Sequence record: LC788705.1
DNA length: 64,000 nt
DNA from: Escherichia coli phage NG_A1
Direction: 5' to 3' (one strand)
The position numbers and the translations under genes were made by a program. Shown piece after piece: positions 1-64,000 of the stretch. The notes under the pieces were generated by a model. The model had not been told where the DNA came from. It ran no database searches and saw nothing but the letters and a program-made list of their open reading frames with translations. How positions within the stretch are numbered: position 1 is the stretch's first letter; each line of letters opens with the position of its first letter.

Positions 1-200
1 ATGAGAATGATTCTCATTTAAAAAGCGGAATGAGAATGATAATAATTCGCATTTAAGAATGGAAGTGAGAATTATTCAGGAAGTGAAACGATTCTCATTT
101 AAAAAGCAGAATGATTCTCATTTAGAAAGTGGAACGCAAATAATAGTGATTCGTATTTAAGAACGGAAGTGAGAAACACTATTATTTAAGTTATCCACAG
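1..200. repeat. Cluster of near-palindromic GAGAAT(G/C)ATTCTC units plus a ~55-bp imperfect tandem direct repeat (approx 26-85 and 140-200)
   Basis: Palindrome copies read at 3-15 and 108-120, half-sites at 32-40 and 89-97; two ~55-bp units align at ~80% identity. Confidence 0.7.
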
Positions 201-300
201 ACTTATTAACAGCACGATTTGACTTGACAGAATCCTAGCCATTTTGGGGTGTTATTAACAGACTTATCCACAGCTTATCCTACTGTATAAATATACAGTA
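181..300. repeat. Inverted-repeat arm A (~120 bp) carrying DnaA boxes
   Basis: Reverse complement of 4321-4440 aligns over ~120 bp with scattered mismatches; TTATCCACA at 191-199 and 264-272. Confidence 0.8.
191..272 (+). promoter_or_regulatory. Two consensus DnaA boxes (TTATCCACA) at 191-199 and 264-272
   Basis: Exact 9-mer matches to the E. coli DnaA box consensus TTATNCACA. Confidence 0.6.
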
Positions 301-483
301 TTCCTACGCAGTGAATAATTCTAATATAGCGTTAAAACGTCCTAGATCGCATTCTAACGCGTTTAATTTTGGTGGGGATACTAAAACACGGGCAAAATTG
401 GAGGAGGCTTGAAAATTAGTTAGCTCGCTAACGATCACACAAGGCGACACGTAACACCCTAATCATTAGCAGGCTAACCATCG

Positions 484-530
484 CGGGCGCGGTCAAATGA
501 GAATCATTCTCATTTGAGAATTGGGGGCAC
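484..530 (+). repeat. ~40-bp element CGGGCGCGGTCAAATGAGAATCATTCTCATTTGAG, copy 1
   Basis: Similar element recurs in direct orientation at 10506-10544; contains the GAGAATCATTCTC palindrome. Confidence 0.6.
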
Positions 531-666
531 TTCCCGATAGTTGCGCCCCGTGATTATTATAGTAGCGGGCAACCGTTACGCTTTGCCCACTCCCGCCACT
601 CATCTTGATGCCTAGACTTGCGACGGCGTACTAAAAACCGCTTGTACCAGTGATTAAACCATCGTT

Positions 667-870
667 TCATAAACCCTCCTCCGGTAGTCGATGCGTGATC
701 TTCTCCTCCTCCCCGTAGGAATCCACCAAATACTGATAATAACCATCGTGATCATAAATCACTTTATCATATTCGCCCCGCTCGACCGCTTGCCGATTCT
801 CCGGCGTATCTGGCACGTAAAAAACATCAACCATTGTACTGATTTTGGTTACAATAATTTTATTGCTCAT
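667..870 (-). CDS. Hypothetical pre-early protein (67 aa), last gene of the minus-strand operon
   Basis: ORF with GGAG Shine-Dalgarno (TAACGGAGCGTTATT-ATG). Confidence 0.55.
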   Translation of the reverse strand: MSNKIIVTKISTMVDVFYVPDTPENRQAVERGEYDKVIYDHDGYYQYLVDSYGEEEKITHRLPEEGL

Positions 871-885
871 AATAACGCTCCGTTA

Positions 886-993
886 TTAAAAATTACCATA
901 TATTCCCGGCCAAATTTTACTAGTAACATAAGTTACTATTCCTGCCGTAATTATGCTATAAACTACTAATAAGGTAAACATTAAACCAGACAT
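886..993 (-). CDS. Small hydrophobic peptide (35 aa, MSGLMFTLLVVYSIITAGIVTYVTSKIWPGIYGNF)
   Basis: Hand-translated; AGGAG RBS upstream; predicted single TM helix; below the ORF-track size cutoff. Confidence 0.4.
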   Translation of the reverse strand: MSGLMFTLLVVYSIITAGIVTYVTSKIWPGIYGNF

Positions 994-1001
994 AATAACT
1001 C

Positions 1002-1097
1002 CTAGTAAATATATTTTTGCCAATGGTGGCGAACGTTGTCGCCACCAGCGGAATCATTAGCTGCCTTAACATTACCAACGAAAATATATAATTTCAT
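1002..1097 (-). CDS. Small peptide (31 aa) containing an internal 8-bp-stem hairpin
   Basis: Hand-translated; GGGAG RBS upstream; short, speculative. Confidence 0.3.
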   Translation of the reverse strand: MKLYIFVGNVKAANDSAGGDNVRHHWQKYIY

Positions 1098-1115
1098 AAT
1101 AACTCCCGTTATTAA

Positions 1116-1274
1116 TTATTTGCGTAAATATACGCTTGCTAGTAGTCCGGCTAGAAAGCCCGCTGATACACCAAATGAAGCCACACCGGGAACACTAGCA
1201 CCATGAGCGTATAAAGCCCAGCAAATTACATAAGGCAACAACGGAAACATGCCAGCTATTAAAAACTTTTTCAT
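1116..1274 (-). CDS. Small hydrophobic membrane peptide (52 aa)
   Basis: Hand-translated; ATGA start/stop overlap with upstream gene; AAGGTGG RBS; two hydrophobic stretches. Confidence 0.45.
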   Translation of the reverse strand: MKKFLIAGMFPLLPYVICWALYAHGASVPGVASFGVSAGFLAGLLASVYLRK

Positions 1275-1615
1275 TGCGCCACCTTTCGAAATGCTGTTTC
1301 AATACTATCAGCCGTGGATTGAATATATGCGCCTTTCATTATCAGGCGCTCGGTGCATACCTTGCGGAAAATATTAATAAAATCCTCTTCATTTTCTGCA
1401 ATCAATGCTTCCCCCATGACCTGAATATCACAAGATGCAAAGGTCAAAAATTGAAACGCTAGTTCACGGGCAACGACCGCATTAATTTTATAATGCGCCT
1501 TGCCCTCATAAATATTAACCACGCCTTTATAAACTGGTGAAAGCTGATTTAAATAGCTTGCTAATAATGCCGGACGGCAATTAGCAACAAAACGATTGCC
1601 CTCATAAATTACCAT
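1271..1615 (-). CDS. Hypothetical pre-early protein (114 aa from ATG; track ORF begins at upstream TTG)
   Basis: ORF track 1271..1630; ATG at 1615 overlaps the stop of the upstream small ORF (ATGGTAA). Confidence 0.55.
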   Translation of the reverse strand: MVIYEGNRFVANCRPALLASYLNQLSPVYKGVVNIYEGKAHYKINAVVARELAFQFLTFASCDIQVMGEALIAENEEDFINIFRKVCTERLIMKGAYIQSTADSIETAFRKVAQ

Positions 1616-1734
1616 TGCGACATCCCCCAAATAGTTGCACCGATAAAGATTAGCTGGCTAACGATGATTAACATAAAACCAATTGAAGGCAGGACGCCCC
1701 AATATTGTAACGCCCTTTTAATTTGCTGAATCAT
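1609..1734 (-). CDS. Small hydrophobic peptide (41 aa)
   Basis: Hand-translated; ATGA overlap with stop of 1731..1943 and ATGGTAA overlap with next start. Confidence 0.4.
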   Translation of the reverse strand: MIQQIKRALQYWGVLPSIGFMLIIVSQLIFIGATIWGMSQW

Positions 1735-1943
1735 AATACCCCACGAAATGCAGCGTAAAAGGTGGCAAAATGTTTAACCGTTTCAGCGATCACGTTGCCG
1801 CGCTTGTCAAATTTCTTTTCAGTAACACGAAAGGCATTCTTATTACGTGCTACGTATTCGATTTTACAATCTTCACGCTCAAACGTGTTTACATCCACCA
1901 GCTTAAAGCCTTTCGAACGTGCAAGAGAAACGTTACGAATCAT
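1731..1943 (-). CDS. Hypothetical pre-early protein (70 aa)
   Basis: ORF track; translationally coupled to both neighbours. Confidence 0.5.
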   Translation of the reverse strand: MIRNVSLARSKGFKLVDVNTFEREDCKIEYVARNKNAFRVTEKKFDKRGNVIAETVKHFATFYAAFRGVL

Positions 1944-1945
1944 TT

Positions 1946-2095
1946 TTATTCTCCTTTACCAGTCATGCAGCCTAGCAGATAAGAAAATGCGGCAATTACC
2001 GCGCCAATAGTAACCGCGTGAACACCGAAAGCTATTGCAAACAAAGATAAAATAGCGCCCAAGATACCAGCTAAAATAGCTCGAAAAATAACCAT
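1946..2095 (-). CDS. Small two-helix hydrophobic membrane peptide (49 aa)
   Basis: Hand-translated MVIFRAILAGILGAILSLFAIAFGVHAVTIGAVIAAFSYLLGCMTGKGE; GGGGAG RBS. Confidence 0.45.
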   Translation of the reverse strand: MVIFRAILAGILGAILSLFAIAFGVHAVTIGAVIAAFSYLLGCMTGKGE

Positions 2096-2144
2096 TTGTA
2101 ATACTCCCCTAGTTAGTGGGGCGAAAGTAACGCCCCGTTATTAA

Positions 2145-2375
2145 TTACATTAAAACAATTTTTGCCGCTTGTTTTTTGGTACAGTGTTCCGCTTTCAGCG
2201 TGTCCAGCAAAAAGCCAGCCGTTTGCTGATCGATTTTATCGGCGTTGTATAGTTCTTGAATGGTGTTATAAGTTTTAGCAATGCCGAACTCCTGTACCAT
2301 TTCATGAATGATGACGCGATTAGATACCCAGCCTTGCGCGGTAAACAGATGACTAGCAGAAGAATACGCAACCAT
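2145..2375 (-). CDS. Hypothetical pre-early protein (77 aa from the RBS-supported ATG)
   Basis: ORF track 2145..2408; GGAGG RBS precedes internal ATG at 2375. Confidence 0.5.
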   Translation of the reverse strand: MVAYSSASHLFTAQGWVSNRVIIHEMVQEFGIAKTYNTIQELYNADKIDQQTAGFLLDTLKAEHCTKKQAAKIVLM

Positions 2376-2480
2376 TTTAAGCCTCCAAATTTTTGGGAAA
2401 ATTTTCAACCGTCCTTAAACGGTGTAAAGGCATTATAACAAAAAGGCCACCATAAAAGGCGACCTTTACAAAACTTTACA

Positions 2481-2975
2481 TTAGACTACTTGTAGGGATT
2501 CAATATTGAAACATCGTTTCAATTCGTCATGCAAAACAGCGTATTCCTCCCATCGGGTACTATCAGGAATATAAACAAGCTGTTTTAATCGGTTTGCATA
2601 TATTACCGCTTTGTTATCGACTATCTCGACGCCGCCATATTTAATAATTAATTTCATGACGGAATTAATAGGATCGCCGCCGTTTACATATGTGCCGGAT
2701 TTACTTAACTGATAATGATAAAGGCTTGCGTATACGTTTTCATTTTCATACCATTCGCCAGTATCCTCGTCTTCATAGCCATCGCTACCAAAACGAGAAG
2801 CATTATCAATAGCCATTTCATGAGCGAAAGCGTCCAGATCCGTACCAGCAGGAACAAAGTATTCCTCGGTATTCCCTTCTCCGCAATAGCCAGTATGGCA
2901 ATCGACTAAAATGATCATATCATGTTTAGCCGTGCTCACTTCCCCTAGCGAGAAGCCGTATTTTTCCTCAGCCAT
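2481..2975 (-). CDS. Hypothetical pre-early protein (164 aa), acidic, Cys/His motif CHTGYCGEG
   Basis: ORF track; no domain recognised. Confidence 0.55.
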   Translation of the reverse strand: MAEEKYGFSLGEVSTAKHDMIILVDCHTGYCGEGNTEEYFVPAGTDLDAFAHEMAIDNASRFGSDGYEDEDTGEWYENENVYASLYHYQLSKSGTYVNGGDPINSVMKLIIKYGGVEIVDNKAVIYANRLKQLVYIPDSTRWEEYAVLHDELKRCFNIESLQVV

Positions 2976-3040
2976 TAGTTAGCCTCCTATTAATTAACAA
3001 GGGAATAGTAAAGCGGGGTAACAATCCCCGCTTAATATTA

Positions 3041-4058
3041 TTACTCGCTTTCGGTGTTAGTGGTAAAAGTAGAAATATCGATACCTTTTACCATTTCATC
3101 AATCATTTCAGCGATGTTAAAACTTTGCACCATTTCCAGCATTGCCGCTTCCATAGCCGCCCCTGCTACCGCTTTCGCCTTTTGGTTATTTGGGGCGTAT
3201 TGGTCAACCGCTACACTCAGCAGGTTAGCAATCACTACTCGACCAATAGGCGTATCGATATAACCTTTGATCATGAATGGTGCTTTTTTAGCCGCTACTT
3301 TCGTAATTTGAGTTAATGCAATTTTACCCGCCTCCAGTTTTGCAGCATTTACAACAGCGGATTTATTGGCGGCAACAATGTTAGCAATCTTGGTCATGGT
3401 GTTTTTTCCTTTGTTTTCAGTAGTTTGAGTGTTAACGCTTTGAGTGTTAGAATTTACAGCATGGTTTTCTACGCTGTCAATAATCTGATCTTCATCTTTC
3501 CAGAAAGAAAAACCAGCGCTTTCTATATCCCCATCATAAATATATGGGTATAGCTCCCGTGGTAACAAAAAATTACCGTCGTCATCAAAAGCCATTATAC
3601 CAGTATATTGAGATCCGTCGTTATCCGGCTTATGCCATCCAGCTGGTAAATACTTCCAGATAACATCTAAAAATCCCTCAATACTAGAAAGTCCGTTTAT
3701 CAGATCAAGCCCAATAAGCTCAAAACCATTTATATTAAATGATTGACGGCCTGAATTGCTATGATACGCAACAATATTATTACCCTGCGCAATAATAAAA
3801 TCGGTATCCGGCCCCGCTCCCCTGCCTGTAAAGATATGGCAATCCCGATTATATATATAAAACTAGCGTTGCCCCTTGCTTATATAATGGTAGAAAACTA
3901 TCCATATCATAGGCGTCATAATCATCAAAAAAGTTTTGATGAATAGTTTCAGCCTTGTTAATAAAATGTTTAATGCTGGTTGACTTGCTACCGTCCAGCA
4001 GGTTGCGCAATGCACCTTTTAAAACGGTGGCATTATCAGGTTTATACAGCCTCATTTG
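3041..4058 (-). CDS. Hypothetical pre-early protein, apparently interrupted by a +1 frameshift near 3849-3865 (fused product ~340 aa)
   Basis: Track ORFs 3849..4199 and 3041..3595 are joined by an 89-codon stop-free, start-less stretch (3596-3862) in the frame of the downstream ORF; strong GAGGGAGG RBS before ATG at 4058. Confidence 0.4.
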
Positions 4059-4320
4059 TTCGGCCTCCCTCGTTAATCGGTGAGTGAATGATATAGATAT
4101 TTGTTCACTAGGGGCAAGAAAAAAGAAAATGTTTTTTATTCCTTGCCTAGCGCCTAGTTTTATGCTAACCGCGCAGCGGTACAGTAAAGAGCAAAACACG
4201 GTGAAGCCACCAGGGCGACTGGTGAAGGCTTTACTTTAATATTACCCCACCGCATTTAGCTCGTTAGAAAGCGTTTTAGGCCGCTTAAAATTAATTGCAG
4301 TCGTTAACACTACCTTTCTA

Positions 4321-4440
4321 CCCTGTATATTTATACAGTAGGATAACATGTGGATAAGTCTGTGGATAAGTCCTTATATCGCCGCCTATCGTGTCAAGTT
4401 AATTTACAAAATGTATAAGGCTGTGGATAACTTAAATGAT
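4321..4440. repeat. Inverted-repeat arm B (~120 bp) carrying DnaA boxes
   Basis: Reverse complement matches 181-300; TGTGGATAA at 4349-4357, 4361-4369 and 4422-4430. Confidence 0.8.
4349..4430 (-). promoter_or_regulatory. Three consensus DnaA boxes on the complementary strand (4349-4357, 4361-4369, 4422-4430)
   Basis: Exact reverse-complement matches to TTATCCACA. Confidence 0.6.
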
Positions 4441-4620
4441 AGTGGTTCTCACTAACTAATTTATGCAGTTATTGTATAACAAAATATAGTTAGTTGGCTA
4501 ATAGGATTTTAAAGTGATTATGAGTCTGCTAATTAAACCTGAAAAACTCATTAGGTAGTCTGCTAATGATTTTGATATAATATAATAGAGATTAAATTAA
4601 TAACATAAGGAAACAATTAG

Positions 4621-5139
4621 ATGCCTAAATATAAAGATATAGATTATGACCTTTTTAATAGTTACTTTTATTATGATGAAACAGCGTTATCATTTTTACG
4701 TTGGCGGGAGGATCACGCCGTCGCAGGTGGTTTAAATGGTAATTATTGGCAAGTTGAACTATTAGACATGGGACAATTCAAAGTACATAGAATTATCTTT
4801 TGTATAATGAATGGCGGTATAGATAGCGAGCTAATGATTGATCATATTGATCGTAACACACGTAACAATAACATCTGGAATCTTCGCGCGGTTGATAGTT
4901 CGCAGAATAATTATAATCGTACTCCTAGTGAGTATGAAAACTGTAAGCGTGCTAATGGTATCCCTAGAAACATTTACGTTAATAAAGTTCGCCCCCGTGA
5001 TAGTTTCGGGCGTGATTATTTAACTGCTCAAATTAAGAATCCTATTACTAACAAGCGTGTTAGTAAGTCTGGTTATGATTTACAAGAGTTATTATTATGG
5101 CTTGAAGCTAAAAAAGCTGAATTTGGAATTGTCAATTAA
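4621..5139 (+). CDS. HNH homing endonuclease (HNH_3-type)
   Basis: Motif IDHIDRNTRNNNIWNLR; AT-rich flanks; extended -10 TGATATAAT upstream. Confidence 0.7.
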   Translation: MPKYKDIDYDLFNSYFYYDETALSFLRWREDHAVAGGLNGNYWQVELLDMGQFKVHRIIFCIMNGGIDSELMIDHIDRNTRNNNIWNLRAVDSSQNNYNRTPSEYENCKRANGIPRNIYVNKVRPRDSFGRDYLTAQIKNPITNKRVSKSGYDLQELLLWLEAKKAEFGIVN

Positions 5140-5637
5140 TTAATTTTATAAAATAACTCGTTTAGTCTTGATTTTTAAAAGTCAATATCTTTTACAACTA
5201 TTTTTCAATTTTGCTTTTGTTAAATATTTGTTAAATCGAAAATAAGCCGCCTAAAACGCCCTAGAACGCGATGAAGTTTTTAGCCATGCCATTGCATTGC
5301 CTGCCCTCGTTTATCGCTGCCACGAGCTTTTTAGATTTTGTCAAGTAGGGCAAAGCAAATATAAATGAAAAATTACTTGCCTATCTGCTTTATTTTGTGG
5401 TATTCGCGCGCCCGTTTCTTTTAATTTTAGGCCGTCGCCGCACGGTGTCCGGTGAGTTTTACCTTTACGTTTCTTTACAAAAATAAGGTTGCGCCGTTTT
5501 TAGTATTTGCTATTATTTATCTCGTAGGACGGCAACGGACTACAACGGCGGGAAGTTTACCGCCGCGCTCTTTAAAAATTGGGTACATCTTAAAGCCTAT
5601 CGGCGGTAAACTTATTACATTATAAGGAATCGACGAT

Positions 5638-5841
5638 ATGAAACAAACGCTTTTGATCACTGGCAAGCCTATTAAGGCACTAGATAGCAAAACAAAAAAC
5701 TTGTTGACAGTAGCACAAAGATCAGTAAAATATAGATTCACGCAGTACAAGAAAGGTCGCCAGCAAGGTCTGGAAATGATCTGGCGAAATATTATGATTG
5801 ACCTAAAAGAAAATCATAAAAAATTGCAAAAAATTGTTTGA
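5638..5841 (+). CDS. Small basic protein (67 aa) flanked by a 24-bp inverted repeat
   Basis: ORF track; Lys/Arg-rich; inverted repeat at 5581-5604 and 5859-5882. Confidence 0.4.
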   Translation: MKQTLLITGKPIKALDSKTKNLLTVAQRSVKYRFTQYKKGRQQGLEMIWRNIMIDLKENHKKLQKIV

Positions 5842-6071
5842 CAACCTAGCCGATAGGTTTTAAGATGTACCCAGTTCGATAAGAGCGATAACTTGATAAA
5901 ATTTGACGGTCGGTGCTTACCATAATGCATCCCGCCCCCTAACGGGATATAGCGGCCTACGTGGAGTTCTTTAAAATTGATTATATTGGCGAGCGGATTG
6001 TTACTTATTACCTGCTGTTACTTTCTAGCAGGTAATGCGGAACAATCCCCAAATAACTAGGAGTTTATATT

Positions 6072-6323
6072 ATGCAAAACGTTATTACCGCGCCGAAAGT
6101 TGGTCAATCCGTCTTCATTCCTTTCGTTACTAAAACGGATGAATTAACCGGAAAGGCCGAACGTATTAAAGGTGCGGCGCTTATGCCGTTCGATACAATC
6201 GACGCGGTATACGCTGAAAATGAACGTAGTAACAACGGCAAGCCCGTTTTTAGCGTTCGCGTTAAATCCGGCGATGTTGTAAAGGTTGTTCAACGCAACG
6301 AAAAATGGGAAGCTGTATTGTAA
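6072..6323 (+). CDS. Hypothetical pre-early protein (83 aa)
   Basis: ORF with AGGAG RBS; followed by a stem-loop at 6337-6362. Confidence 0.55.
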   Translation: MQNVITAPKVGQSVFIPFVTKTDELTGKAERIKGAALMPFDTIDAVYAENERSNNGKPVFSVRVKSGDVVKVVQRNEKWEAVL

Positions 6324-6419
6324 ATTAGTGTTAACTTTATATCCCCTTATTTCAGGGGGATATAACGATTAACATTAAGTTAATCTAATCCCTTAAATTA
6401 AACTAATAGGAGTTACATC

Positions 6420-6827
6420 ATGACTAACGCTAAAACCGCAAAATTCGCATGGAATGAAGAAAACACTCAGAAAGCTGTTTCCATGTATCAACAGTTAATT
6501 AATGAAAACGGTTTAGATTTCGCAAATAGCGACGGCCTGAAAGAGATTGCAAAAGCAGTAGGCGCGGCCTCCCCCGTATCCGTTCGCTCAAAATTGACCA
6601 GTGCAAAAGCCTATCAAAAAAGCGATAAGCCGCGTAAAGTTGGCGGCGGTAGCTCTGTGCGTAAAGCTCACTATGTGCGCGTTATCGCTAAACATGCTAT
6701 TGATTCCGGCATTATCAAAGACGCCGATGATTTGGCAAGCCTTGAAAGTGCAAAACTTGAAACGCTGGACGCAGTAGCGCAATTGTTAGGCGTTGCCGAT
6801 GAAGTAAAACAGGCCGCAGGCGAATAA
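6420..6827 (+). CDS. A2: Putative pre-early DNA-binding protein, A2-like (135 aa)
   Basis: Size and position immediately upstream of the A1-like gene; basic C-terminal half; AGGAG RBS; name assigned from memory of T5. Confidence 0.45.
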   Translation: MTNAKTAKFAWNEENTQKAVSMYQQLINENGLDFANSDGLKEIAKAVGAASPVSVRSKLTSAKAYQKSDKPRKVGGGSSVRKAHYVRVIAKHAIDSGIIKDADDLASLESAKLETLDAVAQLLGVADEVKQAAGE

Positions 6828-6917
6828 TAGTTATATCTTGCCCCCTTTTAGTGAGGGGGCAATAATATAACTGTTTAGCGATAGTTATTTTCTTCCCTTA
6901 AATCAGGAGTTTTAAAA

Positions 6918-7115
6918 ATGGTTTTCTCCCCTACTGAATCTTTAATTCTAGGCTTATTTATTATGGCGGCCTCCCTATTATTCGCTTATTTTCAAAATGA
7001 TTTAGATTCGTATTATTTTAAACGTAAATCTAAATTAGCAAAACGTTTAGGTCTGCTTTGTTTTATCGCTGCCGTTGCTTGTGGTGTTAGTTCTAGCCTA
7101 GTGCCTTTAAATTAA
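6918..7115 (+). CDS. Small membrane protein (65 aa, two predicted TM helices)
   Basis: ORF with CAGGAG RBS; hydrophobic stretches LILGLFIMAASLLFAYF and LLCFIAAVACGVSSSLV. Confidence 0.5.
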   Translation: MVFSPTESLILGLFIMAASLLFAYFQNDLDSYYFKRKSKLAKRLGLLCFIAAVACGVSSSLVPLN

Positions 7116-7205
7116 TATTGCAAATTATAACGCCTATTGTTCGAGGCGTTATATTTGGCAATATTGCCGTTACTAACCTAATCCCTTTAATGGAGTTTTA
7201 TTACT

Positions 7206-8876
7206 ATGATTATTTCCGCAGAAAAACAAACCGTTATCCTGAAAATGGCCGCTGACTTTAACTTCTACGGTAAACGCCTGCGCGCCACTAAATTGGAAGT
7301 TTGTGACGATATTTCGAAAGCGGTATACGATACTACTAAACACTCCACCGCCATTTGTGATTGGTTGGAAGCAAATAAACCAGCGAAACCAAAAGCGGCA
7401 AAAGTAGCAAAAGCCATTAAAAACGATGAGCGCCCAGAAGCGGCGGGAATTGTTTCTAGTACGGTTGAGCAATGGGAAGTAAAACAGGGTAAACGCTTTA
7501 TTATTACGTCGATTCAAAATAATACTTTCCCGCATAAAAACTTTTTAGCCTCACTGGAGCAATTTGCTAAATATATCGGTGCTGATTTGCTTGTTTCTAA
7601 GTATATTTATAATAAAAACGGTTTTCAAAATGGGGAAGGTGCGGATGGAATCAAATATGATTCCGCGTTCGATAAATATATTTGCAGCAAAAACGTGTTT
7701 TTAAATAACCGCCGCTTTGCTTTCATGGCTGAAATTAATGTTTTGCCAACCGCAGATTATCCGCTTTCTGGATTCGCCGAGACTGCAACGGCTTTAAATA
7801 TTGAGGGGCTGGCAATTGGTCACGCTAAAATTACCGCTGAAAGCGTGCCAGCTTTAAAAGGTGAAGTAGTGCGCCGTATGTACTCAACCGGAACGGCAAC
7901 GCTCAAAAACTACATTCAGCAGAAAGCAGGACAAAAAGCGGAAGCACTGCATAACTTCGGTGCGCTTATTGTTGAGTTCGACGACGACGGGGAATTTTTT
8001 GTTCGCCAGCTTGAAACAATGGACGAAAGCGGGGTGTTTTATGATCTGAACGTTTGCGCTACTCCTGCCGGATGCTATGAAACAACGGGGCATGTTTTAG
8101 GCTTGCAATATGGCGATATCCACGCCGAGAAATTAGATGAGGAGTGCGCCGCCGCATCTTGGGGGCATGGTGATACTTATGGGCTTGTGGATATTCTTAA
8201 ACCAAAATATCAGTTTGTACATGACGTGCATGATTTTACATCGCGCAACCATCACAACCGCGCATCGGGTGTATTCCTAGCGAAACAGTATGCAGCCGGA
8301 CGTGATAAAGTTCTGGATGATCTTATCGATACGGGGCGCGTACTGGAATCAATGGAGCGCGATTTTAGTCAAACAATCATTGTTGAATCGAATCACGATT
8401 TGGCGCTATCCCGTTGGCTTGATGATCGTAATGCTAACATCAAAGACGATCCAGCAAACGCCGAGTTATATCACCGCCTGAATGCTGCAATTTACGCGGC
8501 AATCGGTGAACACGACGAAACGTTTAACGTGCTAGATTATGCGTTGCGCAAGGTTGCAGGTTGTGAATTTAACGCCATTTTCCTAACGACTGACCAATCT
8601 TTCAAGATTGCAGGTATTGAATGCGGCGTACACGGTCACAATGGCATTAACGGGAGCCGTGGCAATCCGAAACAGTTTAAGAAATTGGGCAAATTAAACA
8701 CGGGGCACACCCATACCGCCAGCATTTACGGCGGCGTTTATACCGCTGGCGTGTCTGGTAGTCTGGACATGGGTTACAACGTTGGCGCGTCAAGCTGGAC
8801 GCAAACGCATGTTATTACCTATGCAAACGGTCAGCGCACTTTGATCGACTTTAAAAACGGTAAATTCTTTGCGTAA
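7206..8876 (+). CDS. A1: Pre-early protein A1, metallophosphoesterase-like (556 aa)
   Basis: Phosphoesterase-like motifs GDIH, GHGDTYG, ESNHD, GVHGHNG; 556 aa matches T5 A1 size as I recall. Confidence 0.75.
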   Translation: MIISAEKQTVILKMAADFNFYGKRLRATKLEVCDDISKAVYDTTKHSTAICDWLEANKPAKPKAAKVAKAIKNDERPEAAGIVSSTVEQWEVKQGKRFIITSIQNNTFPHKNFLASLEQFAKYIGADLLVSKYIYNKNGFQNGEGADGIKYDSAFDKYICSKNVFLNNRRFAFMAEINVLPTADYPLSGFAETATALNIEGLAIGHAKITAESVPALKGEVVRRMYSTGTATLKNYIQQKAGQKAEALHNFGALIVEFDDDGEFFVRQLETMDESGVFYDLNVCATPAGCYETTGHVLGLQYGDIHAEKLDEECAAASWGHGDTYGLVDILKPKYQFVHDVHDFTSRNHHNRASGVFLAKQYAAGRDKVLDDLIDTGRVLESMERDFSQTIIVESNHDLALSRWLDDRNANIKDDPANAELYHRLNAAIYAAIGEHDETFNVLDYALRKVAGCEFNAIFLTTDQSFKIAGIECGVHGHNGINGSRGNPKQFKKLGKLNTGHTHTASIYGGVYTAGVSGSLDMGYNVGASSWTQTHVITYANGQRTLIDFKNGKFFA

Positions 8877-8931
8877 ATAAATTATTTCCCCTAGCGGCTT
8901 GAAATATAGCCGCTATTACAGGAGTCAAAAA

Positions 8932-9189
8932 ATGAAAGTTACATTACCCAAAACATTGGACGAAAAAGTATTCATTTCACCGGATGAAATGGAATCTGAT
9001 AAAGTTTACAGCTTCGGGCCTATCCTAGCCGCCAAAACTAATACGGATGGTATTATTTCCGTCGATTCCCGTGATAACGATATTGTCCCTTTTGATGATG
9101 ATGGCGCTTTTTATGAGTGGCTAAGCGATAATAATTTACCCGTAAACGGTGAATTAACGCCGTACCAGATGCAGATTATTATCAAATAA
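8932..9189 (+). CDS. Hypothetical pre-early protein (85 aa from the RBS-supported ATG)
   Basis: ORF track 8899..9189; AGGAG RBS precedes ATG at 8932. Confidence 0.5.
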   Translation: MKVTLPKTLDEKVFISPDEMESDKVYSFGPILAAKTNTDGIISVDSRDNDIVPFDDDGAFYEWLSDNNLPVNGELTPYQMQIIIK

Positions 9190-9227
9190 ATTAAATCCAT
9201 TATTAAACTAATTGGGGTTTTATAAAT

Positions 9228-9626
9228 ATGAAAAAGCAAAATATTCCATTCGATCGCGCTCAATCTTCTATTGTTCTGGTTTATTCTAATGGCGAACGTT
9301 ACCACGTCGAGGCGGGGCACGTTATTGATGAATTACTAGACTTTAATGACGCTTTGCAGGTTACTACCTTTGCCTATACGCAAGCCCGCGCAAGTAGCTA
9401 CATTAAGGCCGTAGGCGTTTATGTTGACACGGTGAAGCAAGAAACGATTATCATCGACGCAGTAAAATCCGGTCTAGCCTTTGCAGTTGTCGCGCCTTGC
9501 CCCGCTTGCCTCGATGATCAATTGATCAGCGCAAAGGTATATACCTGCGCGGGTATCCGTTCCCATGTATCAGGTGAGGATGTTAGTTTTATCGCTGATG
9601 CGTTGGCTTTTGGTCTGGCGTTCTAA
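9228..9626 (+). CDS. Hypothetical pre-early protein (132 aa)
   Basis: ORF track; followed by a stem-loop at 9640-9668. Confidence 0.5.
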   Translation: MKKQNIPFDRAQSSIVLVYSNGERYHVEAGHVIDELLDFNDALQVTTFAYTQARASSYIKAVGVYVDTVKQETIIIDAVKSGLAFAVVAPCPACLDDQLISAKVYTCAGIRSHVSGEDVSFIADALAFGLAF

Positions 9627-9705
9627 TAGTTAATTTATTATTACCCGCTATTTATAAGCGGGTAATGCTGAATAAACTAAATCCCTTAAATGGAGAACGT
9701 AACAA

Positions 9706-10440
9706 ATGAATAAAGCTATTATTAATTCTTTCCGTAATTTCCCGCATATTTCCCGCGTCATGATTTGGGATTTAGACGGCACTATCATTAATTCTTTCCA
9801 TCGCGTAGCGCCTTGCTTTGATAGCGAGGGCAATTTAGATTTAAATAAGTATAAAAATGAAGCCTGCAAACATCATTTAATAATGCAAGATTCCTTATTG
9901 CCATTGGTTGAATATATGCGCCAGTGCATGAATGACGCAAATACTTTAAACATTATTTGCACCGCTCGACTGATGAGCAAGTCGGACTATTATTATTTGC
10001 GTAAACAAGGGTTGCGCGGTCGTGGCGATAGCAATATCCGCGTGTTTTCTCGCGATACACTGCATAAATATTTTAAAGCTGATAAAGTTAGCGAGATATA
10101 CCACAGCAAAGACGCAGTATATAAATCTTATTACTTTGAATTATTTAAACAATTATATCCGAACGCTGATTTTACAATGATTGATGATCATAAAGGCGTG
10201 CTATCAGCGGCGGCATCATACGGATTTAAAACGCTGGATGCGCAAGCCGTTAATGATATTCTATCAATAGGTGTAACATTAATAGGTGAAACCTTTATTG
10301 ATGAATCGCTCGACGATGATAATGATTATCAATTCCTAGCTGACCGTTTAAAATTATGCTGGGAAGGTATGACCGAGGAAGAACGCGCAGAATATAGTTG
10401 CAGCCCGCAACAATATATTGAGAAATTAAAAGTTGCCTAA
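9706..10440 (+). CDS. dmp: HAD-superfamily phosphatase, T5 dmp-like 5'-deoxyribonucleotidase (244 aa)
   Basis: HAD motif I IWDLDGTII near the N-terminus; TGGAG RBS; position matches the T5 pre-early set. Confidence 0.65.
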   Translation: MNKAIINSFRNFPHISRVMIWDLDGTIINSFHRVAPCFDSEGNLDLNKYKNEACKHHLIMQDSLLPLVEYMRQCMNDANTLNIICTARLMSKSDYYYLRKQGLRGRGDSNIRVFSRDTLHKYFKADKVSEIYHSKDAVYKSYYFELFKQLYPNADFTMIDDHKGVLSAAASYGFKTLDAQAVNDILSIGVTLIGETFIDESLDDDNDYQFLADRLKLCWEGMTEEERAEYSCSPQQYIEKLKVA

Positions 10441-10505
10441 CAATTAAAGTTGAAATAGTCACGGTGTGTAATGATAACATGCCGTGACTATTAGCTTGCT
10501 AAGTA

Positions 10506-10544
10506 CCGGGCGGTAATGAGACTCATTCTCATCTGGAGGGCCAC
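10506..10544 (+). repeat. ~40-bp element CCGGGCGGTAATGAGACTCATTCTCATCTGGAG, copy 2
   Basis: Direct repeat of the element at 484-530, ~10.0 kb downstream, just after the dmp-like gene. Confidence 0.6.
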
Positions 10545-10591
10545 TGGACACACCTCCATGTGTAATCTTATGAAATTTGGCAAAAAGTCAA

Positions 10592-10837
10592 TTAGCGCAT
10601 AGAAGGGTCATCAAAACGATGTTCAGGTTTAAACTCACGAAATCTCTTCCGCGACGCCCGAGATCCATCCGACCATTCTCGCTCAAACTCCGCACGTTTC
10701 TCGTCAAACTTCCGCTCCCTTTCCGCAATCTCCCGCGTCACTCCCGCAATATATTTACGATGCTTGTTGATTGCCGCAGTTGTCCCGAAAACCCCCGCGA
10801 GTATCCCGATAATAAAAGCAATTACAATACTAAACAT
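10592..10837 (-). CDS. Small membrane-anchored protein (81 aa) with charged C-terminal domain
   Basis: N-terminal TM helix FSIVIAFIIGILAGVFGTTAAI followed by an Arg/Glu-rich tail. Confidence 0.5.
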   Translation of the reverse strand: MFSIVIAFIIGILAGVFGTTAAINKHRKYIAGVTREIAERERKFDEKRAEFEREWSDGSRASRKRFREFKPEHRFDDPSMR

Positions 10838-11024
10838 CTAATTCCCTCTCAATTTGCAGAATACGGGTACTATCACAACGTTGCAGTAGTGCTAGCTTTT
10901 CTAGAGTAACTTGTTGTTGTTTTACCTGAGCTTCTAGAGTTTTTAGGCGAACGTACACGGTGTAAGAAATAATGAAAACTGCCCAGACTAGTATTACTGT
11001 TAGTGTAGCTACTACCTCCATCAT
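10830..11024 (-). CDS. Small membrane-anchored coiled-coil protein (64 aa)
   Basis: N-terminal TM helix, then heptad-like LKTLEAQVKQQQVTLEKLALL. Confidence 0.5.
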   Translation of the reverse strand: MMEVVATLTVILVWAVFIISYTVYVRLKTLEAQVKQQQVTLEKLALLQRCDSTRILQIERELDV

Positions 11025-11128
11025 TTACATTTCTCCGATAGTAAGGTTTCGATTCTAGCTAAGTGATTATCTAAGATACATTGCCCCATAATCACAATCC
11101 CTAGTAATGCAATAATTACCCATTCCAT
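11021..11128 (-). CDS. Small membrane peptide (35 aa)
   Basis: Hand-translated MEWVIIALLGIVIMGQCILDNHLARIETLLSEKCK; TAATG and ATGA overlaps with neighbours. Confidence 0.35.
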   Translation of the reverse strand: MEWVIIALLGIVIMGQCILDNHLARIETLLSEKCK

Positions 11129-11256
11129 TAAATCCATCCCGCCATAGCTGCTAACCAAAAACCTACGAAAATAAAGAATAGGATAGTTCCGAATCCAAAG
11201 CTATTAATCCAGCTATCGTACACTTCTCCACGTCTGCTCTTTCTTTTGTTTGACAT
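11128..11256 (-). CDS. Small membrane peptide (42 aa)
   Basis: Hand-translated MSNKRKSRRGEVYDSWINSFGFGTILFFIFVGFWLAAMAGWI; AGGAG RBS. Confidence 0.4.
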   Translation of the reverse strand: MSNKRKSRRGEVYDSWINSFGFGTILFFIFVGFWLAAMAGWI

Positions 11257-11434
11257 ATCTTTCGTGCTCCTATAAATATGGTATTTTAAAATATTTTATA
11301 ATTTGTGTAATAACCAACCATGCTTGTGACTTCCTAGAAGGACTTCTACTTTTCTTACATAGTGGTTTCTGCCAATATACCATCCAAAAAATAAAAAATT
11401 TAGTTTACTTGGATGTCTTTTTGCTTTATACTAA

Positions 11435-11701
11435 TTACAGGTAGTTAGATTGCTCTAGTTTAAATTTACAATCACCGTATTTAAGATCAAACTGACTGAG
11501 ATCCCACCACCCAAACTTAGTACGGAGCTGTACTACTGGGAAGCGATCTCCCTTAATACGAACTTTTTGAATCTTGAGGCCGTAATGTTCTTCTCCCGCA
11601 CCGCCAAAAGATTTTACAAATCCAGTACAAAATGGTTTGGGAGCAGGTGCACAACCAGATAACATAACTGCGGCAACTAGTGCAATCACAAACTTTTTCA
11701 T
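11435..11701 (-). CDS. llp: Lipoprotein Llp-like, candidate receptor-blocking superinfection-exclusion protein (88 aa)
   Basis: Signal peptide with lipobox LSGC; divergent from and adjacent to the receptor-binding protein gene; own TTGCTT-N17-TATAAT promoter. Confidence 0.7.
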   Translation of the reverse strand: MKKFVIALVAAVMLSGCAPAPKPFCTGFVKSFGGAGEEHYGLKIQKVRIKGDRFPVVQLRTKFGWWDLSQFDLKYGDCKFKLEQSNYL

Positions 11702-11732
11702 ATTTATCTCTCCATTTCTAATTTATGAATCT

Positions 11733-11761
11733 ATTATAGCAAAATAGAGGGATGAAAGCAA
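11733..11761 (-). promoter_or_regulatory. Sigma70-type early promoter for llp (TTGCTT-N17-TATAAT)
   Basis: -35 at 11756-11761 and -10 at 11733-11738 on the minus strand, 17-bp spacer. Confidence 0.65.
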
Positions 11762-11786
11762 ATACATTTTTATAATAGGAGATTAT

Positions 11787-13544
11787 ATGGGTTTTTTCGC
11801 TGGAAAATATAGCGATGGTAAGACCGTACTATCCTTAAATACTGAATCTGGTGGTGACATTAATCGTCACTATAGTCCAAATAATAATAGTATTTTTCAT
11901 AGTGATATGCCATTTGTTCTAGTTGATGGTACTTATGAGGTAGGATTAGGTGATGCCGGGAATGGGTTTTTCGTATGTCAGATGCCTCCTGATATAGTAA
12001 ATATTAAATCTAATGATCCTGGTAGAGTTATACTAACTGCTATTGAAATTAACGGCACTCACAGAGCTTTTCTTAATGGTACTCAGAGTAAAGTTGGTCA
12101 AACTATAGTTGCCACTCAAGCAGATCCCTTTAGATCTTTTGCTAGTGTTTCTCAAACCAGTGGATTTGCCTTTGGTAATAGTCTAGCATCCGGCACTTAT
12201 AATTATAATCCCTCTCTAGGGCACGAAGAATCTATCTCTAGGAGTGGTACAGGGGGTACTACGTTACATAGTACCTACCATGGGATAGTTAGGCCCGGTG
12301 CGGGAGCTCCTGTAGGTATTACTGTTGCAGAAGCTTTTGCACAATTAGGTTTTCCTATTAATAGTAGCACAGTACCTATAGATGGCAATAACCCGTACTA
12401 TTGGGATCCTGGATGGATATCACCTCTAGGAGCAGCGCATAGAGGGCATGATTGGTTTTATGTCTGCAATTCTAATATACGTGGATATGGTGGGGTTAGG
12501 CAAGGGCTCCCAGGTAATGTAAATACTATGTACCACGACGGTGGGAACAGATTTGTTTGTAGGGGATCTACTACTAATCTGGCCAACCAGTCTGGCAATC
12601 CTACGGTAATACAGGACTGGTATAATATAACTCCTACTAAGGTTATTTGGTATGTTCTTAATTTAAGGTACTCTAATAGTGGAATGAGTATTTCAGGCAA
12701 CCCCTTTACTGGTTCTGATATTCTTATATCTCCTTCTAATTTCATAATTAAAGGGGTAAGTCTCCCTAATACCGGGTATAAATTTATAAATCAGAATGCT
12801 TTTGGTAACCTAGGTTACCGTCCTGATATGGAGTATATAGGAAATAACGCAGCGTATACCGGGGTTTTTGGGGATACCACGGCAAGGTGTGAACTTGTAG
12901 GGTCTAGTAATGGAGGAGTATGGTCTCCTGTAGACTATGGTGGAGCTAAATCCCAAATTAGCATTTACAAATTCGGAGCTGGTAAGCAATGGTATGTAAA
13001 CTCTAGGGATAATACTATCGGTAATGAACACGGGGTTGTTTGGGGACCATCAGCAGTTCCATTACGACTTTTTGGTGGAAATGTAGGTAGTTCTTATATG
13101 GGAGATGATATTACTCCCAGCTACCCAGGAACGGGTGATAGATACGTTGGTTTATCAACTATTGGGCTAGGTATACCGGGTGGCAATGCTACAGTAATTC
13201 TTACCACTGAAGTTATATCAGGTAACCTTAACTGTGCAGGTGTTCCTGCTAATACATGGAATAACGGTGTGTTTCAAGTGCAAGGAAGAAGAGCATATAG
13301 CTATAGCGGCGGGGATGCAATATTCCACCAGATTTTAACGCTACCTGTGGGCTATCTAGTACCTTTTCATACTACATCTGCTTTTAGATATACACCTAAC
13401 AATGCTCTAAGTAGAAACAGTTTTATATACACTGTTAAAAATTTAGGAAATGGAAATGTAGAGTTAGGAGTAGTTATGCACGTGAGTTTGGGTAGTGCAG
13501 TTTTCCTACCTAGATTAAGAGTAACAGTTCAACGCCTTACCTAA
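11787..13544 (+). CDS. Receptor-binding tail protein, pb5/Oad-like (585 aa)
   Basis: N-terminus [41 protein letters not shown] resembles the T5 pb5 N-terminus as I recall it; divergent pairing with llp; Gly/Asn/Ser-rich. Confidence 0.6.
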
Positions 13545-13554
13545 AGGAGGAAAT

Positions 13555-14037
13555 ATGGCAAATGATGTATTAGTACCAGATCTTATGTCCCCTGAAGGGA
13601 TGGATGTGATTGAAGCTTATTTACAGTGTGGCAGCGATGCGCCTGCCGCAGCACGTAGTCTTGGAATGTCTGAAATTGCTTTCCGAGATATTATGAATCG
13701 TAGTGAAGTTAAGAACTACTTAAATGATATTTTTATGGAGAGTGGATTCCGTAATAGGGATCGTTTGTTTGGTGTTCTAGATGAAGTTATTAAACGTAAA
13801 CTAGAGGAGCTAGAAGAAACCGGCATGGGTTCTGACCAAGATATTATGGATATTCTATGGAAAGCTCACAAAATGAAGATGGAAGAAATGAAAATGATGG
13901 TGGAGTTAGAGAAAGCTAAAGCCGCCGCTCGAGCTCCTGCTAATCAGACCAATATTCAGAATAACATTATTGCTGGAGCTGGGGACCAAAACTACATGGA
14001 CTTAATTACTTCCCTAGCTACTGGAGGTAAGAAGTAA
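13555..14037 (+). CDS. Terminase small subunit (160 aa)
   Basis: N-terminal HTH-like segment [17 protein letters not shown]; directly upstream of the large terminase with abutting stop/start. Confidence 0.55.
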
Positions 14038-15353
14038 TGGAAGTGTCAAGACCCTATGTTAACACAGTAGATGTTATTGATTTCGGTATAGATAAACGTT
14101 TCTTTCGTCTACCTGTTTCTGGAATACTGGCGCAAGAAGGTATTACACCTAATGGTCCTCAAATAGCAATTATCAATGCGCTAGAAGATCCTAGACATCG
14201 TTTTGTAACGGCATGTGTATCGCGCCGTGTAGGTAAATCCTTCATCGCATACACACTTGGGTTCCTAAAATTGCTGGAACCTAATGTGAAAGTGTTAGTA
14301 GTTGCTCCTAACTACTCACTGGCCAACATCGGATGGTCTCAGATTCGTGGCCTTATTAAAAAGTACGGCCTACAGACCGAACGTGAGAACGCTAAAGATA
14401 AAGAGATTGAGTTAGCTAATGGTTCTCTATTTAAACTAGCTTCCGCGGCTCAGGCTGACTCCGCAGTTGGACGTTCATATGATTTTATCATCTTTGATGA
14501 GGCGGCAATTTCCGATGTGGGTGGTGATGCCTTCAGGGTTCAGCTGCGTCCTACCCTAGATAAACCTAATTCTAAGGCTCTATTTATTTCCACCCCTCGT
14601 GGAGGTAACTGGTTTAAAGAGTTTTACGCCTACGGATTTGATGATACGTTGCCTAACTGGGTATCTATTCATGGTACATATCGTGATAACCCACGTGCCG
14701 ACTTGAATGATATTGAGGAAGCACGTCGTACAGTTAGTAAAAACTACTTCCGCCAAGAATACGAGGCTGACTTCTCTGTATTCGAAGGACAGATATTTGA
14801 TACCTTTAATGCTATCGATCATGTTAAAGATCTCAAAGGTATGCGTCACTTCTTTAAAGATGATGAAGCATTCGAAACGTTGCTTGGTATTGACGTTGGT
14901 TATCGTGACCCTACAGCAGTTCTTACTATTAAATATCACTACGATACGGATACTTACTATGTGTTAGAAGAGTACCAGCAGGCGGAAAAAACTACAGCCC
15001 AGCATGCTGCTTATATTCAGCATTGTATAGATCGTTATAAAGTTGATCGTATTTTTGTTGACTCTGCCGCCGCTCAGTTCCGCCAGGACTTAGCTTATGA
15101 GCATGAAATTGCATCGGCTCCAGCTAAAAAATCTGTCCTAGATGGCCTAGCATGTCTGCAGGCATTATTCCAACAGGGTAAAATTATTGTAGATGCCTCA
15201 TGTTCCTCCTTAATTCATGCATTGCAGAACTATAAGTGGGACTTCCAAGAAGGTGAAGAGAAATTATCACGTGAAAAACCACGTCATGATGCTAACTCTC
15301 ACCTTTGTGATGCGCTCCGCTATGGAATTTACTCTATTTCCCGTGGTAAATAA
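14037..15353 (+). CDS. Terminase large subunit (438 aa)
   Basis: Walker A-like SRRVGKS, Walker B FIIFDEAA, C-terminal nuclease-type acidic motifs; GGAGG RBS. Confidence 0.85.
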   Translation: MEVSRPYVNTVDVIDFGIDKRFFRLPVSGILAQEGITPNGPQIAIINALEDPRHRFVTACVSRRVGKSFIAYTLGFLKLLEPNVKVLVVAPNYSLANIGWSQIRGLIKKYGLQTERENAKDKEIELANGSLFKLASAAQADSAVGRSYDFIIFDEAAISDVGGDAFRVQLRPTLDKPNSKALFISTPRGGNWFKEFYAYGFDDTLPNWVSIHGTYRDNPRADLNDIEEARRTVSKNYFRQEYEADFSVFEGQIFDTFNAIDHVKDLKGMRHFFKDDEAFETLLGIDVGYRDPTAVLTIKYHYDTDTYYVLEEYQQAEKTTAQHAAYIQHCIDRYKVDRIFVDSAAAQFRQDLAYEHEIASAPAKKSVLDGLACLQALFQQGKIIVDASCSSLIHALQNYKWDFQEGEEKLSREKPRHDANSHLCDALRYGIYSISRGK

Positions 15354-15362
15354 ATAAGTATA

Positions 15363-15410
15363 GGATGGGATACTACTCAGTTGGTATCCCATTCCTGTAT
15401 TTTAAAATCC
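15363..15410 (+). terminator. Intrinsic terminator after the terminase gene
   Basis: Hairpin GGATGGGATAC...GTATCCCATTCC followed by a T-rich tract. Confidence 0.5.
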
Positions 15411-15524
15411 CCTTTACAAATTCGATACGATTATGTATACTATATTCATTGATCGGGAGAACTTCTCCCATAATAGAACGTAAACAAGAAAAATTAATGC
15501 TCTACATGGGGTGTAGGAGATTCT

Positions 15525-16199
15525 ATGGGTCGACAAAAGCTAACAATAAAAGATATAAATATTAGATTAGCTGATCGTGGAATCCAAATTGTCGGTGAGT
15601 ATGTAAACCAACGTACAAAAACAGTATTTAAATGCCAGAGAGCACATGTTTGGGAAGCAACACCACATTCTATACTCCATATGGGGAGAGGTTGTCCACA
15701 CTGCTCCAATAATACAATATCGTTAGATGAAGTTAATAACAGAATATCTAATATAGGGTATACTCTGTTAAGCAGCTATACTAATGCTAAAACAAAACTA
15801 CATCTACGCTGCAATAAGGGGCATGACTGTTTAATTACCTTAGATGGATTGACTCAAGGTAAGAGATGTCCTTATTGTTCTCTTAAGTGGGAGAATGGCG
15901 GATTCCTCTATATCATGTCCTCCTCTAGTGGTACTAAAGTAGGCATAAGCTTATACCCTGAGAAACGGCTGAATGAAGTTAAAAGAGAATCTGGATTTTC
16001 TGACCTATACTTGTTCACCATGTATCATCTGCCAGATAGAGAGACTGCTTTAGATTTAGAAAAGGAAGTTCACAGAGAATATTATAATAAAAACTGTGGG
16101 TTTTCTAATTTTACAGGAAGCACGGAATTTTTTAATGTTGCTCCTGAGGATATAGTAATCTTTCTAAGTAGCTTTGGATTGGAGGATTATGGCCACTAA
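15525..16199 (+). CDS. T5orf172/GIY-YIG-like domain protein with N-terminal zinc-ribbon repeats, putative homing endonuclease (224 aa)
   Basis: Repeated CPHCS/CPYCS motifs; C-terminal GFLYIMSSSSGTKVGIS resembles the T5orf172 core. Confidence 0.55.
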   Translation: MGRQKLTIKDINIRLADRGIQIVGEYVNQRTKTVFKCQRAHVWEATPHSILHMGRGCPHCSNNTISLDEVNNRISNIGYTLLSSYTNAKTKLHLRCNKGHDCLITLDGLTQGKRCPYCSLKWENGGFLYIMSSSSGTKVGISLYPEKRLNEVKRESGFSDLYLFTMYHLPDRETALDLEKEVHREYYNKNCGFSNFTGSTEFFNVAPEDIVIFLSSFGLEDYGH

Positions 16200-16626
16200 T
16201 ACTAAGTACAAACGTGATGCCATTTCCATAATGAGGGATGGTATAAAATCTAGGTATAGTAAGGATGGTTACTGTGCTATATGTGGTAGTAGTGAAGACC
16301 TAGAACTTCACCATTATCATACTATATCTCAGCTAATAAAAAAATTTGCTAAAGAACTCCAGCTGGATTTCACTGATGAGAATATCGTCCTTTCAAATAG
16401 GGAAGCATTCTACAAGAAATATGAGCATGAGTTAGTTAGGGACGTGGTAACATTGTGCCAGCACCATCACCAATTATTACATAAGGTTTACACAAAAGAA
16501 CCTCCTTTATTTTCTGCTAATAAGCAAAAAGCGTGGGTTCAAAAGCAGAAAGACAAATTACAGAATCCTCAAGAAAAGACACAAGTCAAGACTGAAACAA
16601 AATCAGGATTCGCAAGGTTCTTATAA
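16174..16626 (+). CDS. HNH endonuclease (150 aa; real start may be the internal ATG at 16189)
   Basis: Motifs CAICGSSEDLELHHYH and CQHHHQLLH; stop overlaps the portal start. Confidence 0.7.
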   Translation: MDWRIMATNTKYKRDAISIMRDGIKSRYSKDGYCAICGSSEDLELHHYHTISQLIKKFAKELQLDFTDENIVLSNREAFYKKYEHELVRDVVTLCQHHHQLLHKVYTKEPPLFSANKQKAWVQKQKDKLQNPQEKTQVKTETKSGFARFL

Positions 16627-17843
16627 TGGGTTTAAAAAGCTGGATTACTGAAAAGTTAAATCCGGGTCAACGTATTATAAGAGACATGGAACCAGTTAGT
16701 CATCGCACTAACCGTAAGCCTTTTACCACTGGACAAGCCTACAGTAAAATTGAGATTCTCAATAGAACTGCTAATATGGTTATAGATAGTGCGGCGGAGT
16801 GTTCTTATACTGTCGGAGATAAATATAATATTGTTACGTACGCTAATGGCGTCAAAACAAAGACTCTAGACACTCTCTTAAATGTACGACCTAATCCATT
16901 CATGGATATAAGCACATTCCGTAGACTTGTAGTCACTGACCTACTTTTTGAAGGTTGTGCATACATCTATTGGGATGGCACATCGCTTTACCATGTCCCG
17001 GCTGCTCTTATGCAGGTCGAGGCAGATGCCAATAAGTTTATCAAAAAGTTTATATTTAATAATCAGATAGACTATCGCGTAGATGAGATTATCTTTATAA
17101 AGGATAACAGTTACGTGTGTGGCACAAATTCTCAAATTTCTGGACAATCTCGTGTTGCTACTGTTATTGATTCTCTTGAAAAGCGTTCTAAGATGCTTAA
17201 CTTTAAAGAGAAATTCCTCGATAACGGAACCGTGATTGGTCTTATTCTTGAGACGGATGAAATCCTGAACAAGAAATTGCGTGAGCGTAAACAAGAAGAA
17301 TTACAACTCGATTATAATCCTAGTACGGGTCAGTCTTCTGTCCTGATTCTAGATGGTGGTATGAAAGCTAAACCGTACTCCCAAATATCCTCTTTTAAAG
17401 ATCTAGACTTTAAGGAAGACATCGAAGGATTTAATAAATCTATTTGTCTAGCCTTTGGAGTTCCGCAAGTACTGCTTGATGGTGGTAATAATGCGAATAT
17501 TCGACCAAACATCGAACTGTTCTATTACATGACTATCATCCCTATGCTGAACAAGCTGACTAGTTCTCTTACTTTCTTTTTTGGTTATAAGATTACTCCT
17601 AATACTAAGGAAGTAGCTGCATTAACACCAGATAAAGAATCTGAGGCTAAACATTTAACCTCATTGGTTAATAATGGTATTATAACTGGTAACGAAGCTC
17701 GTTTAGAGCTGAACCTTGAGCCTTTAGATGATGAGCAGATGAATAAGATTCGTATTCCTGCTAACGTCGCTGGTTCTGCAACAGGCGTATCCGGTCAAGA
17801 AGGTGGTAGACCTCAAGGTTCCACCGAGGGAGATAAAGAATGA
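16626..17843 (+). CDS. Portal protein, pb7-like (405 aa)
   Basis: Size and position between terminase and protease/capsid genes. Confidence 0.7.
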   Translation: MGLKSWITEKLNPGQRIIRDMEPVSHRTNRKPFTTGQAYSKIEILNRTANMVIDSAAECSYTVGDKYNIVTYANGVKTKTLDTLLNVRPNPFMDISTFRRLVVTDLLFEGCAYIYWDGTSLYHVPAALMQVEADANKFIKKFIFNNQIDYRVDEIIFIKDNSYVCGTNSQISGQSRVATVIDSLEKRSKMLNFKEKFLDNGTVIGLILETDEILNKKLRERKQEELQLDYNPSTGQSSVLILDGGMKAKPYSQISSFKDLDFKEDIEGFNKSICLAFGVPQVLLDGGNNANIRPNIELFYYMTIIPMLNKLTSSLTFFFGYKITPNTKEVAALTPDKESEAKHLTSLVNNGIITGNEARLELNLEPLDDEQMNKIRIPANVAGSATGVSGQEGGRPQGSTEGDKE

Positions 17844-18328
17844 TTGATTATAGTGGTCTAAAGACCATTTTTGGTGAAAAACTACCAGAATCTCATATCT
17901 TCTTTGCTACGGTTGCTGCGCATAAATATGTTCCTAGCTATGCTTTTCTGCGTAGAGAACTAGGACTTTCATCTGCGCATACTAACCGCAAAGTATGGAA
18001 GAAATTTGCAGAGGCTTACGGTAAGGCTGGTCCAGTAGACGTTGTCCCTGGAGCTCCTACATTGCAAGTAACTCCAGGTGAAAATTCAGTAACTTATACA
18101 ATTACTGATGGTACTAATACTGGCTCACCAATCACCCAGTATAAAGTATACTATACTGATGGGGTTACTCCGAAAACCCACAATTCTGGGTCTTCTAAAA
18201 CAGGTACTATTTCTACCCTAGAAGCAAAAGAGTATACTTTCCAGGCAGTAGCTGTTAATGGGGCGGGAGAATCTCCTAAATCTACAGCAGTAAAAGCTAC
18301 CCCAACTGCACCTGGTGTTGGAGGCTAA
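17840..18328 (+). CDS. Capsid decoration protein with Ig/FN3-like C-terminal domain, pb10-like (162 aa)
   Basis: C-terminal beta-rich segment VTPGENSVTYTITDG...YTFQAVAVNGAGES. Confidence 0.55.
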   Translation: MIDYSGLKTIFGEKLPESHIFFATVAAHKYVPSYAFLRRELGLSSAHTNRKVWKKFAEAYGKAGPVDVVPGAPTLQVTPGENSVTYTITDGTNTGSPITQYKVYYTDGVTPKTHNSGSSKTGTISTLEAKEYTFQAVAVNGAGESPKSTAVKATPTAPGVGG

Positions 18329-18331
18329 TAA

Positions 18332-18964
18332 ATGACACAAGCTGCTATTGACTATAACAAGTTAAAATCAGCACCCGTTCATTTAGATGCTTATATTAAA
18401 TCTATTGATAGCGAATCCAAAGAGGGTGTTGTAAAAATCCGTGGATTCGCTAATACAATTAGCAAAGATCGCGCTGGTGATGTAATCCCTGCTTCTGCAT
18501 GGAAAACATCTAATGCACTTACTAACTACATGAAAAACCCGATTATTCTTTTCGGACACGATCATCGTCGCCCAATCGGTAAGTGTATTGATCTTAACCC
18601 TACTGAAATGGGTCTCGAAATTGAATGTGAGATCTATGAAAGTTCCGATCCGGCTATCTTTTCACTAATTAAAAACGGTGTACTGAAAACTTTTAGTATC
18701 GGATTCCGCTGCCTAGATGCAGAGTGGGATGAAGCTACTGATATATTTATTATTAAAGATTTAGAACTATACGAAGTCTCGGTAGTTTCTGTACCTTGTA
18801 ATCAGGACTCAACATTCAATCTCGCTAAGAGCATGAATGGTCATGATTATACTGAATGGCGTAAATCTTTTACTGCAATAAGTTCTAAAGCTGTCCCAGC
18901 TCAAGAACGTAATCTTTCTGAACTAGAAAAACTTGCGATAGCTTTAGGCTACGTTAAAGAATAA
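18332..18964 (+). CDS. Prohead protease, HK97 family, pb11-like (210 aa)
   Basis: Motifs LFGHD and FSIGF; located immediately upstream of the major capsid gene. Confidence 0.7.
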   Translation: MTQAAIDYNKLKSAPVHLDAYIKSIDSESKEGVVKIRGFANTISKDRAGDVIPASAWKTSNALTNYMKNPIILFGHDHRRPIGKCIDLNPTEMGLEIECEIYESSDPAIFSLIKNGVLKTFSIGFRCLDAEWDEATDIFIIKDLELYEVSVVSVPCNQDSTFNLAKSMNGHDYTEWRKSFTAISSKAVPAQERNLSELEKLAIALGYVKE

Positions 18965-18981
18965 CGGAGAATTATTTAAAA

Positions 18982-20358
18982 ATGACTATTGATATTAATA
19001 AGCTGAAAGAAGAACTTGGTCTGGGTGATCTGGCTAAATCTCTGGAAGGTCTGACCGCTGCTCAGAAAGCTCAGGAAGCTGAACGTATGCGTAAAGAGCA
19101 GGAAGAAAAAGAACTGGCTCGTATGAATGACCTGGTTTCTAAAGCTGTTGGTGAAGACCGTAAGCGTCTGGAAGAGGCTCTGGATCTGGTTAAGTCTCTG
19201 GATGAGAAATCTAAGAAGAGCGCAGAACTGTTTGCACAAACTGTAGAAAAACAACAGGAAACTATTGTTGGTCTTCAGGACGAAATTAAATCTCTGCTAA
19301 CAGCTCGTGAAGGTCGTTCCTTTGTTGGTGATAGTGTTGCTAAAGCACTGTACGGTACTCAGGAAAACTTTGAAGACGAAGTAGAAAAACTGGTTCTGTT
19401 GTCTTACGTAATGGAGAAAGGTGTATTCGAAACCGAACACGGTCAAAAACACCTGAAAGCAGTGAATCAGTCTTCTTCTGTAGAAGTTTCTAGTGAAAGC
19501 TATGAAACTATTTTCTCTCAGCGTATTATCCGTGACCTGCAGAAAGAGCTGGTAGTTGGCGCACTGTTCGAAGAACTGCCGATGTCCAGTAAGATTCTTA
19601 CTATGCTGGTTGAACCGGATGCTGGTAAAGCTACTTGGGTTGCTGCTTCTACTTATGGTACCGGTACAACTACTGGTGAGGAAGTTAAAGGCGCTCTTAA
19701 AGAGATCCACTTCAGTACTTACAAACTGGCTGCTAAGTCCTTCATTACTGATGAAACTGAAGAAGATGCAATCTTCTCCCTGCTGCCACTACTGCGTAAA
19801 CGTCTGATTGAAGCACACGCTGTTTCTATCGAAGAAGCCTTCATGACTGGTGATGGTCCCGGTAAGCCGAAAGGTCTGCTGACTCTTGCTAGTGAAGATA
19901 GTGCTAAAGTTATTACTGAAGCTAAAGCTGATGGTTCCGTACTGGTAACTGCTAAAACTATCTCTAAACTGCGTCGTAAACTGGGCCGTCATGGTCTGAA
20001 ACTGAGCAAACTGGTACTGATAGTATCTATGGATGCTTACTACGATCTGCTGGAAGACGAAGAATGGCAGGATGTTGCACAGGTTGGTAACGATGCTGTT
20101 AAACTGCAAGGTCAGGTTGGTCGTATCTATGGTCTTCCGGTTGTAGTTTCTGAATACTTCCCAGCTAAAGCAGCAGATAAAGAGTTCGCAGTTATTGTTT
20201 ATAAAGATAACTTCGTAATGCCACGCCAGCGTGCTGTTACTGTTGAACGTGAGCGCCAAGCTGGTAAACAGCGTGACGCATACTACGTTACTCAGCGTGT
20301 TAACCTGCAACGTTACTTTGCAAATGGCGTTGTATCTGGTGCTTACGCTGCATCTTAA
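18982..20358 (+). CDS. Major capsid protein precursor, pb8-like (458 aa)
   Basis: Size and position; coiled-coil-rich N-terminal scaffold-like delta domain; strongly E. coli-optimised codon usage; followed by a strong terminator. Confidence 0.85.
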   Translation: MTIDINKLKEELGLGDLAKSLEGLTAAQKAQEAERMRKEQEEKELARMNDLVSKAVGEDRKRLEEALDLVKSLDEKSKKSAELFAQTVEKQQETIVGLQDEIKSLLTAREGRSFVGDSVAKALYGTQENFEDEVEKLVLLSYVMEKGVFETEHGQKHLKAVNQSSSVEVSSESYETIFSQRIIRDLQKELVVGALFEELPMSSKILTMLVEPDAGKATWVAASTYGTGTTTGEEVKGALKEIHFSTYKLAAKSFITDETEEDAIFSLLPLLRKRLIEAHAVSIEEAFMTGDGPGKPKGLLTLASEDSAKVITEAKADGSVLVTAKTISKLRRKLGRHGLKLSKLVLIVSMDAYYDLLEDEEWQDVAQVGNDAVKLQGQVGRIYGLPVVVSEYFPAKAADKEFAVIVYKDNFVMPRQRAVTVERERQAGKQRDAYYVTQRVNLQRYFANGVVSGAYAAS

Positions 20359-20377
20359 TACAGGCTTTTCAGCCGAT

Positions 20378-20406
20378 AAGGAGAGCTTCGGCTCTCCTTT
20401 TTTATT
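20378..20406 (+). terminator. Intrinsic terminator after the major capsid gene
   Basis: Hairpin AAGGAGAGC-TTCG-GCTCTCCTT followed by TTTTTTATT. Confidence 0.8.
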
Positions 20407-20417
20407 GGGAAAAATAA

Positions 20418-20930
20418 ATGCAAATAATCACAGCTGAAGACTATAGATTATATGGCGGGTTAAAACGACCTGAATTAGAATCTGGAGTAGAGATGATGAT
20501 TACTGCTGCCAATGCGCTGATTACTAGCCTTTTAGGTATGGATGATGCTGATGCGGTAGACCAGTTAATCAATACAAAACCTACTCGTAAAAAATACTTC
20601 TTAAGTTCCCCCTCGGCTACTTCAGTAACCAAAATGACTATTAATGATAAGGAGATAGATCCCGAACAGTATAAGTTATACTCTGATGGGGTTATACTTC
20701 TTAAATTTAGTCCTCCAGAAGGTTATATGGATGTAGAGTACACACAAGGTGGATTTAACCCAATTCCTGAAGATCTCAAACTTGCAGCATGTATGCTAGT
20801 AGATCATTGGCATAAACAGGATTACCGTCAAGCTAAAACAATTGGCGGAGAAACAGTTACTTTTAATAATACTAAGTCTGGTATTCCAGAGCATATTCGT
20901 ACTATTATTGAAGTTTACAGGAGAGTATAA
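20418..20930 (+). CDS. Putative head completion/connector protein (170 aa)
   Basis: Position between capsid and tail genes. Confidence 0.4.
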   Translation: MQIITAEDYRLYGGLKRPELESGVEMMITAANALITSLLGMDDADAVDQLINTKPTRKKYFLSSPSATSVTKMTINDKEIDPEQYKLYSDGVILLKFSPPEGYMDVEYTQGGFNPIPEDLKLAACMLVDHWHKQDYRQAKTIGGETVTFNNTKSGIPEHIRTIIEVYRRV

Positions 20931-21697
20931 TGTCTCTTTCTGATTTAGCTACACAAATTATTAAGGAGCAGCTAGATAATGTTGGGCGTTCCGAGAACAA
21001 TAAGAATACTGTTGTATATTCTGTTGAAACAGGACTGAAAGATCCTACTAGAGATGGTACTGTTGCTCAGGTATCTTTTAAATTCTCAAAACCTGTATCC
21101 CAAGATCTCCTTAATGTTAGGACCGCTTCTATTCTAAAAGCAGTTTCTTCTAGCTTAGATCTAACAGGAGATTTAGGTGCTCTAGAGAATTTAATACAAG
21201 CAACCGCTGGTAAAAAATCTGCTGTAGGTAAAAAACGTTCTACTGGTAGAGTTCAAGTAAACTTTGGGGATCCTAGAGACGTAGAAGATGGATATTCTGG
21301 TGCAGTAACAGGTGCTTCTGGTCGTTTTGTATCAAATAGTAATATGAAGGTTATTCTGGAGTTGGTTGCTAAAGAATACTTAATAAAGGATATGAAAAAA
21401 GCAGGAGCTCCACTTAAATTTAGAACAGGTCGTTTTGCAAACTCTCTAAAAGTTAAAGATGTTATGCTTAGAGATGCTGGAACTAGCAAAGGTGCTCCGG
21501 AATTAAACGTTACATATAATTATATGGTACGTCCATATTCAGTATTTAATCCTGCAGTATCTACATATCGAAGATTGTCACTACGACCCTACCCAGGTGC
21601 TAGAAACCCTCAAAGACTAATTGGAGAGGCGATAGCTAAAGCTGCAAGAGACTTAATTCACTCCAGATACAAAATTAAGGTTAATCAAGGAACCTAA
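20930..21697 (+). CDS. Putative neck/tail completion protein (255 aa)
   Basis: Position; abutting start/stop with the upstream gene. Confidence 0.4.
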   Translation: MSLSDLATQIIKEQLDNVGRSENNKNTVVYSVETGLKDPTRDGTVAQVSFKFSKPVSQDLLNVRTASILKAVSSSLDLTGDLGALENLIQATAGKKSAVGKKRSTGRVQVNFGDPRDVEDGYSGAVTGASGRFVSNSNMKVILELVAKEYLIKDMKKAGAPLKFRTGRFANSLKVKDVMLRDAGTSKGAPELNVTYNYMVRPYSVFNPAVSTYRRLSLRPYPGARNPQRLIGEAIAKAARDLIHSRYKIKVNQGT

Positions 21698-21700
21698 TAA

Positions 21701-22186
21701 ATGGATCACAGAACAAGTATAGCACAAGCTCTGGTTGATCGAATAGCCAAACAAATGGATGGCTCTCAACCAGATGAATATTTTAATAACTTGTATGGAA
21801 ACGTCTCACGTCAAACTTATAAGTTTGAGGAGATACGAGAGTTTCCTTATGTTGCAGTTCATATCGGAACTGAAACTGGGCAGTATCTTCCCTCAGGTCA
21901 ACAGTGGATGTTTTTAGAACTTCCTATCCTGGTGTATGATAAAGAGAAAACAGACATTCAAGAGCAACTTGAAAAACTCGTAGCGGATATAAAAACCGTT
22001 ATTGACACAGGTGGAAATTTAGAATATACTGTTAGTAAACCTAATGGATCGACCTTCCCATGTGAGGCGACTGATATGAGCATTACATCAGTTAGTACAG
22101 ATGAGGGTCTACTGGCCCCATATGGTTTAGCAGAAATAAATGTAACAGTGAGGTATCAGCCTCCACGTAGGTCACTTCGCAGATAA
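21701..22186 (+). CDS. Putative tail terminator/completion protein (161 aa)
   Basis: Position immediately upstream of the tail tube gene. Confidence 0.4.
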   Translation: MDHRTSIAQALVDRIAKQMDGSQPDEYFNNLYGNVSRQTYKFEEIREFPYVAVHIGTETGQYLPSGQQWMFLELPILVYDKEKTDIQEQLEKLVADIKTVIDTGGNLEYTVSKPNGSTFPCEATDMSITSVSTDEGLLAPYGLAEINVTVRYQPPRRSLRR

Positions 22187-22212
22187 GTTACAGATTAGGA
22201 GAAAATAATTAA

Positions 22213-23616
22213 ATGTCTTTACAACTATTACGTAATACTCGAATCTTCGTGTCTACGGTTAAGACTGGTCATAATAAGACCAACACGCAAGAGATTCTAG
22301 TTCAGGATGATATTTCTTGGGGTCAGGACAGTAACTCAACAGATATTACTGTTAATGAAGCTGGTCCGCGTCCAACTCGTGGTTCTAAACGTTTTAATGA
22401 CTCTTTAAACGCGGCTGAGTGGAGTTTCTCTACTTATATCCTGCCATATAAAGATAAAACTACTAACAAACAGATTGTCCCTGACTATATGTTATGGCAT
22501 GCTCTTTCTAGCGGTAAAGCTCTTAACTTAGAAGGTGATACAGGAGCACATAATAACGAAACCAATTTTATGGTTAACTTTAAAGATAACGCGTACCACG
22601 AACTGGCAATGCTGCATATCTACATCCTGACTGACAAAGCATGGAGTTACATCGACTCTTGCCAGATCAACCAGGCAGAAGTTAACGTTGATATTGAGGA
22701 TATTGGTCGTGTAACTTGGTCAGGTAATGGTAATCAGCTCATCCCGTTAGATAGCCAACCATTTGACCCAGATGCATTAGGTATTGATGATGAAACCTAT
22801 ATGACTATTCAGAGTTCTTACATTAAGAACAAACTGACTATCCTGAAAATTAAGGATATGGATTCTGGTAAGGCATATGACATTCCTATTACTGGTGGTA
22901 CGTTCACCATTAATAACAACATCACGTACCTAACCCCGAATATTATGTCACGTGTAAATATTCCAATCGGCTCATTTACGGGTGCGTTTGAGTTAACGGG
23001 TTCTTTGACAGCTTACCTTAATGATAAGTCTCTTGGTTCTATGGAACTGTACAAAGATCTGATTAAAACCCTTAAGGTAGTTAACCGTTTTGAAATCGCA
23101 CTTATTTTGGGTGGAGAATATGATGAGCGACCAGCAGCTGTGTTAGTTGCTAAACAGGCGCACGTTAATATTCCTACTATTGAGACTGATGATGTACTTG
23201 GTACTTCAGTAGAGTTTAAGGCTATTCCTACAGATTTGGATACTGGTGACGAAGGATACTTAGGCTTCTCTAACAAGTATACCAAAACTACAATAGCGAA
23301 TCTAATTGCTACCGGAGATGGTGCTAAAACTCCACCAAAACTAGTCGAATCAATCACAGTTAAATCTGCTGCTGATGCTACTTCTGTAACAAATAGTAAT
23401 ACTTTACAGATGTCTGTTGAGGTAACACCTCCAGAAGCTACTAATAAGGCTGTGACTTGGTCTATTTCTAGTGGTAACGCAGCTACAATTGATGCAGAAT
23501 CTGGGTTATTAACAGCTGATGCCTCTAAAACTGGTGCAGTTACTGTGAAGGCTGTAGCTAAAGATGGTTCTGGTGTAGAAGGTACTAAAACTATCACAGT
23601 TAGTGCTGGTGGTTAA
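22213..23616 (+). CDS. Major tail tube protein with C-terminal Ig-like (BIG2-type) domain, pb6-like (467 aa)
   Basis: C-terminal Ig-like segment TNSNTLQMSVEVTPPEATNKAVTWSISSGNAATIDAESGLLTA; AGGAG RBS. Confidence 0.8.
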   Translation: MSLQLLRNTRIFVSTVKTGHNKTNTQEILVQDDISWGQDSNSTDITVNEAGPRPTRGSKRFNDSLNAAEWSFSTYILPYKDKTTNKQIVPDYMLWHALSSGKALNLEGDTGAHNNETNFMVNFKDNAYHELAMLHIYILTDKAWSYIDSCQINQAEVNVDIEDIGRVTWSGNGNQLIPLDSQPFDPDALGIDDETYMTIQSSYIKNKLTILKIKDMDSGKAYDIPITGGTFTINNNITYLTPNIMSRVNIPIGSFTGAFELTGSLTAYLNDKSLGSMELYKDLIKTLKVVNRFEIALILGGEYDERPAAVLVAKQAHVNIPTIETDDVLGTSVEFKAIPTDLDTGDEGYLGFSNKYTKTTIANLIATGDGAKTPPKLVESITVKSAADATSVTNSNTLQMSVEVTPPEATNKAVTWSISSGNAATIDAESGLLTADASKTGAVTVKAVAKDGSGVEGTKTITVSAGG

Positions 23617-23620
23617 ATAA

Positions 23621-24523
23621 ATGTACTACTCTCTAATGCGAGAGTCAAAAGTTATAGTTGAGTATGATGGTAGGGCATTTCATTTTGATGCCCTATCAAA
23701 CTATGATATACAGACTTCCTACGAGGAATTCAAGACTCTTCGTAGGACTGTTCATCGTAGAACTAACTATGCAGACTCTATTATAAATGCTCAAACCCCC
23801 TCTTCTATCTCTCTAGCAATAAATTTCAGTAATACTCTTACAGAGGCTAACTTCTTTGAATGGTTAGGTTTTGATAGAAAAGGTAATACTTTCTTACTCC
23901 CACTATATAGTAGTAATATTGAACCTATTATGTTCAATATCTATATAGTAAATAAAGATAATAACTGTGTATATTTTGAAAACTGTTATGTATCTACGGT
24001 AGATTTTTCTTTAGATAAGAACATACCAATTCTTAATGTTGGTATTGAGTCTGGGAAATTCTCAGAAGTATCTACCTATAGAGAAGCAGCTTCTATTATA
24101 CAGGGTGAAGTAATGTCTTACAGCCCAGTAATAGCTTCTACTAATGGCAGCATCTTACCCGGTCTTATTTCTGCCTCTTTATCTTTCCAACAGCAGTGCT
24201 CCTGGAGAGAGGATAAGAGTGTTTTTGATATAAATAAAATTTATAATAATAAAAGAGCTTATGTAAATGAAATGAATGCTTCGGCAACCATTTCTCTATA
24301 TTACTTAAAACGTTTTGCAGGAGATATGGTTTACAATATCGAACCGGAGACAGATGTACCTTTAAATATAAGAAATAATAATATTTCTATAGATTTTCCT
24401 TCAGCACGTATTACAAAACGCCTAGATTTCTCAGATGTGTATAGAGTTGAGTGGGATATTATACCTACTGCTTCTTCAGACCCAGTGAGAATAGATTTCT
24501 TTGGAGAAATTAAAAATGATTAA
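23621..24523 (+). CDS. Hypothetical structural-module protein (300 aa)
   Basis: ORF track; position between tail tube and tape measure genes. Confidence 0.4.
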   Translation: MYYSLMRESKVIVEYDGRAFHFDALSNYDIQTSYEEFKTLRRTVHRRTNYADSIINAQTPSSISLAINFSNTLTEANFFEWLGFDRKGNTFLLPLYSSNIEPIMFNIYIVNKDNNCVYFENCYVSTVDFSLDKNIPILNVGIESGKFSEVSTYREAASIIQGEVMSYSPVIASTNGSILPGLISASLSFQQQCSWREDKSVFDINKIYNNKRAYVNEMNASATISLYYLKRFAGDMVYNIEPETDVPLNIRNNNISIDFPSARITKRLDFSDVYRVEWDIIPTASSDPVRIDFFGEIKND

Positions 24524-24920
24524 TTTAAAAGATATTACTCTTGATACTCGTACTATTACTCTTTCCTACCCAGGTATGCCGAACTTTAAATTAGAACTTA
24601 ACTATATGTCTCGTGCTACCTCTAAACGTGTTATTTCTTCTGCTAAACGCGATGAATGGGTTAATGGTACTTTGATTCAGGTACAGGATGATGATAAGTT
24701 CATTGAAGCCTTCGTTGACGCAGCTATTAAAGGTTGGACCGGTTTGACTGTAGGTGACGTTGAAAAACTGATGCTGATTGAAACAGATGCTGATCCTGCT
24801 ACTGAAGTTCCTTTTAGCCGCGATAATGCTGTAATGCTCATGCAGAACTCTGCTGCGTTTGATTCTTGGATCAACCAGACAGTGTTCCACTTAGACACTT
24901 TTCGTAGCCCAAAAGCGTAA
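24501..24920 (+). CDS. Putative tail assembly chaperone (139 aa)
   Basis: Position upstream of the tape measure gene; acidic. Confidence 0.4.
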   Translation: MEKLKMINLKDITLDTRTITLSYPGMPNFKLELNYMSRATSKRVISSAKRDEWVNGTLIQVQDDDKFIEAFVDAAIKGWTGLTVGDVEKLMLIETDADPATEVPFSRDNAVMLMQNSAAFDSWINQTVFHLDTFRSPKA

Positions 24921-24981
24921 AGAACTCCTAGATGCTGTTGCTGATTTTGCAGATAAGTGTATTAAAAGCTCAGCATCTAAA

Positions 24982-25350
24982 ATGACTAAACAACAATATT
25001 TAATACTTTGTGAATCAATGGGTATAGAGCCTGATCCTAAGGCCATGCCTGTTGAACTTGAAGACTTTCCACCTATTGTAGCTACTAGTATGAATATTTA
25101 TAACAGTCTAATTGACTGCTTCATACCAGGTGACTTTCCTATCTTTATAGGTAAAGATAAGGCTGCTCTAGGTGTTTTATTTGATATTTATGGGATTACT
25201 GATCCTATAGAGAAAGAATTTGTTCTACACATTATCAATATATTTGATGCTAAAGCTGTAGATGCTGCACGTAAACGTGCTGAGAAGCATAAACCGCAAA
25301 ACGGAAGGATTCCTAACGTTAAGCCACATGCTAGATCTCGTGCACGGTAA
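24982..25350 (+). CDS. Putative tail assembly chaperone (122 aa)
   Basis: Position immediately upstream of the tape measure gene; basic C-terminus. Confidence 0.4.
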   Translation: MTKQQYLILCESMGIEPDPKAMPVELEDFPPIVATSMNIYNSLIDCFIPGDFPIFIGKDKAALGVLFDIYGITDPIEKEFVLHIINIFDAKAVDAARKRAEKHKPQNGRIPNVKPHARSRAR

Positions 25351-25384
25351 AAGTTTCCTCCAATGGGCGTTCCACGATGAGGCT

Positions 25385-25418
25385 TGGCTCTGGGTGATTT
25401 GCCCAGAGCCTTTTTTAT
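25385..25418 (+). terminator. Intrinsic terminator/attenuator before the tape measure gene
   Basis: Hairpin GGCTCTGGG-TGATTT-GCCCAGAGCC followed by TTTTTTATT. Confidence 0.7.
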
Positions 25419-25433
25419 TGGGAAAAATAAAAC

Positions 25434-28400
25434 ATGACTGATAAGCTAATACGAGAATTACTAATAGACGTTAAACAGAAGGGGGCAACTCGTACTGCAA
25501 AGTCTATTGAAAACGTATCTGATGCGTTGGAAAATGCTGCTGCTGCTTCCGAACTGACAAATGAGCAGTTAGGTAAAATGCCCAGAACTCTTTATTCCAT
25601 TGAGAGGGCAGCAGATAGAGCAGCGAAAAGTCTTACTAAAATGCAAGCTAGTAGGGGTATGGCTGGTATCACTAAATCCATTGATGGTATTGGTGATAAG
25701 CTAGACTACCTGGCTATCCAGCTTATTGAAGTAACAGATAAACTAGAAATTGGATTCGATGGAGTTTCTAGATCTGTTAAAACAATGGGTAATGATGTTG
25801 CAGCTGCAACAGAAAAAGTCCAGGATAGATTATATGATACTAATAGAGCATTAGGTGGCACAGCTAGGGGTTTTAATGATACTGCTGGTGCCGCTGGTAG
25901 AGCTTCTAGAGCTATTGGTAATACTTCTGGTTCAGCACGTGGTGCAACTCGTGATTTTGCGGCAATGGCTAAGATCGGTGGTAGTCTACCTATTATGTAC
26001 GCAGCTCTTGCTTCCAACATCTTCGTTTTGCAATCAGCATTTGAACAACTTAAACTAGGTGATCAGCTAAATCGTCTAGAAAAATTTGGTGTTATAGTAG
26101 GTACTCAGACAGGTACTCCTGTTCAGTCCCTTGCTAGATCACTACAAGAGGCAGCTGGCTATGCAATCTCTTTTGAAGAAGCTATGAGGCAAGCATCCTC
26201 AGCGTCCGCTTATGGATTTGACGCCGAACAACTTAATAAATTTGGTTTAGTAGCTCGTCGTGCTGCTGCTGTTCTTGGCGTTGATATGACTGATGCACTT
26301 AACCGTGTAATTAAGGGTGTATCTAAACAAGAAATCGAACTTCTGGATGAACTTGGTGTTACTATTCGTCTTAATGATGCTTATGCTGATTACGTTAAGC
26401 AGTTAAATGCTGCAAACACAGGTATAACATATAATATTAACAGCCTTACTACTTTCCAGAAACAGCAGGCGTATGCTAATGCTGTTATAGCAGAGTCTAC
26501 TAAACGTTTTGGCTACTTAGATGAAGTTTTACGTGCTACTCCGTGGGAGCAATTTGCCGCTAATGCTGATGCCGCACTGAGAAAGATTCAGCAGGCTGCT
26601 GCTAAATACTTAGGGCCCGTAATTGATGCTATCAACACAGTATTTTATACTTCTCAGGCTTCTGTATCTGCTGAAGCAGCTAGAGCTCAAGAAAAAACTA
26701 ATAGACAGATAGATCCTACCAACGTTGGTGCTGTTGCTTTAAGTTTAGCCGCTTCTGAAGAAGGGTATAATAAAGCTCTAGATATGTATAAGGAATCTCT
26801 TGATAAGCGTAATAAGCTAAAATCTGAGTTCGATAAACGAATGGAACAAGCAGATTTCTATACAAAATTAGCTATACGTCAAGTTGGTGAAGGTATTCCT
26901 GTTGGTCTTGCAGCAGCAGGTGCTTCGGAGGCCAATAAGCAATTTGTAGCAGAAACTGCAGCTATGGGTCTACAAGTAACTAGACTTGGTAAGGAAGTAG
27001 AGGATTCTACAGAGAATCTCAATGCTTGGAAATCAGCGTATCAAGCTGCTGGGGCCGCTGCTGCAAAGGCTAGTCCAGAGTTTCAGAAGCAAATTAATCT
27101 ACAGAGAGATACTACTGATCCTGATGCTGTATACGATTTTAACTCTACTGTATTAAAAGGACTAACTGAGCAGCAGAAAGCGTACAATCAGACTAAGAAA
27201 ACGGCTAGTGACTTAGCTAATGACATACAGAACGTTGCTCAGAATACAGATACTGCTGCTAAAACTAGTGCTACTTTAGCAGATGCTATAAAAAACATAG
27301 AATCTCTATCTCTAGGTACTGGTAAGAGTGCTGATGAATATGTTAAAAACCTTAATCTGGGTTATAACACCCTGTCTGAAATGAAAACTGCATCTCAGGC
27401 TCTATCTGAGTATGTTAAACTAACTGGTAATGAAACTAAAAATCAGTTAGCAGTTCAACAGAAGATAGCTGATGTATACAATCAAACTAAGGATAAGGAA
27501 AAGGCTCAGGAAGCTGGTAGACGTTTAGAGTTGCAACAGTTAGAAGAGCAAGAAGCTGCTTTACGCCGTGTTCTTCAAACAAACCAGGGGAATAAAGCTG
27601 TTGAGAAAGAAATTGAAAAAATTCAGCTGGAGAAACTTAAACTTACCAATCAGGGTATGGAGGCCCAGAAGAAGGTTAAGGATTATACAGATAAAATCCT
27701 GGGTGTAGATCGTGAGATAGCTCTCTTAAATAACCGTACTATGACAGATACTCAGTATCGTCTAGCACAGTTAAATCTTGAATTGACCATTGAAAAAGAG
27801 AAGTACGAATGGTATACAAAACAAGCTGATAAACAGAAGGAGGCGGAACAGTCTAGACGTGCTCAAGCCCAAATTGAACGTGAAATCTGGAAATTCCGCC
27901 AAGATCAGATTGCTTCAATGGCTGCTGGTAGAGAGGAAGAACAGCAAAGACAATTTACTACTAAACCATTAATGGGAAATGCGGAGCGCTTACAGGAACA
28001 GCTAAAATTATATGAAGACTTAAAGCAGAAAACATTAGGTAATGCTGCGGCACAAGCGGAGTATAATAAAAAGATAGCTGAAACTAGGGCACAACTAGCA
28101 GGTTTAAGGGCACAGAGAAATGCGGAGATGCAAGCTTCTGTTGGATCTTCTGTAGGTGCTGTATATACTCCTACAACTGGACTATCTGGAGAAGATAAAG
28201 ATTTTGCTGATATGCAAAATAGAATGGCTTCTTATGACCAGGCAATCTCTAAATTATCTGAGCTAAACTCTGAAGCAACCGCTGTGGCTCAAAGTATGGG
28301 TAATCTAACTAATGCCATGATCCAGTTCTCCCAGGGGTCTTTAGATACTACTTCCCTGATTGCTTCTGGTATGCAAACCGTATCTTCTATGATACAGTAT

Positions 28401-29114
28401 AGTACCAACCAGCAGGTTAGTGCAATTGATCAGGCTATTGCAGCAGAGCAGAAACGTGATGGTAAATCAGAAGCATCTAAAGCTAAGTTGAAGAAGTTGG
28501 AAGCTGAAAAGCTGAAGATTCAACAAGACGCAGCTAAGAAGCAGATTATCATCCAAACTGCAGTAGCTGTAATGCAGGCAGCCACCGCTGTTCCATATCC
28601 GTTCTCTATTCCACTAATGGTTGCGGCAGGTTTAGCGGGTGCATTGGCATTAGCACAAGCATCTTCTGCATCTGGTATGTCAAGTATTGCTGATTCTGGA
28701 GCGGATACAACTAGTTACCTAACCTTAGGAGAGCGTCAGAAGAATATAGATGTGTCTATGTCTGCTAATGCTGGTGAATTATCTTATATCCGTGGTGATA
28801 AAGGCATAGGCGGTGCTAACTCTTTCGTTCCTCGTGCTGAGGGTGGTAATATGTACCCTGGGGTTAGCTATCAAATGGGTGAGCATGGTACAGAAGTAGT
28901 TACCCCTATGGTTCCTATGAAAGCTACGCCTAATGATGAGCTAAAAACCTCATCTAACTCAACTTCAGGAAGACCTATCATCTTGAATATTAGTGCTATG
29001 GATGCTGCAAGTTTTAGAGAGTTTGCTTCTAGTAATAGTGGTGCTCTAAGAGACGCAGTAGAATTAGCTCTGAATGAGAACGGTGCTAGTCTGAAAACAT
29101 TAGGAAATTCTTAA
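25434..29114 (+). CDS. Tail tape measure protein, pb2-like (1226 aa)
   Basis: Very long Ala/Gln/Lys-rich coiled-coil protein with hydrophobic segment near the C-terminus; size close to T5 pb2 as I recall. Confidence 0.85.
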   Translation: MTDKLIRELLIDVKQKGATRTAKSIENVSDALENAAAASELTNEQLGKMPRTLYSIERAADRAAKSLTKMQASRGMAGITKSIDGIGDKLDYLAIQLIEVTDKLEIGFDGVSRSVKTMGNDVAAATEKVQDRLYDTNRALGGTARGFNDTAGAAGRASRAIGNTSGSARGATRDFAAMAKIGGSLPIMYAALASNIFVLQSAFEQLKLGDQLNRLEKFGVIVGTQTGTPVQSLARSLQEAAGYAISFEEAMRQASSASAYGFDAEQLNKFGLVARRAAAVLGVDMTDALNRVIKGVSKQEIELLDELGVTIRLNDAYADYVKQLNAANTGITYNINSLTTFQKQQAYANAVIAESTKRFGYLDEVLRATPWEQFAANADAALRKIQQAAAKYLGPVIDAINTVFYTSQASVSAEAARAQEKTNRQIDPTNVGAVALSLAASEEGYNKALDMYKESLDKRNKLKSEFDKRMEQADFYTKLAIRQVGEGIPVGLAAAGASEANKQFVAETAAMGLQVTRLGKEVEDSTENLNAWKSAYQAAGAAAAKASPEFQKQINLQRDTTDPDAVYDFNSTVLKGLTEQQKAYNQTKKTASDLANDIQNVAQNTDTAAKTSATLADAIKNIESLSLGTGKSADEYVKNLNLGYNTLSEMKTASQALSEYVKLTGNETKNQLAVQQKIADVYNQTKDKEKAQEAGRRLELQQLEEQEAALRRVLQTNQGNKAVEKEIEKIQLEKLKLTNQGMEAQKKVKDYTDKILGVDREIALLNNRTMTDTQYRLAQLNLELTIEKEKYEWYTKQADKQKEAEQSRRAQAQIEREIWKFRQDQIASMAAGREEEQQRQFTTKPLMGNAERLQEQLKLYEDLKQKTLGNAAAQAEYNKKIAETRAQLAGLRAQRNAEMQASVGSSVGAVYTPTTGLSGEDKDFADMQNRMASYDQAISKLSELNSEATAVAQSMGNLTNAMIQFSQGSLDTTSLIASGMQTVSSMIQYSTNQQVSAIDQAIAAEQKRDGKSEASKAKLKKLEAEKLKIQQDAAKKQIIIQTAVAVMQAATAVPYPFSIPLMVAAGLAGALALAQASSASGMSSIADSGADTTSYLTLGERQKNIDVSMSANAGELSYIRGDKGIGGANSFVPRAEGGNMYPGVSYQMGEHGTEVVTPMVPMKATPNDELKTSSNSTSGRPIILNISAMDAASFREFASSNSGALRDAVELALNENGASLKTLGNS

Positions 29115-29121
29115 AACTGGA

Positions 29122-29148
29122 GGAGGACTTTGAGTCCTCCTTTTCTTT
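29122..29148 (+). terminator. Intrinsic terminator after the tape measure gene
   Basis: Hairpin GGAGGAC-TTTGA-GTCCTCC followed by TTTTCTTT. Confidence 0.65.
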
Positions 29149-29223
29149 ATGGAAAAATAAAAATTTCTTGATAAAATTTTCTAATACTATTATAATATTG
29201 TTATTAAAGAGGAGAAATTAACT

Positions 29224-29838
29224 ATGAGATTACCAGACCCATACACGAATCCAGAACTTTCAGGCTTAGGATTCGAAAGTGTTAACCTGATTGATAATGA
29301 CCCAGTAATTCGTGATGAGTTACCAAATGGTAAAGTTAACGAAGTTAAGGTATCTGCTCAATACTGGGGTATAAATATTTCTTATCCAGAATTATTTCCA
29401 GATGAATATAGTGTTCTAGATGCTTTTATTCTAGAATACAAAAGGACTGGTGGTTATATAGATGTTATATTACCCCAATACGAAGCTTTTAGAGTTAGAG
29501 GTAATACTAGTCTAGTAAATATACCTGCTGGACAGAAGGGTTCTAATATAACTATGGATACAAAAGGACTTCTTACAGGTACTCCAAAACCGGGGGATCT
29601 ATTTAAGCTGTCTAACCACCCAAAAGTATATAAAATAACATCATTTAACAAATCAGGTAATACATGGTCTATAAACTTATACCCTGATTTATTTATAACT
29701 ACTACTGGAGCGGAGAAGCCAGTATTTAATGGAATACTATTTAGAACAAAACTCATGAATGGTGATGCTTTTGGATCTACACTAAATAATAACGGAACAT
29801 ATTCCAACATCTCATTAAATTTACGGGAAAGTCTATGA
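29224..29838 (+). CDS. Distal tail protein (Dit), pb9-like (204 aa)
   Basis: Size and position directly after the tape measure gene; AAGAGGAG RBS. Confidence 0.65.
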   Translation: MRLPDPYTNPELSGLGFESVNLIDNDPVIRDELPNGKVNEVKVSAQYWGINISYPELFPDEYSVLDAFILEYKRTGGYIDVILPQYEAFRVRGNTSLVNIPAGQKGSNITMDTKGLLTGTPKPGDLFKLSNHPKVYKITSFNKSGNTWSINLYPDLFITTTGAEKPVFNGILFRTKLMNGDAFGSTLNNNGTYSNISLNLRESL

Positions 29839-32684
29839 AAAAAATATTAGATAGTGCTAGAAACTACTTAAAAAATAATAGCAGAATAAAAACTGCTAGT
29901 CTAATTTCTCTAGAATTACCCGGCTCTACTGGTACTAGTACTGCTTTTATTTACTTAACTGACTATTTTAGAGATGTACTATATAATGGTATTTTGTACC
30001 AGGCAGGTAAAGTTAAGTCTATTAGCTCACACAAACAAAATAGAGATTTATCTATTGGTAGTCTATCTTTTACTATTACTGGTACAGCACAAGATGAAGT
30101 ACTAAAACTAGTACAAAATGGTGTATCCTTCTTAGATAGAACAGTATCAATTCATCAAGCAATTATTACTGAGGATGGTTCTATTCTACCAGTAGACCCA
30201 GATACAAATGGTCCTTTACTGTATTTTAGGGGGAGAATTACTGGAGGAGGTATTAAAGATAACATTAGTACCTCTGGAGTAGGAACCTCTACAATTACCT
30301 GGAATTGTTCTAACCAATTCTATGACTTTGATAGAGTTAATGGTAGATATACTGATGACGCTTCCCATAGGGGGCTTGAAGTTGTAGCAGGACAATTAGT
30401 TCCATCTAACGGAGCTAAAAGACCTGAGTACCAAGAAGACTATGGGTTCTTTCATGCTAATAAAAGTATATCTATACTAGCAAAGTACCAAGTACAGGAA
30501 GAAAGGTATAAGCTAAAATCAAAGAAAAAACTATTTGGCTTATCTAGAAGCTATAGCCTTAAAAAGTACTATGAAACTGTTACTAAGGAAGTAGATATAG
30601 ATTTTAACCTTGCTGCTAAATATATACCAGTAGTTTATGGTGTGCAGAAAATACCGGGAATACCTATTTTTGCGGATACAGAACTACACAATCCTAATAT
30701 AGTTTATGTAGTATATGCCTTTGCTGAAGGGGAGATAGACGGTTTTCTTGATTTTTCCTTTGGCGATAACCCTATGATTTGTATGAATGATAATGATAGT
30801 TCTTCCAGAACCTGCTTTGGTGTTAAAAAAGTGGCTGGGGACACCATGCAAAGAATAGCGTCAGGAACACCTTCTAGTAGTCCTTCCGTGCATGGGCAGG
30901 AGTATAAGTATAATGATGGGAATGGTGACATAAGAATTTGGACGTATCATGGAAAACCTGACCAAACGGCTTCTGAAGTACTAGTAGATATAGCTAAAGA
31001 ACGTGGGTTCTACCTTCAGAATATGAATGGCAATGGACCGGAGTACTGGGATGCTAGGTATAAACTACTAGATACTGCATACGCAGTGGTGCGCTTCACT
31101 ATTAATGAAAATAGAACTGAGATTCCTGAAGTTAGTGCTGAAATTCAAGGTAAAAAAGTAAAAGTCTATCATTCTGATGGTAGAGTAACTGCTAATAGTA
31201 CTAGTTTAAATGGTATTTGGCAAACACTTGATTACTTAACCTCTGATAGATATGGCGCTAATATTACCATTGATCAGTTCCCCCTTCAGCAATTAATACA
31301 GGAAGCAGCTATTTTAGATATTATAGATGAATCCTACCAAGTATCTTGGCAGCCATATTGGAGATACGTTGGGTGGACTGATCCACTAGCAGAAAATAGA
31401 CAAATAGTACAAATGAATACTATTCTGGATACATCTGAATCAGTATTTAAAAATGTGCAAGGTTTGTTAGAGTCCTATGGTGGGGCTATTAACAATTTAT
31501 CTGGCCAGTATAGGGTTACTGTAGAAAAATACTCTAATACTCCATTAGAGATTAATTTTCTAGATACTTACGGTGATTTGGAGCTATCTGATACTACTGG
31601 TAGAAATAAATTCAACTCAGTTCAAGCATCTATTGTGGATCCTGCCCTTAGTTGGAAAACTAATGCCATTACATTCTATAACTCCAAGTATAAGGAACAG
31701 GACAAGAACCTAGATAAAAAACTACAACTATCTTTTGCTAATATTACTAATTATTATACTGCAAGAAGTTTTGCGGATAGGGAACTTAAGAAATCCAGAT
31801 ACTCAAGAACACTTTCTTTCTCATTGCCATATCAATTCATTGGTATTGAGCCTAATGATGCTATTGCATTCACGTATGATCGTTATGGATGGAACAAAAA
31901 GTATTTCCTAGTTGATGAGGTTGAAAATTCTAGGGAAGGAAAGATAAATGTTACTCTACAGGAGTATGGAGAAGATGTATTCATCAACTCTGAGCAGGTT
32001 GATAATAGCGGTAATGATATTCCTGATATTAGTAATAATGTCCTTCCTCCTAGAGACTTTAAGTATACCCCTACTCCTGGCGGTTTAGTAGGCTCTATAG
32101 GTAAAAATGGTGAGTTATCCTGGCTTCCGAGTCTAACCAATAATGTAGTTTATTACTCTATTGTACATTCAGGCCATGCCGAACCTTACATAGTACAACA
32201 GTTAGAGACCAACCCTAACGAACGTATGATCCAAGAAATAATTGGAGAACCAGCAGGTCTGGCTATATTTGAGATAAGGGCAGTAGATATTAATGGTAGA
32301 AGAAGTTCCCCGGTGACTCTGTCTATAGAACTTAACTCTGCTAAAAACCTTAGTGTAGTATCCAATTTTAGGGTAATTAATACTGCTTCCGGAGATGTAA
32401 CTGAGTTTGTTGGCCCAGATGTGAAACTAGCCTGGGATAGAATACCTGAAGAAGATATAATAGAGAGTATATTTTATACCCTTGAAATACACGATTCACA
32501 AAATAGGATGTTAAGAAGTGTACGTATTGAAAATCAGTACACTTATGACTATTTATTAACGTATAATAAGGCAGACTTCGCTCTCCAGAACAGCGGTGCT
32601 CTAGGTATAAATAGAAAATTATATTTTCGTATTAGGGCTGAAGGGGATGATGGAGAACAGTCTGTGGAGTGGGCATCCATTTAA
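29835..32684 (+). CDS. Baseplate hub/tail tip protein, pb3-like (949 aa)
   Basis: Size and position; overlapping start/stop with neighbours. Confidence 0.7.
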   Translation: MKKILDSARNYLKNNSRIKTASLISLELPGSTGTSTAFIYLTDYFRDVLYNGILYQAGKVKSISSHKQNRDLSIGSLSFTITGTAQDEVLKLVQNGVSFLDRTVSIHQAIITEDGSILPVDPDTNGPLLYFRGRITGGGIKDNISTSGVGTSTITWNCSNQFYDFDRVNGRYTDDASHRGLEVVAGQLVPSNGAKRPEYQEDYGFFHANKSISILAKYQVQEERYKLKSKKKLFGLSRSYSLKKYYETVTKEVDIDFNLAAKYIPVVYGVQKIPGIPIFADTELHNPNIVYVVYAFAEGEIDGFLDFSFGDNPMICMNDNDSSSRTCFGVKKVAGDTMQRIASGTPSSSPSVHGQEYKYNDGNGDIRIWTYHGKPDQTASEVLVDIAKERGFYLQNMNGNGPEYWDARYKLLDTAYAVVRFTINENRTEIPEVSAEIQGKKVKVYHSDGRVTANSTSLNGIWQTLDYLTSDRYGANITIDQFPLQQLIQEAAILDIIDESYQVSWQPYWRYVGWTDPLAENRQIVQMNTILDTSESVFKNVQGLLESYGGAINNLSGQYRVTVEKYSNTPLEINFLDTYGDLELSDTTGRNKFNSVQASIVDPALSWKTNAITFYNSKYKEQDKNLDKKLQLSFANITNYYTARSFADRELKKSRYSRTLSFSLPYQFIGIEPNDAIAFTYDRYGWNKKYFLVDEVENSREGKINVTLQEYGEDVFINSEQVDNSGNDIPDISNNVLPPRDFKYTPTPGGLVGSIGKNGELSWLPSLTNNVVYYSIVHSGHAEPYIVQQLETNPNERMIQEIIGEPAGLAIFEIRAVDINGRRSSPVTLSIELNSAKNLSVVSNFRVINTASGDVTEFVGPDVKLAWDRIPEEDIIESIFYTLEIHDSQNRMLRSVRIENQYTYDYLLTYNKADFALQNSGALGINRKLYFRIRAEGDDGEQSVEWASI

Positions 32685-34741
32685 TGATTTCAAATAATGC
32701 ACCAGCCAAAATGGTCTTAAATAGTATAATGACTGGATATACTTTGGCTTATGTCCAGCACTCCATCTATACTGATTATGATGTTATTGGTAGATCTTTT
32801 TGGTTAAAAATAGGAGAAAGTATAGATAGACGTGATTACACCGGTATAGATACTTTCTTCGTAATGATTAATAATCTAACCCCCTCTACCTCCTATGAGA
32901 TTCAGGGGGCTTTCTATGACTCAATTATTGACTCAGAGCTTTTAAATGCAAAAATTGGTATCAACCTCTCTAATGAAACTAACTTTAGAACAAAGGAAAA
33001 GCCAATAATTGTTGCAGCAAGATCTGAATCAGAACCCGTCGACGTAGGTGTTGGTGCTCCAATAGTTGTTGTAGATACTACTGGTGAAGCTAGTTACTGC
33101 ACTATTGAATTAAAAAGTACTGCATCAGAAGATAGTGAATGGGTTAAGTATTATATAGGTGCGCTGGGACCTACTATCAAATTTGGTGGTGTTCCTGTTG
33201 GTGACTATAAGATCAGAATATCTGGTCAAGTTACGATGCCAGATGGTGTTACAGTTGACTCATCTGGTTATTATGAATATCCTAGCGTTTTCACTGTAGC
33301 TTATAATTTCGTACCCCCTACTGCACCTACTAACATTGCCTTTAAAGCTGCACGAATTGCAGATGGTAAGGAACGATATGATGTTAGAATAGAATGGGAC
33401 TGGGAACGTGGTGCTGGTGCTAATGTCCGTGAATTTCTGGTTACTTATATAAACTCTGAAGAATATGCCAAGACTGGCTGGGCTAAAGCTCAAAAGATAA
33501 ACGTTGGAGCTGCTAGAGCTGCAACGATTATATCATTCCCATGGAAAGTTGAGCATACTTTTAAGGTATCATCAATTGCCTGGGGACCAAATAAGCAAGA
33601 TATAACAGAATCAGCTCCTGCAACATTTATATTGAATGAAGATACTCCTCTAGACAACAGTTTTGTCAATGAGACGGGTATTGATGTTAATTATGCCTTT
33701 ATTAAGGGCAGCATGAAAGATGGAGAAATCTGGAGACAGACATTCTTAATCGACGCAGCTACTGGTGCTATTAACATTGGTCTGCTAGATGAAGAAGGAA
33801 AAGCACCTATTTCTTTTGACCCTATAAACCGTGTTGTTAACGTTGATGGTAAAGTAATTACTAGAGATATTAATGCTGCGAACTTTATCATGACTAACTT
33901 ATCAGGTAAGGATAATCCAGCAATTTACACTCAAGGTAAATCTTGGGGGGATAATAATTCAGGTATTTGGATGGGTATGGATAATACCTCTGCCAAAGCT
34001 AAACTAGACATTGGTAATGCTACACAATGGATACGTTATGATGGTACTACTTTGCGTATCTCTAGTGGTGTAGTAATTGGAACACCAAATGGTGACGTAG
34101 ATATTGAAACTGGTTTACAAGGTAAACAGACAGTATTTGTTTATAAGTTAGCAACATCTCTACCTGCTAAACCACTAGAACAAGATTATCCGCCTCCTGG
34201 TTGGTCAAAAACTCCACCTAACCGTACAGATATGACACAGAATATCTATGCCACTACAGGTACGCTTGATCCCGTTACTAACAAACTTCTTGAAGGTACT
34301 AGCTGGTCTGATGTAGTTCAGTGGAGTGGTACTGAGGGTACTATAGGACATGATGGACAACGTGGTCCTGGAATGTACTCCTTAGGTATTCCTGGTCTTG
34401 GGGGCTGGGATGATGGGCAGGCTAATGCCTTCTTCCAGAATAACTTTGGTAGTCCTCCTGTTAGATATGATGTATTAACCGAATTTAATAGTAATGCTCC
34501 ACAATCAGCATTTACAAGGCAATGGAATGGGTCTGGTTGGGTTAGCCCTGCAATGGTTCTCCACGGAAACATGATTGTTAATGGGACGGTGACGGCAGAT
34601 AAAATTGTAGCAGGAAATGCTTTCTTATCTCAGATCGGTGTTAACATCATTTATGATAGAAATGCTGCGTTATCCGGGAATCCTGAGGCATACTACAAGA
34701 TGAAGATAGACCTAAATAGTGGGTATATCCATATAAGGTAA
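32669..34741 (+). CDS. Central straight fibre protein, pb4-like (690 aa)
   Basis: Size and position; beta-rich repeats. Confidence 0.65.
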   Translation: MGIHLMISNNAPAKMVLNSIMTGYTLAYVQHSIYTDYDVIGRSFWLKIGESIDRRDYTGIDTFFVMINNLTPSTSYEIQGAFYDSIIDSELLNAKIGINLSNETNFRTKEKPIIVAARSESEPVDVGVGAPIVVVDTTGEASYCTIELKSTASEDSEWVKYYIGALGPTIKFGGVPVGDYKIRISGQVTMPDGVTVDSSGYYEYPSVFTVAYNFVPPTAPTNIAFKAARIADGKERYDVRIEWDWERGAGANVREFLVTYINSEEYAKTGWAKAQKINVGAARAATIISFPWKVEHTFKVSSIAWGPNKQDITESAPATFILNEDTPLDNSFVNETGIDVNYAFIKGSMKDGEIWRQTFLIDAATGAINIGLLDEEGKAPISFDPINRVVNVDGKVITRDINAANFIMTNLSGKDNPAIYTQGKSWGDNNSGIWMGMDNTSAKAKLDIGNATQWIRYDGTTLRISSGVVIGTPNGDVDIETGLQGKQTVFVYKLATSLPAKPLEQDYPPPGWSKTPPNRTDMTQNIYATTGTLDPVTNKLLEGTSWSDVVQWSGTEGTIGHDGQRGPGMYSLGIPGLGGWDDGQANAFFQNNFGSPPVRYDVLTEFNSNAPQSAFTRQWNGSGWVSPAMVLHGNMIVNGTVTADKIVAGNAFLSQIGVNIIYDRNAALSGNPEAYYKMKIDLNSGYIHIR

Positions 34742-34747
34742 TAAATA

Positions 34748-35083
34748 ATGAGTACTGAAAATAGAGTTATAGACTTAGTGATAGATGAGAAAGTACCTTA
34801 TGGTCTAATGATGCAATTCTTAGATGTTGATGATAGTACTTATCCACCTACAAATACCCCTGTTAACTTAACGGGGTATTCTCTAAGGGGTACTATAAAG
34901 GCCGGGCTTGATGAGAATGCGGAAACTTTGGCATCTTTTACTACTAAAATTATTGATGCTGCTCAAGGTGCCATAGCTATAAGTTTACCTGTAGAGGCGG
35001 TAGATAATATTGGTGAAAAAGCTACCAAAGAGAGAGAGATAAGTATAACCCTCGCCAACGTTTTGCAGGATACTATGATATAA
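34748..35083 (+). CDS. Hypothetical tail-associated protein (111 aa)
   Basis: ORF between the pb4-like and tail-fibre genes. Confidence 0.4.
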
Positions 35084-35171
35084 TTATGACACGAGATGTC
35101 ATAGGATCAGCTATTAGCTCTTTTCGTATAATGGAGGGTAAAGTATTTATCAGTGATGGGGTAACTAGATA

Positions 35172-37226
35172 ATGGCAATAACTACTAAGATTATTGTACA
35201 ACAAATATTAAATATTGATGATACTAAAGCTACTGCTAGTAAATTTCCTAGATACACAGTAACTCTTGGAAATTCTATTAGCTCTATTACTGCTAATGAG
35301 TTAGTATCCTCTATAGAGGCCGCTGCTAAATCTGCTGCGGCTGCAAAAGATTCTGAAATAGCTGCTAAAACCTCAGAACTTAATGCTAAGAATTCGGAGC
35401 AGGAAGCTGCTATTTCTGCCGGGGCTTCAGAAGCTTCTGCTACTCAGTCTGCTACATCTGCTACTCAATCTGCTGCATCAGCTGATAAATCTGCAGAATC
35501 AGCCGCAGCAGCTAAAGTATCCGAGACTAATGCGAAGGCTAGTGAAACTAATGCTGCAGGATCTGCAACTTCTGCCAACCAATCTGTAACTACTATTCAA
35601 GGGCTTAAATCAGATGTTGAACAATTAAAATCTGATACCCAGGCCATTAAAAATAGTGCTGTAACAGAGACAGCAGCTTTAAAAGCAGATGTTGAGCAAT
35701 TAAAAACAGATACACAAGGTATTAAGGATAGCACGGTATCTGAGACAACAACTTTAAAAAACCAAGCTGCAACTTCTGCAACTAGTGCTGCTAATTCTGC
35801 TACTGAAGCAGGAAAACAAGCTACTAGTGCTGCCAATAGTGCTAATACTGCTAAAACTGAAGCCGACCGTTCAAAAACTGAGGCTGATAGATCAGAAGCT
35901 GCTGCTAATTCTACCCCCGACATTCAACCTCTTCCAGATGTATGGATACCGTTTAATGATTCTCTAGATATGATCACCGGCTTTGCACCAGGCTATAAAA
36001 AAATAACAGTTGGTGATGAGGAAATAACACTGCCTAGCGACAAGATTGTTAGCTTTACTCGTGCATCAACTGCGACCTATATCAATAAGTCCGGTATATT
36101 GACCATTGCTGAAGTTGACGAACCGCGATTTGAACGTGAAGGTTTGCTGATTGAAGGACAAAGAACTAACCTGCTAATCAATTCAACTGATCCGACTAAA
36201 TGGAACAAGTCATCAAATATGATCTTAGATAGATCAGGTGTAGATGATTTCGGATTCCAGTACGCAAAATTTACATTAAAACCAGAAATGGTAGGGCAAA
36301 CTTCAGCGATTAACATAGTAACCGTTTCCGGCAGCAGAGGTTTTGATGTAACAGGAAATGAAAAGTATGTAACCATATCATGCAGGGCGCAAAGTGGGAC
36401 TCCAAATTTAAGATGCCGATTACGATTTGAAAACTACGATGGATCTGCTTATACATTTTTGGGTGATGCTTACGTAAATCTGACAGATTTATCAATTGAA
36501 AAAACTGGCGGCGCTGCAAATCGTATTACTGCAAGGGCTGTTAAAGATGAAGCAAGCAAATGGATTTTCTTTGAGGCAACAATTAAAGCACTTGATACAG
36601 AAAATATGATCGGTGCAATGGTGCATTATGCACCAGCAAAAGGGGGAGGTACTGGTGTAGATGATTATATTTATATTGCGACCCCTCAAGTTGAAGGTGG
36701 GGCATGTGCTTCATCCTTTATTATTACAGAAGCAACTCCAGTGACAAGGGCTAGTGATATGGTTACAATGCCAATCAAAAACAACCTTTACAATTTGCCG
36801 TTTACAGTACTTGTGGAAGCTAATAAAAACTGGAGTATAACGCCAAATGCTGCGCCTCGTGTTTTCGATACTAGAGGTCATCAATCTGGTGCGGCAATTA
36901 TTCTTGCTTTCGGATCTGCCGAAGGCGATAATGATGGATTCCCTTATTGCGATATAGGTAAATCAAACAGAAGGGTTTACGAGAATGCAAAACTAAAAAA
37001 GATGATTATGGGAATGAGAGTAAAGAGTGATTACAATAATTGCTGTGTAAGTAATGCCAGAATATCAAGCGAAACAAAAACGGAATGGAGATACATACAA
37101 TCAACGGCTACTATAAGGATTGGAGGACAAACAAATACTGGAGAACGACATTTATTTGGCCATATCCGAAACTTTAGAATCTGGCATAAGGAACTAACTG
37201 ATAGACAAATGAAGGAGTATGTATGA
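35172..37226 (+). CDS. L-shaped (side) tail fibre protein, LtfA-like (684 aa)
   Basis: Ala/Ser/Thr-rich N-terminal coiled-coil with repeated KSDVEQLKSDTQAIK units; C-terminal globular domain; no C-terminal chaperone domain. Confidence 0.65.
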   Translation: MAITTKIIVQQILNIDDTKATASKFPRYTVTLGNSISSITANELVSSIEAAAKSAAAAKDSEIAAKTSELNAKNSEQEAAISAGASEASATQSATSATQSAASADKSAESAAAAKVSETNAKASETNAAGSATSANQSVTTIQGLKSDVEQLKSDTQAIKNSAVTETAALKADVEQLKTDTQGIKDSTVSETTTLKNQAATSATSAANSATEAGKQATSAANSANTAKTEADRSKTEADRSEAAANSTPDIQPLPDVWIPFNDSLDMITGFAPGYKKITVGDEEITLPSDKIVSFTRASTATYINKSGILTIAEVDEPRFEREGLLIEGQRTNLLINSTDPTKWNKSSNMILDRSGVDDFGFQYAKFTLKPEMVGQTSAINIVTVSGSRGFDVTGNEKYVTISCRAQSGTPNLRCRLRFENYDGSAYTFLGDAYVNLTDLSIEKTGGAANRITARAVKDEASKWIFFEATIKALDTENMIGAMVHYAPAKGGGTGVDDYIYIATPQVEGGACASSFIITEATPVTRASDMVTMPIKNNLYNLPFTVLVEANKNWSITPNAAPRVFDTRGHQSGAAIILAFGSAEGDNDGFPYCDIGKSNRRVYENAKLKKMIMGMRVKSDYNNCCVSNARISSETKTEWRYIQSTATIRIGGQTNTGERHLFGHIRNFRIWHKELTDRQMKEYV

Positions 37227-37501
37227 GAGATATAATCCTAAAGTTCACAGATAAATCAACATATAAAGATTTTCTCATTCAAATAGGGTGGGATACTAAT
37301 GAAACTTTGCAAAACCAAATAATGCTTGATGAAATTGGCTATACTTATACTGAAATCTCTCCGCTAGGCGATGAGGAGCCTAGATGCATCCGTAATGAAG
37401 GGTATTATGTTAATGTAAGGATTCTTGATGAATCCTTTACTTACGAATACTTCGAGCCTTTTATAGTTCAGCTAGAACAGCCTCTTAGAGTATGGGCATA
37501 A
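37223..37501 (+). CDS. Hypothetical tail-fibre-associated protein (92 aa)
   Basis: ORF overlapping the stop of the upstream fibre gene. Confidence 0.4.
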   Translation: MRDIILKFTDKSTYKDFLIQIGWDTNETLQNQIMLDEIGYTYTEISPLGDEEPRCIRNEGYYVNVRILDESFTYEYFEPFIVQLEQPLRVWA

Positions 37502-37510
37502 GGTTTTATA

Positions 37511-39240
37511 ATGGTAACTAAAACAGTAATTCCTACGGATATTACAAAACTTAAAAATGAGTCACTTAACAAGAATAATAACTTAAGTGACTTAGCAGAC
37601 CGTGCAGCAGCATGGCTAAATGTGCGTCCTATTGGGTCCACCCCTCTTGCGGGGGACCCTGTTGGGGACTACGATGCTGCAACCAAACGTTGGGTAGAGA
37701 ATAAGATTAACACTGGTACAGTCGGCCCCACTATGAATGGTGTTATGAACTACGGCGTTGGTGATTTCCACCTTCGAGATAGTCGTGCATATATTCAACC
37801 ATACGAAGTCGTTTCTGACGGACAGCTTCTTAATAGGGCTGACTGGCCTGAACTTTGGGCGTATGCACAAATGGTTGGGGCTATAGATGATTCAGTTTGG
37901 TTAGGAGATAAATTCCAGCGCGGTAAGTACTCATCAGGTAATGGAACAACAACCTTTCGTGTTCCAGATAAGAATGGGGTGCAGGAGGGATCAATACGCG
38001 CTCTTTATGGCCGTGGAGATGGTGGGAATAGTGGTGCAAATGGGCAACTGTTCGAATCCGCTGCGCCTAATATTACAGGTTTTTCACCACATATGCCTCT
38101 CAAACCTATGCCCAGGCATTAGGACATACAGGTGGTTGCTTTAGTGCAAACAATAATGCGTTTCCTGACGGAAGAGGTGACGGAATCGCTCCAGGGTCTA
38201 CAGCTCTTGCTGGACGTTATAATACCTGCGACTTCAATGCCTCAATATCAAGTCCGATTTACGGGGCATCAACAGATGAGATTCTTACACGAAACTTTGT
38301 CGGCGTCTGGGTAATCCGTGCTTCTGGTGGGTTCGTGGCAGCAAATACATCATGGAGTGTTATTAACGCTGATAAAACAACCCCCGATTCAGGTGTTGTT
38401 GTTTCTGGTGGTAGTGTTAAATCTGAATATAAATCTCCCAGTGCAAGTGTAACAGCGGAACTAAAATCAAGTAAAGTAATTAATGGTGCATGGGGTGTTA
38501 GCTTAACTATAACAGATGATAGAGGGATCCCTGTAAGCATTAAGTATGACAGTAATGGTCAGTTTTCAACATCTCATAGGCCATCTGGAGTCGGTACTGG
38601 GAGTTCCTATACTCATTGCGCTTATCGCGCGCCAGACTGGTGGAATAACACAGCATATAGTGCCTTCGTACCAATTCTTGGAGGTGGTAGCGGTAATTCA
38701 CTAAAGAACTATAGATCTTTTGCTTGTTTTGGACAAATATCTTATCCTGATTCTAGTAATAGTTATCCTAGAGCTGCAATTGCTCAAGTAAGGGATTGGG
38801 CACTACCAGATGGTGAACAAGGTAACGGCAAGAGTATTACCGTGTTTACGTTTATTGATAATTCATTTGACCTTCAATATGGGTACAACGATGGTTCGCT
38901 AAACTATATTTTTTCAAAATCTCCAATTTGTGATGAAAGATTAAAGAAAAATATTGAATCCATTGATACTAATATTGCAATAAGTAATATTAAGCAGATG
39001 TCATATAAATCATACATCTATAAAAATGACGAGAATGAACAGGTGCGCCGTGGTTTTATAGCTCAGGATTTACAGAAAATAGATCCCCAATATGTACGGG
39101 AATATGGAGATCCTGGAAGAGAGAAAACGTTGGCCATTGATGAAAACGTTATGTTGCTTGATTCAGTTGCTGCGGTTAAGTGGCTTATTAATAAAGTTGA
39201 GGAGTTGCAAGAAGAAATAAATGTATTGAAAGCTAAGTAA
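37511..39240 (+). CDS. Second tail fibre protein with tail-collar-like domain and C-terminal intramolecular chaperone (S74-type) domain; reading frame interrupted by an apparent -1 frameshift at ~38070-38122
   Basis: Track ORFs 37511..38122 (frame 2) and 38335..39240 (frame 1); frame 1 is stop-free and start-less from 38071 and reads GASTDEILTRNFVGVWVIRASGG; C-terminal DERLKKNIESID...RRGFIAQDLQKIDPQYV chaperone-like. Confidence 0.5.
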
Positions 39241-39283
39241 AAGAAAACCCCAGAGGGATATCCCTCTGGGGTTTATTATTATT
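39241..39283. terminator. Bidirectional intrinsic terminator between convergent late and early modules
   Basis: 10-bp GC-rich stem CCCCAGAGGG-ATAT-CCCTCTGGGG flanked by an A-tract upstream and T-tract downstream. Confidence 0.85.
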
Positions 39284-39301
39284 ATTTATTTGATACGTAG
39301 A

Positions 39302-39748
39302 TTATTTACTTCCTGAGCTTCCAAAGCCGCCTTCTCCACGATTAGTCTCCCCTAGTTCGTCAACGATTTCAAAATTATGGGTTGAATAGTGGGGTAGTAC
39401 CACTAGCTGACAAAGTCTTTCAAAATTTTCCAAAGTTTGAATTTCAGAACCATAGTTGAACAGGTTCATCTTAATAGTTCCACGATAGTCTGAGTCGATC
39501 ACTCCTGCAGTATTTGCAATCATCAGATGGCGTTTACCTAAAGAGCTGCGTGGAACTACCAAACCGAACCAACCTCGCGGAATTTCCACCGCGACACCGG
39601 TGTCAATCATTAAGGATTTGCCTGGTGCAATAGCGCGTAAGTCTGCGGCAGGGTTAGTACCAAAGAATGCTCGCAGATCCATACCTGCGGCATCTTCGGA
39701 ACCAATCTTAGGCATACAATCTGGATGAGTTAATTTAATTTTAATCAT
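39302..39748 (-). CDS. dut: dUTPase (148 aa)
   Basis: Motifs AGMDLRA, PRSSLGKRH, GVIDSDYRG. Confidence 0.85.
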   Translation of the reverse strand: MIKIKLTHPDCMPKIGSEDAAGMDLRAFFGTNPAADLRAIAPGKSLMIDTGVAVEIPRGWFGLVVPRSSLGKRHLMIANTAGVIDSDYRGTIKMNLFNYGSEIQTLENFERLCQLVVLPHYSTHNFEIVDELGETNRGEGGFGSSGSK

Positions 39749-40620
39749 TGTTCTGCAATCTCCAAAATATCTTTTGTAAACTTATCTAATACATCTTGAC
39801 CTACAGCAGCAATAGCATCCACACAGTAGGTAGGTAAATCAACCAGAATTAGGTTTCGATAAAGCAATTCTTCCGAAGCATTTAAATTCTGTATATATTT
39901 CTGTTTTCCAGGCAGTGGAAGCTGCTCAATAATATCCAGAACGTTACCAAATTCACGAATAATGTTATACCCGCGTTTTGCCCCAATACCTTCAACACCA
40001 CGGATATTATCCCCTAAATCACCCATAATTGCTTTTAGAGAGATAAACTGCTCTACATCATCAACATTATGATGCTCATACATATCACGAAGATGGTATT
40101 CACGACGTGTTGTGAAAGAGAAACGAGAAACTTTATCTGTTAATAAAGTATCCCAGTCACCGTCTGTAGAGATTAACCAAACATGATCATATAGATGCCC
40201 GATCAGCTTAACAATATAAGCCGCCATATCATCTGCTTCTACACCACGAATAGTGAAAGTTGGGAATGTAGTTTCACACAATTCGAAAGCATCTTTCAAA
40301 TACTCGAAGAACTGCTCATCTAGTGCTTTCTCCTCTTCCGTACGCTGCGAGTATTTCTCATCTCGATTCCCCTTATACTCAGGGAGATGCTCTAAGCGGA
40401 ATGCAGACTTCCCTTTATCCCCTAAAACTATTGTAGTTCTAGCAGAATAAGATTTTGCTAGAGACTGAATAGTGGAAACATAACTTGAGGCAAATGGTTT
40501 TTTACTGTTGTTATGTTTGAAGCGAAAGCCTAAGTTAGTTCCATCGACAATCATTAGATTACGACGGGAAGCCATTTCAGCTTCCTCTTCTTCAATAAAT
40601 TTTCCCCAGGATTTACTCAT
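39745..40620 (-). CDS. Flap endonuclease / 5'-3' exonuclease, T5 D15-like (291 aa)
   Basis: N-terminal MIVDGTNLGFRF and acidic metal-binding motifs typical of FEN-family nucleases; 291 aa as for T5 exonuclease. Confidence 0.85.
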   Translation of the reverse strand: MSKSWGKFIEEEEAEMASRRNLMIVDGTNLGFRFKHNNSKKPFASSYVSTIQSLAKSYSARTTIVLGDKGKSAFRLEHLPEYKGNRDEKYSQRTEEEKALDEQFFEYLKDAFELCETTFPTFTIRGVEADDMAAYIVKLIGHLYDHVWLISTDGDWDTLLTDKVSRFSFTTRREYHLRDMYEHHNVDDVEQFISLKAIMGDLGDNIRGVEGIGAKRGYNIIREFGNVLDIIEQLPLPGKQKYIQNLNASEELLYRNLILVDLPTYCVDAIAAVGQDVLDKFTKDILEIAEQ

Positions 40621-41102
40621 TATTTAATTAAGTCCTCAACAGATGCATGATGTAGCCACGGCTCAAATAAACCAATTACGATTTCCATGTCTTTCTTATT
40701 TAACACCATATGGGTACGACTCATTAAGTTGTCAACCATCTGGTCTGAGCTATCCAAAGCTATTAACCACTGTCCTCTGTCTTTCTTGAATATTAATGCA
40801 GGTTTGGAGTTCATCTGCTCACCTTCACGTGAGCACTGCTGCCACCACTTCTCTAGAGTGGATTCACCAACATTAAATAAATTACTTGATAATGCGTCAT
40901 CTTTATACCACTTAACTTCGAAGCAGTATTTACTAATGTGTCCACTTTGTGGTGGAAGGTAGATGTCACCCTTCAATCCGTGGCTCTGGCCAAAAGCACC
41001 AGAACCAGGAACACGTTCCCACTCAAGACCCGTACGTTCACGTAAAATATCTCTTACCTGATATTCACCACGTTTACCTTTCTCTCTACTATCTACAGCC
41101 AT
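40620..41102 (-). CDS. Putative PD-(D/E)XK nuclease, Hjc/Holliday-junction-resolvase-like (160 aa)
   Basis: GKRGEYQVRDILR N-terminal helix followed by GDIYL...FEVKWYK (D...E.K pattern). Confidence 0.4.
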   Translation of the reverse strand: MAVDSREKGKRGEYQVRDILRERTGLEWERVPGSGAFGQSHGLKGDIYLPPQSGHISKYCFEVKWYKDDALSSNLFNVGESTLEKWWQQCSREGEQMNSKPALIFKKDRGQWLIALDSSDQMVDNLMSRTHMVLNKKDMEIVIGLFEPWLHHASVEDLIK

Positions 41103-41105
41103 GTT

Positions 41106-42944
41106 TTATTCTAAGTAGGAAAATCCTTCTGCATCTTTTTTGACAGTAATCTTATGAGCTAATGGATGCGTATGCCCATGAGAAACAATGATAGAATTTA
41201 GACTTTCTTCCTCATTTAATAGCTCAACGAGAGTATCAAGTCCTTTCGTATCAATAAAGCTAATTACTTCATCAAGGAATAGAAGATTAATATTAACTTT
41301 ACTAATAGATGTTAACAGCATCCGAATAGCTAACAGGGTTGCTAGATTAATTCGACTTTGCTGACCAGTAGAGCAGTTTTCCATACTGGTACGGTTTCCA
41401 TCATTGAAGATTACTACTTGTAATTTAGTTTCATCTAGTTCAAATCCAAGTGCGAATTTACCGCCAGTCATAATAGAAAGATATTTATTAATTAGCTCTT
41501 CAAATACTTTCACACTATGCTCTAGTTTATATCCAACCAGATTTTTCAATGCAGCAATTAGAATATCGAGATCAGCAACAGCTTCTGATACTCCATCCAG
41601 TTTGGAAGTAATCTCAGACATTTCTGCCTCAGCTTTCTCAATCTGTTCTAGTTTCGCCTTATATTTTGCATTGGCTAACTCAATATTTGCATTATGTTCT
41701 TTAGCAATTGCAACCTTAGAACGTCCATCAGCTATTTCCTGTTCTAATTGTCGGATTTGCACCTGTAGGATTTGCACATTGAGTTCTTCAAAAGAAGCAT
41801 CACTCATTGAATTTTTGAACTCGTCTCTAGCTACCACTGCCTTATCCAAAGCATCCTTTGCTCTAGTATACGCAACGTACTCAAGTTGTTCCTTCTTCAA
41901 CTGTTCTAGCTTAGCTTCAAGAGATTGCTTCTCTTTGAACAGAGGATCATATTCTACTCTAGCCATATCCATTGCTTTTTGAGCAGTAGTTGTATCCAGG
42001 TGAGTACCACAAGTAGGGCATTCAGTATTTGAAGCCTCTTGCTTGAACTTCTGATAACGTTTCTTAACTTCGCTCGCACGTGAGGTCACAATCGTTAGGT
42101 CACGCGTAACACTCGAGATCTCTTCATTTTGGTCGGTGGGCGCGGGCAAATTTTTGAAAGGTTCGAAAGATTGTTCGGCAACTTGTACAGCTTTGTCCAA
42201 ATTACGCAACTTAGTAATATTAGCCTCTTGAGACTTGGCTAATGCCGCCTTAATTTTCGATTCAGTAAGTTCTTGTGCTAATGGCTCTTCATCAAACTCC
42301 GGTACTTCTACAGGTTCCTGCAAAGTTCCTAGATTATTTTTCCCATTAAGGATTTTCGTAATTACAGCCATCTGGCCCTGCAAATTATTTAAGGTATTTG
42401 CTATTTCTTTACGGTCGGCCTTAATAGTTTCCGACATTTCTTTGTATTGCTCTTGATTGAACAAGTTAACAAGAAACGCTTTACGTGTTGCATCCGTTGC
42501 TTTTAGAAAGTCTAGGTTGGAACCCACTGATTGATAAATCAGTTTGGTGAATGTTTGAAAGTCACCACCCATAATCTCTTCAATCATCTTGTATGTTTGG
42601 GTTGCAGTATGCCCGCTAATATCTTCCCCATTCTTAATCAACGTTACTTTAGCAGTTGACTTGACAACTTTATGCAGCTCATACTCATCATCATCTTTTG
42701 AAAAGTAAGCGTGCATATCGTATTCTTTCTTGGGGGCATTCCAAGAGAATAATGCATCTTTCTTAATACCACGTGAGTTCTTGTTATAAAACAATTCCTC
42801 GATAACCGTAGCGATGGTGGATTTCCCTAGCCCATTGCCACCAATTAGTTGAGTAACGGGATTCTTATCGAAATGAATTACGATGTCCTTACCGTAAGAC
42901 ATAACGTTACTAAATTTTAGTGTCTTAATTGTAATCTTTGACAT
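41106..42944 (-). CDS. SbcC/Rad50-like ATPase (613 aa from ATG; track ORF extends to a GTG at 43025)
   Basis: N-terminal Walker A GGNGLGKST, long coiled-coil, C-terminal LFLDEVISFID Walker B. Confidence 0.8.
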   Translation of the reverse strand: MSKITIKTLKFSNVMSYGKDIVIHFDKNPVTQLIGGNGLGKSTIATVIEELFYNKNSRGIKKDALFSWNAPKKEYDMHAYFSKDDDEYELHKVVKSTAKVTLIKNGEDISGHTATQTYKMIEEIMGGDFQTFTKLIYQSVGSNLDFLKATDATRKAFLVNLFNQEQYKEMSETIKADRKEIANTLNNLQGQMAVITKILNGKNNLGTLQEPVEVPEFDEEPLAQELTESKIKAALAKSQEANITKLRNLDKAVQVAEQSFEPFKNLPAPTDQNEEISSVTRDLTIVTSRASEVKKRYQKFKQEASNTECPTCGTHLDTTTAQKAMDMARVEYDPLFKEKQSLEAKLEQLKKEQLEYVAYTRAKDALDKAVVARDEFKNSMSDASFEELNVQILQVQIRQLEQEIADGRSKVAIAKEHNANIELANAKYKAKLEQIEKAEAEMSEITSKLDGVSEAVADLDILIAALKNLVGYKLEHSVKVFEELINKYLSIMTGGKFALGFELDETKLQVVIFNDGNRTSMENCSTGQQSRINLATLLAIRMLLTSISKVNINLLFLDEVISFIDTKGLDTLVELLNEEESLNSIIVSHGHTHPLAHKITVKKDAEGFSYLE

Positions 42945-43902
42945 ATTTCGCAGCTCTAGCCAAGATTCTATCAATGTCGCCTTGAGATAGCTTCTCGACT
43001 TCACGGAAGTAAAGTTCAAGTTCACCTAACATATCAAGATCAACAAGATTTAACTTAGCGTCTTTAGTAACTCGATGGTTAATCTTCTTATCTAATAAAT
43101 CAGAGTCTTTGATAGACTTTAATTGAACAACGTCACCAGTAACTTCGTAGACTACACGATCATAATCACTAGGTTCCATCTCTTCACCAGCTCCGATTGT
43201 TTTACGAATCAGTTGTGGTAAATCACCTAGTTCAATCCATTCTACTTTTAATGTGTCGGTATCAATGATAAAGCAACCATTTGTACCTTTTGTGCGTTCT
43301 CTATGGAACGATGTAGTTAATGGAGATCCTGGGTAGAGAAGTCTAGTAGATCCGATAGTCTGGCTATTAGTATAAGAATGTAAATCGCCAGCAATTACAG
43401 TATCATAACAGTTGTACTTAGTTAGATCAATTTCTGGTTTTACATGTGGAGGGATTTCACCACGAACATGCGTGAAACATAGTTTTGATTCAGCAGGTTT
43501 CCACTTGGGTTTATGAATCTCATCATATGGGACAATATCAAATTCAGGGGAACGATATGGTTTGGTAATTACTTCCCATTTCCCACTAGTTACTTTATTA
43601 ATAACCCCCGCATAATGATATAGACATGAAATGGTTTTAGTTAACATTTCATGATTTCCAGTAAAGATTTTACCTGGATGGTCAAGTCTTGACATGAACT
43701 GTTCAAGCAGTTCTATTTCTTCTGACGACGGGTCGGCAACATCAAGTATATCACCACCAGCAATATGAAGATCACAGTTATGATTATGGAATATATCATT
43801 TAACCGTTCTCCTAGCATCAGGAAGCGACGCTTCTGCCATTCCTTTGGAACTTTATCTTGTCCTAGTTTGATATGATGATCAGCACTAAATAATATTCTC
43901 AT
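42925..43902 (-). CDS. SbcD/Mre11-like nuclease (325 aa)
   Basis: Calcineurin-like phosphoesterase motifs ADHH, GGDILD, GNHE. Confidence 0.8.
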   Translation of the reverse strand: MRILFSADHHIKLGQDKVPKEWQKRRFLMLGERLNDIFHNHNCDLHIAGGDILDVADPSSEEIELLEQFMSRLDHPGKIFTGNHEMLTKTISCLYHYAGVINKVTSGKWEVITKPYRSPEFDIVPYDEIHKPKWKPAESKLCFTHVRGEIPPHVKPEIDLTKYNCYDTVIAGDLHSYTNSQTIGSTRLLYPGSPLTTSFHRERTKGTNGCFIIDTDTLKVEWIELGDLPQLIRKTIGAGEEMEPSDYDRVVYEVTGDVVQLKSIKDSDLLDKKINHRVTKDAKLNLVDLDMLGELELYFREVEKLSQGDIDRILARAAKYVKDYN

Positions 43903-43938
43903 ATGTTAAAAAGAAAGGGGCCGAAGCCCCTCTATTTA

Positions 43939-44712
43939 TTAGTCGTCCAGATCACTTGCAGCTTCTTGGTCAATACCTTTCTGGGAGCCAGCATTGCTGT
44001 TACCAGATTTGGCATCATCATCTTTATTCTCACGACCTTCCATGAAGGCTTGAATTGCTTCTTTCTGCTCTTCATAGGTAGGAACCGGATAGGTTTGTTC
44101 CAGAGAAGGGACTTTCTCAAACTTAATGATGTCGCCATCTTCATCACACATAGCTTCACCAATCAGATCTACATCTGCAGCATATTGCTTAGATTCTGCA
44201 CTGTTAGGATCTTGCAGCTTAATCTGGAACTGCATAGCAGCAATCTGCTGTACATCATACTCAGTATCGAAACCTTTGCCTTTTTTCTCGATAGAAATAT
44301 CAATATCAAACGGAGTTGCCAGATTCAGCTGCTTCATGATAGACTGGATGCCTTTCAGAATAGTAGCTTTGACTTCCATTACTTTCAGTTTGTTATCAGA
44401 ACGGTCGATAACAAAAGCGATATAGTTTTTCTTCGGTTTCAGCGGAACGCGATTGCCATCTTTATCCAGCTCTTTCTCAAAGAAGCCCATCTCATGAACC
44501 GGATCAGCTTTACCACGAACAAAGCTCTCTTTGTCGCGGTTAAAACGGAGACATTCGAAAGGAGCTACGCTACCTTCTTTATTAGTCAGCCAATAGACAT
44601 AACGTGGAAGAACACCAGAAACGATACGAACACGAGTGATACCGTTGTTGAACTTCAGGAATTCGATTTTATCGTTAGAACCGCCAGTAGTTTCGCCCCA
44701 AGACTTAGCCAT
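43939..44712 (-). CDS. Putative ssDNA-binding/recombination protein with acidic C-terminal tail (257 aa)
   Basis: Highly expressed-type codon usage; C-terminal acidic tail ending DQEAASDLDD; function inferred. Confidence 0.4.
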   Translation of the reverse strand: MAKSWGETTGGSNDKIEFLKFNNGITRVRIVSGVLPRYVYWLTNKEGSVAPFECLRFNRDKESFVRGKADPVHEMGFFEKELDKDGNRVPLKPKKNYIAFVIDRSDNKLKVMEVKATILKGIQSIMKQLNLATPFDIDISIEKKGKGFDTEYDVQQIAAMQFQIKLQDPNSAESKQYAADVDLIGEAMCDEDGDIIKFEKVPSLEQTYPVPTYEEQKEAIQAFMEGRENKDDDAKSGNSNAGSQKGIDQEAASDLDD

Positions 44713-44989
44713 ATTTTATTTCCTCTTTAAAGATTAATTTCGATTTGTTAATTGCGATTAGTGGGTTAGTGTCGATTACTAAACGTGGTATCCATACTGG
44801 AACATATTGTATGTCCAAACTAGGATCGTTTGTAAACTTGTATTCGGCATAATTTCGTAGACTTAAAATTCCTAGATATTCTGCCAGTTGTCTATTAGAC
44901 AATTTATTTGGATTATCAATTATTGTTGATTCATTCAAAATGAATGAGGAACCGACCAATAATTGGTGAGCATCAGGCTCTGTAAGCAT
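44705..44989 (-). CDS. Hypothetical early protein (94 aa)
   Basis: ORF downstream of tandem early promoters. Confidence 0.45.
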   Translation of the reverse strand: MLTEPDAHQLLVGSSFILNESTIIDNPNKLSNRQLAEYLGILSLRNYAEYKFTNDPSLDIQYVPVWIPRLVIDTNPLIAINKSKLIFKEEIKYG

Positions 44990-45093
44990 TCTTTTGAATA
45001 GCTTAATAATTAGGTCGGAATTTCCTCTAGCTAGTAAGTATAGCTTTTCATAATCGAAGAATTTAATTTTTGTTTTCTCCTCGAATTTATGTA

Positions 45094-45123
45094 TATATTA
45101 TACTAGATTTCGAGAGAATTTAG
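45094..45123 (-). promoter_or_regulatory. Early sigma70-type promoter (TTGCTA-N18-TATAAT)
   Basis: -35 at 45118-45123, -10 at 45094-45099 on the minus strand. Confidence 0.6.
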
Positions 45124-45194
45124 CAACTAAAATTTTTATTTTTCTGCTTCGGACTTTCTTATCAATCCGAAACTTTCTCTCTCAAATTTATGTA

Positions 45195-45223
45195 TATATT
45201 ATACATCATTTATGAGCTGTTGC
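45195..45223 (-). promoter_or_regulatory. Early sigma70-type promoter (TTGGCA-N17-TATAAT), tandem with the promoter at 45094
   Basis: -35 at 45218-45223, -10 at 45195-45200 on the minus strand. Confidence 0.55.
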
Positions 45224-46562
45224 CAAATGCAATTTTAGCTAATTGAACTGCTTTCTCCGGAGTCATAGTAATAGTTTTCCACCCGTTGTTACGATACACT
45301 GCCATACGTCCAGAAGCCTGTCTTAGTCCAGTGCCACCTTTCATAATTAGATCTACAACAATAGGGTCGAGTTTGCCCTCGACAATACGTTGAACACGGC
45401 CTGCAAGCTGTTCAATGAGAGATTCATTATTAATGAGGCTTCCCATTATTAAACAAGACAGCTCATTAAGGGAAATGCCTTCAGAGAAGATACTTTGAGC
45501 TGCTGCAAGTACACAAGGCCCACCTTTTGCTATATCTTCCTGAATTTTTAATCGATCATCAAGTGGGGTTGCGCCAATAATCTCATAGATTATGACTCCT
45601 CGCTGAGATAATGCTTCTAGTACTGTTTGGATTAACTCTGTTCTATCACTTACAATGAGTACTTTATGTCCCATATTCACATATAAATGTGCTAGGTTTA
45701 TAATAGTCTCTCGATATTCGGGATGGTTATACACATCATTAGCACGTAATGCCCACGGTACGTTTTGGTTTCCTGATAGCTCAACAGGCACGGAGTACCT
45801 ATGGATTGTAGGTGCAACAGTATTATTAACCGGTGGGCTAAATATCTTATATCCAAAGAAATCTTTGAACATAACTTGTAAACCATCTTTTCGTTTTAGC
45901 GTACCGGATAGTCCAATTTTATAGCGAGCACATGATATTTCTAGGAAGTTAGTGAAAGTTGTAGCCACACAATGGTGAACTTCATCAACTATAACAGTAC
46001 CGAATACTTTAGAAAGATTATTCGCATGTTTATTCACTGTTTGAATATTACTGACCACAATTGGTGGATCAATATTGTATTTTCCAGAACCTATGATACC
46101 TGGTTCAAACCCAAACCATTTACGAACTTCTGCCGCCCACATTTCACGAATAGATGTGTTGGTACAAATTACCAAAGTTTTCTGGCCAAATTTATACGCA
46201 AGTGCCAGGGCTAGGATAGTTTTGCCAAATCCAGGCTTACCATTAATAATACAGGTATCATCGCACTCTTCATATATTGGGAGCTGGTCTTCTTCACGCA
46301 GCTTGAACTTAGGTCTTGGTATATCTACTGGAGCTAATGTGCGTTTATCGACTAATTCGTATTTTACTCCTTTAGCATCTAGTAAATCCAGACGCGTGAT
46401 AGGAATCCACTTAATCTCTTTGGCAACAACACCACTATTCTTATACATAATAGGGTATTTACTAGTCATTGTCTCAATGTGATAAGTGGTTTGTTTACTA
46501 CAATAATCCCAAAGTTCATCATCGGGCTTGAAATAGGCTTTATTAGATATAACAACCTTCAT
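45210..46562 (-). CDS. SF2 DEAD/DEAH-box DNA helicase, T5 D10-like (450 aa)
   Basis: Walker A GKPGFGKT, DEVH box VIVDEVHH, motif III SGT. Confidence 0.8.
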   Translation of the reverse strand: MKVVISNKAYFKPDDELWDYCSKQTTYHIETMTSKYPIMYKNSGVVAKEIKWIPITRLDLLDAKGVKYELVDKRTLAPVDIPRPKFKLREEDQLPIYEECDDTCIINGKPGFGKTILALALAYKFGQKTLVICTNTSIREMWAAEVRKWFGFEPGIIGSGKYNIDPPIVVSNIQTVNKHANNLSKVFGTVIVDEVHHCVATTFTNFLEISCARYKIGLSGTLKRKDGLQVMFKDFFGYKIFSPPVNNTVAPTIHRYSVPVELSGNQNVPWALRANDVYNHPEYRETIINLAHLYVNMGHKVLIVSDRTELIQTVLEALSQRGVIIYEIIGATPLDDRLKIQEDIAKGGPCVLAAAQSIFSEGISLNELSCLIMGSLINNESLIEQLAGRVQRIVEGKLDPIVVDLIMKGGTGLRQASGRMAVYRNNGWKTITMTPEKAVQLAKIAFGNSS

Positions 46563-47056
46563 AATTTTATTCTAAGTCTAGGAATTTCAGGCTCCTCTTG
46601 ATGGACTTGGTAAATAACAGGGCTATTATTTACCAGAATATAGCTTATATAAGCTGGAACATAGGATAATACAAATGGATATGGAACTTTAGCTACATAG
46701 CATTGGTATTTTCCGTTGTAAATTCTAGCTGAATGCAAAACTTTAGAGGTGACAACATCATAAAACGTAGTTTTCTTCCAGTTAATAAGATTTCCATCAG
46801 AATCTATAAATTGGCTACGCTTTGACCCAACTAATTGAGACAACATGGATATTCTGCCCCTAATAGGATAGAGCTTATATGGTAATTCTTTCCGTTTCTC
46901 AAATAGAATAAGCCTACGTTGAGAAAAAGTGCCAGGCAACTTCCTGTTATCTAGTACATATTTATTATATCTTGTTGTAATTACGGAATAATCACCTTCT
47001 TGCTCAATTGATACAAAAGCCCGTAAAGCATATACGGGCAATTTGAAATCAAGCAC
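46559..47056 (-). CDS. Hypothetical early protein (165 aa)
   Basis: ORF with overlapping stop/start between helicase and polymerase genes. Confidence 0.45.
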   Translation of the reverse strand: MLDFKLPVYALRAFVSIEQEGDYSVITTRYNKYVLDNRKLPGTFSQRRLILFEKRKELPYKLYPIRGRISMLSQLVGSKRSQFIDSDGNLINWKKTTFYDVVTSKVLHSARIYNGKYQCYVAKVPYPFVLSYVPAYISYILVNNSPVIYQVHQEEPEIPRLRIKL

Positions 47057-49616
47057 CGAGAATCCTTCTCACGTTATCCAAATCTTTACATACAGCAATA
47101 AACTTATCATCCTTGTATTTGCTATGATCTGGATGCTCTTTATCCATTGCAGCTAGTTTCTTATACTCGAATTCTGCATCAAGTAATACACCCTTGACAT
47201 AACGAGTATATTCATCATCATCAATACAAGCGATTGATGGGTGCTGTTTCTTCATCTTACCACAAGAGTAGTCGCGAGAACCTCCAGCTTCAGAATCTGA
47301 ATCAATACCAATCGGACAGCCAGGAATACTAATACCGCGGTCTTTCTGAATATTACGAATCAGGATTTCATTGTATTGGTCGATCAAATCCTCACGAACA
47401 ATAGCAACTACGGAGTCGTGAACCAGCATAACAATCTTCATCTCTTGTTCTAGGCCAAGAGAAATGATCTCATTATCTGCATCTACAGCACCTAAAAGGA
47501 GACTATCAGAAGAAGCAGACTGAATGATTGCGTTAAATCCAGAACGGATTTCTTCACCTTGAACACCACGGTCTTCGGAGTGGATATTATGCAGACGACG
47601 TTTACGACCAAAGTGACTATAGATAAATCCATGATTCTTGATCTGATCATGGCACTTATCAATCCAACGCTTAAGCTGCGGGAACTGACCGAAGTAAGTT
47701 TCTATATACTCTTTAGCATCTGCAACCGTACACTCTACAAACGGTTCGCCTGTCTTAGCAGCCTGTTCCAGAAGAGCTTCGTTAACAGAATGAGCTACTT
47801 TAGCTGGGCCAGAACCATACAGAATACCAAAGGTGATTGCTTTAGCTGCTTGACGCAGAGCTGGGAATAACTTTTTAACATCACGAGGCTCGCATTGGAG
47901 CTTAAATACCATGTGTGCGATGTTAGAGTGGAAGTCGGGGTATTTATCTGGTTCATTTCTCATGTTGATAAATACTTGTTGCATATTTCTATCACCAGAT
48001 AGAACAGCAGCATAATAAACTTCCGCAGTTGTTAAGTCCCATGCAATTACACGATACCCGGGAGGAGCTACTACACAACCCTTGATAATAGATTCATCAC
48101 GAGGTAACTGTTGCAGGTTCAGTTTACCAGAAGAACTCAGACGACCAGAAGTAGTCATATGTTCATGGAAACCAGTACGAATGCAACCATCTGCATCAAT
48201 ACTCAGAAGAATCTTCTCAACATAAGTAGAGATCAGCTTAGTCAGCTTACGAATCTCTAGTAGAGTCTTAGCAATTGGATGCTGCGTAGACAATTCGTTC
48301 AGAGCTTCTGCATCTGTAGAGTCTGCTCCAGTATCCGTCAATTTACCTGTTGGAGTTAAGCCAACATAATCAAATAGAAGAACACGGAGTTGTTTAACAG
48401 AGTTTGGGTTAAACGCTTCGTTCTGATCTTTCTCTAGCTGAACGACTTCTGGATAAGTATACAGTTTTTCACGAGCTTTATTCAGATTATGGGTTAACTG
48501 GTACTGAGCTTCTTTTAAACGATCAATAGAAATAGGTACACCACGATCCTCAACACGCTGGAGAAATACACAACCAGGCATTAGGACATCATAATACAGA
48601 CTACAAAGTTTTTCATTCTTCTCAATTTTTGGTAAGAAGAAGTTGTGCAAACGTATGGTAGCATCGGTATCTTTCGCAGCGTAAGGCCACATAATATCAA
48701 ACGGAATTAAATCATAGGTGAAATCTTCTTTCTTGATTTTATGTGCTTTGCAGTAATCCTCTTTGAACTTATCTAGTTCGAAGTCATAGTCACCCATATC
48801 GGTATACTTCATTGCTAGAGATTTCAAGCCATGAGTACCACGACGTTCATCTAGAACATAATGCTGCAACATAGTATCATGGAGCCTGCGTTCTTTATGC
48901 GCTTTATCAAAAGTAAGTCCCAGATGGTACTTATAAAAGTGCATATCAAACTTCAGGTTGTGAAAAACAATAGTGTGGTTTTCACTATCCAGAATTTTCT
49001 GGAGATAATATACTGCAACCTCTGTGAGACAATCAGAATCGATATATACACCCTGATACTCTTGGTGAGACATAGAAACACCAAGCAGATAACCATCTCG
49101 ACAGTATAGTGCTGAGGTTTCGGAGTCGAATGCGACAGGTCCGATAACCATATTATACACCATCTTGATATATTCTTCCGCCTCGTCAGGGTCAGTAATA
49201 GGACGGTAATCACCAGCTTTTGCAACCTTCTCACGACCATTGATAATATCGTGGATATTTTCTACTGTTGCATCGAAAACTGGTTTCATTTCAGGTTTAA
49301 AGTGTAACTGGGCTGGGCTGATACTCGCAATCCAGTTAGCATATCCATTATACTCTACACGTTTACCAGTATAGTCACCAATGCCTTTCTTACCTGCGAA
49401 ATACAGGAAAGGTTCAGCACCTACTAGTATAACAAAATCGTAATCATTCGGATCAAATGGGTTTTCTGGTGTTCCAATAGTAATGTGCTTTTTAAGCAAA
49501 CGACCAGATAACTTCTCATTACACATATGGAATACATCAACTTCCTCGCCGTATAGCTGGAAATGTTTATCGTAACGAGTGTTGTTTAGGGCTTTATCAA
49601 CTACTGCGATTTTCAA
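47049..49616 (-). CDS. DNA polymerase, family A with 3'-5' exonuclease domain (855 aa)
   Basis: Exo motif VAFDSETSAL; polymerase motif B KAITFGILYGSG; motif C LVHDSVV. Confidence 0.85.
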   Translation of the reverse strand: MKIAVVDKALNNTRYDKHFQLYGEEVDVFHMCNEKLSGRLLKKHITIGTPENPFDPNDYDFVILVGAEPFLYFAGKKGIGDYTGKRVEYNGYANWIASISPAQLHFKPEMKPVFDATVENIHDIINGREKVAKAGDYRPITDPDEAEEYIKMVYNMVIGPVAFDSETSALYCRDGYLLGVSMSHQEYQGVYIDSDCLTEVAVYYLQKILDSENHTIVFHNLKFDMHFYKYHLGLTFDKAHKERRLHDTMLQHYVLDERRGTHGLKSLAMKYTDMGDYDFELDKFKEDYCKAHKIKKEDFTYDLIPFDIMWPYAAKDTDATIRLHNFFLPKIEKNEKLCSLYYDVLMPGCVFLQRVEDRGVPISIDRLKEAQYQLTHNLNKAREKLYTYPEVVQLEKDQNEAFNPNSVKQLRVLLFDYVGLTPTGKLTDTGADSTDAEALNELSTQHPIAKTLLEIRKLTKLISTYVEKILLSIDADGCIRTGFHEHMTTSGRLSSSGKLNLQQLPRDESIIKGCVVAPPGYRVIAWDLTTAEVYYAAVLSGDRNMQQVFINMRNEPDKYPDFHSNIAHMVFKLQCEPRDVKKLFPALRQAAKAITFGILYGSGPAKVAHSVNEALLEQAAKTGEPFVECTVADAKEYIETYFGQFPQLKRWIDKCHDQIKNHGFIYSHFGRKRRLHNIHSEDRGVQGEEIRSGFNAIIQSASSDSLLLGAVDADNEIISLGLEQEMKIVMLVHDSVVAIVREDLIDQYNEILIRNIQKDRGISIPGCPIGIDSDSEAGGSRDYSCGKMKKQHPSIACIDDDEYTRYVKGVLLDAEFEYKKLAAMDKEHPDHSKYKDDKFIAVCKDLDNVRRILGA

Positions 49617-49678
49617 ATTTAATCTCCTCTTGGTAAGTAAGTATAACTTCAGTGTTTCTTCTCTAACTTACCAATATA

Positions 49679-50569
49679 TTATACCAAATCTTTAAGCGAT
49701 TCAGCAACTAAAATTTCAATACGTTTTGCTAACATATCAATTTCTTCTTTATTTAAGTCACCGGGGTCTTTACCTTCGGGTAGAAGAAAGTTAGCAACTA
49801 CAGGTGTTAAACGCGTTTTTGTACGAATTAACTTGGCCAATGCTTGTGCAGCCTTATTACCAGAAGCATCATTATCTAGTAAGATAACAACAACTTTTAC
49901 ACCAGCAATAATATAAGGGCTGAACTTATCTGCAATATTATCCGAGGTAAACTGATGTGTACCAAAGCAACAAGAAGCATAGTCTATACCATTATCCTCT
50001 AGGTTCAGCATATCAAAGATACCTTCAACTAGAATAAGAACTGGAGTATTATATCGTACAGGGAAAATCGGTGGTGAAACTTGTTTTGGTTTTACTAAGT
50101 ATTTAGGAGGGGCAGAACTGTTTATAGAACGACCCAAAAATAGGATATTGCGTCCAACAGCATCTGTGATTGGGAATACAATTCTGCCTTCCCAGTCTGC
50201 TTGGTGTTGGAAAGCAAAATATTTCTTCAAGGTCTTAGAACTTATACCTCGGAAATCACCTTCGAAAAGGTAAGCAGATTCAGGAATTGCAAGATTTGTA
50301 GATCCATTCCTAATCTCTGAAATCTTTTTACGTACCTGCGATAGTCTTGGAGACTGTCGGTACTGAGTCTCATTAAAATAATGGTAAATGCTCGGTATAC
50401 CTTTACCGAAGCCACAACTCAAGCAGTGCATAATACCTGTTTCAGGATCAATACGCAAACTTGGATGTTTATCGTCATGATCTGGATTTAAGCAACAGAT
50501 TAAAATATCTCCACCAGTATCTTTATACTCAATTCCCTTAAGATCAAGTAATTCTGTTATTCGACTCAT
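49679..50569 (-). CDS. DnaG-type DNA primase (296 aa)
   Basis: Zinc-binding CCLNPDHDDKHPS...HCLSCG; TOPRIM motifs EGIFD and LDNDASG. Confidence 0.75.
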   Translation of the reverse strand: MSRITELLDLKGIEYKDTGGDILICCLNPDHDDKHPSLRIDPETGIMHCLSCGFGKGIPSIYHYFNETQYRQSPRLSQVRKKISEIRNGSTNLAIPESAYLFEGDFRGISSKTLKKYFAFQHQADWEGRIVFPITDAVGRNILFLGRSINSSAPPKYLVKPKQVSPPIFPVRYNTPVLILVEGIFDMLNLEDNGIDYASCCFGTHQFTSDNIADKFSPYIIAGVKVVVILLDNDASGNKAAQALAKLIRTKTRLTPVVANFLLPEGKDPGDLNKEEIDMLAKRIEILVAESLKDLV

Positions 50570-51087
50570 GAATTTAACTCCTCCAGTGAAGGATACTTAG
50601 TTGGATCAAAAATCTCTTGAACAGCATTTTCTCCATGTAATTGTAGACGTAGTTCATTGGCTTTAGTGACTGCAAGCTTTAGATCTGCATAATTAAAGAG
50701 CCCACCGTGAACTTTTTCTCCCATAGAATTTACTACTCTTACATGCCATTTGTGATCCCGCTTAAACCAGAAAACTCCCAAGTACCCAGATTTACTTCTA
50801 GCTGTTTTATTTCTGCTATTTTCTTGCCGGGTGGATGGCCTAATATTAATCCATCTATTATCCCAAGTAATTCGATTAATATGGTCTACTTCCCCTGGCA
50901 TATATCCTTCCATATATAGGAAGGCTAGTTGGTGTGCAAAGTATAATTTTCTATCTACCTTTATCCGTATGTATCCACTATCTAGAGTACCCGCAATACT
51001 ACCAGCTTTCTGATTGCCTCTAGATACTTTTCTAGTAAACTCCCCAGTCTCTGGGGAGTAGTCAAATAGTTCTGTTATTCTACTCAT
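50566..51087 (-). CDS. HNH homing endonuclease with AP2-like DNA-binding domain (173 aa)
   Basis: HNH_3 motif VDHINRITWDNRWINIR; AP2-like KSGYLGVFWFKRDHKWHVRV; ATGA overlaps at both ends. Confidence 0.75.
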   Translation of the reverse strand: MSRITELFDYSPETGEFTRKVSRGNQKAGSIAGTLDSGYIRIKVDRKLYFAHQLAFLYMEGYMPGEVDHINRITWDNRWINIRPSTRQENSRNKTARSKSGYLGVFWFKRDHKWHVRVVNSMGEKVHGGLFNYADLKLAVTKANELRLQLHGENAVQEIFDPTKYPSLEELNS

Positions 51088-52556
51088 ATATCGCTGGCCT
51101 GTTCACCTGTTGAATTTTCAGCTTTGTCTTTCTTAGCACGTTTAGATTGAGCCGGCTTATCCTTCTCAATAGGGATAACGAACTCAGCTTCCATTTGAGA
51201 TATATCTTCCATTGCTAGATTGGTAGTGTTATCCATCCGCAGGGTTTCCCAGTTCATTTTAGGCATAAACTTCACGCTATCAGAAGAACGAGTCTTAACG
51301 AAGTCAAACATAATAGCACCTTGACCATTATCAGCTTTTGCAGCATTAAGATTAGCAGCCATGTCTGCGGAATCAAGAATCCCCTTTGACATACGTGTTC
51401 TACCATCTTGATCGATCTGGTAAGGAGCTACGCCAGCCACGTTATGTTTCTGGCAGATGGATTTGAAAGACGAGCTAACAACCATCTGTTCTTTCCAGTC
51501 ATACATATCAATGGTTTTAGAATCTGGAAGTCGGGTTTGGTTAATATAGTCCAGTAAAGCTACTGTAACTTTATCACCATATCTAGCAACTAATTTATTT
51601 AATTCTACGTCAACTGTTGTAATGGACAGTTCAGGGTCATAAACGATAATCATAGGAGTATGTAGTTCATACCCTTCTATTAGCTTACTCTCCATATCGT
51701 AGAAATCACTCATCTTAGCCATTGTATACTGTTTAACGAAGTTATCGAAAAGCTCTTCACCACCGTTGAACATTCTAGCTCTAGTTCTGGCTAATCTCAA
51801 TAGAGCTGCACCTTCTAGAGTATTATTACGCATTGCTAGTGCTGATACCCCGGCTAACATGGCTAGATTACGTCTAAATACTTCATGTTCTTTCATCTCA
51901 ATTGAGAAGTATGGAGCAATATCTCCATTCAAATATTGCTGAACCTGTATGTTTGAACAGATAATGGATTTACCAGTACCACGCCAACCACCAAGCAGTA
52001 ACGTTTCTGTGCGAGCTAAACCAATTTGAGCGTCGAACTCATTACAAATACCAAGAGCGATTAAGTTCAGTTTGGTATCTTCTTCTCTCTGGAAAATACG
52101 CATGTTATCTGCGTTGAATACTTTTCCAGTATTCGTTACTTTCTCTTCTAATTTTAAGTGAAGGGAGGCAACTCGGTTGAGAATTTCTCCCTGATCCAGC
52201 ATTGTTAAATCTTGAAGCACGTCTGTTTCTAGAAGCTTCAGGAATAAATCCTGTGTATATTCAGCCTCTAGGACTTCAAGTGCCTGTTCCATGCTCACTT
52301 CTGGAATTTGAGTGTTAGCTAAGACGACTAGAGCTTGAGAAAGGCGGGCGTTCCTATTAGCTTCAAGCATAAGTGCGTCAATGGACGGCATTGTGTTATA
52401 TTTTTTATAATAATTCTGGACGGCTTGGTAAATTGAGGAGAAAGCGTCATTAAAATGATCTTTATGCAGTTTTGAGAATGTTTCCAATGCTATTTGCTTC
52501 TGTTCGGAAGCTAGAAGCATCTTCAACACTACAGCTTGCACGTTAAACAAGGTCAT
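51084..52556 (-). CDS. DnaB-like replicative helicase (490 aa from the RBS-supported ATG)
   Basis: Walker A GGWRGTGKS; AAAGGAGA RBS before ATG at 52556; track ORF starts at an upstream alternative codon. Confidence 0.7.
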   Translation of the reverse strand: MTLFNVQAVVLKMLLASEQKQIALETFSKLHKDHFNDAFSSIYQAVQNYYKKYNTMPSIDALMLEANRNARLSQALVVLANTQIPEVSMEQALEVLEAEYTQDLFLKLLETDVLQDLTMLDQGEILNRVASLHLKLEEKVTNTGKVFNADNMRIFQREEDTKLNLIALGICNEFDAQIGLARTETLLLGGWRGTGKSIICSNIQVQQYLNGDIAPYFSIEMKEHEVFRRNLAMLAGVSALAMRNNTLEGAALLRLARTRARMFNGGEELFDNFVKQYTMAKMSDFYDMESKLIEGYELHTPMIIVYDPELSITTVDVELNKLVARYGDKVTVALLDYINQTRLPDSKTIDMYDWKEQMVVSSSFKSICQKHNVAGVAPYQIDQDGRTRMSKGILDSADMAANLNAAKADNGQGAIMFDFVKTRSSDSVKFMPKMNWETLRMDNTTNLAMEDISQMEAEFVIPIEKDKPAQSKRAKKDKAENSTGEQASDI

Positions 52557-52586
52557 TCTCCTTTGCACGCTTTCGTGCCTTCTAAA

Positions 52587-52620
52587 TGCAAAAAGGGGAA
52601 GGAGCATAGCCCCCTCCCCT
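52587..52620 (-). terminator. Intrinsic terminator on the minus strand
   Basis: 11-bp G/C-rich stem with two G-U pairs followed by UUUUU on the minus strand. Confidence 0.6.
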
Positions 52621-52638
52621 TAGGTTTAATTTACCAGA

Positions 52639-53406
52639 TTATTCAGCAGCCGCAGCTTTTGCATCCAGTTTAGCACGCTTAGCGGCACCATCATAGTCCT
52701 TAGCAACCAGACCACGACGAGACAGCATAGATTTAACACCGCGCTCAGACTTACCAGTTTTCTCAGCGATCTCAGCAACAGTCATGTTAACCAGATCCAG
52801 ACCTTCTAACAGATCTTCACGAGTTTTAGCACTTGAGGTTTCCTGTACCGGCATAGCAGCGATACGACCTTCACGAAGCAGGCTCAGAGCTTTACCGCGG
52901 ATCTGCTTAATATTACGACCGAAGTGAGCAGCGATAGCTTCAATAGTAGCACCAGCAACAACCTGATTAACAAAATCAGTTTCTTCATCTGGAGTGAAGG
53001 AACGAACAGCAGCAGCTTTTTCGGTTGGCTTAACAGAAGCGGTCATTTCCAGACTCAGAATCTTACCCTGTACCTGCTTAGCACCGAACTGACCACCAGC
53101 CACAGCAGCAGCGATTTCAGCATAGGTATACTGACCAGCATGAGCGTTCAGGAAATCAACCAGTTCAGCTTCCTGCTCAGGAGTCCACGGGGATTTCTGT
53201 ACTTCGTTAGCTTTCTGTACTTCAAAACCTTCTTTACGCAGTTTAGAGCCAACAGAGCGAGCGGTAACATCTTTGCCAGTTTCAGCGGCCAGTTCAGCAG
53301 CGATAGCAGCTACTTGTTCTTGAGAGATTACAGCAACACCCAGAGCAGTGGCTTTTGCTTTCAGAGACTCGGTTACACCTTCTACGTTCCAGTTCAGTTT
53401 AGACAT
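52639..53406 (-). CDS. DNA-binding protein with three tandem HTH-like repeats, T5 D5-like (255 aa)
   Basis: Three repeats of the type T(I/V)AEIA...G...VK..LS; E. coli-optimised codon usage. Confidence 0.5.
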   Translation of the reverse strand: MSKLNWNVEGVTESLKAKATALGVAVISQEQVAAIAAELAAETGKDVTARSVGSKLRKEGFEVQKANEVQKSPWTPEQEAELVDFLNAHAGQYTYAEIAAAVAGGQFGAKQVQGKILSLEMTASVKPTEKAAAVRSFTPDEETDFVNQVVAGATIEAIAAHFGRNIKQIRGKALSLLREGRIAAMPVQETSSAKTREDLLEGLDLVNMTVAEIAEKTGKSERGVKSMLSRRGLVAKDYDGAAKRAKLDAKAAAAE

Positions 53407-54172
53407 TATTATTTTTCTCCAATAGTTCTTTAATCGACAGGATTTCTATCCCATTCGTTTCGGCTTTCTTATAAGATGAGGAAGAACGTTTTGATTCATC
53501 CTCACAGATTAGGTATTTGACGTCTTTGGTAACGGATTTCTTAACCGTGTATCCTAGACCTTCTAAGTAGTTTGTTGCATCCGTTCGATTTGCAAAATCT
53601 TGCAAAGATCCGGTAATACATACCGCGATTCCATTTGGCTGGGCAACTAAATCATCAGTAACGACGGTTTTAGCTTTAGCACCAGTTGAGAATTTCCACG
53701 GTAATTCGATAACATCCTTGCCTTGTGGGGAATTTAGCCAGGCTTTATAATTTTCTCCAGCCTTGCCGTCAGCCTTCACATCATGGAAGCTAGTGCAATT
53801 TTGGGATAATTTCTTTGCTGCAACCTCTCCAATTAGAGGGATTCCTAAAGAACCGAGAACTGAACCAAAGTCAATGTCTCCGCGAACTTTAGTATTTAAT
53901 TCGCTAATTAACTTAGCGGCAACCTTGCTACCCACGGCTCTAACCAAATCTTCTTCGGTTAGGTAAAAGAGTTCTGAAATCTTCGTCAGCTCCAGCTTCT
54001 CAATAGTTTTCGGGCCAAAGCCCTTTAACTTCATTTTTGAACAGAAGTTCTCAATTAACTTACTTGATTGCGCTGGACAGTTGGACTTATTCCGACAGAA
54101 TAATTGTCCGTTGACAAGATCTAGCTTAGAACCACAAGAGGGACATTGTGTTGGAATTTCGATTTTCATCAA
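53399..54172 (-). CDS. NAD-dependent DNA ligase, C-terminal fragment (zinc finger, HhH, BRCT) (257 aa)
   Basis: Zinc finger CPSCGSKLDLVNGQLFCRNKSNCPAQ; HhH GFGPKTIEKL; BRCT-like C-terminus. Confidence 0.75.
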   Translation of the reverse strand: MMKIEIPTQCPSCGSKLDLVNGQLFCRNKSNCPAQSSKLIENFCSKMKLKGFGPKTIEKLELTKISELFYLTEEDLVRAVGSKVAAKLISELNTKVRGDIDFGSVLGSLGIPLIGEVAAKKLSQNCTSFHDVKADGKAGENYKAWLNSPQGKDVIELPWKFSTGAKAKTVVTDDLVAQPNGIAVCITGSLQDFANRTDATNYLEGLGYTVKKSVTKDVKYLICEDESKRSSSSYKKAETNGIEILSIKELLEKNNNV

Positions 54173-54199
54173 ATTTCTTCCTTATCAATTTATATAAAT

Positions 54200-54228
54200 A
54201 TTATAGCAAGTATTTAAGCATTTAGCAA
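54200..54228 (-). promoter_or_regulatory. Early sigma70-type promoter (TTGCTA-N17-TATAAT) inside the gap between the ligase fragments
   Basis: -35 at 54223-54228, -10 at 54200-54205 on the minus strand. Confidence 0.6.
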
Positions 54229-54371
54229 CTACAATTTTAACTAACTTTGCTTACCCTCGCCATAACTTTCTATCCCTCAACTGAATGATAATAGTATATA
54301 CCTAAGCGGCGAAAATGTCAATAACCACTTTATAATTCCGATATGGTAGATGGGTAGCAAAGGGTTATGTA

Positions 54372-55343
54372 TTAATCGTATACTCGCTCTACTATGCACG
54401 GGATTACACCACCAGCACGAATCACTCGAATTTGGCAACCGATCTCTAGATCAAGAGAGTTAATATAATCAACGTTATTAAGAGTCGCTTTAACAATTGT
54501 AGCATCATCAATAATTACCGGTTCGAAATAACCAACTGGAGTTACTTTACCAGAAGCCCCTACCTGCCATTCAACTTTAGTAAGAGTTGTAATCTCACCT
54601 TCTTCATCCTCTTTAATAGCGAATGCTCCACGAGGGAATTTATTAGTCCAGCCTTCTCGGAAGAACTTGTTGTTGTCGTTAATACGAACAACTTTACCGT
54701 CCGTCGGAATCCATTTAAAGAAGGAACGCACATTAACAACTGTTAAGAAGTTCTCATTCTCTAGCCAAAGCATATCTTTTAAATACGCTTCTGTAATACC
54801 TACAGATTCAGCAGAACACTGGATACCATATGCAACGAAGATTAAACCACCTTCCCCGATACGTTGTACAAAATCATCACTATCTTTGAGGTTAATAGCA
54901 CCAGAGGCAAAGTTACGTTTATTTTCTACTTCTTTTGTAATTAGAACTTCACCAGTGATTTGAGTAGGTACTTTTTGGGAAATCTTTTTAGGGATGTTCA
55001 GCAATCTTACGTTGCTTGTGACATCATTCCCTAGAATACCATTACCACGAGTTAGTGCTTGAACAAATTCGCCATTAATATATAACAGAGAAATCGCACA
55101 ACCATCTAACTTATCAGTTTCTACTTGACCTAACGGGTTAAATGGGGGTTTATCTCCACGATTATAATAAACTTTCTGTAAAGAATACATACGATACAGA
55201 TGTGGAATATCACCCTTAGGTCCGATCTCTTCTTCTAACGGGAAGCGTTTTACCAGGCAATCATACTCCTCATCTGAGATTAAAGACATACCTTGATAAT
55301 ATGCTTCTTGGCAACGTTTAATAAAGTCTTTTACATTGGTCAT
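54372..55343 (-). CDS. NAD-dependent DNA ligase, N-terminal fragment (adenylation and OB domains) (323 aa)
   Basis: Adenylation motif I TDKLDGCAISLLY (KxDG). Confidence 0.75.
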   Translation of the reverse strand: MTNVKDFIKRCQEAYYQGMSLISDEEYDCLVKRFPLEEEIGPKGDIPHLYRMYSLQKVYYNRGDKPPFNPLGQVETDKLDGCAISLLYINGEFVQALTRGNGILGNDVTSNVRLLNIPKKISQKVPTQITGEVLITKEVENKRNFASGAINLKDSDDFVQRIGEGGLIFVAYGIQCSAESVGITEAYLKDMLWLENENFLTVVNVRSFFKWIPTDGKVVRINDNNKFFREGWTNKFPRGAFAIKEDEEGEITTLTKVEWQVGASGKVTPVGYFEPVIIDDATIVKATLNNVDYINSLDLEIGCQIRVIRAGGVIPCIVERVYD

Positions 55344-55616
55344 TTATTCTGCCTCATAGTATGTGGGTTGTCTAGTGGATCCGTGCCATGTATAATTTTT
55401 GCAAAGATGCAAATATGTAGTTTTTACTAGCCTATCTGACAACGGAGAGTATATTTCAGCTACTAATACTTCTTTTTCGTAATGAAGTGAAATCAGCTTA
55501 TACCCACTTCTAGTTTTAGTATACTTTTCTCCATTAATCTTCTCCTCCCACATAAGTATAAGAGGCTGTCCGATGTACGGGAAAGGTTTAAGTGTACTTA
55601 TACTTATCTTTTTCAC
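55344..55616 (-). CDS. Hypothetical early protein (90 aa)
   Basis: ORF downstream of the promoter at 55647-55675. Confidence 0.45.
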   Translation of the reverse strand: MKKISISTLKPFPYIGQPLILMWEEKINGEKYTKTRSGYKLISLHYEKEVLVAEIYSPLSDRLVKTTYLHLCKNYTWHGSTRQPTYYEAE

Positions 55617-55646
55617 TTTGCAACCCTCTCATTAATTTATATAAAT

Positions 55647-55675
55647 ATTATATAACAAAACTGAGTTGAAAGCAA
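55647..55675 (-). promoter_or_regulatory. Early sigma70-type promoter (TTGCTT-N17-TATAAT)
   Basis: -35 at 55670-55675, -10 at 55647-55652 on the minus strand. Confidence 0.6.
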
Positions 55676-55702
55676 GTACATTTATAAAGAAAAAGCCAAG
55701 AA

Positions 55703-56011
55703 CTAGGCATTCTTGGCTTTGAGTTCTTCAGCTCGTTTCTGTACTTCATGTAAAACCTCAGATTCGCTAAGAATCTGTGTAAACGCATAGAAAAGCTGTG
55801 ATGTTGTTTCTAGGGTGTAAGGAAAAGAGAAGCCAGATTTCGTTGGAAACCATTCATCATTAATATCAAGAAGCCAGTAACGAATACCCATGTATAGATT
55901 CCCACGAAATTCAGATACTGTTAATCTTACTTGTTCCCCCTCCTTCTCCCAAAGTATGATGGACTGGTCATCAACGTGTCCTTCATAGTTTTGATTTACC
56001 TGTTCGCTCAT
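55703..56011 (-). CDS. PC4-like ssDNA-binding protein (102 aa)
   Basis: LTVSEFRGNLYMGIRYW...FPTKSGFSF resembles the PC4/p15 fold signature; a PC4 homologue has been reported in T5. Confidence 0.55.
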   Translation of the reverse strand: MSEQVNQNYEGHVDDQSIILWEKEGEQVRLTVSEFRGNLYMGIRYWLLDINDEWFPTKSGFSFPYTLETTSQLFYAFTQILSESEVLHEVQKRAEELKAKNA

Positions 56012-56061
56012 TTACATATCCCAAATACACAAAAAGCCCCATATAGGGGCTAATTGGTTTC

Positions 56062-56358
56062 TTATCGGCCTACTGGAGAAGCACGATCTAACTCTGATTG
56101 GAGGCTAGTCACACGACGGACTTTCTCGACAGGAATAAAACGGAAGCTATCATTAGTACGAGAGAAGACAAGGATCTCATCATCTTTCGCTTTACGAATA
56201 CGTTCACGTTTAATACGCTCAGCCAGATATTTATCTTGGGCTGGATCAAATTCCATCGTACCCTGAAGGTACGTGGTTCCTTTCTGACGAAGTTTCTCGT
56301 AATGAAGATAAAACTCACCAAATTTTTCACATTGTGCGATAATTTCAGCTTTGGTCAT
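56062..56358 (-). CDS. Hypothetical early protein (98 aa)
   Basis: ORF track. Confidence 0.45.
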   Translation of the reverse strand: MTKAEIIAQCEKFGEFYLHYEKLRQKGTTYLQGTMEFDPAQDKYLAERIKRERIRKAKDDEILVFSRTNDSFRFIPVEKVRRVTSLQSELDRASPVGR

Positions 56359-56394
56359 AACTGTGTTCCTTTTGTTGGTGGATTTATCTAAAAA

Positions 56395-56805
56395 TTACTT
56401 AGTGATAGCTCGGATTGCTTCTGCCAGATGAGCAGCCGCTTTACCGGTCAGTTTGTCGATAATTGCATCATCCAGAAAATCTGGTGCTAGGCCAGCATCA
56501 GAGAATGCTGAACGAAGATCGGCATGAGCTTGGGCTTTGGAAGTGCGAGAACCACCAGAAGCTTTTTCTCCAGTAGATGCACTAGATTTAGAAGCAGAGC
56601 CAGCAGCTTTCTTGATATATACACCTGCTTTGGTCAACTTCATACGAAAACCGTTCGGAGTTACACCATTTTCCTGAGCAATTTCGCTAACAATTTCCAT
56701 GCTAACACCCGGACGTTCATCCTCTGGGAATTGCTCCATACGAGCAACGTATTCGGAAGACATTTTTTCGAACAGTTCATCAGTCCACTGAGTTGGAGTA
56801 GTCAT
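56395..56805 (-). CDS. HTH-repeat DNA-binding protein, paralogue of the D5-like protein (136 aa)
   Basis: Segment VSMEIVSEIAQENGVTPNGFRMKLTKAG matches the repeat unit of 52639..53406. Confidence 0.45.
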   Translation of the reverse strand: MTTPTQWTDELFEKMSSEYVARMEQFPEDERPGVSMEIVSEIAQENGVTPNGFRMKLTKAGVYIKKAAGSASKSSASTGEKASGGSRTSKAQAHADLRSAFSDAGLAPDFLDDAIIDKLTGKAAAHLAEAIRAITK

Positions 56806-56862
56806 ATTTTATATTTCCTTAATTAAGAATTAAACAGAATAGTTCTTTCAAACTATGAGAAT

Positions 56863-56891
56863 ATTATATCAAGAATTATAGGATTAAGCAA
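56863..56891 (-). promoter_or_regulatory. Early sigma70-type promoter (TTGCTT-N17-TATAAT)
   Basis: -35 at 56886-56891, -10 at 56863-56868 on the minus strand. Confidence 0.6.
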
Positions 56892-56908
56892 CTGAAATTT
56901 TTCTGTAG

Positions 56909-57184
56909 TTACTCCACCAGGCCAACAGCAAGCATATCATCAATGCTGGCAATCTCCCAATCGTCAGCAATAGCTTCGCATACTGTTAACGTAACAACCT
57001 CACTATAGGGATAATTACCAGCTACCCAGGTATGTTGGGTAACTACATCTGAGTCAGCGTCTAAAGTTAGTAACACTAAGCCATTATTGTCATTATCCCA
57101 GCTTCTACGATATAGAGTTTTTACTTCCCCATCTTTAAGCAAATCTGTTAGCTTACTCACGGCGTTTTCCTTTTTCTTTATCAA
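56909..57184 (-). CDS. Hypothetical early protein (91 aa)
   Basis: ORF track. Confidence 0.45.
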   Translation of the reverse strand: MIKKKENAVSKLTDLLKDGEVKTLYRRSWDNDNNGLVLLTLDADSDVVTQHTWVAGNYPYSEVVTLTVCEAIADDWEIASIDDMLAVGLVE

Positions 57185-57857
57185 GTTTCAGGGCAGCCTT
57201 AGCAGCTTCGTTAATCAACGTAATAATTTCTTCACGAGTCCACTTATATCCTAGAGATTTTACGTCTACCCCTAACTTTTCCAGATGTTTAACAGAAGCC
57301 AGCTCGTAATTCATATAATGAACGTTCTGTTGTTTGCCTTCTGATAGAAGCCATACACGGTAACAACCAACAGGGTTATCCATTGCTTTTTTGATTTCAC
57401 CGATACACTGGTATCCAGGAACCCAAACAAGCTCACCAACTGCAAATTCTTCTGCTACAGCATCATCAGGAATAATTGGAGGATTCAATGGATCTACAAT
57501 ATCATTCAAACGAAGCAGAGCACCATATCGTTCCAGAACAGATTTAACCATTGCTACAGAGCGGTAATTACGATCGGCAATCTCTTCGAAAGAATCACCA
57601 GATAAATACTGCTCAATAACGTTAGCTAACTCAATGCCTTCAATGAGTGTGCCACGTTTCTTTTTCTTCATTTCGGCAACTTGAATCTGGCGGTCTTGCC
57701 ATTCTTCAATCATCCTTTCCATAGTTGTGTTGGATGATACGCCAAGCATTTCACATGCTGCTTTCTTAGTACCACCGTTCTCTAGATGCTCTATAACTTT
57801 TTTAAAGACTTCATCAGGGATTTCATGGATATGTTTCTTTCTGCGAGAACCAGCCAT
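57153..57857 (-). CDS. Putative HTH DNA-binding/regulatory protein, first gene downstream of the PN25-type promoter (234 aa)
   Basis: N-terminal HTH-like KKAACEMLGVSSNTTMERMIEEW; GAGGAG RBS. Confidence 0.5.
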   Translation of the reverse strand: MAGSRRKKHIHEIPDEVFKKVIEHLENGGTKKAACEMLGVSSNTTMERMIEEWQDRQIQVAEMKKKKRGTLIEGIELANVIEQYLSGDSFEEIADRNYRSVAMVKSVLERYGALLRLNDIVDPLNPPIIPDDAVAEEFAVGELVWVPGYQCIGEIKKAMDNPVGCYRVWLLSEGKQQNVHYMNYELASVKHLEKLGVDVKSLGYKWTREEIITLINEAAKAALKLDKEKGKRRE

Positions 57858-57888
57858 ATTTAAACTCCTCTCTCAAATTTATGAATCT

Positions 57889-57917
57889 ATTATACAGAAA
57901 AATTTTCCTGAAAGCAA
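57889..57917 (-). promoter_or_regulatory. T5 PN25-type early promoter
   Basis: Minus strand reads AAATTTATTTGCTTTCAGGAAAATTTTTCTGTATAATAGATTCATAAATTTGAGAGAGGAGTT, matching the classical T5 PN25 sequence as I recall it. Confidence 0.85.
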
Positions 57918-57925
57918 ATAAATTT

Positions 57926-58384
57926 TTAATTTGGATAGAGTTCGGACTTAAAATTAGCCCTAACTTTTTTAGCCTCTTCTATAGTATTGCACTGCTGGTA
58001 CTTACGAATAGACCCTTTCTGCATTAGCACACAGTATTTATCGCCCCTCATGTAGATATTAGGCTCGCCCAACTTATTGTCTTTACGTACATTAATATTG
58101 TGCATTTGCTTAGATCTATTGGAGTCTTCTAAATTCTCTATAAAGTTGCAATCTTTAATCCTGTTTTTGTGGTCTATCTCTTCTGGTATATACCCCTTAT
58201 GATATAAGAATACCAGCTGATGCTCTCCCCAGTGCCTACGCTTAAACCCTATTCTTATATACCCTTTATGTTTACCCCCGGCAAACTTACCTACTAGACT
58301 CTTCTGTCTTGTTTTCTTCCATTTAAGATGGCCTGTTTCAGGATCATACTCAAAAGCCTCCCTAACCTCTTCCTGTGTTATCAT
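57926..58384 (-). CDS. HNH homing endonuclease with AP2-like domain (152 aa)
   Basis: HNH_3 motif IDHKNRIKDCNFIENL; paralogue of the HNH at 50566..51087. Confidence 0.7.
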   Translation of the reverse strand: MITQEEVREAFEYDPETGHLKWKKTRQKSLVGKFAGGKHKGYIRIGFKRRHWGEHQLVFLYHKGYIPEEIDHKNRIKDCNFIENLEDSNRSKQMHNINVRKDNKLGEPNIYMRGDKYCVLMQKGSIRKYQQCNTIEEAKKVRANFKSELYPN

Positions 58385-58613
58385 TTTCTTTAATCAATTC
58401 TCCCAATTCTCTATAGATTTGATCTAACTCAAAAGATATACGTAATGATATACTTTGCTTTCTCTGCTTTAGCAACCATGCGCCTATACCATTTATGGAT
58501 GCTAGTCTAGCAGGAACCACCCTACATAGCTTTTCCGAAGTATCATAAACAGGAACTTTACGTTCTTTTACTGGAAACTTCCTTGTTTCCCATTTTTTAT
58601 TCTTCACTGTCAT
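58362..58613 (-). CDS. Hypothetical small basic protein (83 aa from ATG)
   Basis: Track ORF 58362..58622 starts at GTG; basic; overlaps neighbours; weak support. Confidence 0.3.
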   Translation of the reverse strand: MTVKNKKWETRKFPVKERKVPVYDTSEKLCRVVPARLASINGIGAWLLKQRKQSISLRISFELDQIYRELGELIKENDNTGRG

Positions 58614-61386
58614 TTCTAGCACCTAGCTCTGACATTGCTTCATCGTGCATATGTTTTTCCTCGTCAGTCATGAACTTATAAGGAATCGGCATACATTCGA
58701 TTTTACAATAGGTTCTGTACCAGTCTACTATATTTTCAGTGTTCATATCCTTACCAATACCCATCATACCAAGATACATTCTTGCATATTTTGGATTAGC
58801 ACTCTGACCTGTTTTAAGGAAGAAGTCCTTCTTCTTACCTTTCAGAGCTTCTATGAATGGTTTAATGGTCACATTTGAACACTTCTTAATATCTTCCCAG
58901 AACATCTCGTGCATCTTATGAAAGAATGCAGCTCGATCATTTGGTTTATCTTTGATATATTGTTCAACATGCTCAACTGTTACATCTTTAATAGACTCAA
59001 GATGATAATAGCGAACAAGAAGTAGTTTAGCTTCATACGCATCTGCATGACGTGGGGCACAGTAATCCGGAGTTGAATGTAGGATAGCTTTGATTCGCTC
59101 TTCTGTATATTCTTTGCCTGCACCTTCGATAGTTCCCCAGCTTTCACTGAAAATATCAATAGTTGCACCCTGATCAAGCAAGTAATAACGTAAGGTACTA
59201 GTATAGTTCCTAGATTCCAGCTCCCTACGACGTGCGTATAATTGCTGTGCTAACTCCAGCCAACCCTCATCAATATTATATTGTTCAGAACCTGCGGAGA
59301 ATCCACTCGTAGATTTATCAATAAAGTAATAAATGTTCTGAGCACCACGGTCGCGCCTGATTGCTTGGAAACGCATGTTTGGCGCTTGGTTGCTGGTTCT
59401 AGTAATAACGAATACGTTATCAAAATAGTTGAAGTCAACGCCACTTGTTACGGATGGACTACATAATAAGCAATCAATTTGTTGGTCAATTAGCTCATTA
59501 GTTGTGTAATCCAGAATACGTCGAATATCTACATCGGATGTAGAATTTGAGTGGATTTCCTTAACTAACGCACCCGTATTACGACGCAATGCCATGCCCT
59601 TCTCATTCAGTTCATCCGGTCCACAGTCAGATACTAGGATAGATTTCTCACCCATCTCTAGAGAAGTCTGAAGTGCAACCCAAATACTGGATTCATCAGG
59701 GAACTCATAAGCATGAGCTTTTGACAGCATTTTACGGTGATGATTATAAAATGCAACTGGTTTATCAAACTCAATCAAAGAACCATATGCTTCAATTGTT
59801 TCTGCACTAATATCCCCATCAGATAATATAATGATTTTTGCAGTTGCAAGAATATCCCGAAGAACCTGAATACATTCACGACGTTGTTTAACAACCGGGG
59901 CGAATAATAGGTCGTTCATTACTGCATCACATTCATCGATAAAGATTGCATCAATTTGACCAATAAAACTCTTGAACTTATGCAAAGAGTGAATAGTTGT
60001 GGACATACGGTCAATAGCACCACGCTTAAAATTAAGCATATCTACAGACTTATCGTATTGTCCTGCACTAAATTTCTTAGCATTTGAAGATACCAGTGCT
60101 CTAGTATTGGTAATTGCTAAAAAATTACCTTTAATAACTCCTGAATCTAACCAACGCACAACCGCCGTGGTTTTACCTGTGCCTAAACTCGCTTTTACAA
60201 AAGTCATATAACCTTCTGGTGGCACAGTATTTAGTTTCAAGAAATTATCAGTTTCTAGAGAATTAGTTTCTAGCTTTTTAAGTGGAATACCTTTTAAAAT
60301 ATCGGGTATATCGCGTTTAGAATTATTAACAAACGCTTTCAGAGCCTGCTTACGACCGTTATTAAAATAATCTTGAATATTACGACTGTTATCTTTAGTT
60401 GCGATATATTCTGATAAGGCTGGACGGATTTCTTTTTCTAGCCATGCAAAATCAACACCATCCTCTAATGCTCTATGGTATAGTTTGGGGATAATACGCA
60501 AGTACACCCCATCCTCAGCTTCTTCTAGTTCGCTGATAGTTTCCTCTACTTTATCAGAGGCAGCTTTTTTACCTTTAATTTGATCGAGTAAAGAGTAAAA
60601 CTCCTCCTTAAACTCACCTCTAGTTGTTTCATAGTCAACCAGATTATTTGGTAAATTTACTTTAGAACCTTTAACAAATACCAGACGTGAAGCACCCTCC
60701 GCTTTAAACGGATCTACTATACCATCGGTAAATAACGGATCTGCAAAATAATGGAGCTGTACGGAAGAGTAATAAGCTAAGTCGGCAATATCAAAGCCGT
60801 ACTTTTGTCTACTACTTTCATTGATAGATGTAAATAAGAATTTGATTTGACCCTGAGTTACTTTAACATTAGATTCTAGTATTAAGTGCATTCGGATACC
60901 TGGTTTTAGCCCAGCCGAAGACGATGCATGAGCGATAAACCCTGCATCAAGAGGAAACATATCCTCACTAATACTATTTAACATCCTAATAATATGTCGA
61001 GCCATGCCAACAAGATCAAACTTGTTACAACCACCTGTATCTACAATACCATCCACGTCCATTGCAATTATATGACTTGGGTTAGATACATTAAAGTTGC
61101 CCTTCTTACGTCGCACATTATTTTTAGGTGCAAGACATCGACCTCGTACCGCAACGATATGAGGGTCAGACGTTAAACGTCTCATAAGAGGAAGCATTTC
61201 TACTAGGGTTTGAGGATCAACTTCATCAATTACATCAAACTTGAAGGGCATTGAGGCTGGTTTACCTTCAGGATGCTTTGAGGAAAATCTTTTAGCAAAA
61301 AGATAGTCTTCTGCTTTAACTTCTCGCCAATTGCCTGTGGCTAAATCGCGATGAAATCCTGCATGACCTTGTAGGATTGAGAACAT
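58597..61386 (-). CDS. Putative SF2 replication helicase/ATPase (929 aa from the RBS-supported ATG)
   Basis: Walker A SLGTGKTT, Walker B IFIDECD, motif VI-like QAIRRDRGA; AGGAG RBS before ATG at 61386. Confidence 0.55.
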   Translation of the reverse strand: MFSILQGHAGFHRDLATGNWREVKAEDYLFAKRFSSKHPEGKPASMPFKFDVIDEVDPQTLVEMLPLMRRLTSDPHIVAVRGRCLAPKNNVRRKKGNFNVSNPSHIIAMDVDGIVDTGGCNKFDLVGMARHIIRMLNSISEDMFPLDAGFIAHASSSAGLKPGIRMHLILESNVKVTQGQIKFLFTSINESSRQKYGFDIADLAYYSSVQLHYFADPLFTDGIVDPFKAEGASRLVFVKGSKVNLPNNLVDYETTRGEFKEEFYSLLDQIKGKKAASDKVEETISELEEAEDGVYLRIIPKLYHRALEDGVDFAWLEKEIRPALSEYIATKDNSRNIQDYFNNGRKQALKAFVNNSKRDIPDILKGIPLKKLETNSLETDNFLKLNTVPPEGYMTFVKASLGTGKTTAVVRWLDSGVIKGNFLAITNTRALVSSNAKKFSAGQYDKSVDMLNFKRGAIDRMSTTIHSLHKFKSFIGQIDAIFIDECDAVMNDLLFAPVVKQRRECIQVLRDILATAKIIILSDGDISAETIEAYGSLIEFDKPVAFYNHHRKMLSKAHAYEFPDESSIWVALQTSLEMGEKSILVSDCGPDELNEKGMALRRNTGALVKEIHSNSTSDVDIRRILDYTTNELIDQQIDCLLCSPSVTSGVDFNYFDNVFVITRTSNQAPNMRFQAIRRDRGAQNIYYFIDKSTSGFSAGSEQYNIDEGWLELAQQLYARRRELESRNYTSTLRYYLLDQGATIDIFSESWGTIEGAGKEYTEERIKAILHSTPDYCAPRHADAYEAKLLLVRYYHLESIKDVTVEHVEQYIKDKPNDRAAFFHKMHEMFWEDIKKCSNVTIKPFIEALKGKKKDFFLKTGQSANPKYARMYLGMMGIGKDMNTENIVDWYRTYCKIECMPIPYKFMTDEEKHMHDEAMSELGARNDSEE

Positions 61387-61885
61387 AACAATACTCCTGT
61401 GTTGGAAATAAAATAAGTTTTCTTTAGGACTATTCAGAAAGAATAGAACAACTGTTACTGTCAATTTCTCAACAAATTAATCGCAAATACTGAAGTGGGG
61501 TGGCAACTTCCACTTTCACGCTGCGCTGCTGCTTTGCTATATCGCACAAATCCTTGAGGATGGCCGCTAAGCCAGATTTGCTCACCTAATGCTTCATATA
61601 CTAGCTCATACTAGATGCAATATAACTTACAGAATCACGTCTCGGAGTTTTTCACTCCTCCCATCTCACTTCACAACCACCTCATACTAGGTTGCTTCGA
61701 GGCCTTACCAGGGTTCCTATGGGACGCAGATCGCTAAGTATTCTATTAACTATTTGTTTAAAAACTAACACGTAACAGTTAAAACAACCCTTAATGGGGC
61801 AGCCTAACTGTTCCGTATCGCGGATTGTAAACAAGAAAAATTAGCAAAATCAATTTTTACTAATGTCTCTCAATTCAATATAAAT

Positions 61886-61914
61886 ATTATATCAAGATTT
61901 TGGGCATCCTGCAA
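61886..61914 (-). promoter_or_regulatory. Early sigma70-type promoter (TTGCAG-N17-TATAAT)
   Basis: -35 at 61909-61914, -10 at 61886-61891 on the minus strand; ~500 nt upstream of the next start. Confidence 0.5.
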
Positions 61915-62005
61915 GTAAAATTTTCCGGATGGTGCTATCATTGGTCTTGAGTACGGATAAAACCGAGCCAAAATGACTCGGTAATCAGAGTTCAGCTAAT
62001 AAAAA

Positions 62006-62398
62006 TCATTCATCATTTAAGCCTGGAACATAAATCCCAACACGGTTTAATTGTTCTTTAGCTTCTTTGAGAATATCTGGAGTGTACTCCCAAATATCAT
62101 CTTCCACCTGTAAAAGATGGGGCGAACAACCATCATCCGACACACGACATATGGCCAAACCACGTGGGTGGAACAAAGAGAAATTTAGGGCAACAATTAA
62201 ACCCATAGCAGACAACTCATTCCAATCCAACTCCCATTCCCCCGCGTAGCCGGATAGGAAAACACCAACACAGGGATCATCTATTTGCTGCTCCGGAAAA
62301 GTGAAGGAGGCTTGTCTTACCCCCAACCAACGTTGCAGCAGCTTCTCCCCACGTTTCACCAAACTAGGATCAATCTGACGCCAATATACTTGTTCCAT
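62006..62398 (-). CDS. Hypothetical protein, tandem paralogue A (130 aa)
   Basis: Shares DDPCVGVFL...MGLIVALNFSLFHP...YVPGLN blocks with the adjacent 142-aa ORF. Confidence 0.5.
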   Translation of the reverse strand: MEQVYWRQIDPSLVKRGEKLLQRWLGVRQASFTFPEQQIDDPCVGVFLSGYAGEWELDWNELSAMGLIVALNFSLFHPRGLAICRVSDDGCSPHLLQVEDDIWEYTPDILKEAKEQLNRVGIYVPGLNDE

Positions 62399-62407
62399 TC
62401 TGCCTCC

Positions 62408-62836
62408 TTAAGCAGTTAAACCTGGGATCATATACCCGAAACGTCGAAGTTTCTGAATCCCCTCATTTACTTCTTCCGGTGAGTAAGACCAACCATAACG
62501 TTCATTAACCTGAAAACCAGGAGATTCACTAGTTTTATAGTTAACAACAAGGCGATGCTTAGCAGGCATAAACAGCTTATAATTTAACGCAAAAACTAAG
62601 CCCATTTCGTCTAACTCTTTCCAGCCCACAATCTCTTCAAGACCCTCCTCTACCTGCACAATTAAACCAATACAGGGAGCCTCATCAATATCATCTTTAA
62701 AAGCAAAGGAGATTTCGTTATTCTCACACCATATTTTCAAAGAGTTAATAGCCTCATTATACAGGCTAGCTGGGAGAGTACGCCAAAAGTTAGCCAAAAT
62801 TGGGTTAGCTTTTTTAGAGAATACATTATTGAACAT
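62408..62836 (-). CDS. Hypothetical protein, tandem paralogue B (142 aa)
   Basis: Alignable with 62006..62398 across the core. Confidence 0.5.
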   Translation of the reverse strand: MFNNVFSKKANPILANFWRTLPASLYNEAINSLKIWCENNEISFAFKDDIDEAPCIGLIVQVEEGLEEIVGWKELDEMGLVFALNYKLFMPAKHRLVVNYKTSESPGFQVNERYGWSYSPEEVNEGIQKLRRFGYMIPGLTA

Positions 62837-62838
62837 AT

Positions 62839-63345
62839 TTACACCTTAAATTGTTGCAAGGATTTACACATTTCAAGATCTGGGCTAAATTCTAGCATAT
62901 AGCTAACAGCTTTTAAATCTTGAAGATTTATCCCAGTCCTACCATTGACTATAACCGTTGGATACTGGTACATCATAGCACCAGCGTCATCCAGAACACA
63001 CCAATGTTTGAGCTTATGCTTTTCAACGAAGCGAAGAACAGAATTACCCCTAGATAATCCACCCCCAGTAAAATCCGTTGTACCAAGAAAACGATCGATA
63101 AGACCTAATCCGGTCATAATCTGAACGTTCTCCATCTCATTCCTGACAGAGAACCATGAGGATACTCCAACAATCATTATCGGAGAAGGACGAATAAAGT
63201 CCTGAAAAGCCTTGAGAAGCGGTTTGAAAACCCAATCACTTCCAAAGAAAATCTTTTCGTCATCAGGTGCATGATGGTGGGAGATGCTCGAATTGAGCAC
63301 CCCATCAATATCTAGAAAAATAATTGGAGTATTACTTATTTCCAT
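62839..63345 (-). CDS. HAD-like phosphatase (168 aa)
   Basis: N-terminal motif IIFLDIDGVLNS (DxDGV). Confidence 0.55.
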   Translation of the reverse strand: MEISNTPIIFLDIDGVLNSSISHHHAPDDEKIFFGSDWVFKPLLKAFQDFIRPSPIMIVGVSSWFSVRNEMENVQIMTGLGLIDRFLGTTDFTGGGLSRGNSVLRFVEKHKLKHWCVLDDAGAMMYQYPTVIVNGRTGINLQDLKAVSYMLEFSPDLEMCKSLQQFKV

Positions 63346-63541
63346 TTTTGTTCCTTTCTAAGAACCTATCATACTCAACCGTATCAACATATATAACACC
63401 ATAGTCATCGGATTTATAGTCCATCTCCCACAGCTCACAGCGATAGCACCAACTACCATCCGCCCATACAAATATATCATCGGGGTGTGTATACACAGAT
63501 TTAACTATGGACATACCTGTTTCCCTTGCTTCTCGACACAT
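63332..63541 (-). CDS. Hypothetical small protein (69 aa)
   Basis: ORF track; overlaps both neighbours. Confidence 0.35.
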   Translation of the reverse strand: MCREARETGMSIVKSVYTHPDDIFVWADGSWCYRCELWEMDYKSDDYGVIYVDTVEYDRFLERNKNGNK

Positions 63542-63845
63542 AAGGTCTACCCTCTAAATGAGCTTCTACACGAGCAATAAAATCAGGATCACTAAAAGCA
63601 TCTACCGCACCTTTACTCCAGTAAGGGACACCACGTTCTTCCAGCTGGTACATCTCACTACGAGTCATACCTTGATAGCCCGGTTCCGCCGCGAGGGCAC
63701 TATCATAGTAGTTAACTACCATAAATTTCGCAGCAGTCCTATTAAGAACAGGAAATAATTCCCAGTAGAAGTTAATTACTTGGTTAGAGCAACCAACCAC
63801 AATGATCATATCTTGACTGGTAATACCATCAAAAACATTATACAT
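63501..63845 (-). CDS. Hypothetical early protein (114 aa)
   Basis: ORF track. Confidence 0.4.
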   Translation of the reverse strand: MYNVFDGITSQDMIIVVGCSNQVINFYWELFPVLNRTAAKFMVVNYYDSALAAEPGYQGMTRSEMYQLEERGVPYWSKGAVDAFSDPDFIARVEAHLEGRPYVSRSKGNRYVHS

Positions 63846-64000
63846 TTCTGCGTATGCAGGAGCATGCTCTCCAAAGAAGATTACATTAGGTTTAACCCAT
63901 TTATAATCATCTGGATCAATAGAATTGTATCCTACATCAATAATCCGTTTATTGCTACTATTGTAGCTATCAGCTACAACAACCTCTTTTAAATATCCGT

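Follow-up and report, generated by a model that had tools for sequence, protein, structure and literature searches.

An ltfB-type lateral tail-fibre gene split by a one-base frame-shift in a T5-like phage

An unusual arrangement at 37511..39240 raises the question of what has happened to a tail-fibre gene there; namely, whether its two overlapping reading frames are two independent genes, one gene that is read through by recoding at a slippery run, or one gene that is broken, either in the phage itself or only in the deposited letters. The window (the whole stretch of DNA that was analysed, 64,000 nucleotides in length) is assigned by sequence to a T5-like phage (Tequintavirus). Among the records, Salmonella phage VSe12 and the Escherichia phage EC100 group match it best, and the genes of the region follow the order known from T5.

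Two reading frames in the lateral-fibre locus

The locus is the lateral (L-shaped) tail-fibre module, composed of an ltfC collar gene, ltfA, an open reading frame (ORF) of 92 amino acids and a 576-aa ltfB-type gene. After the pb4 straight-fibre gene (32684..34741) come, all on the plus strand, the ltfC collar gene (34748..35172; Pfam PF23926; lateral-fibre attachment), which is itself frame-shifted in the window; an ltfA-type proximal lateral-fibre gene (35172..37226; 684 aa), which is intact in the window; the conserved 92-aa ORF (37223..37501; phrog_1361), which is found in all relatives; and the broken ltfB-type gene, the second side-fibre gene, with a span of 1730 nt (37511..39240). A bidirectional intrinsic terminator with a 13-bp stem (39245..39274) separates the last of these from the convergent dUTPase gene, dut. 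The T5 annotation also has a bidirectional terminator at the position that matches 39245..39274 of the window. By position (downstream of ltfA in an ltfC-ltfA-ltfB locus and adjoining the convergent dut, with the 92-aa ORF lying between ltfA and ltfB) and by homology, the encoded protein is classed as an ltfB-type second lateral fibre.

The first-pass annotation had described a frame-2 ORF that ends at a stop, followed by fibre-like sequence in frame 1, and these observations are borne out. The 5′ piece of the gene (37511..38122, plus strand, frame 2) encodes 203 aa with the C-terminal end NITGFSPHMPLKPMPRH*, and matches the tail-fibre family phrog_6921 (E = 2e-207). It is authentic sequence through codon 191 (..NITGF), and the remaining 12 codons (SPHMPLKPMPRH*) are out-of-frame read-through. 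The 3′ piece (38083..39240, plus strand, frame 1) carries the remainder of the conserved shaft domain together with the receptor-binding region, which is variable, and the chaperone domain. Frame 1 has a TAA at 38068-38070 and is open thereafter through 39240; none of the 88 codons between 38071 and 38334 is ATG, GTG or TTG, and the first such codon is a GTG at 38335, in agreement with the earlier description of this frame as open and start-less from 38071. The overlap of the two frames, previously put at about 50 nt, measures 52 nt (38071-38122) and includes a run of five T at 38080-38084. The fibre-like peptide that had been quoted, GASTDEILTRNFVGVWVIRASGG, is present in frame 1. The frame-2 ORF at 38132..38314 had been suspected to be non-protein, and frame 1 of that region indeed translates into sequence that can be aligned without a break to the intact fibres DT57C LtfB and LtfA (aa 14-308).

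The proposed C-terminal S74-type chaperone-like domain is confirmed by a Pfam match above threshold: the repaired protein scores 53.2 bits with PF13884 (Peptidase_S74), where the cut-off is 22 (E = 3.7e-14; aa 474-529 of 576), and the intramolecular chaperone domain is placed at 38929..39237 on the plus strand. A weak PDB match of this domain is to the MYRF chaperone domain (7dc3). At the site of the Ser-Lys dyad (S-D-x-x-x-K), the Lys is present and the Ser position is occupied by Cys474 (CDERLK; codon 38929-38931). Cys at the nucleophile position is conserved in six orthologues of the allele group; Ser is found at the same position in T5 Ltf, mar004NP2, DT57C LtfA and LtfB, and MM-1 Ltf. Cys474 could be a putative nucleophile in place of Ser. 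The T5 pb1 and endosialidase-type S74 chaperones resemble the window protein in having a C-terminal PF13884 domain and the conserved x-D-x-R-L-K motif at the predicted cleavage site, but differ from the allele group of the window in that the latter has Cys (CDERLK) rather than Ser as the putative nucleophile. The description of the N-terminal part as tail-collar-like is not established: the match to PF07484 (Phage Tail Collar) is below threshold (13.9 bits against 24, E = 0.054, 18 residues), and the motif resemblance is a lead only. The ltfB-type protein thus combines a shaft domain that is conserved with a receptor-binding region that varies, and ends in a putative self-cleaving S74 chaperone.

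The branched lateral fibres of DT57C and DT571/2 provide a known system for comparison. They share with the window the order ltfC, ltfA, ltfB and convergent dut, and the C-terminal S74 domain (the C-terminal domain of DT57C LtfB is 32% identical to that of the window protein). However, DT57C LtfB has 788 aa and the window protein 576 aa, without the N-terminal ~200 aa of DT57C LtfB that include the gp15-like anchor; LtfA of the window is devoid of an S74 domain; and the window has, unlike DT57C, the 92-aa ORF between ltfA and ltfB. When we looked for the phiEco32 gp15-like N-terminal anchor (~45 aa, the proposed LtfA dock), BLASTP aligned nothing for window aa 1-29, and the N-termini differ.

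One missing T

At 38080..38084 on the plus strand, the window has a T5 homopolymer where every same-allele orthologue has T6, a 1-nt deletion that moves the reading from frame 2 into frame 1. In a MAFFT alignment, the window reads GG-TTTTT-CAC where VSe12 and EC100 read GGTTTTTTCAC; the codons GGT TTT TTC have become GGT TTT TCA, and this one T is the sole frame-changing gap between the window and its own allele group. T6 is present in GCA_044982245.1, SRR31363310, VSe12, the EC100 group and metagenome contig OLXE01000031.1. Adding one T to the window yields a 1731-nt ORF of 576 aa that reads ..PNITGFFTTYASQ.. across the junction, the junction peptide of the full-length product being NITGFFTTYASQ.

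Two much closer relatives, both about 99.9% identical to the window, were reached via the neighbouring 92-aa protein, namely GCA_044982245.1 (contig ABWJXX010000001.1) and Logan contig SRR31363310_30. Their ltfB-type gene is identical to that of the window at 1729 of 1730 nt, with T5 versus T6 as the only gap, and encodes one 576-aa protein with PF13884. A single substitution, at 38660, sets it apart from the gene of GCA_044982245.1: the window encodes Ser384 there, and GCA_044982245.1 encodes Ile. Set against the 1730-nt span in the window, the gene is 1731 nt in length and a single 576-aa ORF in EC100, L6jm and Stokescottia; the frame split is no product of chance. The I14 orthologue is 1737 nt in length, and single ORFs of 576-578 aa are found in EC100, L6jm, Stokescottia, I14, GCA_044982245.1 and SRR31363310. 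VSe12 is an exception, as it has T6 but carries indels elsewhere in ltfB and encodes no single 576-aa protein. Homology is also unbroken across the junction: DT57C LtfB aligns with 59% identity over 311 aa (E = 5e-113), the DT57C LtfA chain of PDB 8hqz covers query aa 14-308 and spans the junction (E = 1e-117), and in a large protein database almost all of the best 120 homologue clusters (>100) are single full-query polypeptides with PF13884.

The intact orthologues, the continuous homology and the repair by insertion of one T establish that the two pieces are one gene with a one-base deletion. The notion of two independent genes is rejected on three grounds: the orthologues have a single ORF, homology continues across the junction, and frame 1 is start-less for 88 codons. 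The orthologue comparison had been set beforehand as a test, and it revealed no orthologue with two separate genes; the earlier view of one fibre gene with a C-terminal S74 domain, broken at a T run in a way that a -1 slip would correct, is supported by these single-ORF orthologues. We did not find the T5 allele elsewhere in pattern scans of IMG/VR and of a metagenome collection, which gave T6 only, and a database look-up of the exact 203-aa and 301-aa window products returned no record. LtfA, A1 and the major tail protein of the window likewise gave no record, and DnaB retrieved only phages that are more distant. Taken at face value, the letters describe a null allele. Until reads confirm it, the appropriate annotation is that of an ltfB-type fibre gene with a frame-shift; the locus counts as one pseudogene or one 576-aa fibre, and not as two hypothetical proteins.

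Recoding, by which the full-length fibre would be made from the T5 allele through a -1 ribosomal slip or transcriptional slippage, is in our judgement the least credible of the readings considered, and very improbable. Low-level spontaneous slippage is known in general for U-rich runs, and a -1 shift on the T run would rebuild the wild-type protein exactly: tRNA-Phe would re-pair from TTT at 38081-38083 to TTT at 38080-38082 and yield the ancestral ..GFFTT.. sequence. Programmed -1 sites, however, are shared among relatives and make use of an X XXY YYZ heptamer. Here the two-frame layout is not conserved, as the orthologues of this allele have T6 and are in frame, and orthologues at a greater distance, such as those of I14 and L6jm, lack the T6 run. 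No X XXY YYZ heptamer is present in the zero frame, in which the codons ACA GGT TTT TCA make only a single-tRNA slip on T-TTT possible. A search for stimulatory RNA structure downstream was negative, with the 80 nt at 38085-38164 folding at -15.4 kcal/mol compared with a shuffled mean of -15.8 (z = 0.15). A programmed -1 frameshift is rejected on the grounds of non-conservation, the missing heptamer and the lack of downstream structure. As for transcriptional slippage, it is efficient on tracts much longer than a 5-nt run. From general knowledge of slippage, recoding at the T5 allele is expected to stay at background level, with a leak in the percent range at best. In the lambda G/GT tail assembly chaperone, two overlapping frames in a tail-gene region are likewise linked by a -1 shift at a slippery run; by contrast, the relatives of the window are in frame and both heptamer and stimulatory structure are absent here. 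Thus, of the options originally offered (a pseudogene, a sequencing indel or recoding), the first two stand and the last is supported by no test. The lesion is an ordinary one of a known kind, a broken gene or a base-calling slip, and not programmed recoding.

Simple-repeat indels and the origin of the lesion

To place the lesion in context, the whole window was screened by tblastn with the ORFs of four relatives, and candidates were checked at the DNA level. Three robust frame lesions were left, all at simple repeats: -T in ltfB (38080-38084); +AG in the (AG)4 repeat of ltfC (35029-35038), resulting in a collar protein of 111 aa instead of 140; and +TATA in the pre-early DUF7566 gene (3850-3853). 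Other candidate frameshifts were discarded, the one at 5372 because the sequence is not annotated as coding in KS_S14, the one at 6845 because it is the same as in KS_S14 and reflects natural variation, and the one at 62294 because the difference sits in MM-1 and not in the window.

Comparison of the window with the GCA_044982245.1 contig shows 99.8-99.9% identity over 24.2 kb, with about 40 substitutions. The small indels over these 24.2 kb number only three: +AG in ltfC, A7/A8 in ltfA and T5/T6 in ltfB. The ltfA run (35997-36003) is A7 in the window and A8, with a frame-shift, in GCA_044982245.1 and SRR31363310; six other phages have A7 as the in-frame state, which means that it is the ltfA of GCA_044982245.1 and SRR31363310 that is broken. 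Counting homopolymers of at least 5 nt or dinucleotide repeats of at least 4 units, there are 86 simple repeats in the compared stretch. Twenty-six per cent of these sites are within the three fibre genes, and the 64 others have 0 length differences. If indels were placed at random, P would be ~0.017 for three of three and ~0.03-0.065 for the two that break genes of the window itself (ltfC and ltfB), statistics that are based on two or three events only. The exact 111-aa truncated LtfC of the window, with (AG)5, also occurs on Logan contig ERR13992119_166491, which has 94.4% identical DNA and comes from another run. In IMG/VR, 6 of 6 contigs with the ltfC allele have (AG)4 and are in frame.

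We favour a genuine and very recent slipped-strand loss-of-function mutation, in a lineage that has ceased to rely on lateral fibres, as the probable cause of the split, in preference to a base-call error. Loss of one T from T6 would stop translation 13 codons on and leave a 203-aa stub devoid of the receptor-binding and chaperone parts. The ltfC frame shift alone should block fibre attachment, leaving ltfB free to decay; a phage with truncated LtfC should have no attached fibres to begin with, and would therefore pay nothing for losing ltfB. The expected phenotype would be virions without functional lateral fibres that grow normally on rough hosts, and poorly or not at all on hosts shielded by a matching O-antigen. 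A sequencing or assembly artefact, in which the phage has T6 and an intact 576-aa gene and the consensus undercalled one T, is possible but clearly the less likely of the two. The undercalling of one base in a homopolymer is the commonest error of several sequencing chemistries, which counts for an artefact, as do the facts that the lesion is a single-base deletion in such a run, that the gene otherwise equals an intact gene at 1729 of 1730 nt and that the T5 allele is unique to the window. With no decay besides one substitution, the ltfB event is either very recent or not real. The third broken gene (DUF7566, +TATA at 3850-3853) could point to a generally imperfect assembly, and others have taken the split ltfC of the T5 reference for a frame-shift error (PMC10713586). 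However, 0 of the 64 other simple-repeat sites differ over 24 kb from the near-identical genome, and the restriction of the indels to dispensable fibre genes looks selection-filtered, as random base-calling errors should not respect gene boundaries. The ltfC +AG is reproduced in an independent data set, indicating that this indel, at least, is not a random error. From this pattern, we infer that the T is missing from the DNA rather than from the base calls.

The same pattern could be produced by reversible on/off switching, in which the simple repeats in the three fibre genes are contingency loci and populations keep both fibred and fibre-less variants; we consider this highly unlikely. It is a long shot, slightly easier to entertain, that fibre production is switched off, and possibly on again, by repeat slippage in ltfC, ltfA or ltfB as a bet-hedge between O-antigen-bearing and rough hosts. 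Genomes that are 99.9% identical differ in which gene is broken, the window having ltfC off, ltfA on and ltfB off and GCA_044982245.1 having ltfA off (A8), ltfC on and ltfB on. On and off tract lengths are seen among close relatives (T5/T6, A7/A8, (AG)5/(AG)4, and G6/G7 in KS_S14 versus mar004NP2), two diverged phages share the identical (AG)5 allele, and ltfB also has homopolymer frame-shifts in KS_S14, VSe12 and ERR14047523. If switching were true, the window and its 99.9% identical twin would be two states of one system, and finding (AG)5 again in a diverged phage would point to a hot spot that is hit recurrently. Yet the tracts are short, at 5-8 nt or 4-5 dinucleotide units; neither T6 nor (AG)4 is conserved beyond its own allele group, both being missing in more distant orthologues; and the IMG/VR contigs with the ltfC allele are in frame in 6 of 6 cases. 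Moreover, the three indels in the one gene of VSe12 look like decay, and relaxed selection on rough hosts gives the same pattern without a switch.

Consequences and recurrence in T5-like phages

Lateral fibres decide the access of a T5-like phage to its outer-membrane receptor through a given O-antigen. As they govern passage through the O-antigen, whether the gene is truly broken changes both the predicted host range and the annotation. A fibre-less stock would under-perform on smooth strains in typing, biocontrol or therapy. In DT57C and DT571/2, the lateral fibres are needed only on O-antigen-bearing hosts and can be dispensed with on rough strains; a nonsense mutant in ltfB lost all fibres, with viable virions and growth on rough strains, and mutants in the ltf locus came to dominate upon passage on E. 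coli C600 (PMC4728585). The collar by which LtfA is held is a dodecamer of LtfC, and LtfC is described as indispensable for the attachment of the fibres (PMC10713586).

A comparable loss is known from lambda PaPa, the laboratory lambda, which has lost its side fibres relative to Ur-lambda via a frame-shift in stf; the side fibres of lambda only speed adsorption (PMC12617516). As in the window, a single frame-shift turned a side-fibre gene into two ORFs, and in lambda PaPa the accessory fibres were lost and the phage is viable on laboratory hosts (PMC12617516). The two cases differ in phage family and fibre protein, and in that the lambda mutation is experimentally established whereas that of the window is deduced from one assembly. 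The T5 reference offers a second parallel, as its ltfC is split (T5.135 / T5.136) by +TC in a (TC) run, such that a lateral-fibre gene is again broken by a change in simple-repeat length. The gene and the site are different from those of the window lesion in ltfB, and the split was read as a frame-shift error by Ayala et al. (PMC10713586), which shows that the error and mutation readings are both live.

Among the deposited T5-like genomes compared, the fibre genes are where simple-repeat frame-shifts pile up. Such recurrent frame-shifts in lateral-fibre genes are a modest side lead, an only mildly interesting by-product of the analysis, and a literature search for homopolymer frame-shifts in Tequintavirus fibres found nothing. 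Annotation pipelines should take note of this pile-up, which also offers an inexpensive marker of adaptation to the laboratory. Over 10.5 kb, KS_S14 and mar004NP2 share 99.93% identity and differ by one indel only, a change from G7 to G6 in ltfB. VSe12 has three homopolymer indels in ltfB, and a tblastn screen detected no other frame break across 50 kb of that genome. On Logan contig ERR14047523_8532, ltfB is split at a G run.

Frame-shifts in short repeats of ltfC and a pre-early gene

The collar gene ltfC (34748-35172), which serves in lateral-fibre attachment, is frame-shifted in the window at a dinucleotide repeat at 35029-35038. The repeat reads (AG)5 here, and (AG)4 in the near-identical assembly GCA_044982245.1, in the related phage EC100 and in six IMG/VR contigs; the (AG)5 form yields a product of 111 aa rather than 140 aa. 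Downstream of the shift, the two substitutions are both synonymous in the original frame. The same truncated LtfC is encoded by a Logan contig (ERR13992119_166491), the DNA of which is only 94.4% identical. The ltfC gene is also split in the T5 reference genome (NC_005859; L023 6056-6480), where an additional TC in a (TC) run separates T5.135 from T5.136, at a site that differs from that of the additional AG in the window; the literature regards the T5 split as a probable frame-shift error.

A further gene, encoding a DUF7566-family protein of 336 aa in relatives, lies in the pre-early region (3044-4076, minus strand). It is broken in the window by an additional TATA in a (TA) repeat (3850-3853), relative to T5_ev212, EC100, MM-1 and KS_S14.

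The ltfA gene and the adjoining ORF

An A run in ltfA has seven residues in the window (35997-36003), as in six other phages, and eight in the 99.9% identical assemblies GCA_044982245.1 and SRR31363310, in which ltfA is broken by the extra residue. The run occupies 354-361 of L011, one of the sequences from near-identical assemblies, and the junction between the end of L013 (from GCA_044982245.1) and the start of L012; the GCA contig is itself interrupted exactly there. Separately, window ltfA (35556-35606) lacks 390 nt, in frame, of an Ala/Ser-rich repeat region that is present in GCA_044982245.1 (L013 6871-7311). Either the repeats have recombined, or one of the assemblies has collapsed them.

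The window LtfA (684 aa) has no Pfam matches and no S74 domain, unlike DT57C LtfA, which has one. Between ltfA and ltfB lies a 92-aa ORF (phrog_1361; ltfA to ORF, 35172-37501) that is conserved in this phage group and could encode a fibre assembly factor.

The S74 domain and ltfB in other phages

In the S74 domain of the ltfB-type protein, a Cys (CDERLK; codon at 38929-38931) replaces the catalytic Ser. Cys also occupies the nucleophile position in EC100, I14, L6jm, Stokescottia and GCA_044982245.1, whereas T5, DT57C, MM-1 and mar004NP2 have Ser.

Homopolymer frame-shifts in ltfB are present in further T5-like assemblies. KS_S14 has G6 for G7 (L009 41781), its sole indel relative to mar004NP2 over 10.5 kb; VSe12 (L001) has three indels, in two C runs and one T run; and ERR14047523 has one G added in a G run (L010, around 6190).

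Follow-up and report, generated by a model that had tools for sequence, protein, structure and literature searches.

The window analyzed here, a 64,000-nt stretch of Escherichia coli phage NG_A1 (LC788705.1), carries an HNH endonuclease gene between its replicative helicase and primase genes, and the endonuclease and primase open with nearly the same nucleotides. How did two neighboring genes come to share a start? All three genes lie on the minus strand, and the features of the locus are as follows.

51084-52607, minus: D6/DnaB-like replicative helicase gene (open reading frame with Pfam DnaB_C; D6/replicative helicase in the annotation of T5 and its relatives)
50566-51087, minus: free-standing HNH homing endonuclease gene (HEG) of 522 nt and 173 aa, an allele of T5 hegJ (T5.120, "P-TflX")
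50578-50584, minus: Shine-Dalgarno sequence GGAGGAG for the primase, read from the sequence, 8 nt upstream of the primase ATG
49679-50569, minus: DnaG-type primase gene (T5 pri, T5.121; open reading frame with Pfam Toprim, Zn_ribbon_DnaG and DNAG_N, and annotation)

The initial annotation placed the HNH gene exactly between helicase and primase with an ATGA overlap at each end, and the reading frame coordinates confirm this: the helicase stop TGA and the HNH start share ATGA at 51084-51087, and the HNH stop and the primase start share ATGA at 50566-50569. Pfam assigned the middle frame to HNH_3 (E 5.6e-12, 45.5 bits versus a cut-off of 24.8). The primase Shine-Dalgarno sequence is encoded within the 3′ end of the HNH gene, in the codons LEE of its ...LEELNS* tail. 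This tail is conserved in all site-resident alleles, and no GGAGGAG-like motif precedes the primase ATG in HEG-less genomes. The HEG is a separate frame between two complete ones, which does not fit an intron- or intein-encoded endonuclease. With no Rfam family matching across 49000-53000 at E ≤ 1, we also discarded a group I intron or other structured RNA. Helicase and primase are both uninterrupted in HEG-less genomes as well.

An HNH gene occupied the helicase/primase junction in 71 of 437 INPHARED T5-like records (about 16%). Most of the remaining records span 2583 nt versus 3101 nt, exactly 518 nt shorter, so that genomes collinear in other respects have or lack the gene at a single exact position. 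We read 40 distinct haplotypes, 19 HEG+ besides the window and 21 HEG-less. The HEG+ sample was enlarged with GenBank records; a related-locus search and an HEG+ junction pattern run against IMG/VR gave 8-9 loci, all already sampled. The helicase stop overlapped the primase start MSRITELLDL directly, leaving a zero-length junction, in all 21 HEG-less haplotypes, just as had been predicted for relatives lacking the gene. The ATGA overlap of helicase and primase is kept even in relatives whose primase is just 38-43% identical. A different primase N-terminus or junction in HEG-less relatives had been named as grounds for abandoning the proposed insertion; these junctions all have the same primase start, with the same ATGA and MSRITELLDLKGIEY, and therefore give no such grounds.

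The shared start is a direct repeat, whose copies are as follows.

51067-51087, minus: left repeat copy, the first 21 nt of the HNH frame (ATGAGTAGAATAACAGAACTA), a retained recipient-type primase start
50544-50569, minus: right repeat copy, the working primase start, of donor haplotype (ATGAGTCGAATAACAGAATTACTTGA)

The HNH start (ATGAGTAGAATAACAGAACTA) and the window's own primase start (ATGAGTCGAATAACAGAATTA) are identical at 19 of 21 nt, and both proteins open with MSRITEL, as first noted. A repeat search extended the repeat to 26 nt (23/26), at 50544-50569 and 51062-51087, with a spacing of 518 nt. Among all 1830 pairs of ATG-initiated frame starts in the window, HNH and primase formed the sole pair matching at more than 16 of 21 nt. 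The analytic probability of a 19/21 match is about 4e-8 per pair, or 8e-5 over all pairs, which excludes chance. The left copy matches the primase start of the HEG-less phage ECOP18, and of most HEG-less genomes, at 21 of 21 nt, and BLAST alignments of the window with ECOP18 overlap by 26 nt at the HNH start. The HNH and primase 5′ ends also have ATAACA and GA(A/G)(C/T)T(A/G)(C/T)TTGA in common.

No other HEG+ genome looks like this. All 19 other distinct HEG+ haplotypes open with MITQERLKELFDY, that is, MITQ(E/K)RLKELFDY, and N-termini of this type also occur in unrelated sources and contexts, in homologues with as little as about 35% identity. The MSRITELFDY start belongs to the NG_A1 protein alone; its 173-aa form is 1 of the 27 members of its 90% cluster, and compared with every other allele, that of the window has a net loss of 9 nt. 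The chimeric junction carries the sequence GATATATGAGTAGAATAACAGAACTATTTGACTACTCC. Degenerate 29-32-mers for this junction gave 0 matches each in IMG/VR, GTDB genomes and JGI metagenomes, and in INPHARED a 141-nt query across the junction matched only the form that is 9 nt longer. Because the MITQ... N-terminus is conserved across the HNH family, the MSRITEL start is, on this comparison, a derived, single-genome state and not the ancestral one. The repeat had been taken as the footprint of the insertion that founded the HEG locus, with the duplication preserving translational coupling. Neither idea holds: the 19 other haplotypes have no duplication, and all of them keep both ATGA overlaps without it.

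The HNH protein has two recognizable parts.

50812-50943, minus: HNH (His-Me finger) catalytic core, residues 49-92 (Pfam HNH_3)
50608-50787, minus: AP2/ERF-like DNA-binding domain, residues about 101-160 (profile and predicted fold)

In an alignment of 31 homologous sequences, H52, D68, H69, N77, N81, N90 and N93 were invariant, and the core gave a profile match to I-HmuI (1U3E; E 1e-6, residues about 38-100). The C-terminal domain gave a profile match to the AP2 domain of WRI1 (7WQ5; E 1e-6). The AlphaFold model has a pLDDT of 94, and a Foldseek comparison of its AP2 domain with AtERF1 (1GCC) gave a TM(target) of 0.75, an rmsd of 2.1 and a prob of 1.00. A Foldseek search of the PDB with the whole protein gave no significant match; the AP2 domain alone aligned well. 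PF00847 is precomputed on several HNH homologues. On the window protein itself Pfam AP2 gave no match at E 0.01, and its AP2 assignment comes from the profile of the family together with the fold of the model. The protein thus combines an HNH motif bearing the catalytic His and Asn with a separate, predicted AP2/ERF-like DNA-binding module, and the chimeric form keeps the frame, the catalytic residues and the predicted N-terminal helix. It is identical to BEU75675.1 (E. coli phage NG_A1) and, first residues aside, 97-98% identical to the 176-aa allele of Tennessee, T5_ev219 and 8sent1748. By sequence, then, the gene is a free-standing HNH/AP2 HEG of the T5 hegJ type, whose product is a predicted endonuclease. 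We found no study of hegJ or its activity in the literature on T5-like homing endonucleases.

Comparison with HEG-less and HEG+ genomes divided the locus into segments of different origin.

51122-51146, minus: two SNPs near the helicase 3′ end (51146 T and 51122 G); the last ~1.6 kb of this gene otherwise matches ECOP18
51067-51072, minus: GAACT(A) microhomology where the recipient primase 5′ end switches to the donor HNH (three-way alignment of the window, ECOP18 and 8sent1748/T5_ev219)
50489-51066, minus: donor-derived (co-conversion) tract, from the remainder of the HNH gene into the primase as far as nt ~80
50501-50521, minus: predicted homing target or immunity determinant, primase codons 17-23 (haplotype association)

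The window has no mismatch to ECOP18 from about 52750 to 51147 or from 50464 to about 48250-48300. Genome-wide the two are mosaic, with 85-99.5% identity, and are essentially identical over about 54250-48300 only; we therefore rejected ECOP18 as a genome-wide parent, and "ECOP18-like" refers here to that block alone. Within it, the 15 SNPs at 50540-50489 all have the state of the HEG+ genomes 8sent1748 and T5_ev219, and between 50489 and about 48250-48300 the sole difference from ECOP18 is at 50465. A donor-type tract thus lies within an ECOP18-identical backbone and carries HEG-linked primase sites, the pattern of co-conversion. Because donor and backbone are both recognizable, both ends of the converted tract can be placed: the right end falls between 50489 (or 50465) and 50351, and the left end lies at the microhomology, where nt 25-30 of the donor HNH read GAACTG. 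The closest database alleles to the donor differ at 5-6 nt, and the exact donor is not in the databases. The target gene's start was not simply copied, as had been proposed; the left copy is the recipient's original primase start, and the right copy is donor-borne.

The two helicase SNPs lie beyond this junction. Each state occurs in both HEG+ and HEG-less genomes, and two mismatches in 60 nt, versus a background of about 2 per 3100 nt, have a P of about 7e-4. They are possibly a short left co-conversion patch. If they are donor-derived, as they look, the conversion tract would be interrupted by a recipient-type island where the HNH gene begins, and it would require mismatch repair or template switching, not one simple crossover.

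The primase sites linked to the HEG are nt 51, 66 and 69 (50519, 50504 and 50501), which read T, T and A/T in 19 of 19 HEG+ haplotypes and C, C and C in 20 of 21 HEG-less haplotypes (Fisher 3e-10, uncorrected for phylogeny). The region reads GACACAGGTGGGGACATCCTC in HEG-less genomes and GATACTGGTGGAGATATTTTA, the HEG+ synonymous version, in the window. From this association we predict that the three synonymous sites mark the target site. HildyBeyeler, a HEG-less phage, switches to the resistant-type haplotype at primase nt 19-29.

We consider it likely that the chimeric hegJ copy goes back to one homing event, a recent one, whose recipient was an ECOP18-like genome lacking the HEG. hegJ is present or absent at the zero-length helicase/primase junction of T5-like phages and would be a selfish element. 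In a mixed infection its enzyme would be expected to cut or nick the 5′ region of a HEG-less primase gene, at a site predicted to lie about primase nt 49-69, and the break would be repaired from the HEG+ genome, with the HEG and nearby donor markers copied along. On the right side, about 80-218 nt of the primase would have been co-converted to the donor's synonymous and presumably cleavage-resistant haplotype. On the left side, the recipient helicase-primase junction would have been retained through primase nt 21, which would then have been joined to donor HNH nt 31 at the GAACT microhomology. The product of such a repair would be an in-frame chimera with MSRIT for MITQERLK, 3 codons shorter, and with a 21-26-nt direct repeat flanking the element.

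A more specific version of this event, which we put forward tentatively and think rather doubtful, is that the chimeric junction marks, as a natural footprint, where the recipient strand's 3′ end lay during repair. The HEG-less primase would then be nicked or cut about 20-30 nt from its ATG, with recognition extending to nt ~70, and T5-like homing would proceed via microhomology-primed synthesis. If so, the HEG would capture the N-terminal codons and native translation-initiation region of the essential gene that it parasitizes, and HildyBeyeler, which also has an end within this short interval, would count as a second recombinant of independent origin.

The recipient-type start may also be older than the homing event. 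In the HEG+ genomes NR01, SP01, JLBYU43 and PH204 the primase opens exactly as it does in HEG-less genomes (ATGAGTAGAATAACAGAACTA), so the 21-nt patch could predate homing and stem from ectopic conversion in the donor lineage. On this account, the primase 5′ end and the similar HNH 5′ end 518-530 nt upstream of it underwent ectopic conversion or unequal recombination within an HEG+ genome, which made the chimera; normal homing then brought it into the ECOP18-like backbone and co-converted a short stretch on either side. Such HEG+ genomes are a possible source, the short motifs common to the HNH and primase 5′ ends fit, and the donor-like helicase SNPs at 51146 and 51122 fit a two-sided conversion tract. 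However, the chimeric start occurs in no other genome, contig or protein in the databases searched, the patch has the recipient-type haplotype and not that of the primase start that accompanies the HEG today, and the account needs one event more than a single homing event. We regard it as unlikely, although it is the foremost alternative.

Far less probable is that the repeat is the original insertion footprint, 18-21 nt inside the primase, so that the window is ancestral and MITQERLK... arose later. The repeat does flank the element exactly, and in HEG-less genomes the junction is as predicted and the primase N-terminus unchanged. Against this, the 19 other HEG+ haplotypes, with at least 3 divergent HNH alleles, have MITQ(E/K)RLKELFDY and just ATGA common to both ends, and the same N-terminal motif is found in homologues at 35-45% identity outside T5-like phages. 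The window allele is moreover a singleton nested in the Tennessee/T5_ev219 allele at 97-98% identity, and a change from MSRIT to MITQERLK would need a 6-nt deletion and a 15-nt insertion that recreated a family-wide motif. Insertion by a transposon with target-site duplication was rejected as well, with the duplication found in NG_A1 only and absent from the 19 other HEG+ haplotypes; neither a transposase frame nor terminal inverted repeats were present at the HNH locus.

That a mixed lysate of HEG+ and HEG-less T5-like phages gave rise to a false assembly or consensus is similarly improbable. T5-like lysates can be mixed, and the window does join a HEG-less-type left flank to an HEG+-type right flank, but the junction homology of 5-6 nt is much shorter than the k-mers that assemblers use, the product keeps the frame exactly, the reading frames and both ATGA overlaps are intact, and the protein is deposited in a complete phage genome. 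We give virtually no credence to chance likeness of the two gene starts or convergent selection for a translation-initiation region without recombination: the T5 HNH (..RLKELFDY) and primase (..RITELLDL) N-termini are slightly alike, but the nucleotide identity is far too improbable, the match to the HEG-less primase start is complete, synonymous positions included, and the change relative to other alleles is a compound indel and not a set of point mutations.

On the favored reading, the primase start in hegJ is a scar of homing that is neat but nothing out of the ordinary. Annotation of the element goes back to the sequencing of the T5 genome, and the NG_A1 record already labels the frame an HNH endonuclease. 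What the window copy adds is a clean natural recombinant, in which the HEG-less backbone and the HEG+ donor are recognizable at single-nucleotide resolution and one tract end is an illegitimate microhomology junction, at which the opening codons of the HEG's host gene run in frame into the HEG. This junction and the HEG-linked synonymous sites in the zinc-finger region of the primase offer a concrete predicted target for an uncharacterized T5 endonuclease. The window copy also suggests that homing can create small gene-start duplications that resemble target-site duplications, which is useful to annotators of T5-like phages and builders of phylogenies and leaves the current understanding of homing unchanged. 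We know of no in-frame fusion of an HEG to its target gene's first codons described for T4-like elements.

The closest known system is T5 hegJ itself (T5.120, "putative H-N-H endonuclease P-TflX"), which sits at the same D6 helicase/primase locus with ATGA at both ends and has the same HNH_3 plus AP2-like architecture. From codon 9 onward the first ~100 nt are conserved between the two genes, and both end in the LEELNS tail that contains the primase Shine-Dalgarno sequence. T5 hegJ differs in being 176-177 aa long with a MITQERLK start, whereas the window protein has 173 aa and the primase-derived MSRIT, and in its central region, a different allele with 48-70% nucleotide identity to that of the window. 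In the Gostya9 record the gene at the hegJ locus is labeled "family HNH nicking homing endonuclease F-TflVIII". The HNH core with conserved catalytic His and Asn is common to the window protein and I-HmuI of SPO1, an HNH nicking enzyme (PDB 1U3E); I-HmuI, however, is intron-encoded, whereas the window gene lies between two reading frames without an intron and its product has an AP2-like C-terminal module. That module resembles the C-terminal domain of the HNH-AP2 endonucleases, the bacterial and phage relatives of plant AP2/ERF domains.

Among T4-like phages, the Seg enzymes are of the GIY-YIG type, a nuclease family different from HNH. The free-standing T4-like Seg and Mob HEGs (SegB, PMC2330249; SegG, SegF, MobE) are intergenic, adjoin an essential gene and co-convert its flanks. 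Like hegJ, they are present or absent among close relatives, with an inferred target inside the conserved neighboring gene and not at the insertion point, and resistance comes through synonymous substitutions, a pattern that the haplotypes suggest for hegJ. Finally, a short direct repeat of the target flanks the insert in the window just as in the target-site duplications of transposable elements, but the two copies in the window differ from each other at the positions that match recipient and donor.

The helicase, HNH and primase ORFs are tightly packed on the minus strand of the window, and ORF calls and Pfam matches together confirmed that the HNH gene sits between the other two:

51084-52607, minus strand, DnaB-like helicase ORF (Pfam DnaB_C)
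50566-51087, minus strand, HNH ORF, 173 aa (Pfam HNH_3, E 5.6e-12)
49679-50569, minus strand, DnaG-type primase ORF (Pfam Toprim and DnaG zinc ribbon)

As described in the initial annotation, the helicase ORF ends and the HNH ORF begins within a shared ATGA (51084-51087), and the HNH ORF in turn ends in an ATGA that opens the primase ORF (50566-50569). The HNH 5' end, ATGAGTAGAATAACAGAACTA, matches the primase 5' end, ATGAGTCGAATAACAGAATTA, at 19 of 21 nt, and MSRITEL opens both proteins. In a repeat search the direct repeat grew to 26 nt (23/26) with a spacing of 518 nt. Chance similarity was ruled out by a comparison of 1830 ORF-start pairs in the window, in which this was the sole pair above 16/21, and by an analytic probability of ~4e-8 per pair. 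We also observed that the NAD-dependent DNA ligase is encoded by two separate ORFs (subunits B and A, 53399-54172 and 54372-55343) with a gap of 199 nt, annotated likewise in T5 relatives.

Several hundred T5-like phages (Tequintavirus and Epseptimavirus) share this region at 89-99% identity. The T5 counterpart at the same position is hegJ (T5.120, annotated 'putative H-N-H endonuclease P-TflX'), which lies between the D6 helicase and pri and overlaps both neighbours as in the window. The HNH gene is T5 hegJ, an already known and annotated homing endonuclease gene (HEG), although a literature search found no paper on hegJ activity. The family profile matched both the I-HmuI HNH core (1U3E, E 1e-6) and AP2/ERF DNA-binding domains (7WQ5, E 1e-6), the C-terminal domain of an AlphaFold model (pLDDT 94) superposed on AtERF1 (TM 0.75, rmsd 2.1), and catalytic positions were invariant across 31 homologues. 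This HNH and AP2 evidence, with no intron-like RNA found at the locus, indicates a free-standing HNH/AP2 homing endonuclease gene. It is neither intron-encoded nor transposon-like.

Of the 437 INPHARED records that matched, which did not include the NG_A1 genome, just 71 carried an HNH gene at the junction (HEG+). In most of the others the span was 2583 nt rather than 3101 nt, exactly 518 nt shorter. The direct helicase stop/primase start ATGA predicted for relatives lacking the gene (HEG-) was found in 21 of 21 distinct HEG- haplotypes, all with the same primase N-terminus, MSRITELLDLKGIEY; none of these 21 had a different N-terminus and junction. This coupling was kept even in relatives whose primase is only 38-43% identical.

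No Shine-Dalgarno was found before the primase ATG in HEG- genomes, where the primase relies on being coupled to the helicase through ATGA. Where the HEG is present, the HNH gene occupies the helicase-coupled position, and its conserved 3' tail (..LEELNS, then the stop) provides a strong Shine-Dalgarno, GGAGGAG (window 50578-50584), placed 8 nt ahead of the primase ATG. Coupling is thus kept in every HEG+ genome, as had been proposed, but without any duplication. The window HNH gene also inherits the native initiation region of the primase through +21.

We found that the duplication is a derived feature of a single genome. All 19 other distinct HEG+ haplotypes, covering at least 3 HNH alleles with central parts only 48-70% identical, open with ATGATAACACAGGAA..., encoding MITQ(E/K)RLKELFDYSP; these copies exceed the window copy by 9-12 nt and have only ATGA in common with the primase start. 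Homologues down to ~35% identity, from unrelated metagenomic sources, retain the motif M-[IL]-T-Q-x-x-L-K-E-L-F-x-Y-x-P-E-T-G, and therefore MITQERLK is the N-terminus native to the family and MSRIT a secondary one. Of the 27 proteins in the 90% cluster, 26 have 176 aa; the only one with 173 aa, BEU75675.1 of E. coli phage NG_A1 (LC788705.1; PMC12671086), is identical to the window protein. This polarity, with the MITQ... start in 19/19 other HEG+ haplotypes, contradicts the idea that the original insertion left the repeat as its footprint. Separately, HNH alleles are mosaic at the site (window 50566-51087 compared with loci L001, L002, L004 and L026 from relatives): alleles share 80-100% identity over their first and last 60 nt and only 48-70% over the central 300 nt, a pattern that suggests allele replacement through recombination within conserved ends.

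We compared the window with the HEG- phage ECOP18 (MT080103). Window ~54250-48300 is essentially identical to it, with 0 mismatches over 52750-51147 and over 50464 to ~48300; the comparison is mosaic genome-wide, and therefore near-identity holds for this local block only. Within the block the window differs from ECOP18 by:

the HNH gene
15 SNPs, 50540-50489, all as in HEG+ 8sent1748/T5_ev219
one SNP, 50465
two SNPs, 51146 and 51122

Around the ligase A 5' region, at 55000-55700, the window differs densely from ECOP18 (108 mismatches in ~750 nt), and 9 mismatches form a smaller cluster within the polymerase gene (48000-48250); SUT_E520 has 101 mismatches in the 48000 bin. The clusters at 55000-55700 and 48000-48250 delimit or break up the stretch identical to ECOP18 and probably represent other recombination tracts.

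The first 21 nt of the HNH gene are identical to the ECOP18 primase start (21/21, AGA..GAACTA), whereas the window's own primase start is of donor type (CGA..GAATTA). From nt 22 onward the HNH gene is the donor HNH from donor nt 31 (..GAACTG followed by TTTGACTAC..), and therefore the left copy is the recipient's original primase start. It is joined in frame to the donor HNH through a GAACT microhomology, and the right copy came in with the donor. The chimera has MSRIT in place of MITQERLK but retains R-[LI]-x-E-L-F-D-Y, its N-terminal helix is still predicted in the chimera model, and it probably remains a working enzyme.

These data are most economically read as recent homing by gene conversion from a HEG+ donor of Tennessee/T5_ev219/8sent1748 type into an ECOP18-like HEG- genome. 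On the right, the conversion tract ends 80-218 nt inside the primase, and the left junction is illegitimate and microhomology-based. The two donor-like SNPs near the helicase 3' end, within its last 60 nt, are unlikely to be background (P ~7e-4), and both states of each are present in HEG+ and HEG- genomes; if they came from the same event, the tract would be discontinuous, implying heteroduplex repair or template switching. Ectopic conversion in a donor lineage could instead have produced the chimera earlier, before it homed normally, which we consider unlikely; the chimeric junction was not found in IMG/VR, GTDB genomes, JGI metagenomes or INPHARED. The single-genome chimeric allele is the new element here, documenting conversion-tract ends at nucleotide resolution and in-frame capture of a host gene's first codons.

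Neighbouring junctions hold other insertions in some relatives. The D5/helicase junction is occupied by another HNH homing endonuclease gene, a paralogue of 582 nt, which overlaps a helicase whose annotation is 19 codons shorter (L003 622-1203, VSe12; L004 622-1203, Tennessee; L111 222-803, HildyBeyeler); it is absent from the window, where the empty site is 52608-52638. In the primase/DNA polymerase gap, some T5-like phages have an insertion of ~387 nt that includes a hypothetical ORF of 330 nt (L002 3560-3889, FGS029; L108 and L112 3161-3490), and the window has a 62-nt spacer alone there (49617-49678).

Synonymous differences were clustered in primase codons 17-23. At primase nt 51, 66 and 69 (window 50519, 50504 and 50501), HEG+ haplotypes carry T, T and A/T in 19/19, while 20 of 21 HEG- haplotypes carry C, C and C (Fisher 3e-10, over haplotypes and uncorrected for phylogeny). 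The sole HEG- exception is Escherichia phage HildyBeyeler (MZ501074, L111; primase start at locus 2259, equivalent to window 50450-50569), in which the HEG is absent at the site, yet the primase 5' end has a HEG+-type synonymous haplotype from ~nt 30 on. Its primase looks as a cleavage-resistant HEG- allele would, and the haplotype would reflect either HEG loss or co-conversion that stopped short of the HEG. On the model of SegB and other free-standing HEGs of T4 (PMC2330249), we predict that the recognition or immunity site includes GACACAGGTGGGGACATCCTC, which lies in the zinc-finger region of the primase. In its behaviour, hegJ resembles the free-standing HEGs of T4-like phages.

Follow-up and report, generated by a model that had tools for sequence, protein, structure and literature searches.

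The NAD-dependent DNA ligase of T5-like phages (Demerecviridae) is already known to be encoded in two pieces. A split NAD+-dependent ligase was reported with the T5 genome, according to PMC1684257 and PMC3632103, which cite the work (Wang et al., 2005), and a "split T5 ligase" is named as such in a 2006 paper (PMC1684257). Two PDB entries, 9HU3 and 9I5I, contain a chain A of 339 aa named 'DNA ligase (NAD(+))' and a chain B of 248 aa named 'DNA ligase subunit B', and the sequences of these chains are those of Providencia phage vB_PreS_PR1 proteins. The comparison with the ligase region of other T5-like phages that the original prediction had proposed recovered the same ligA/ligB pair, annotated as subunits A and B, in 446 phage records.

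The locus described here lies in a window of 64,000 nucleotides from Escherichia coli phage NG_A1 (LC788705.1) and is a split ligase locus of this type, with 98.4% nucleotide identity to T5_ev212 over the locus; the window shares about 98% identity with phage T5. The locus is that of T5 ligA and ligB (AAU05253/AAU05254): the LigA proteins share 99-100% identity, the gene order orf90-ligA-gap-ligB-D5 and the 202-bp gap are the same, and we found no substantive difference between the two. Two adjacent, co-oriented genes are separated at the boundary between the OB and Zn modules and lie 5' of D5, and the position of this break is identical in all T5-like loci compared. The features of the region, in the order of transcription, are as follows.

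55720-55692, minus strand: terminator-like hairpin, 5' of the promoter copy that precedes orf90-ligA, which lies just downstream (55639-55685).
55639-55685, minus strand: predicted copy of the T5 early-type promoter (TTGCTT-N17-TATAAT), a member of repeat family D1, upstream of orf90-ligA.
54372-55343, minus strand: ligA, an ORF of 323 aa with the adenylation and OB domains (Pfam; 99% identity to annotated T5 ligA).
54170-54371, minus strand: non-coding ligA-ligB intergenic region of 202 bp, with two predicted tandem promoters and the ligB ribosome-binding site.
54293-54321, minus strand: predicted promoter P1, TTGACA-N17-TATACT, an 11/12 consensus match with cross-genus conservation.
54200-54228, minus strand: predicted promoter P2, TTGCTA-N17-TATAAT, whose -10 is extended (TGcTATAAT); a 10/12 consensus match that belongs to D1, a repeat family of T5 early promoters.
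53399-54169, minus strand: ligB, an ORF of 256 aa from its ATG with the Zn-finger, HhH and BRCT modules (Pfam; annotated as ligB in T5).
52639-53406, minus strand: gene for the D5 DNA-binding protein (ORF, sequence and annotation).
52593-52621, minus strand: terminator-like hairpin after D5, with a 13-bp stem (8 GC pairs) and a T run behind it.

That the two halves of the ligase are separate ORFs on the same strand, as first proposed, was borne out, with the second ORF spanning 53399-54172 (257 aa) when read from a TTG. The gap of 199 bp given at that time holds to the TTG at 54172 but becomes 202 bp when measured to the ATG at 54169, which is almost certainly the true start of ligB because it is preceded by an AAGGAAG ribosome-binding site, corresponds to the annotated start in T5_ev212, and yields an N-terminus that matches 9hu3_B. 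At its other end, ligB overlaps the next gene, with its stop codon and the D5 ATG sharing nucleotides (ATGTCTAA); since the two overlap in this way, ligB and D5 appear to form one unit 3' of P1 and P2, the end of which is probably the hairpin at 52593-52621. The order ligB-D5 is kept in distant relatives. In phage HZ_ZJUN2, an additional 200 bp corresponds to a small ORF 5' of ligA, outside the gap.

LigA contains the catalytic modules expected of the enzyme. Pfam matches cover the adenylation domain (DNA_ligase_aden, E 2e-23, 83.5 bits against a cut-off of 27, beginning at residue 47) and the OB domain (DNA_ligase_OB, E 4e-22, 78.4 bits against a cut-off of 32.9, residues 252-321). The KLDG motif with its lysine K78 occupies residues 78-81 and is invariant across five genera. 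N-terminal to these, residues 14-28 (AYY..(I/L)SDEEYD) match a short domain Ia, in which Y15, Y16, S23, E25, E26, Y27 and D28 are likewise invariant across five genera. In E. coli LigA the NMN-contacting residues of domain Ia are Y22, D32, Y35 and D36. Residues 214-320 of LigA align with residues 284-390 of E. coli LigA (2owo), and the match of LigA to 9hu3_A has an E value of 3e-103.

The remaining modules are found in LigB. Its zinc finger (CxxC...C...C) is formed by C9, C12, C25 and C31, invariant across five genera, and its BRCT domain is matched by Pfam (E 9e-8, 32.7 bits against a cut-off of 21.3). The HhH_2 match is weak (24.6 bits, below the curated cut-off of 27), and the HhH region is covered by alignment to solved LigA structures: residues 3-122 of LigB align with 402-529 of 2owo, and this alignment together with that to 1dgs 400-653 spans Zn, HhH and BRCT. 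The match to 9hu3_B has an E value of 1e-81. Both halves are under purifying selection as judged from their codons, with dN/dS of 0.02-0.12 for ligA and 0.09-0.15 for ligB.

We are highly confident in the overall reading that this is a naturally split, two-chain ligase whose subunits are translated separately, with the intervening gap serving as a promoter module and the split having arisen once. LigA contributes the catalytic core, with its NMN-binding domain Ia, an adenylyltransferase domain that holds the KLDG lysine, and an OB fold, and LigB contributes the DNA-clamping and accessory modules, namely the Cys4 zinc finger, HhH and BRCT. The break falls in the OB-to-Zn linker, between positions aligning to approximately 390 and 402 of E. 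coli LigA. After separate translation, LigA and LigB would join non-covalently into a working ligase, as suggested for T5 by analogy with the Providencia homologue and its co-structure. That the ligase must be assembled from two polypeptides, as originally supposed, agrees with the subunit A/B annotation in hundreds of genomes, with the literature (PMC1684257), and with the presence of both chains in 9hu3 and 9i5i. Within such a complex, LigA alone is expected to self-adenylate while nick sealing would need LigB, because LigN truncated at the same boundary adenylates without ligating (PMC1684257). In the searchable literature we found no biochemical test of the T5 LigA and LigB proteins.

The gap itself contains the promoter that had been predicted there, TTGCTA-N17-TATAAT at 54228..54200 on the minus strand (P2), along with a TG extension, and comparative evidence indicates that it is probably real. 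A second candidate, P1, had been overlooked, although it is the stronger consensus match of the two. A loose promoter scan of a 5-kb region showed no enrichment (10 sites vs 11.6 expected from shuffles). Across the whole 64 kb, 13 minus-strand sites match at least 10 of 12 consensus positions, and two of them fall inside the 202-bp gap. The hexamers of P1 and P2 are invariant across five genera while their spacers have diverged (T5, Sugarland, L036, Providencia PR1 and Proteus PM135), and Vibrio phages have equivalents of P1 and P2 at about -155 and -59 from ligB, respectively. In a marine clade with a gap of 64 bp, a single promoter is predicted (TTGACT-N17-TATAAT). A putative sigma-70 promoter lies 5' of ligB in each T5-like relative examined. 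These consensus matches and their conservation suggest that P1 and P2 are sigma-70 promoters of the T5 early type. A search of the literature for mapped T5 transcription start sites found none. An 8-codon mini-ORF after P1 (MARVSKVS, ~54263-54237) was considered as a gene and rejected, as it is absent as a conserved ORF in Sugarland and Vibrio phages.

P1, P2 and the ribosome-binding site would start the ligB-D5 transcription unit, and a separate promoter further upstream would serve ligA together with orf90. Since no terminator was seen inside the ligA-ligB gap, read-through from ligA into ligB is likely. Among T5-group phages, divergence of the gap (K 0.00-0.05) is far below synonymous divergence in the flanking genes (dS 0.11-0.93), corresponding to evolution approximately 6 to 20 times slower than at synonymous sites, with 0 indels; a gap divergence of 0.03 stands beside dS values of 0.18-0.65. 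Because it is so much more conserved than synonymous sites, the gap looks like a conserved regulatory module rather than a decaying scar.

The split ligases group as a single clade, extending down to ~42% identity, in a neighbour-joining tree that is rough and carries no support values. Two sister contigs (L073 and L074) encode a fused ligase within the same PC4-like / ligase / D5 / DnaB synteny. The probable course of events is a single split at the base of the T5-like clade, which purifying selection has since kept. As to what caused it, one possibility, to which we give a low but not negligible probability, is that the split was a selected transcriptional rewiring, in which a promoter module entered the linker and put the DNA-clamping half into the D5 regulon, and not a mobile-element accident. 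This possibility is raised by three observations taken together: throughout the split clade the predicted promoter is situated within what was the ligase gene, at the OB|Zn linker, ligB is coupled to D5, and in the contig with fused ligase (L073) a T5-type promoter is predicted between ligase and D5. If correct, rewiring would permit separate dosage or timing for the two subunits and perhaps a ligase-independent role for LigB, and the site would later have become a hotspot for NADAR, DprA-like and T5orf172 genes and a carbamoyltransferase cassette.

We also give a low probability to the suggestion that the gap is a scar, left when a free-standing homing endonuclease gene entered the linker between OB and Zn, broke the ligase in two, and disappeared again by deletion, with 202 bp remaining. 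Splitting of phage genes through endonuclease insertion is established, as for nrdA of Aeromonas phage Aeh1, split by mobE, and T4 topoisomerase genes 39/60 with mobA are further phage 'genes in pieces'. Genes do occur at this site in relatives: T5orf172 (GIY-YIG-like) genes, just above the Pfam cut-off, are present in two marine relatives (L066, 4918-5289, in a gap that carries a 3.8-kb cassette; L067, 5584-5946); Proteus phage Stubb has a NADAR gene there, and Vibrio phages have DprA-like ones. In L081, a lineage with a separate split, the interval between the two ligase halves is taken up exactly by a TnsA-like endonuclease ORF, and start and stop codons overlap. For the intervening ORFs of the Vibrio and Proteus phages, Pfam and PHROGs returned no HNH, GIY-YIG or LAGLIDADG match, only DprA-like (phrog_768) and one unknown family.

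For the sequence now present in the gap, the idea of a lost element found no support. The gap has changed far less than synonymous sites and without indels, it consists of two predicted promoters that are conserved from enterobacterial to Vibrio phages, and the shortest gaps, the 64-bp ones of the marine clade, hold a promoter and a ribosome-binding site and nothing else. The genes inserted in relatives are located between the ligA stop and P1, a placement from which they appear to be add-ons to a pre-existing split. We found no ORF within the gap, no flanking direct repeats of at least 7 nt around it, and only noise in tblastn of the relatives' gap ORFs against the T5-type gap. An endonuclease remnant was ruled out by this lack of similarity and of flanking repeats. 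As an account of how the split began, the mobile-element idea retains some value, although nothing in the present sequence points to an endonuclease at that stage, given T5orf172 at the same site and the TnsA-like ORF in the separately split lineage.

We consider it improbable that the two halves have become uncoupled, with LigA acting as a minimal ligase alone, ligB decaying, or LigB recruited to another job within the D5 unit such as DNA or nick binding or BRCT-mediated recruitment. C-terminal modules are missing in some viral NAD ligases, and ligB has conserved predicted promoters of its own, with its translation coupled to that of D5 rather than of ligA. In some comparisons synonymous divergence also differs, at 0.58-0.65 for ligA and 0.18 for ligB, because of which separate recombination histories are possible for the two genes. 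Against uncoupling, ligB shows no decay, with its dN/dS in the range given above and its Cys4 finger invariant; both halves are kept, adjacent and in the same order, in all split loci with enough downstream sequence; and the protein identities of the halves drop in parallel (72/73, 59/56, 52/54 and 51/46%). N-terminal fragments cut at the boundary adenylate but do not ligate (PMC1684257), and the two PDB entries each hold both chains. LigB may nevertheless have an additional role beyond the ligase.

Rejoining of the two ORFs by a group I intron, a split intein or programmed frameshifting, or their separation by a sequencing error, is extremely unlikely: introns and homing elements occur in T-even and T5-like phages and 202 bp is close to the minimum size for a small intron, but ligB is in a different frame from ligA, every reading frame of the gap contains stops, its length ranges between 64 and 3824 bp among relatives, with room for whole genes, each half has its own start codon in the relatives compared, the split is common to 446 independently sequenced genomes, and the deposited structures contain two separate chains. 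The unrecognised splicing that had been allowed for can be set aside, since an Rfam scan covering 53900-54700 with E values up to 10 returned no intron family and only two chance sRNA matches. A split intein is ruled out as well: 2-3 residues of LigA follow its OB domain and 8 residues of LigB precede the first Cys of the zinc finger, and because these termini have no surplus residues relative to fused LigA, there is no space for intein halves. A frameshift correction that would restore one ORF fails against the stops in every frame of the gap and the agreement of the 446 genomes, as does a sequencing error.

As a naturally two-piece NAD ligase, the enzyme is a textbook-level curiosity in both phage replication and ligase engineering, and it was known before this work from literature since 2005, annotation in hundreds of genomes, and the deposited two-chain structure of a homologue. 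The comparisons made here add that the split appears ancient, with a single origin in the T5-like lineage, and is always accompanied by a predicted gap promoter; that the gap is constrained more than synonymous sites; and that accessory and endonuclease-like genes have repeatedly landed at this site. They also frame the question of why the split is maintained, for which separate regulation of the subunits and historical accident are the candidates.

Among described systems, Providencia phage vB_PreS_PR1, which belongs to another genus, shares the ligA-gap-ligB layout, the break point and the predicted tandem promoters, with a gap of 192 bp. Its chains match LigA and LigB over essentially their entire length, at a protein identity of ~54-61%. 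In the phage 'genes in pieces' (Aeh1 nrdA and T4 39/60), too, an essential enzyme of DNA metabolism is divided between two neighbouring genes of one orientation, with the break at a domain boundary, and is put together again from their products; unlike them, T5 and its close relatives have no endonuclease gene in the gap, and a conserved promoter module is predicted there. Single-chain bacterial LigA (E. coli, 2OWO; Thermus filiformis, 1DGS/1V9P) shares the domain order Ia, NTase, OB, Zn, HhH, BRCT, the KxDG motif and the Cys4 finger, and T5-like phages also keep the NAD+ residues of domain Ia (YY...SDEEYD). T5 LigA is ~70 residues shorter than bacterial LigA across Ia and NTase. Whereas the bacterial enzyme is a single polypeptide of ~670 aa, that of this phage is made as 323 + 256 aa, with a stop codon, two predicted promoters, a ribosome-binding site and a start codon in place of the OB-Zn linker. 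All modules of the LigA family are thus present (KxDG NTase, Ia, OB and Cys4/HhH/BRCT), but not in one polypeptide: after the stop at 54372-54374 and the 202-bp gap, a new ATG begins the separate LigB chain with Cys4, HhH and BRCT. This two-polypeptide layout is the known defining peculiarity of the T5-type ligase.

The NAD-dependent DNA ligase of phage NG_A1 is encoded by two ORFs on the same strand, as originally predicted:

54372..55343, minus strand, ligA, the upstream ORF (323 aa)
53399..54172, minus strand, ligB, the second ORF (257 aa counted from a TTG)

The first ORF matched the NAD-ligase adenylation (E 2e-23) and OB (E 4e-22) domains, and the second gave a BRCT match and a weak HhH match, with a CxxC zinc-finger motif at its beginning. 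In the sequence read-out, a ligB ATG at 54169 is preceded by AAGGAAG, and the same ATG is the annotated ligB start in T5_ev212 and the N-terminus of a solved homologue. The gap between the genes is therefore 54170-54371, or 202 bp; the length of 199 bp first proposed applies when counting from the upstream TTG.

LigA residues 214-320 aligned with residues 284-390 of E. coli LigA (2owo) and LigB residues 3-122 with residues 402-529; the break falls in the short linker leading from the OB fold to the zinc finger. LigA ends 2-3 residues past the OB match and LigB begins 8 residues ahead of the first cysteine, and the break position is identical in T5, Klebsiella phage Sugarland, Proteus phage PM135 and two Vibrio phage lineages. 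A split intein was ruled out, as the junction has no surplus sequence. The original prediction had also allowed for unrecognised splicing, or a frameshift correction restoring one ORF. Neither was borne out: an Rfam scan of 53900-54700 (E up to 10) matched neither an intron nor any other structured RNA, none of the three frames of the gap is free of stop codons, and ligA and ligB are read in different frames. Across relatives, moreover, the gap ranges from 64 bp to 3.8 kb, sometimes with whole genes inside. On these grounds we rejected splicing, frameshifting and sequencing error.

A PDB sequence search with LigA and LigB led to entries 9hu3 and 9i5i, in which chain A (“DNA ligase (NAD(+))”, 339 aa) matched LigA end to end (E 3e-103) and chain B (“DNA ligase subunit B”, 248 aa) matched LigB end to end (E 1e-81). 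Providencia phages vB_PreS_PR1 and PSTCR5 are 100% identical to chain B, and the chain A sequence is also that of LigA in the PR1 contig (L039); PR1 likewise has a ligA-gap-ligB arrangement, its 192-bp gap holding both promoters described below. What these entries show is co-deposition of the two chains rather than activity. Haloferax LigN cut after the OB domain, explicitly mimicking T5, self-adenylates and cannot ligate (PMC1684257). Because this OB-terminated truncation adenylates without ligating, LigA alone would by analogy be expected to be insufficient for ligation. The two-chain homologue supports the claim of a ligase made of two polypeptides.

Both halves are under selection. Across five genera there is no change in KLDG, in the YY...SDEEYD residues of domain Ia or in any of the four zinc-finger cysteines, dN/dS is 0.02-0.12 for ligA and 0.09-0.15 for ligB (Nei-Gojobori, several T5-group genomes), and LigA/LigB protein identities drop in parallel with distance (72/73, 59/56, 52/54 and 51/46%). 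Neither gene is a pseudogene. Against the genomes of L025-L027, dS was about threefold higher in ligA (0.58-0.65) than in ligB (0.18), suggesting that a mosaic breakpoint left by recombination lies at the gap or close to it.

The gap contains the predicted TTGCTA-N17-TATAAT promoter (P2), as well as a better-matching one (P1) that had gone unmentioned. These elements, their relatives and the neighboring hairpins are as follows:

54321..54293, minus strand, P1, TTGACA-N17-TATACT, 11/12 match
54228..54200, minus strand, P2, TTGCTA-N17-TATAAT with TG extension
45190-45236, 55639-55685, 56855-56901 and 61878-61924, other copies of the P2 promoter family
57868-57896 (minus strand), also 49655-49716, 55626-55685, 56855-56901 and 61865-61924, repeated promoter family D1-D3
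55720..55692, terminator-like hairpin upstream of the orf90-ligA promoter copy
52621..52593, terminator-like hairpin after D5

Within the 64-kb window, 13 promoter matches of at least 10/12 lie on the minus strand, two of them inside the gap. Copies of the P2 family have in common an AAAATT block on the upstream side, TTGCT as the -35, an extended -10 and the motif ATAAAT further down, and presumably match the classical strong T5 early promoters; the copy at 57868-57896 (minus strand) reads TGTATAATAGATTCATAAATTTGAGAGAG, which we take to agree exactly with the classical T5 P_N25 promoter at the -10 and downstream of it. Among T5 and the Epseptimavirus group, gap divergence was K = 0.00-0.05 with zero indels, versus a flanking-gene dS of 0.11-0.93; the non-coding gap is more constrained than silent sites. 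In a cross-genus alignment, TTGAC / TATA.T of P1 and TTGC / TG.TATAAT of P2 were invariant and the spacers diverged. Vibrio phages carry the same pair at ~-155 and ~-59 relative to the ligB start, and the 64-bp gap of a marine metagenomic clade is filled by one TTGACT-N17-TATAAT.

No terminator-like hairpin was found in the gap. The start codon of D5, the DNA-binding protein gene directly downstream, overlaps the ligB stop (ATGTCTAA, 53399-53406, minus strand), an overlap that implies coupled translation of ligase subunit B and D5. We infer promoter function for P1 and P2, and the layout would run terminator, promoter, orf90-ligA, P1, P2, ligB-D5, terminator. A second tandem T5-type pair lies in 45074-45236 (minus strand; TTGGCA-N17-TATAAT at 45226..45198 and TTGCTA-N18-TATAAT at 45126..45097), its ~101-bp spacing roughly equal to the 93 bp between P1 and P2, and placing promoters in tandem at ~100-bp spacing may be a design that recurs in the NG_A1 genome. 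After P1 we also observed an 8-codon mini-ORF, MARVSKVS (54237-54263, minus strand), with a GAGGGA Shine-Dalgarno-like motif. The GAGGGA/TTGGGA motif is kept downstream of P1 in relatives and the ORF is not; it could be the vestigial leader of a lost gene or belong to the region downstream of the promoter.

We recovered 78 IMG/VR loci with LigA relatives and classed each as split or fused. All relatives down to ~42% identity are split at the same place, and fused forms occur from 38% identity downward. A neighbour-joining tree built from the N-terminal halves, without support values, places all T5-like split ligases in one clade whose sister group (L073, L075, L076) is fused. T5 synteny (PC4-like gene, ligase, D5, DnaB) is retained in L073 and L074, whose 582-aa ligase carries adenylation, OB, HhH and BRCT domains on one chain. 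One split clade with a fused, syntenic sister supports the view that the ligase split once, long ago, within the T5-like lineage. In L073 the stretch from the fused ligase to D5 holds a T5-type promoter (TTGCTT-N17-TATAAT), and we infer that in the split clade the promoter of the D5 unit may now be found a module farther upstream, within what used to be the ligase gene. By eye, this closest fused relative (L073 3986-5734) has no Cys4 motif after the OB domain, and Pfam gave no zinc-finger match in its ligase, in contrast to the invariant Cys4 finger of T5-clade LigB.

In two further loci, L081 and L083, the ligase is broken at this domain boundary too, yet the same tree, which has no support values, places them among fused sequences, and they probably split independently. 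L083 (4001-5891, IMGVR_UViG_3300037424_000564), outside the T5-like clade, is a 205-kb jumbo-phage-sized contig with an aden+OB / Zn+BRCT ligase and a 76-bp gap containing TTGACA-N17-TATATT.

The ligA-ligB site is clearly permissive for insertions, which include:

Proteus phage PM135, a 55-60 aa ORF
L037 4953-5609, Proteus phage Stubb, a NADAR-domain gene (E 2e-31)
Vibrio phages, one to three genes, one DprA-like
L066 and L067, T5orf172 (GIY-YIG-like) genes
L066 4918-8750 (IMGVR_UViG_3300040751_003118), a 3.8-kb cassette

The cassette, equalled in gap length by L068 (3.8 kb), encodes a T5orf172 protein, a 2OG-Fe(II) oxygenase, a methyltransferase, a carbamoyltransferase and a DUF6071-like protein, and may be a nucleotide or DNA modification module. 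In Stubb, the NADAR gene stands where its close relative PM135 has only a small ORF, placing an NAD/ADP-ribose-processing domain beside an NAD-consuming ligase. Where alignable, the additional DNA follows the ligA stop and precedes P1, so that insertions were added to a gene already split.

An endonuclease origin of the T5-clade split is possible, with no support in this sequence. In its favor, L081 (4001-6721, IMGVR_UViG_3300029288_000413) has an NAD ligase of ~30% identity split at the same OB/Zn boundary, its gap exactly filled by an ORF of 263 aa that carries a TnsA-like endonuclease domain (E 1e-11) and overlaps the ligA end and the ligB start. L081 appears to be a clear example of a ligase split by an endonuclease and shows that such insertion at this boundary does happen. 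The T5 gap itself is without an ORF, retains no trace of the genes that occupy this gap in relatives, is not flanked by direct repeats of 7 nt or more, and is highly constrained. It is not a decaying scar, and the earlier suggestion that it marks a lost mobile element is not supported for the present sequence.

The two-polypeptide reading agrees with known T5-like phages. Over the 2.2-kb ligase region, identity to Escherichia phage T5_ev212 is 98.4%, and 446 phage records matched, 429 of them collinear over at least 80% of the query. The annotated ligA-ligB pair is preceded by a hypothetical gene and followed by D5, DnaB and primase. T5 ligA (AAU05253) and ligB (AAU05254) are given as ligase subunits (PMC3632103), and the split is already described; the ligase observation is real and known, and its reading as a two-polypeptide enzyme with a promoter in the gap is correct. 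The comparative points are incremental: a second gap promoter, a promoter before ligB in all examined T5-like relatives, strong gap constraint, one origin of the split beside a fused sister lineage that shares the synteny, and an insertion hotspot at the same site.

Follow-up and report, generated by a model that had tools for sequence, protein, structure and literature searches.

The window analysed here is the whole 64,000-nt stretch of Escherichia coli phage NG_A1 (LC788705.1), a T5-like phage sequence with which T5_ev212 shares 98.9% nucleotide identity. Two ORFs on its minus strand, both present exactly at the coordinates first given for them, encode a 255-aa, 27 kDa protein at 52639..53406 (-) and a 136-aa protein at 56395..56805 (-). 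They are not a new family but D5 and D3, two classical genes of T5. D5, an early dsDNA-binding protein, is identified by the profile phrog_323 ('transcriptional regulator, D5-like'; E 1.5e-71, residues 1-253 on positions 3-270 of 319) and by the T5_ev212 annotation 'D5 protein/DNA-binding protein', and D3 by phrog_1725 ('DNA binding protein'; E 1.7e-50, residues 1-136 on positions 1-127 of 129) and the T5_ev212 annotation 'D3 protein'. Many T5-like contigs in IMG/VR encode a D5 that is 100% identical over residues 1-255, and D5 of T5 (T5.118; phrog_323) is essentially the identical protein at the identical location, with nothing substantial that differs. The D5 gene sits downstream of ligB and upstream of a gene for a DnaB-like helicase, while D2 and D3 lie upstream of it on the same strand, in the early replication block. 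In related contigs D2 is always found upstream of D3, and contigs whose D5 is 47-59% identical retain the D2-D3-...-D5 order; both the gene identity and the conserved D2-D3-D5 synteny are thereby directly observed. Homologues of D5 number 715 at E <= 1e-3, nearly all of 240-267 aa, and the D3 family comprises 250 clusters at 50% identity (E <= 1e-3).

D5 is a four-fold repeat, each unit of which is predicted to be a tri-helical helix-turn-helix (HTH) domain of ~45-60 aa. The first-pass annotation had seen three copies of a ~25-aa unit in this protein; the motif is real and corresponds to helix 2-turn-helix 3, but it is only a part of the full domain, and the first of the four units (VAAIAAELAAETGKDVTARSVGSKLRKEG) had been overlooked. 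Unit 1 (53218..53391 (-), aa 6-63) is delimited by AlphaFold2 and hhalign, with helices at 11-22, 29-43 and 49-58. Unit 2 (53044..53187 (-), aa 74-121; helices 76-88, 95-101 and 109-118), defined by hhalign and Pfam, would be a Myb/SANT-like HTH, and unit 3 (52867..53001 (-), aa 136-180; helices 139-150, 155-162 and 166-178), on which hhalign, AlphaFold2 and Pfam agree, a homeodomain-like one. Unit 4 (52699..52821 (-), aa 196-236; Pfam and hhalign) holds the motif originally given as the example; its HTH helices span 210-217 and 221-231, and the position of its helix 1 is modelled by AlphaFold2 as coil. The linkers between the HTH domains are short and conserved, and the chain ends in a conserved segment with the sequence 'GAAKRAKLDAK' (52645..52689 (-), aa 240-254), modelled as a helix; D237, G240, A241 and K246 are conserved columns.

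Structure prediction, one of the checks originally proposed, agrees with this layout: the AlphaFold2 model of D5 has a pLDDT of 92.8 and contains 3+3+3+2 helices followed by the C-terminal helix. Its pTM is only 0.51, so that the inter-domain geometry is not confidently predicted, as is expected for beads on a string. In the model, D5 combines the three-helix bundle, the HTH and a basic recognition helix, and an HTH fold is thus predicted for it; the N-terminal domain of D3 likewise has three helices. The recognition helices of D5 carry net charges of +2 to +4 and have in common a motif of the type [V/I]-x-[G/S]-K-x-L, and over its full length the protein is neutral (pI 6.8).

Formal analysis finds the internal repeat to be significant. 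When the D5 profile, built from 38 homologues, was compared with itself with no preset boundaries, residues 5-170 aligned to residues 73-225 in a one-unit shift of 150 columns (probability 96.5%, E 9.7e-10), with further self-matches of unit 4 to unit 1 (E 7.5e-4) and of a two-unit shift (E 0.008). The strongest pair is that of units 2 and 3 (hhalign, 96.2%, E 2.4e-9, 53 columns, 32% identity). It could be argued that the repeats are a compositional artefact of Ala/Lys/Glu-rich helices, or a generic HTH likeness, with no true duplication behind them: alanine makes up 17.6% of D5, the matches between several of the units are weak (E 0.011 for units 2 and 4, E 0.0017 for units 1 and 3), and a Pfam HTH family matches unit 4 roughly as well as its sister units do. 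This explanation is largely refuted, and we give it next to no credence, as the lowest E-value among 30 column-shuffled profiles was 0.033 against 9.7e-10 for the in-register shift, and none of 200 residue shuffles attained the best off-diagonal Smith-Waterman score of the single sequence (77 versus 38.8 +/- 7.2). The C-terminal half of D3, which is not an HTH, showed no similarity to the HTH units (hhalign E 0.2-0.5), and units 2 and 3 have in common a W/F-T-P-x-E-E start and a 'QGK-LSL' helix.

Pfam families of HTH type recur along the protein. Across the 38 homologues, Sigma70_r4_2, HTH_23, Myb and HTH_33 are found at E <= 1e-3, with Myb_DNA-binding on unit 2 in 7/38, HTH_23 on unit 3 in 13/38 and Sigma70_r4_2 on unit 4 in 28/38. 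In the D5 of the window itself, the scores of unit 3 for HTH_23 (21.8 bits against a gathering cut-off of 24.6), of unit 2 for Myb (17.6 against 24.4) and of unit 1 for HTH_33 (16.1 against 25) fall short, and Sigma70_r4_2 on unit 4 scores 28.7 bits, above its cut-off of 25.7 (E 1.1e-6). That match, and its recurrence among the homologues, would be accounted for if D5 mimicked sigma region 4 on RNA polymerase, binding the beta-flap or displacing region 4 of sigma-70 and so redirecting the host enzyme. [quoted passage not shown]

Two more literal assignments were considered and rejected. D5 is not a sigma factor, having no Sigma70_r2 match and only region 4, over 20 residues of which a weak and partial match to region 3 also falls. 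Nor is it a Myb/SANT repeat protein: units 1-3 each open with a single conserved Trp/Phe (W6, W74 and F137) and not with three, and the Myb score is below the cut-off. The likeness of the units to Myb is confined to their shape.

The 136-aa protein had been credited with one related unit, and this holds: by single-sequence BLASTP the similarity of D3 to D5 unit 4 is marginal (E 0.011), but between profiles it is clear, the D3 N-terminal domain matching unit 4 (hhalign, 91%, E 1.1e-6) and the D3 family matching unit 1 (88%, E 3.2e-6 to 3.4e-6). This N-terminal HTH domain occupies 56608..56787 (-) (aa 7-66; helices 9-23, 28-45 and 50-60), as delimited by AlphaFold2 and by hhalign to units 1 and 4 of D5 and to A2. 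The remainder of the protein (56401..56607 (-)) consists of a Gly/Ser/Lys-rich linker, predicted to be disordered (aa 67-89; pLDDT < 50 at aa 68-86), followed by a helical domain at the C-terminus (aa 90-135; helices 90-103, 113-117 and 121-135) with an invariant 'KLTGKAA'. DNA binding is assigned to D3 only by annotation.

A third paralogue, lying outside the coordinates of the first-pass annotation, is the pre-early protein A2 (6420..6827 (+), 135 aa), which has a D3-like layout. It was found among 534 six-frame segments of the window with HMMs of D5 unit 1 (E 1.4e-4) and of the D3 N-terminal domain (E 1.1e-5), and in related phages its homologues are annotated as A2/DNA binding protein. Like D3, it matches phrog_1725 over its full length (E 3.4e-52). 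The A2 and D3 families align over 92 columns (hhalign, 94.8%, E 5.3e-8), with the C-terminal thirds outside the alignment, and unit 1 of D5 matches the A2 family at 95.5% (E 1.5e-8). Precomputed PF26822 matches are recorded for every A2 homologue and for some homologues of D3 and D5. D5, D3 and A2 are related proteins, and the earlier idea of a family of HTH-type early DNA-binding proteins stands in so far as the two ORFs are mutually related early-region genes; they are, however, the classical D5 and D3, and the pre-early member had been missed. A2 and D3 differ in stage and charge, A2 being pre-early and basic (pI 8.8) and D3 early and acidic (pI 5.7). A2 has been described as binding DNA and as indispensable to the second step of DNA transfer (10.64898/2026.04.02.716235).

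A possible fourth, more distant relative is D2 (57153..57857 (-), 234 aa), in whose N-terminal half two HTH units may be present. Its Pfam matches (HTH_28/HTH_23 at aa 20-54; HTH_58 at aa 79-116) are all below cut-off, and its profile at aa 9-115 matches D5 aa 133-235 at 49% (E 1.7e-4), a kinship that we regard as suggestive only.

As for how the array arose, the proposal that it was built by repeat expansion is only partly borne out. Units 2 and 3 are clear duplicates, and unit 1 is by its profile matches of the A2/D3 type. Unit 4 has matches both to D3 (E 1e-6) and to Pfam Sigma70_r4_2, so D5 may owe its array partly to duplication and partly to the recruitment of HTH domains. No tandem repeat was found at the DNA level in the D5 gene, which indicates that the duplications are old; relatives in Vibrio and marine phages keep the four-unit layout at 47-59% identity, and any expansion would therefore be ancient.

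The codons of both genes are highly optimised, as had been noted from the sequence. D5 has the highest codon adaptation index (CAI) of the 68 ORFs in the window (0.700) and also the lowest Nc (31.8), and D3 ranks third (0.545), against a window median of 0.255; the major head protein, at 0.654, is below D5. The CAI was computed with the E. coli w-table of Sharp & Li 1987, and Nc is independent of that table. This codon usage points to high expression of D5 and D3. The start of D5 and the stop of ligB overlap by 8 nt, and upstream of ligB-D5 lie two sigma-70 promoter-like sites (54200..54321 (-); TTGACA-17-TATACT and TTGCTA-17-TGnTATAAT), which are weak evidence, the count of promoter-like matches around ligB-D5 not being above shuffle expectation. 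An intrinsic-terminator-like hairpin with a 13-bp stem and a T run (52593..52621 (-)) follows 18 nt past the D5 stop codon. The strongest codon bias, the promoter-like sites and the strong terminator-like hairpin together fit a very abundant early D5. In virion preparations of phiR2-01, the D5 homologue was among the most abundant proteins (PMC8624392).

In a whole-chain Foldseek search of solved structures (PDB), D5 matched nothing significantly (best E 0.06); its best structure matches were tandem-HTH or winged-helix arrays, namely SelB, the Myb repeats of CDC5, Tc3, POU and the paired domain. The C-terminal WH1-4 of SelB, Myb R2R3/CDC5, paired/POU and the bipartite DNA-binding domains of the Tc3 and Mos1 transposases likewise string together, through flexible linkers, several small DNA- or RNA-binding domains of three helices, each of which docks its recognition helix. 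They differ from D5 in being specific for a sequence or structure and low in abundance, whereas D5, with its four units, is codon-biased like a structural protein. The sequence specificity of Tc3, POU and the paired domain, and the PHROG and GenBank label 'transcription factor/regulator', favour a reading of D5 as a sequence-specific transcription factor whose four HTHs would read a composite operator at T5 late/early promoters, in the manner of paired/POU/Myb R2R3, and activate late promoters directly and without coating. The codon optimisation of D5, above that of the capsid protein, suits a stoichiometric DNA coater better than a regulator, and the classical picture, with which a cited title agrees, is of a general dsDNA-binding protein. 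The 1979-80 biochemistry of Rice, Ficht and Moyer reportedly found low sequence specificity and cooperative coating of DNA. D5 alone is moreover toxic to E. coli (10.64898/2026.07.11.737809). In favour of a specific factor, a preprint suggests that D5 specifically recognises a stem-loop of the msDNA (10.64898/2026.07.11.737809), and how T5 switches from early to late genes was unexplained as of PMC7472727. On balance, we consider a specific factor of this kind unlikely.

The preprint presents D5, 'containing an HTH motif' and with a monomer mass of 26 kDa by mass photometry, as the trigger of retron-Kva2, its HTH binding the retron msDNA in an AlphaFold3 model (10.64898/2026.07.11.737809). The published escape mutations G53D, W74* and G232D (10.64898/2026.07.11.737809) fall on nearly invariant columns of our alignment, and the D5 of the window carries the matching residues at these positions. 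The window protein thus agrees with T5 D5 there as well. Classically, the D5 gene is defined by conditional-lethal mutants. The stop W74* in a retron escaper (10.64898/2026.07.11.737809) is odd for such a gene and counts against the explanation preferred here, as do the pTM of the D5 model, the lack of a significant whole-chain structure match, the coil in place of helix 1 of unit 4 and the acidic pI of D3.

That explanation, which we consider probable as a whole, is that these are the T5 D5 and D3 genes, D5 acting as an abundant, early, multivalent DNA coater with four HTHs and D3 and A2 being its one-HTH paralogues. Both proteins were already known; in the literature searched, no description of D5 as a four-fold HTH array or of its relationship to D3 and A2 was found, and the four-domain architecture and the D5-D3-A2 kinship are modest additions. 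The proposed action would resemble in function that of HU/IHF, H-NS, Fis and phage histone-like proteins, abundant low-specificity dsDNA binders that remodel the template for replication and transcription, while the fold of D5 differs from those of HU/IHF, H-NS and Fis, none of which gave a Pfam match in D5 at E <= 1 or appeared among its top structure matches. D3 and A2 presumably bind DNA through their HTH, and their C-terminal domain may serve self-association or association with a partner; a function for the C-terminal helix of D5 can only be inferred. According to McCorquodale 1979, as cited in PMC12630848, D5 is a DNA-binding protein that affects replication and late gene expression. A D5 monomer, with four loosely tethered HTH domains entering successive major grooves, could grip several turns of duplex, its affinity being high through multivalency and its sequence specificity low. 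Abundant D5 would then coat the replicating phage DNA, and on the coated template replication and early transcription would be damped and the late genes could become expressible.

The two open reading frames (ORFs) picked out by the first-pass annotation, of 255 aa at 52639..53406(-) and 136 aa at 56395..56805(-), are borne out by the ORF listing and correspond to the D5 and D3 genes of T5-like phages. Over 52400-57000, DNA identity to these phages (Tequintavirus) is 98.9%, with 453 matching phage records. The counterparts of the two ORFs in Escherichia phage T5_ev212 carry the annotations 'D5 protein/DNA-binding protein' and 'D3 protein' and lie within an early replication block ordered helicase, D2, D3, PC4-like ssDNA-binding protein, ligA, ligB, D5, DnaB-like helicase, primase and DNA polymerase. 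PHROGs places D5 in phrog_323 ('transcriptional regulator, D5-like', E 1.5e-71) and D3 in phrog_1725 ('DNA binding protein', E 1.7e-50). Many IMG/VR T5-like contigs encode a D5 that is 100% identical across 255 residues, and every sufficiently long related contig keeps D2, D3 and D5 in the same order and on the same strand. Sequences 85-100% identical to D5, D3 and the pre-early protein A2 of the window are also deposited under Enterococcus faecalis, Brucella melitensis, Citrobacter and Salmonella, most likely as T5-like phage contamination or carry-over in assemblies.

The internal repeat of D5 is real, on three lines of evidence. When the protein is aligned with itself, the best off-diagonal Smith-Waterman score is 77, against 38.8 +/- 7.2 for 200 shuffles, none of which reaches 77 (0/200). 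A profile of 38 homologues (50-80% identity), compared with itself without preset boundaries, places residues 5-170 on 73-225 as its best non-trivial alignment (150 columns, probability 96.5%, E 9.7e-10), an exact shift by one unit in which three successive units stay in register; it also places unit 4 on unit 1 (E 7.5e-4) and recovers a two-unit shift (E 0.008), while the lowest E-value among 30 column-shuffled controls is 0.033. The idea that the repeats are an artefact of composition is refuted by these shuffle controls, and we give it next to no credence. The helix-turn-helix (HTH) units, U1-U4, lie at aa 6-63, 74-121, 136-180 and 196-236. When units are cut beforehand and compared, the strongest pair is U2-U3 (E 2.4e-9, 53 columns, 32% identity), followed by U3-U4 (E 9e-5), U1-U2 (E 5.6e-4), U1-U4 (E 6.7e-4), U1-U3 (E 1.7e-3) and U2-U4 (E 0.011). 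A control with the C-terminal, non-HTH half of D3 gives hhalign E-values of 0.2-0.5 against every unit, and this half is rejected as an extra HTH unit. The first-pass annotation was right in seeing a repeat, but it counted three copies where there are four, having missed the N-terminal one. At the DNA level, the only tandem repeat in D5 is a trivial match of 12 nt and 1.9 copies, and relatives from Vibrio, Pectobacterium and marine viral contigs, down to about 47% identity, retain the four-unit layout and a length of 240-267 aa, from which we infer that the unit duplications are ancient.

An AlphaFold2 model made from the alignment of 38 homologues (mean pLDDT 92.8) predicts that each unit is an HTH domain of three helices and about 45-60 aa, with helices at 11-22, 29-43 and 49-58 in unit 1, 76-88, 95-101 and 109-118 in unit 2, and 139-150, 155-162 and 166-178 in unit 3; unit 4 has helices at 210-217 and 221-231, its first helix not being modelled, and a C-terminal helix follows at 240-254. 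The pTM of 0.51 means that the domains are modelled confidently and their mutual orientation is uncertain. The repeated stretch of about 25 aa described earlier is thus not the whole unit and corresponds to helix 2-turn-helix 3 of the larger domain. The recognition helices carry a net charge of +2 to +4 in a protein that is neutral overall (pI 6.8). Whole-chain Foldseek comparisons with the PDB give no significant match for D5 (the best being the four winged helices of SelB, E 0.06) or for D3 (best E 0.14), a failure that follows from flexible multi-domain geometry; the non-significant neighbours of D5 are nevertheless consistently tandem-HTH arrays, namely CDC5 Myb repeats, Tc3, Mos1, POU and TFIIB. 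The best BFVD match is to D5 of a Vibrio phage (E 3e-27), and various phage proteins with several HTH domains come next.

Pfam matches over the 38 homologues fall on all four units: Sigma70_r4_2 on unit 4 (28/38), HTH_23 on unit 3 (13/38), Myb on unit 2 (7/38) and HTH_33 on unit 1 (5/38), Sigma70_r4_2 being the sole match above the gathering score in the window's own D5. A D5 that mimics sigma region 4 and acts on RNA polymerase is nonetheless very improbable, since the protein lacks region 2 and is absent among the T5 proteins bound to RNA polymerase (PMC7472727). The lack of region 2 likewise leads us to reject D5 as a sigma factor.

D3 was said to carry one related unit, and profiles uphold this. 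Its single-sequence match to D5 unit 4 is marginal (BLASTP E 0.011, 27 residues) and is presumably what was first noticed, whereas at profile level the relationship is solid: the D3 N-terminal domain matches unit 4 at E 1.1e-6 and unit 1 at E 3.4e-6 (60 columns), and the D3 family matches full-length D5 with a probability of 88% (E 3.2e-6). In the D3 model, an N-terminal three-helix domain (helices 9-23, 28-45 and 50-60) is joined through a disordered linker of Gly/Ser/Lys (68-86, pLDDT < 50) to a helical C-terminal domain in which 'KLTGKAA' is invariant. Scanning the unit HMMs over the window's full set of 534 six-frame segments yields one further match on the far side of the window, a 135-aa ORF at 6420..6827(+), with E 1.4e-4 for the unit 1 HMM and 1.1e-5 for the D3 N-domain HMM. 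This is the pre-early gene A2, which adjoins A1 (7206..8876) and lies 46 kb from the D5/D3 region. Profile comparison makes A2 a paralogue of both D3 and D5 unit 1, with an HTH-linker-helical layout like that of D3. Over 92 columns spanning the HTH, linker and first C-terminal helix, the A2 family matches the D3 family at 94.8% (E 5.3e-8); it matches D5 unit 1 at 95.5% (E 1.5e-8), and the A2 sequence 'AKFAWNEENT' nearly equals the consensus D5 N-terminus 'MAKFTWNEENT'. Plain HMM cross-searches over 79 related viral loci agree, with D3 matching D5 ORFs (E 1e-5 to 8e-4), and A2 matching both D3 ORFs (E 1e-7 to 6e-4) and D5 ORFs (E about 1e-4). The link between A2 and D3 is implicit in public resources, since phrog_1725 takes in both and precomputed Pfam annotation assigns PF26822 to every A2 homologue as well as to some of the D3 and D5 homologues; our literature search found no paper discussing it. 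D2 (234 aa, 57153..57857(-)) is only a lead as a possible member of the HTH family: its N-terminal half has two sub-threshold Pfam HTH matches (aa 20-54 and 79-116), and its profile matches D5 units 3-4 weakly (49-58% probability, E about 1e-4, with 1.7e-4 at 49%). The label 'helicase' given to D2 by phrog_3611 looks unsupported, Pfam giving sub-threshold HTH matches only.

The codon adaptation index (CAI), computed for 68 ORFs from the Sharp & Li E. coli adaptiveness table, has a median of 0.255 in the window. D5 ranks first (0.700), ahead of the major head protein (0.654, second), D3 (0.545, third), A2 (0.429, sixth), the major tail protein (0.362, tenth) and D2 (0.349, twelfth). The reference-free Nc is also lowest in D5 (31.8), so the earlier view that both genes use optimized codons is correct. 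The NAD-dependent DNA ligase is encoded in two genes, ligA (54372..55343(-)) and ligB (53399..54172(-)), whose spacer of about 200 nt contains the region's two best promoter-like sites, at 54321..54293(-) and 54228..54200(-) upstream of ligB; the ligB stop and the D5 start overlap by 8 nt. A further promoter-like TTGCTT-17 nt-TATAAT lies upstream of D3 (56891..56863), read by eye and unscored by the scanner. Shuffle controls show no excess of promoter-like matches in the region, which makes these sites weak indications. A strong terminator-like hairpin with a 13-bp stem follows D5 at 52621..52593(-) and reaches into the longest DnaB-like helicase ORF (51084..52607(-)), covering its first five codons; the true start of the helicase is probably a downstream ATG such as Met18 ('MTLFNVQ').

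Between D3 and ligA, 55703..56011(-) encodes 102 aa with a PC4 (transcriptional coactivator p15) ssDNA-binding domain (PF02229, E 8e-8, above the cut-off). The 91-aa ORF at 56909..57184(-), annotated shorter in T5_ev212 (252 nt), is labelled 'transcriptional regulator' by PHROGs (phrog_643) and weakly matches, below threshold, a Thoeris anti-defence Tad2-like domain (E 0.006). A 'DH(I/K)(N/D)R...N' motif shared by the translations of the ORFs at 50566..51087(-), 57926..58384(-) and 4621..5139(+), each 150-175 aa long, suggests three HNH-type homing endonucleases that have inserted between genes of the replication or pre-early class.

Rice, Ficht and Moyer reportedly purified D5 as an abundant dsDNA protein with cooperative binding. 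The reading that we favour, and hold to be probable, is that abundant early D5 coats phage DNA through its four HTH domains, D3 and A2 being single-domain paralogues with an association domain. The four tethered domains would occupy successive major grooves of dsDNA in a multivalent manner of low specificity, coating of replicating phage DNA would tune replication and the early-to-late switch, and the C-terminal domain of D3 and A2 would mediate association. That D5 is instead a sequence-specific transcription factor reading a composite operator seems unlikely to us. D5 has been described as a DNA-binding protein with effects on replication and on late gene expression (McCorquodale 1979, cited in PMC12630848). 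A D5 homologue ranks with the most abundant proteins found in virion preparations of Yersinia phage phiR2-01 and is called a major 'virion-associated' protein, yet it is no T5 virion component (PMC8624392); it may be carried over with DNA through sheer abundance or be partly packaged.

According to a July 2026 preprint, the protein that triggers the type IX retron-Kva2 is T5 D5 (10.64898/2026.07.11.737809). In that study D5 measures 26 kDa by mass photometry and is toxic on its own, and its 'helix-turn-helix motif' is proposed to bind the msDNA stem-loop, mimicking the retron's winged-helix protein. The mutations in escape phages are D5 G53D, W74*, V149I and G232D plus D2 E76Q, or D3 E30Q and G85D, although D5 is the sole one to trigger the retron when expressed alone. 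The window proteins have every wild-type residue at these positions; D5 G53, W74 and G232 are near-invariant alignment columns, G53 lying within the unit 1 recognition helix and G232 at the end of that of unit 4. D2 E76Q falls at the start of D2's second HTH. Separately, T5 ORF55, a DNA-binding trigger of DRT4 (PMC12783706), was considered as D5 or D3 and rejected, as it lies in a deletable region and is PriA-NTD-like.

A2 is DNA-binding and essential to second-step transfer (10.64898/2026.04.02.716235). A2, D3, D5 and perhaps the N-terminal half of D2 might, though we doubt it, be one paralogous HTH module used in relay on the phage genome. A2 would then grip first-step-transfer DNA for second-step entry, D3 and D5 would load later onto replicating DNA, and retron-Kva2 would sense the common module rather than D5 alone, which would explain escape mutations in D5, D3 and D2 even though D5 alone triggers the retron. 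If so, D3 and A2 should bind the kind of DNA structures that units 1 and 4 of D5 bind, and D3 should modulate D5 loading.

The D5 and D3 genes, their DNA-binding nature and the HTH were already known, and tandem-HTH proteins are a familiar kind. The present analysis adds three points: D5 is formally shown to be an array of four HTH domains; D5, D3 and A2 are related, possibly together with D2, a relationship that PHROGs and Pfam already imply in part; and no gene in the window is more codon-optimized than D5. For biology at large the result is ordinary: a phage DNA-binding protein that was already known, made up of copies of the most common DNA-binding fold. The additions are unsurprising but useful to work on T5. 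The four-domain array offers a concrete basis for dissecting D5 binding unit by unit and places the retron-escape changes G53D and G232D within, or at the end of, individual recognition helices. Since D3 and the essential, mechanistically obscure A2 share the unit 1-type domain of D5, lessons from one can be transferred to the others, and codon optimization beyond that of the capsid gene argues for a stoichiometric, template-coating role of D5 in the T5 early-to-late switch.
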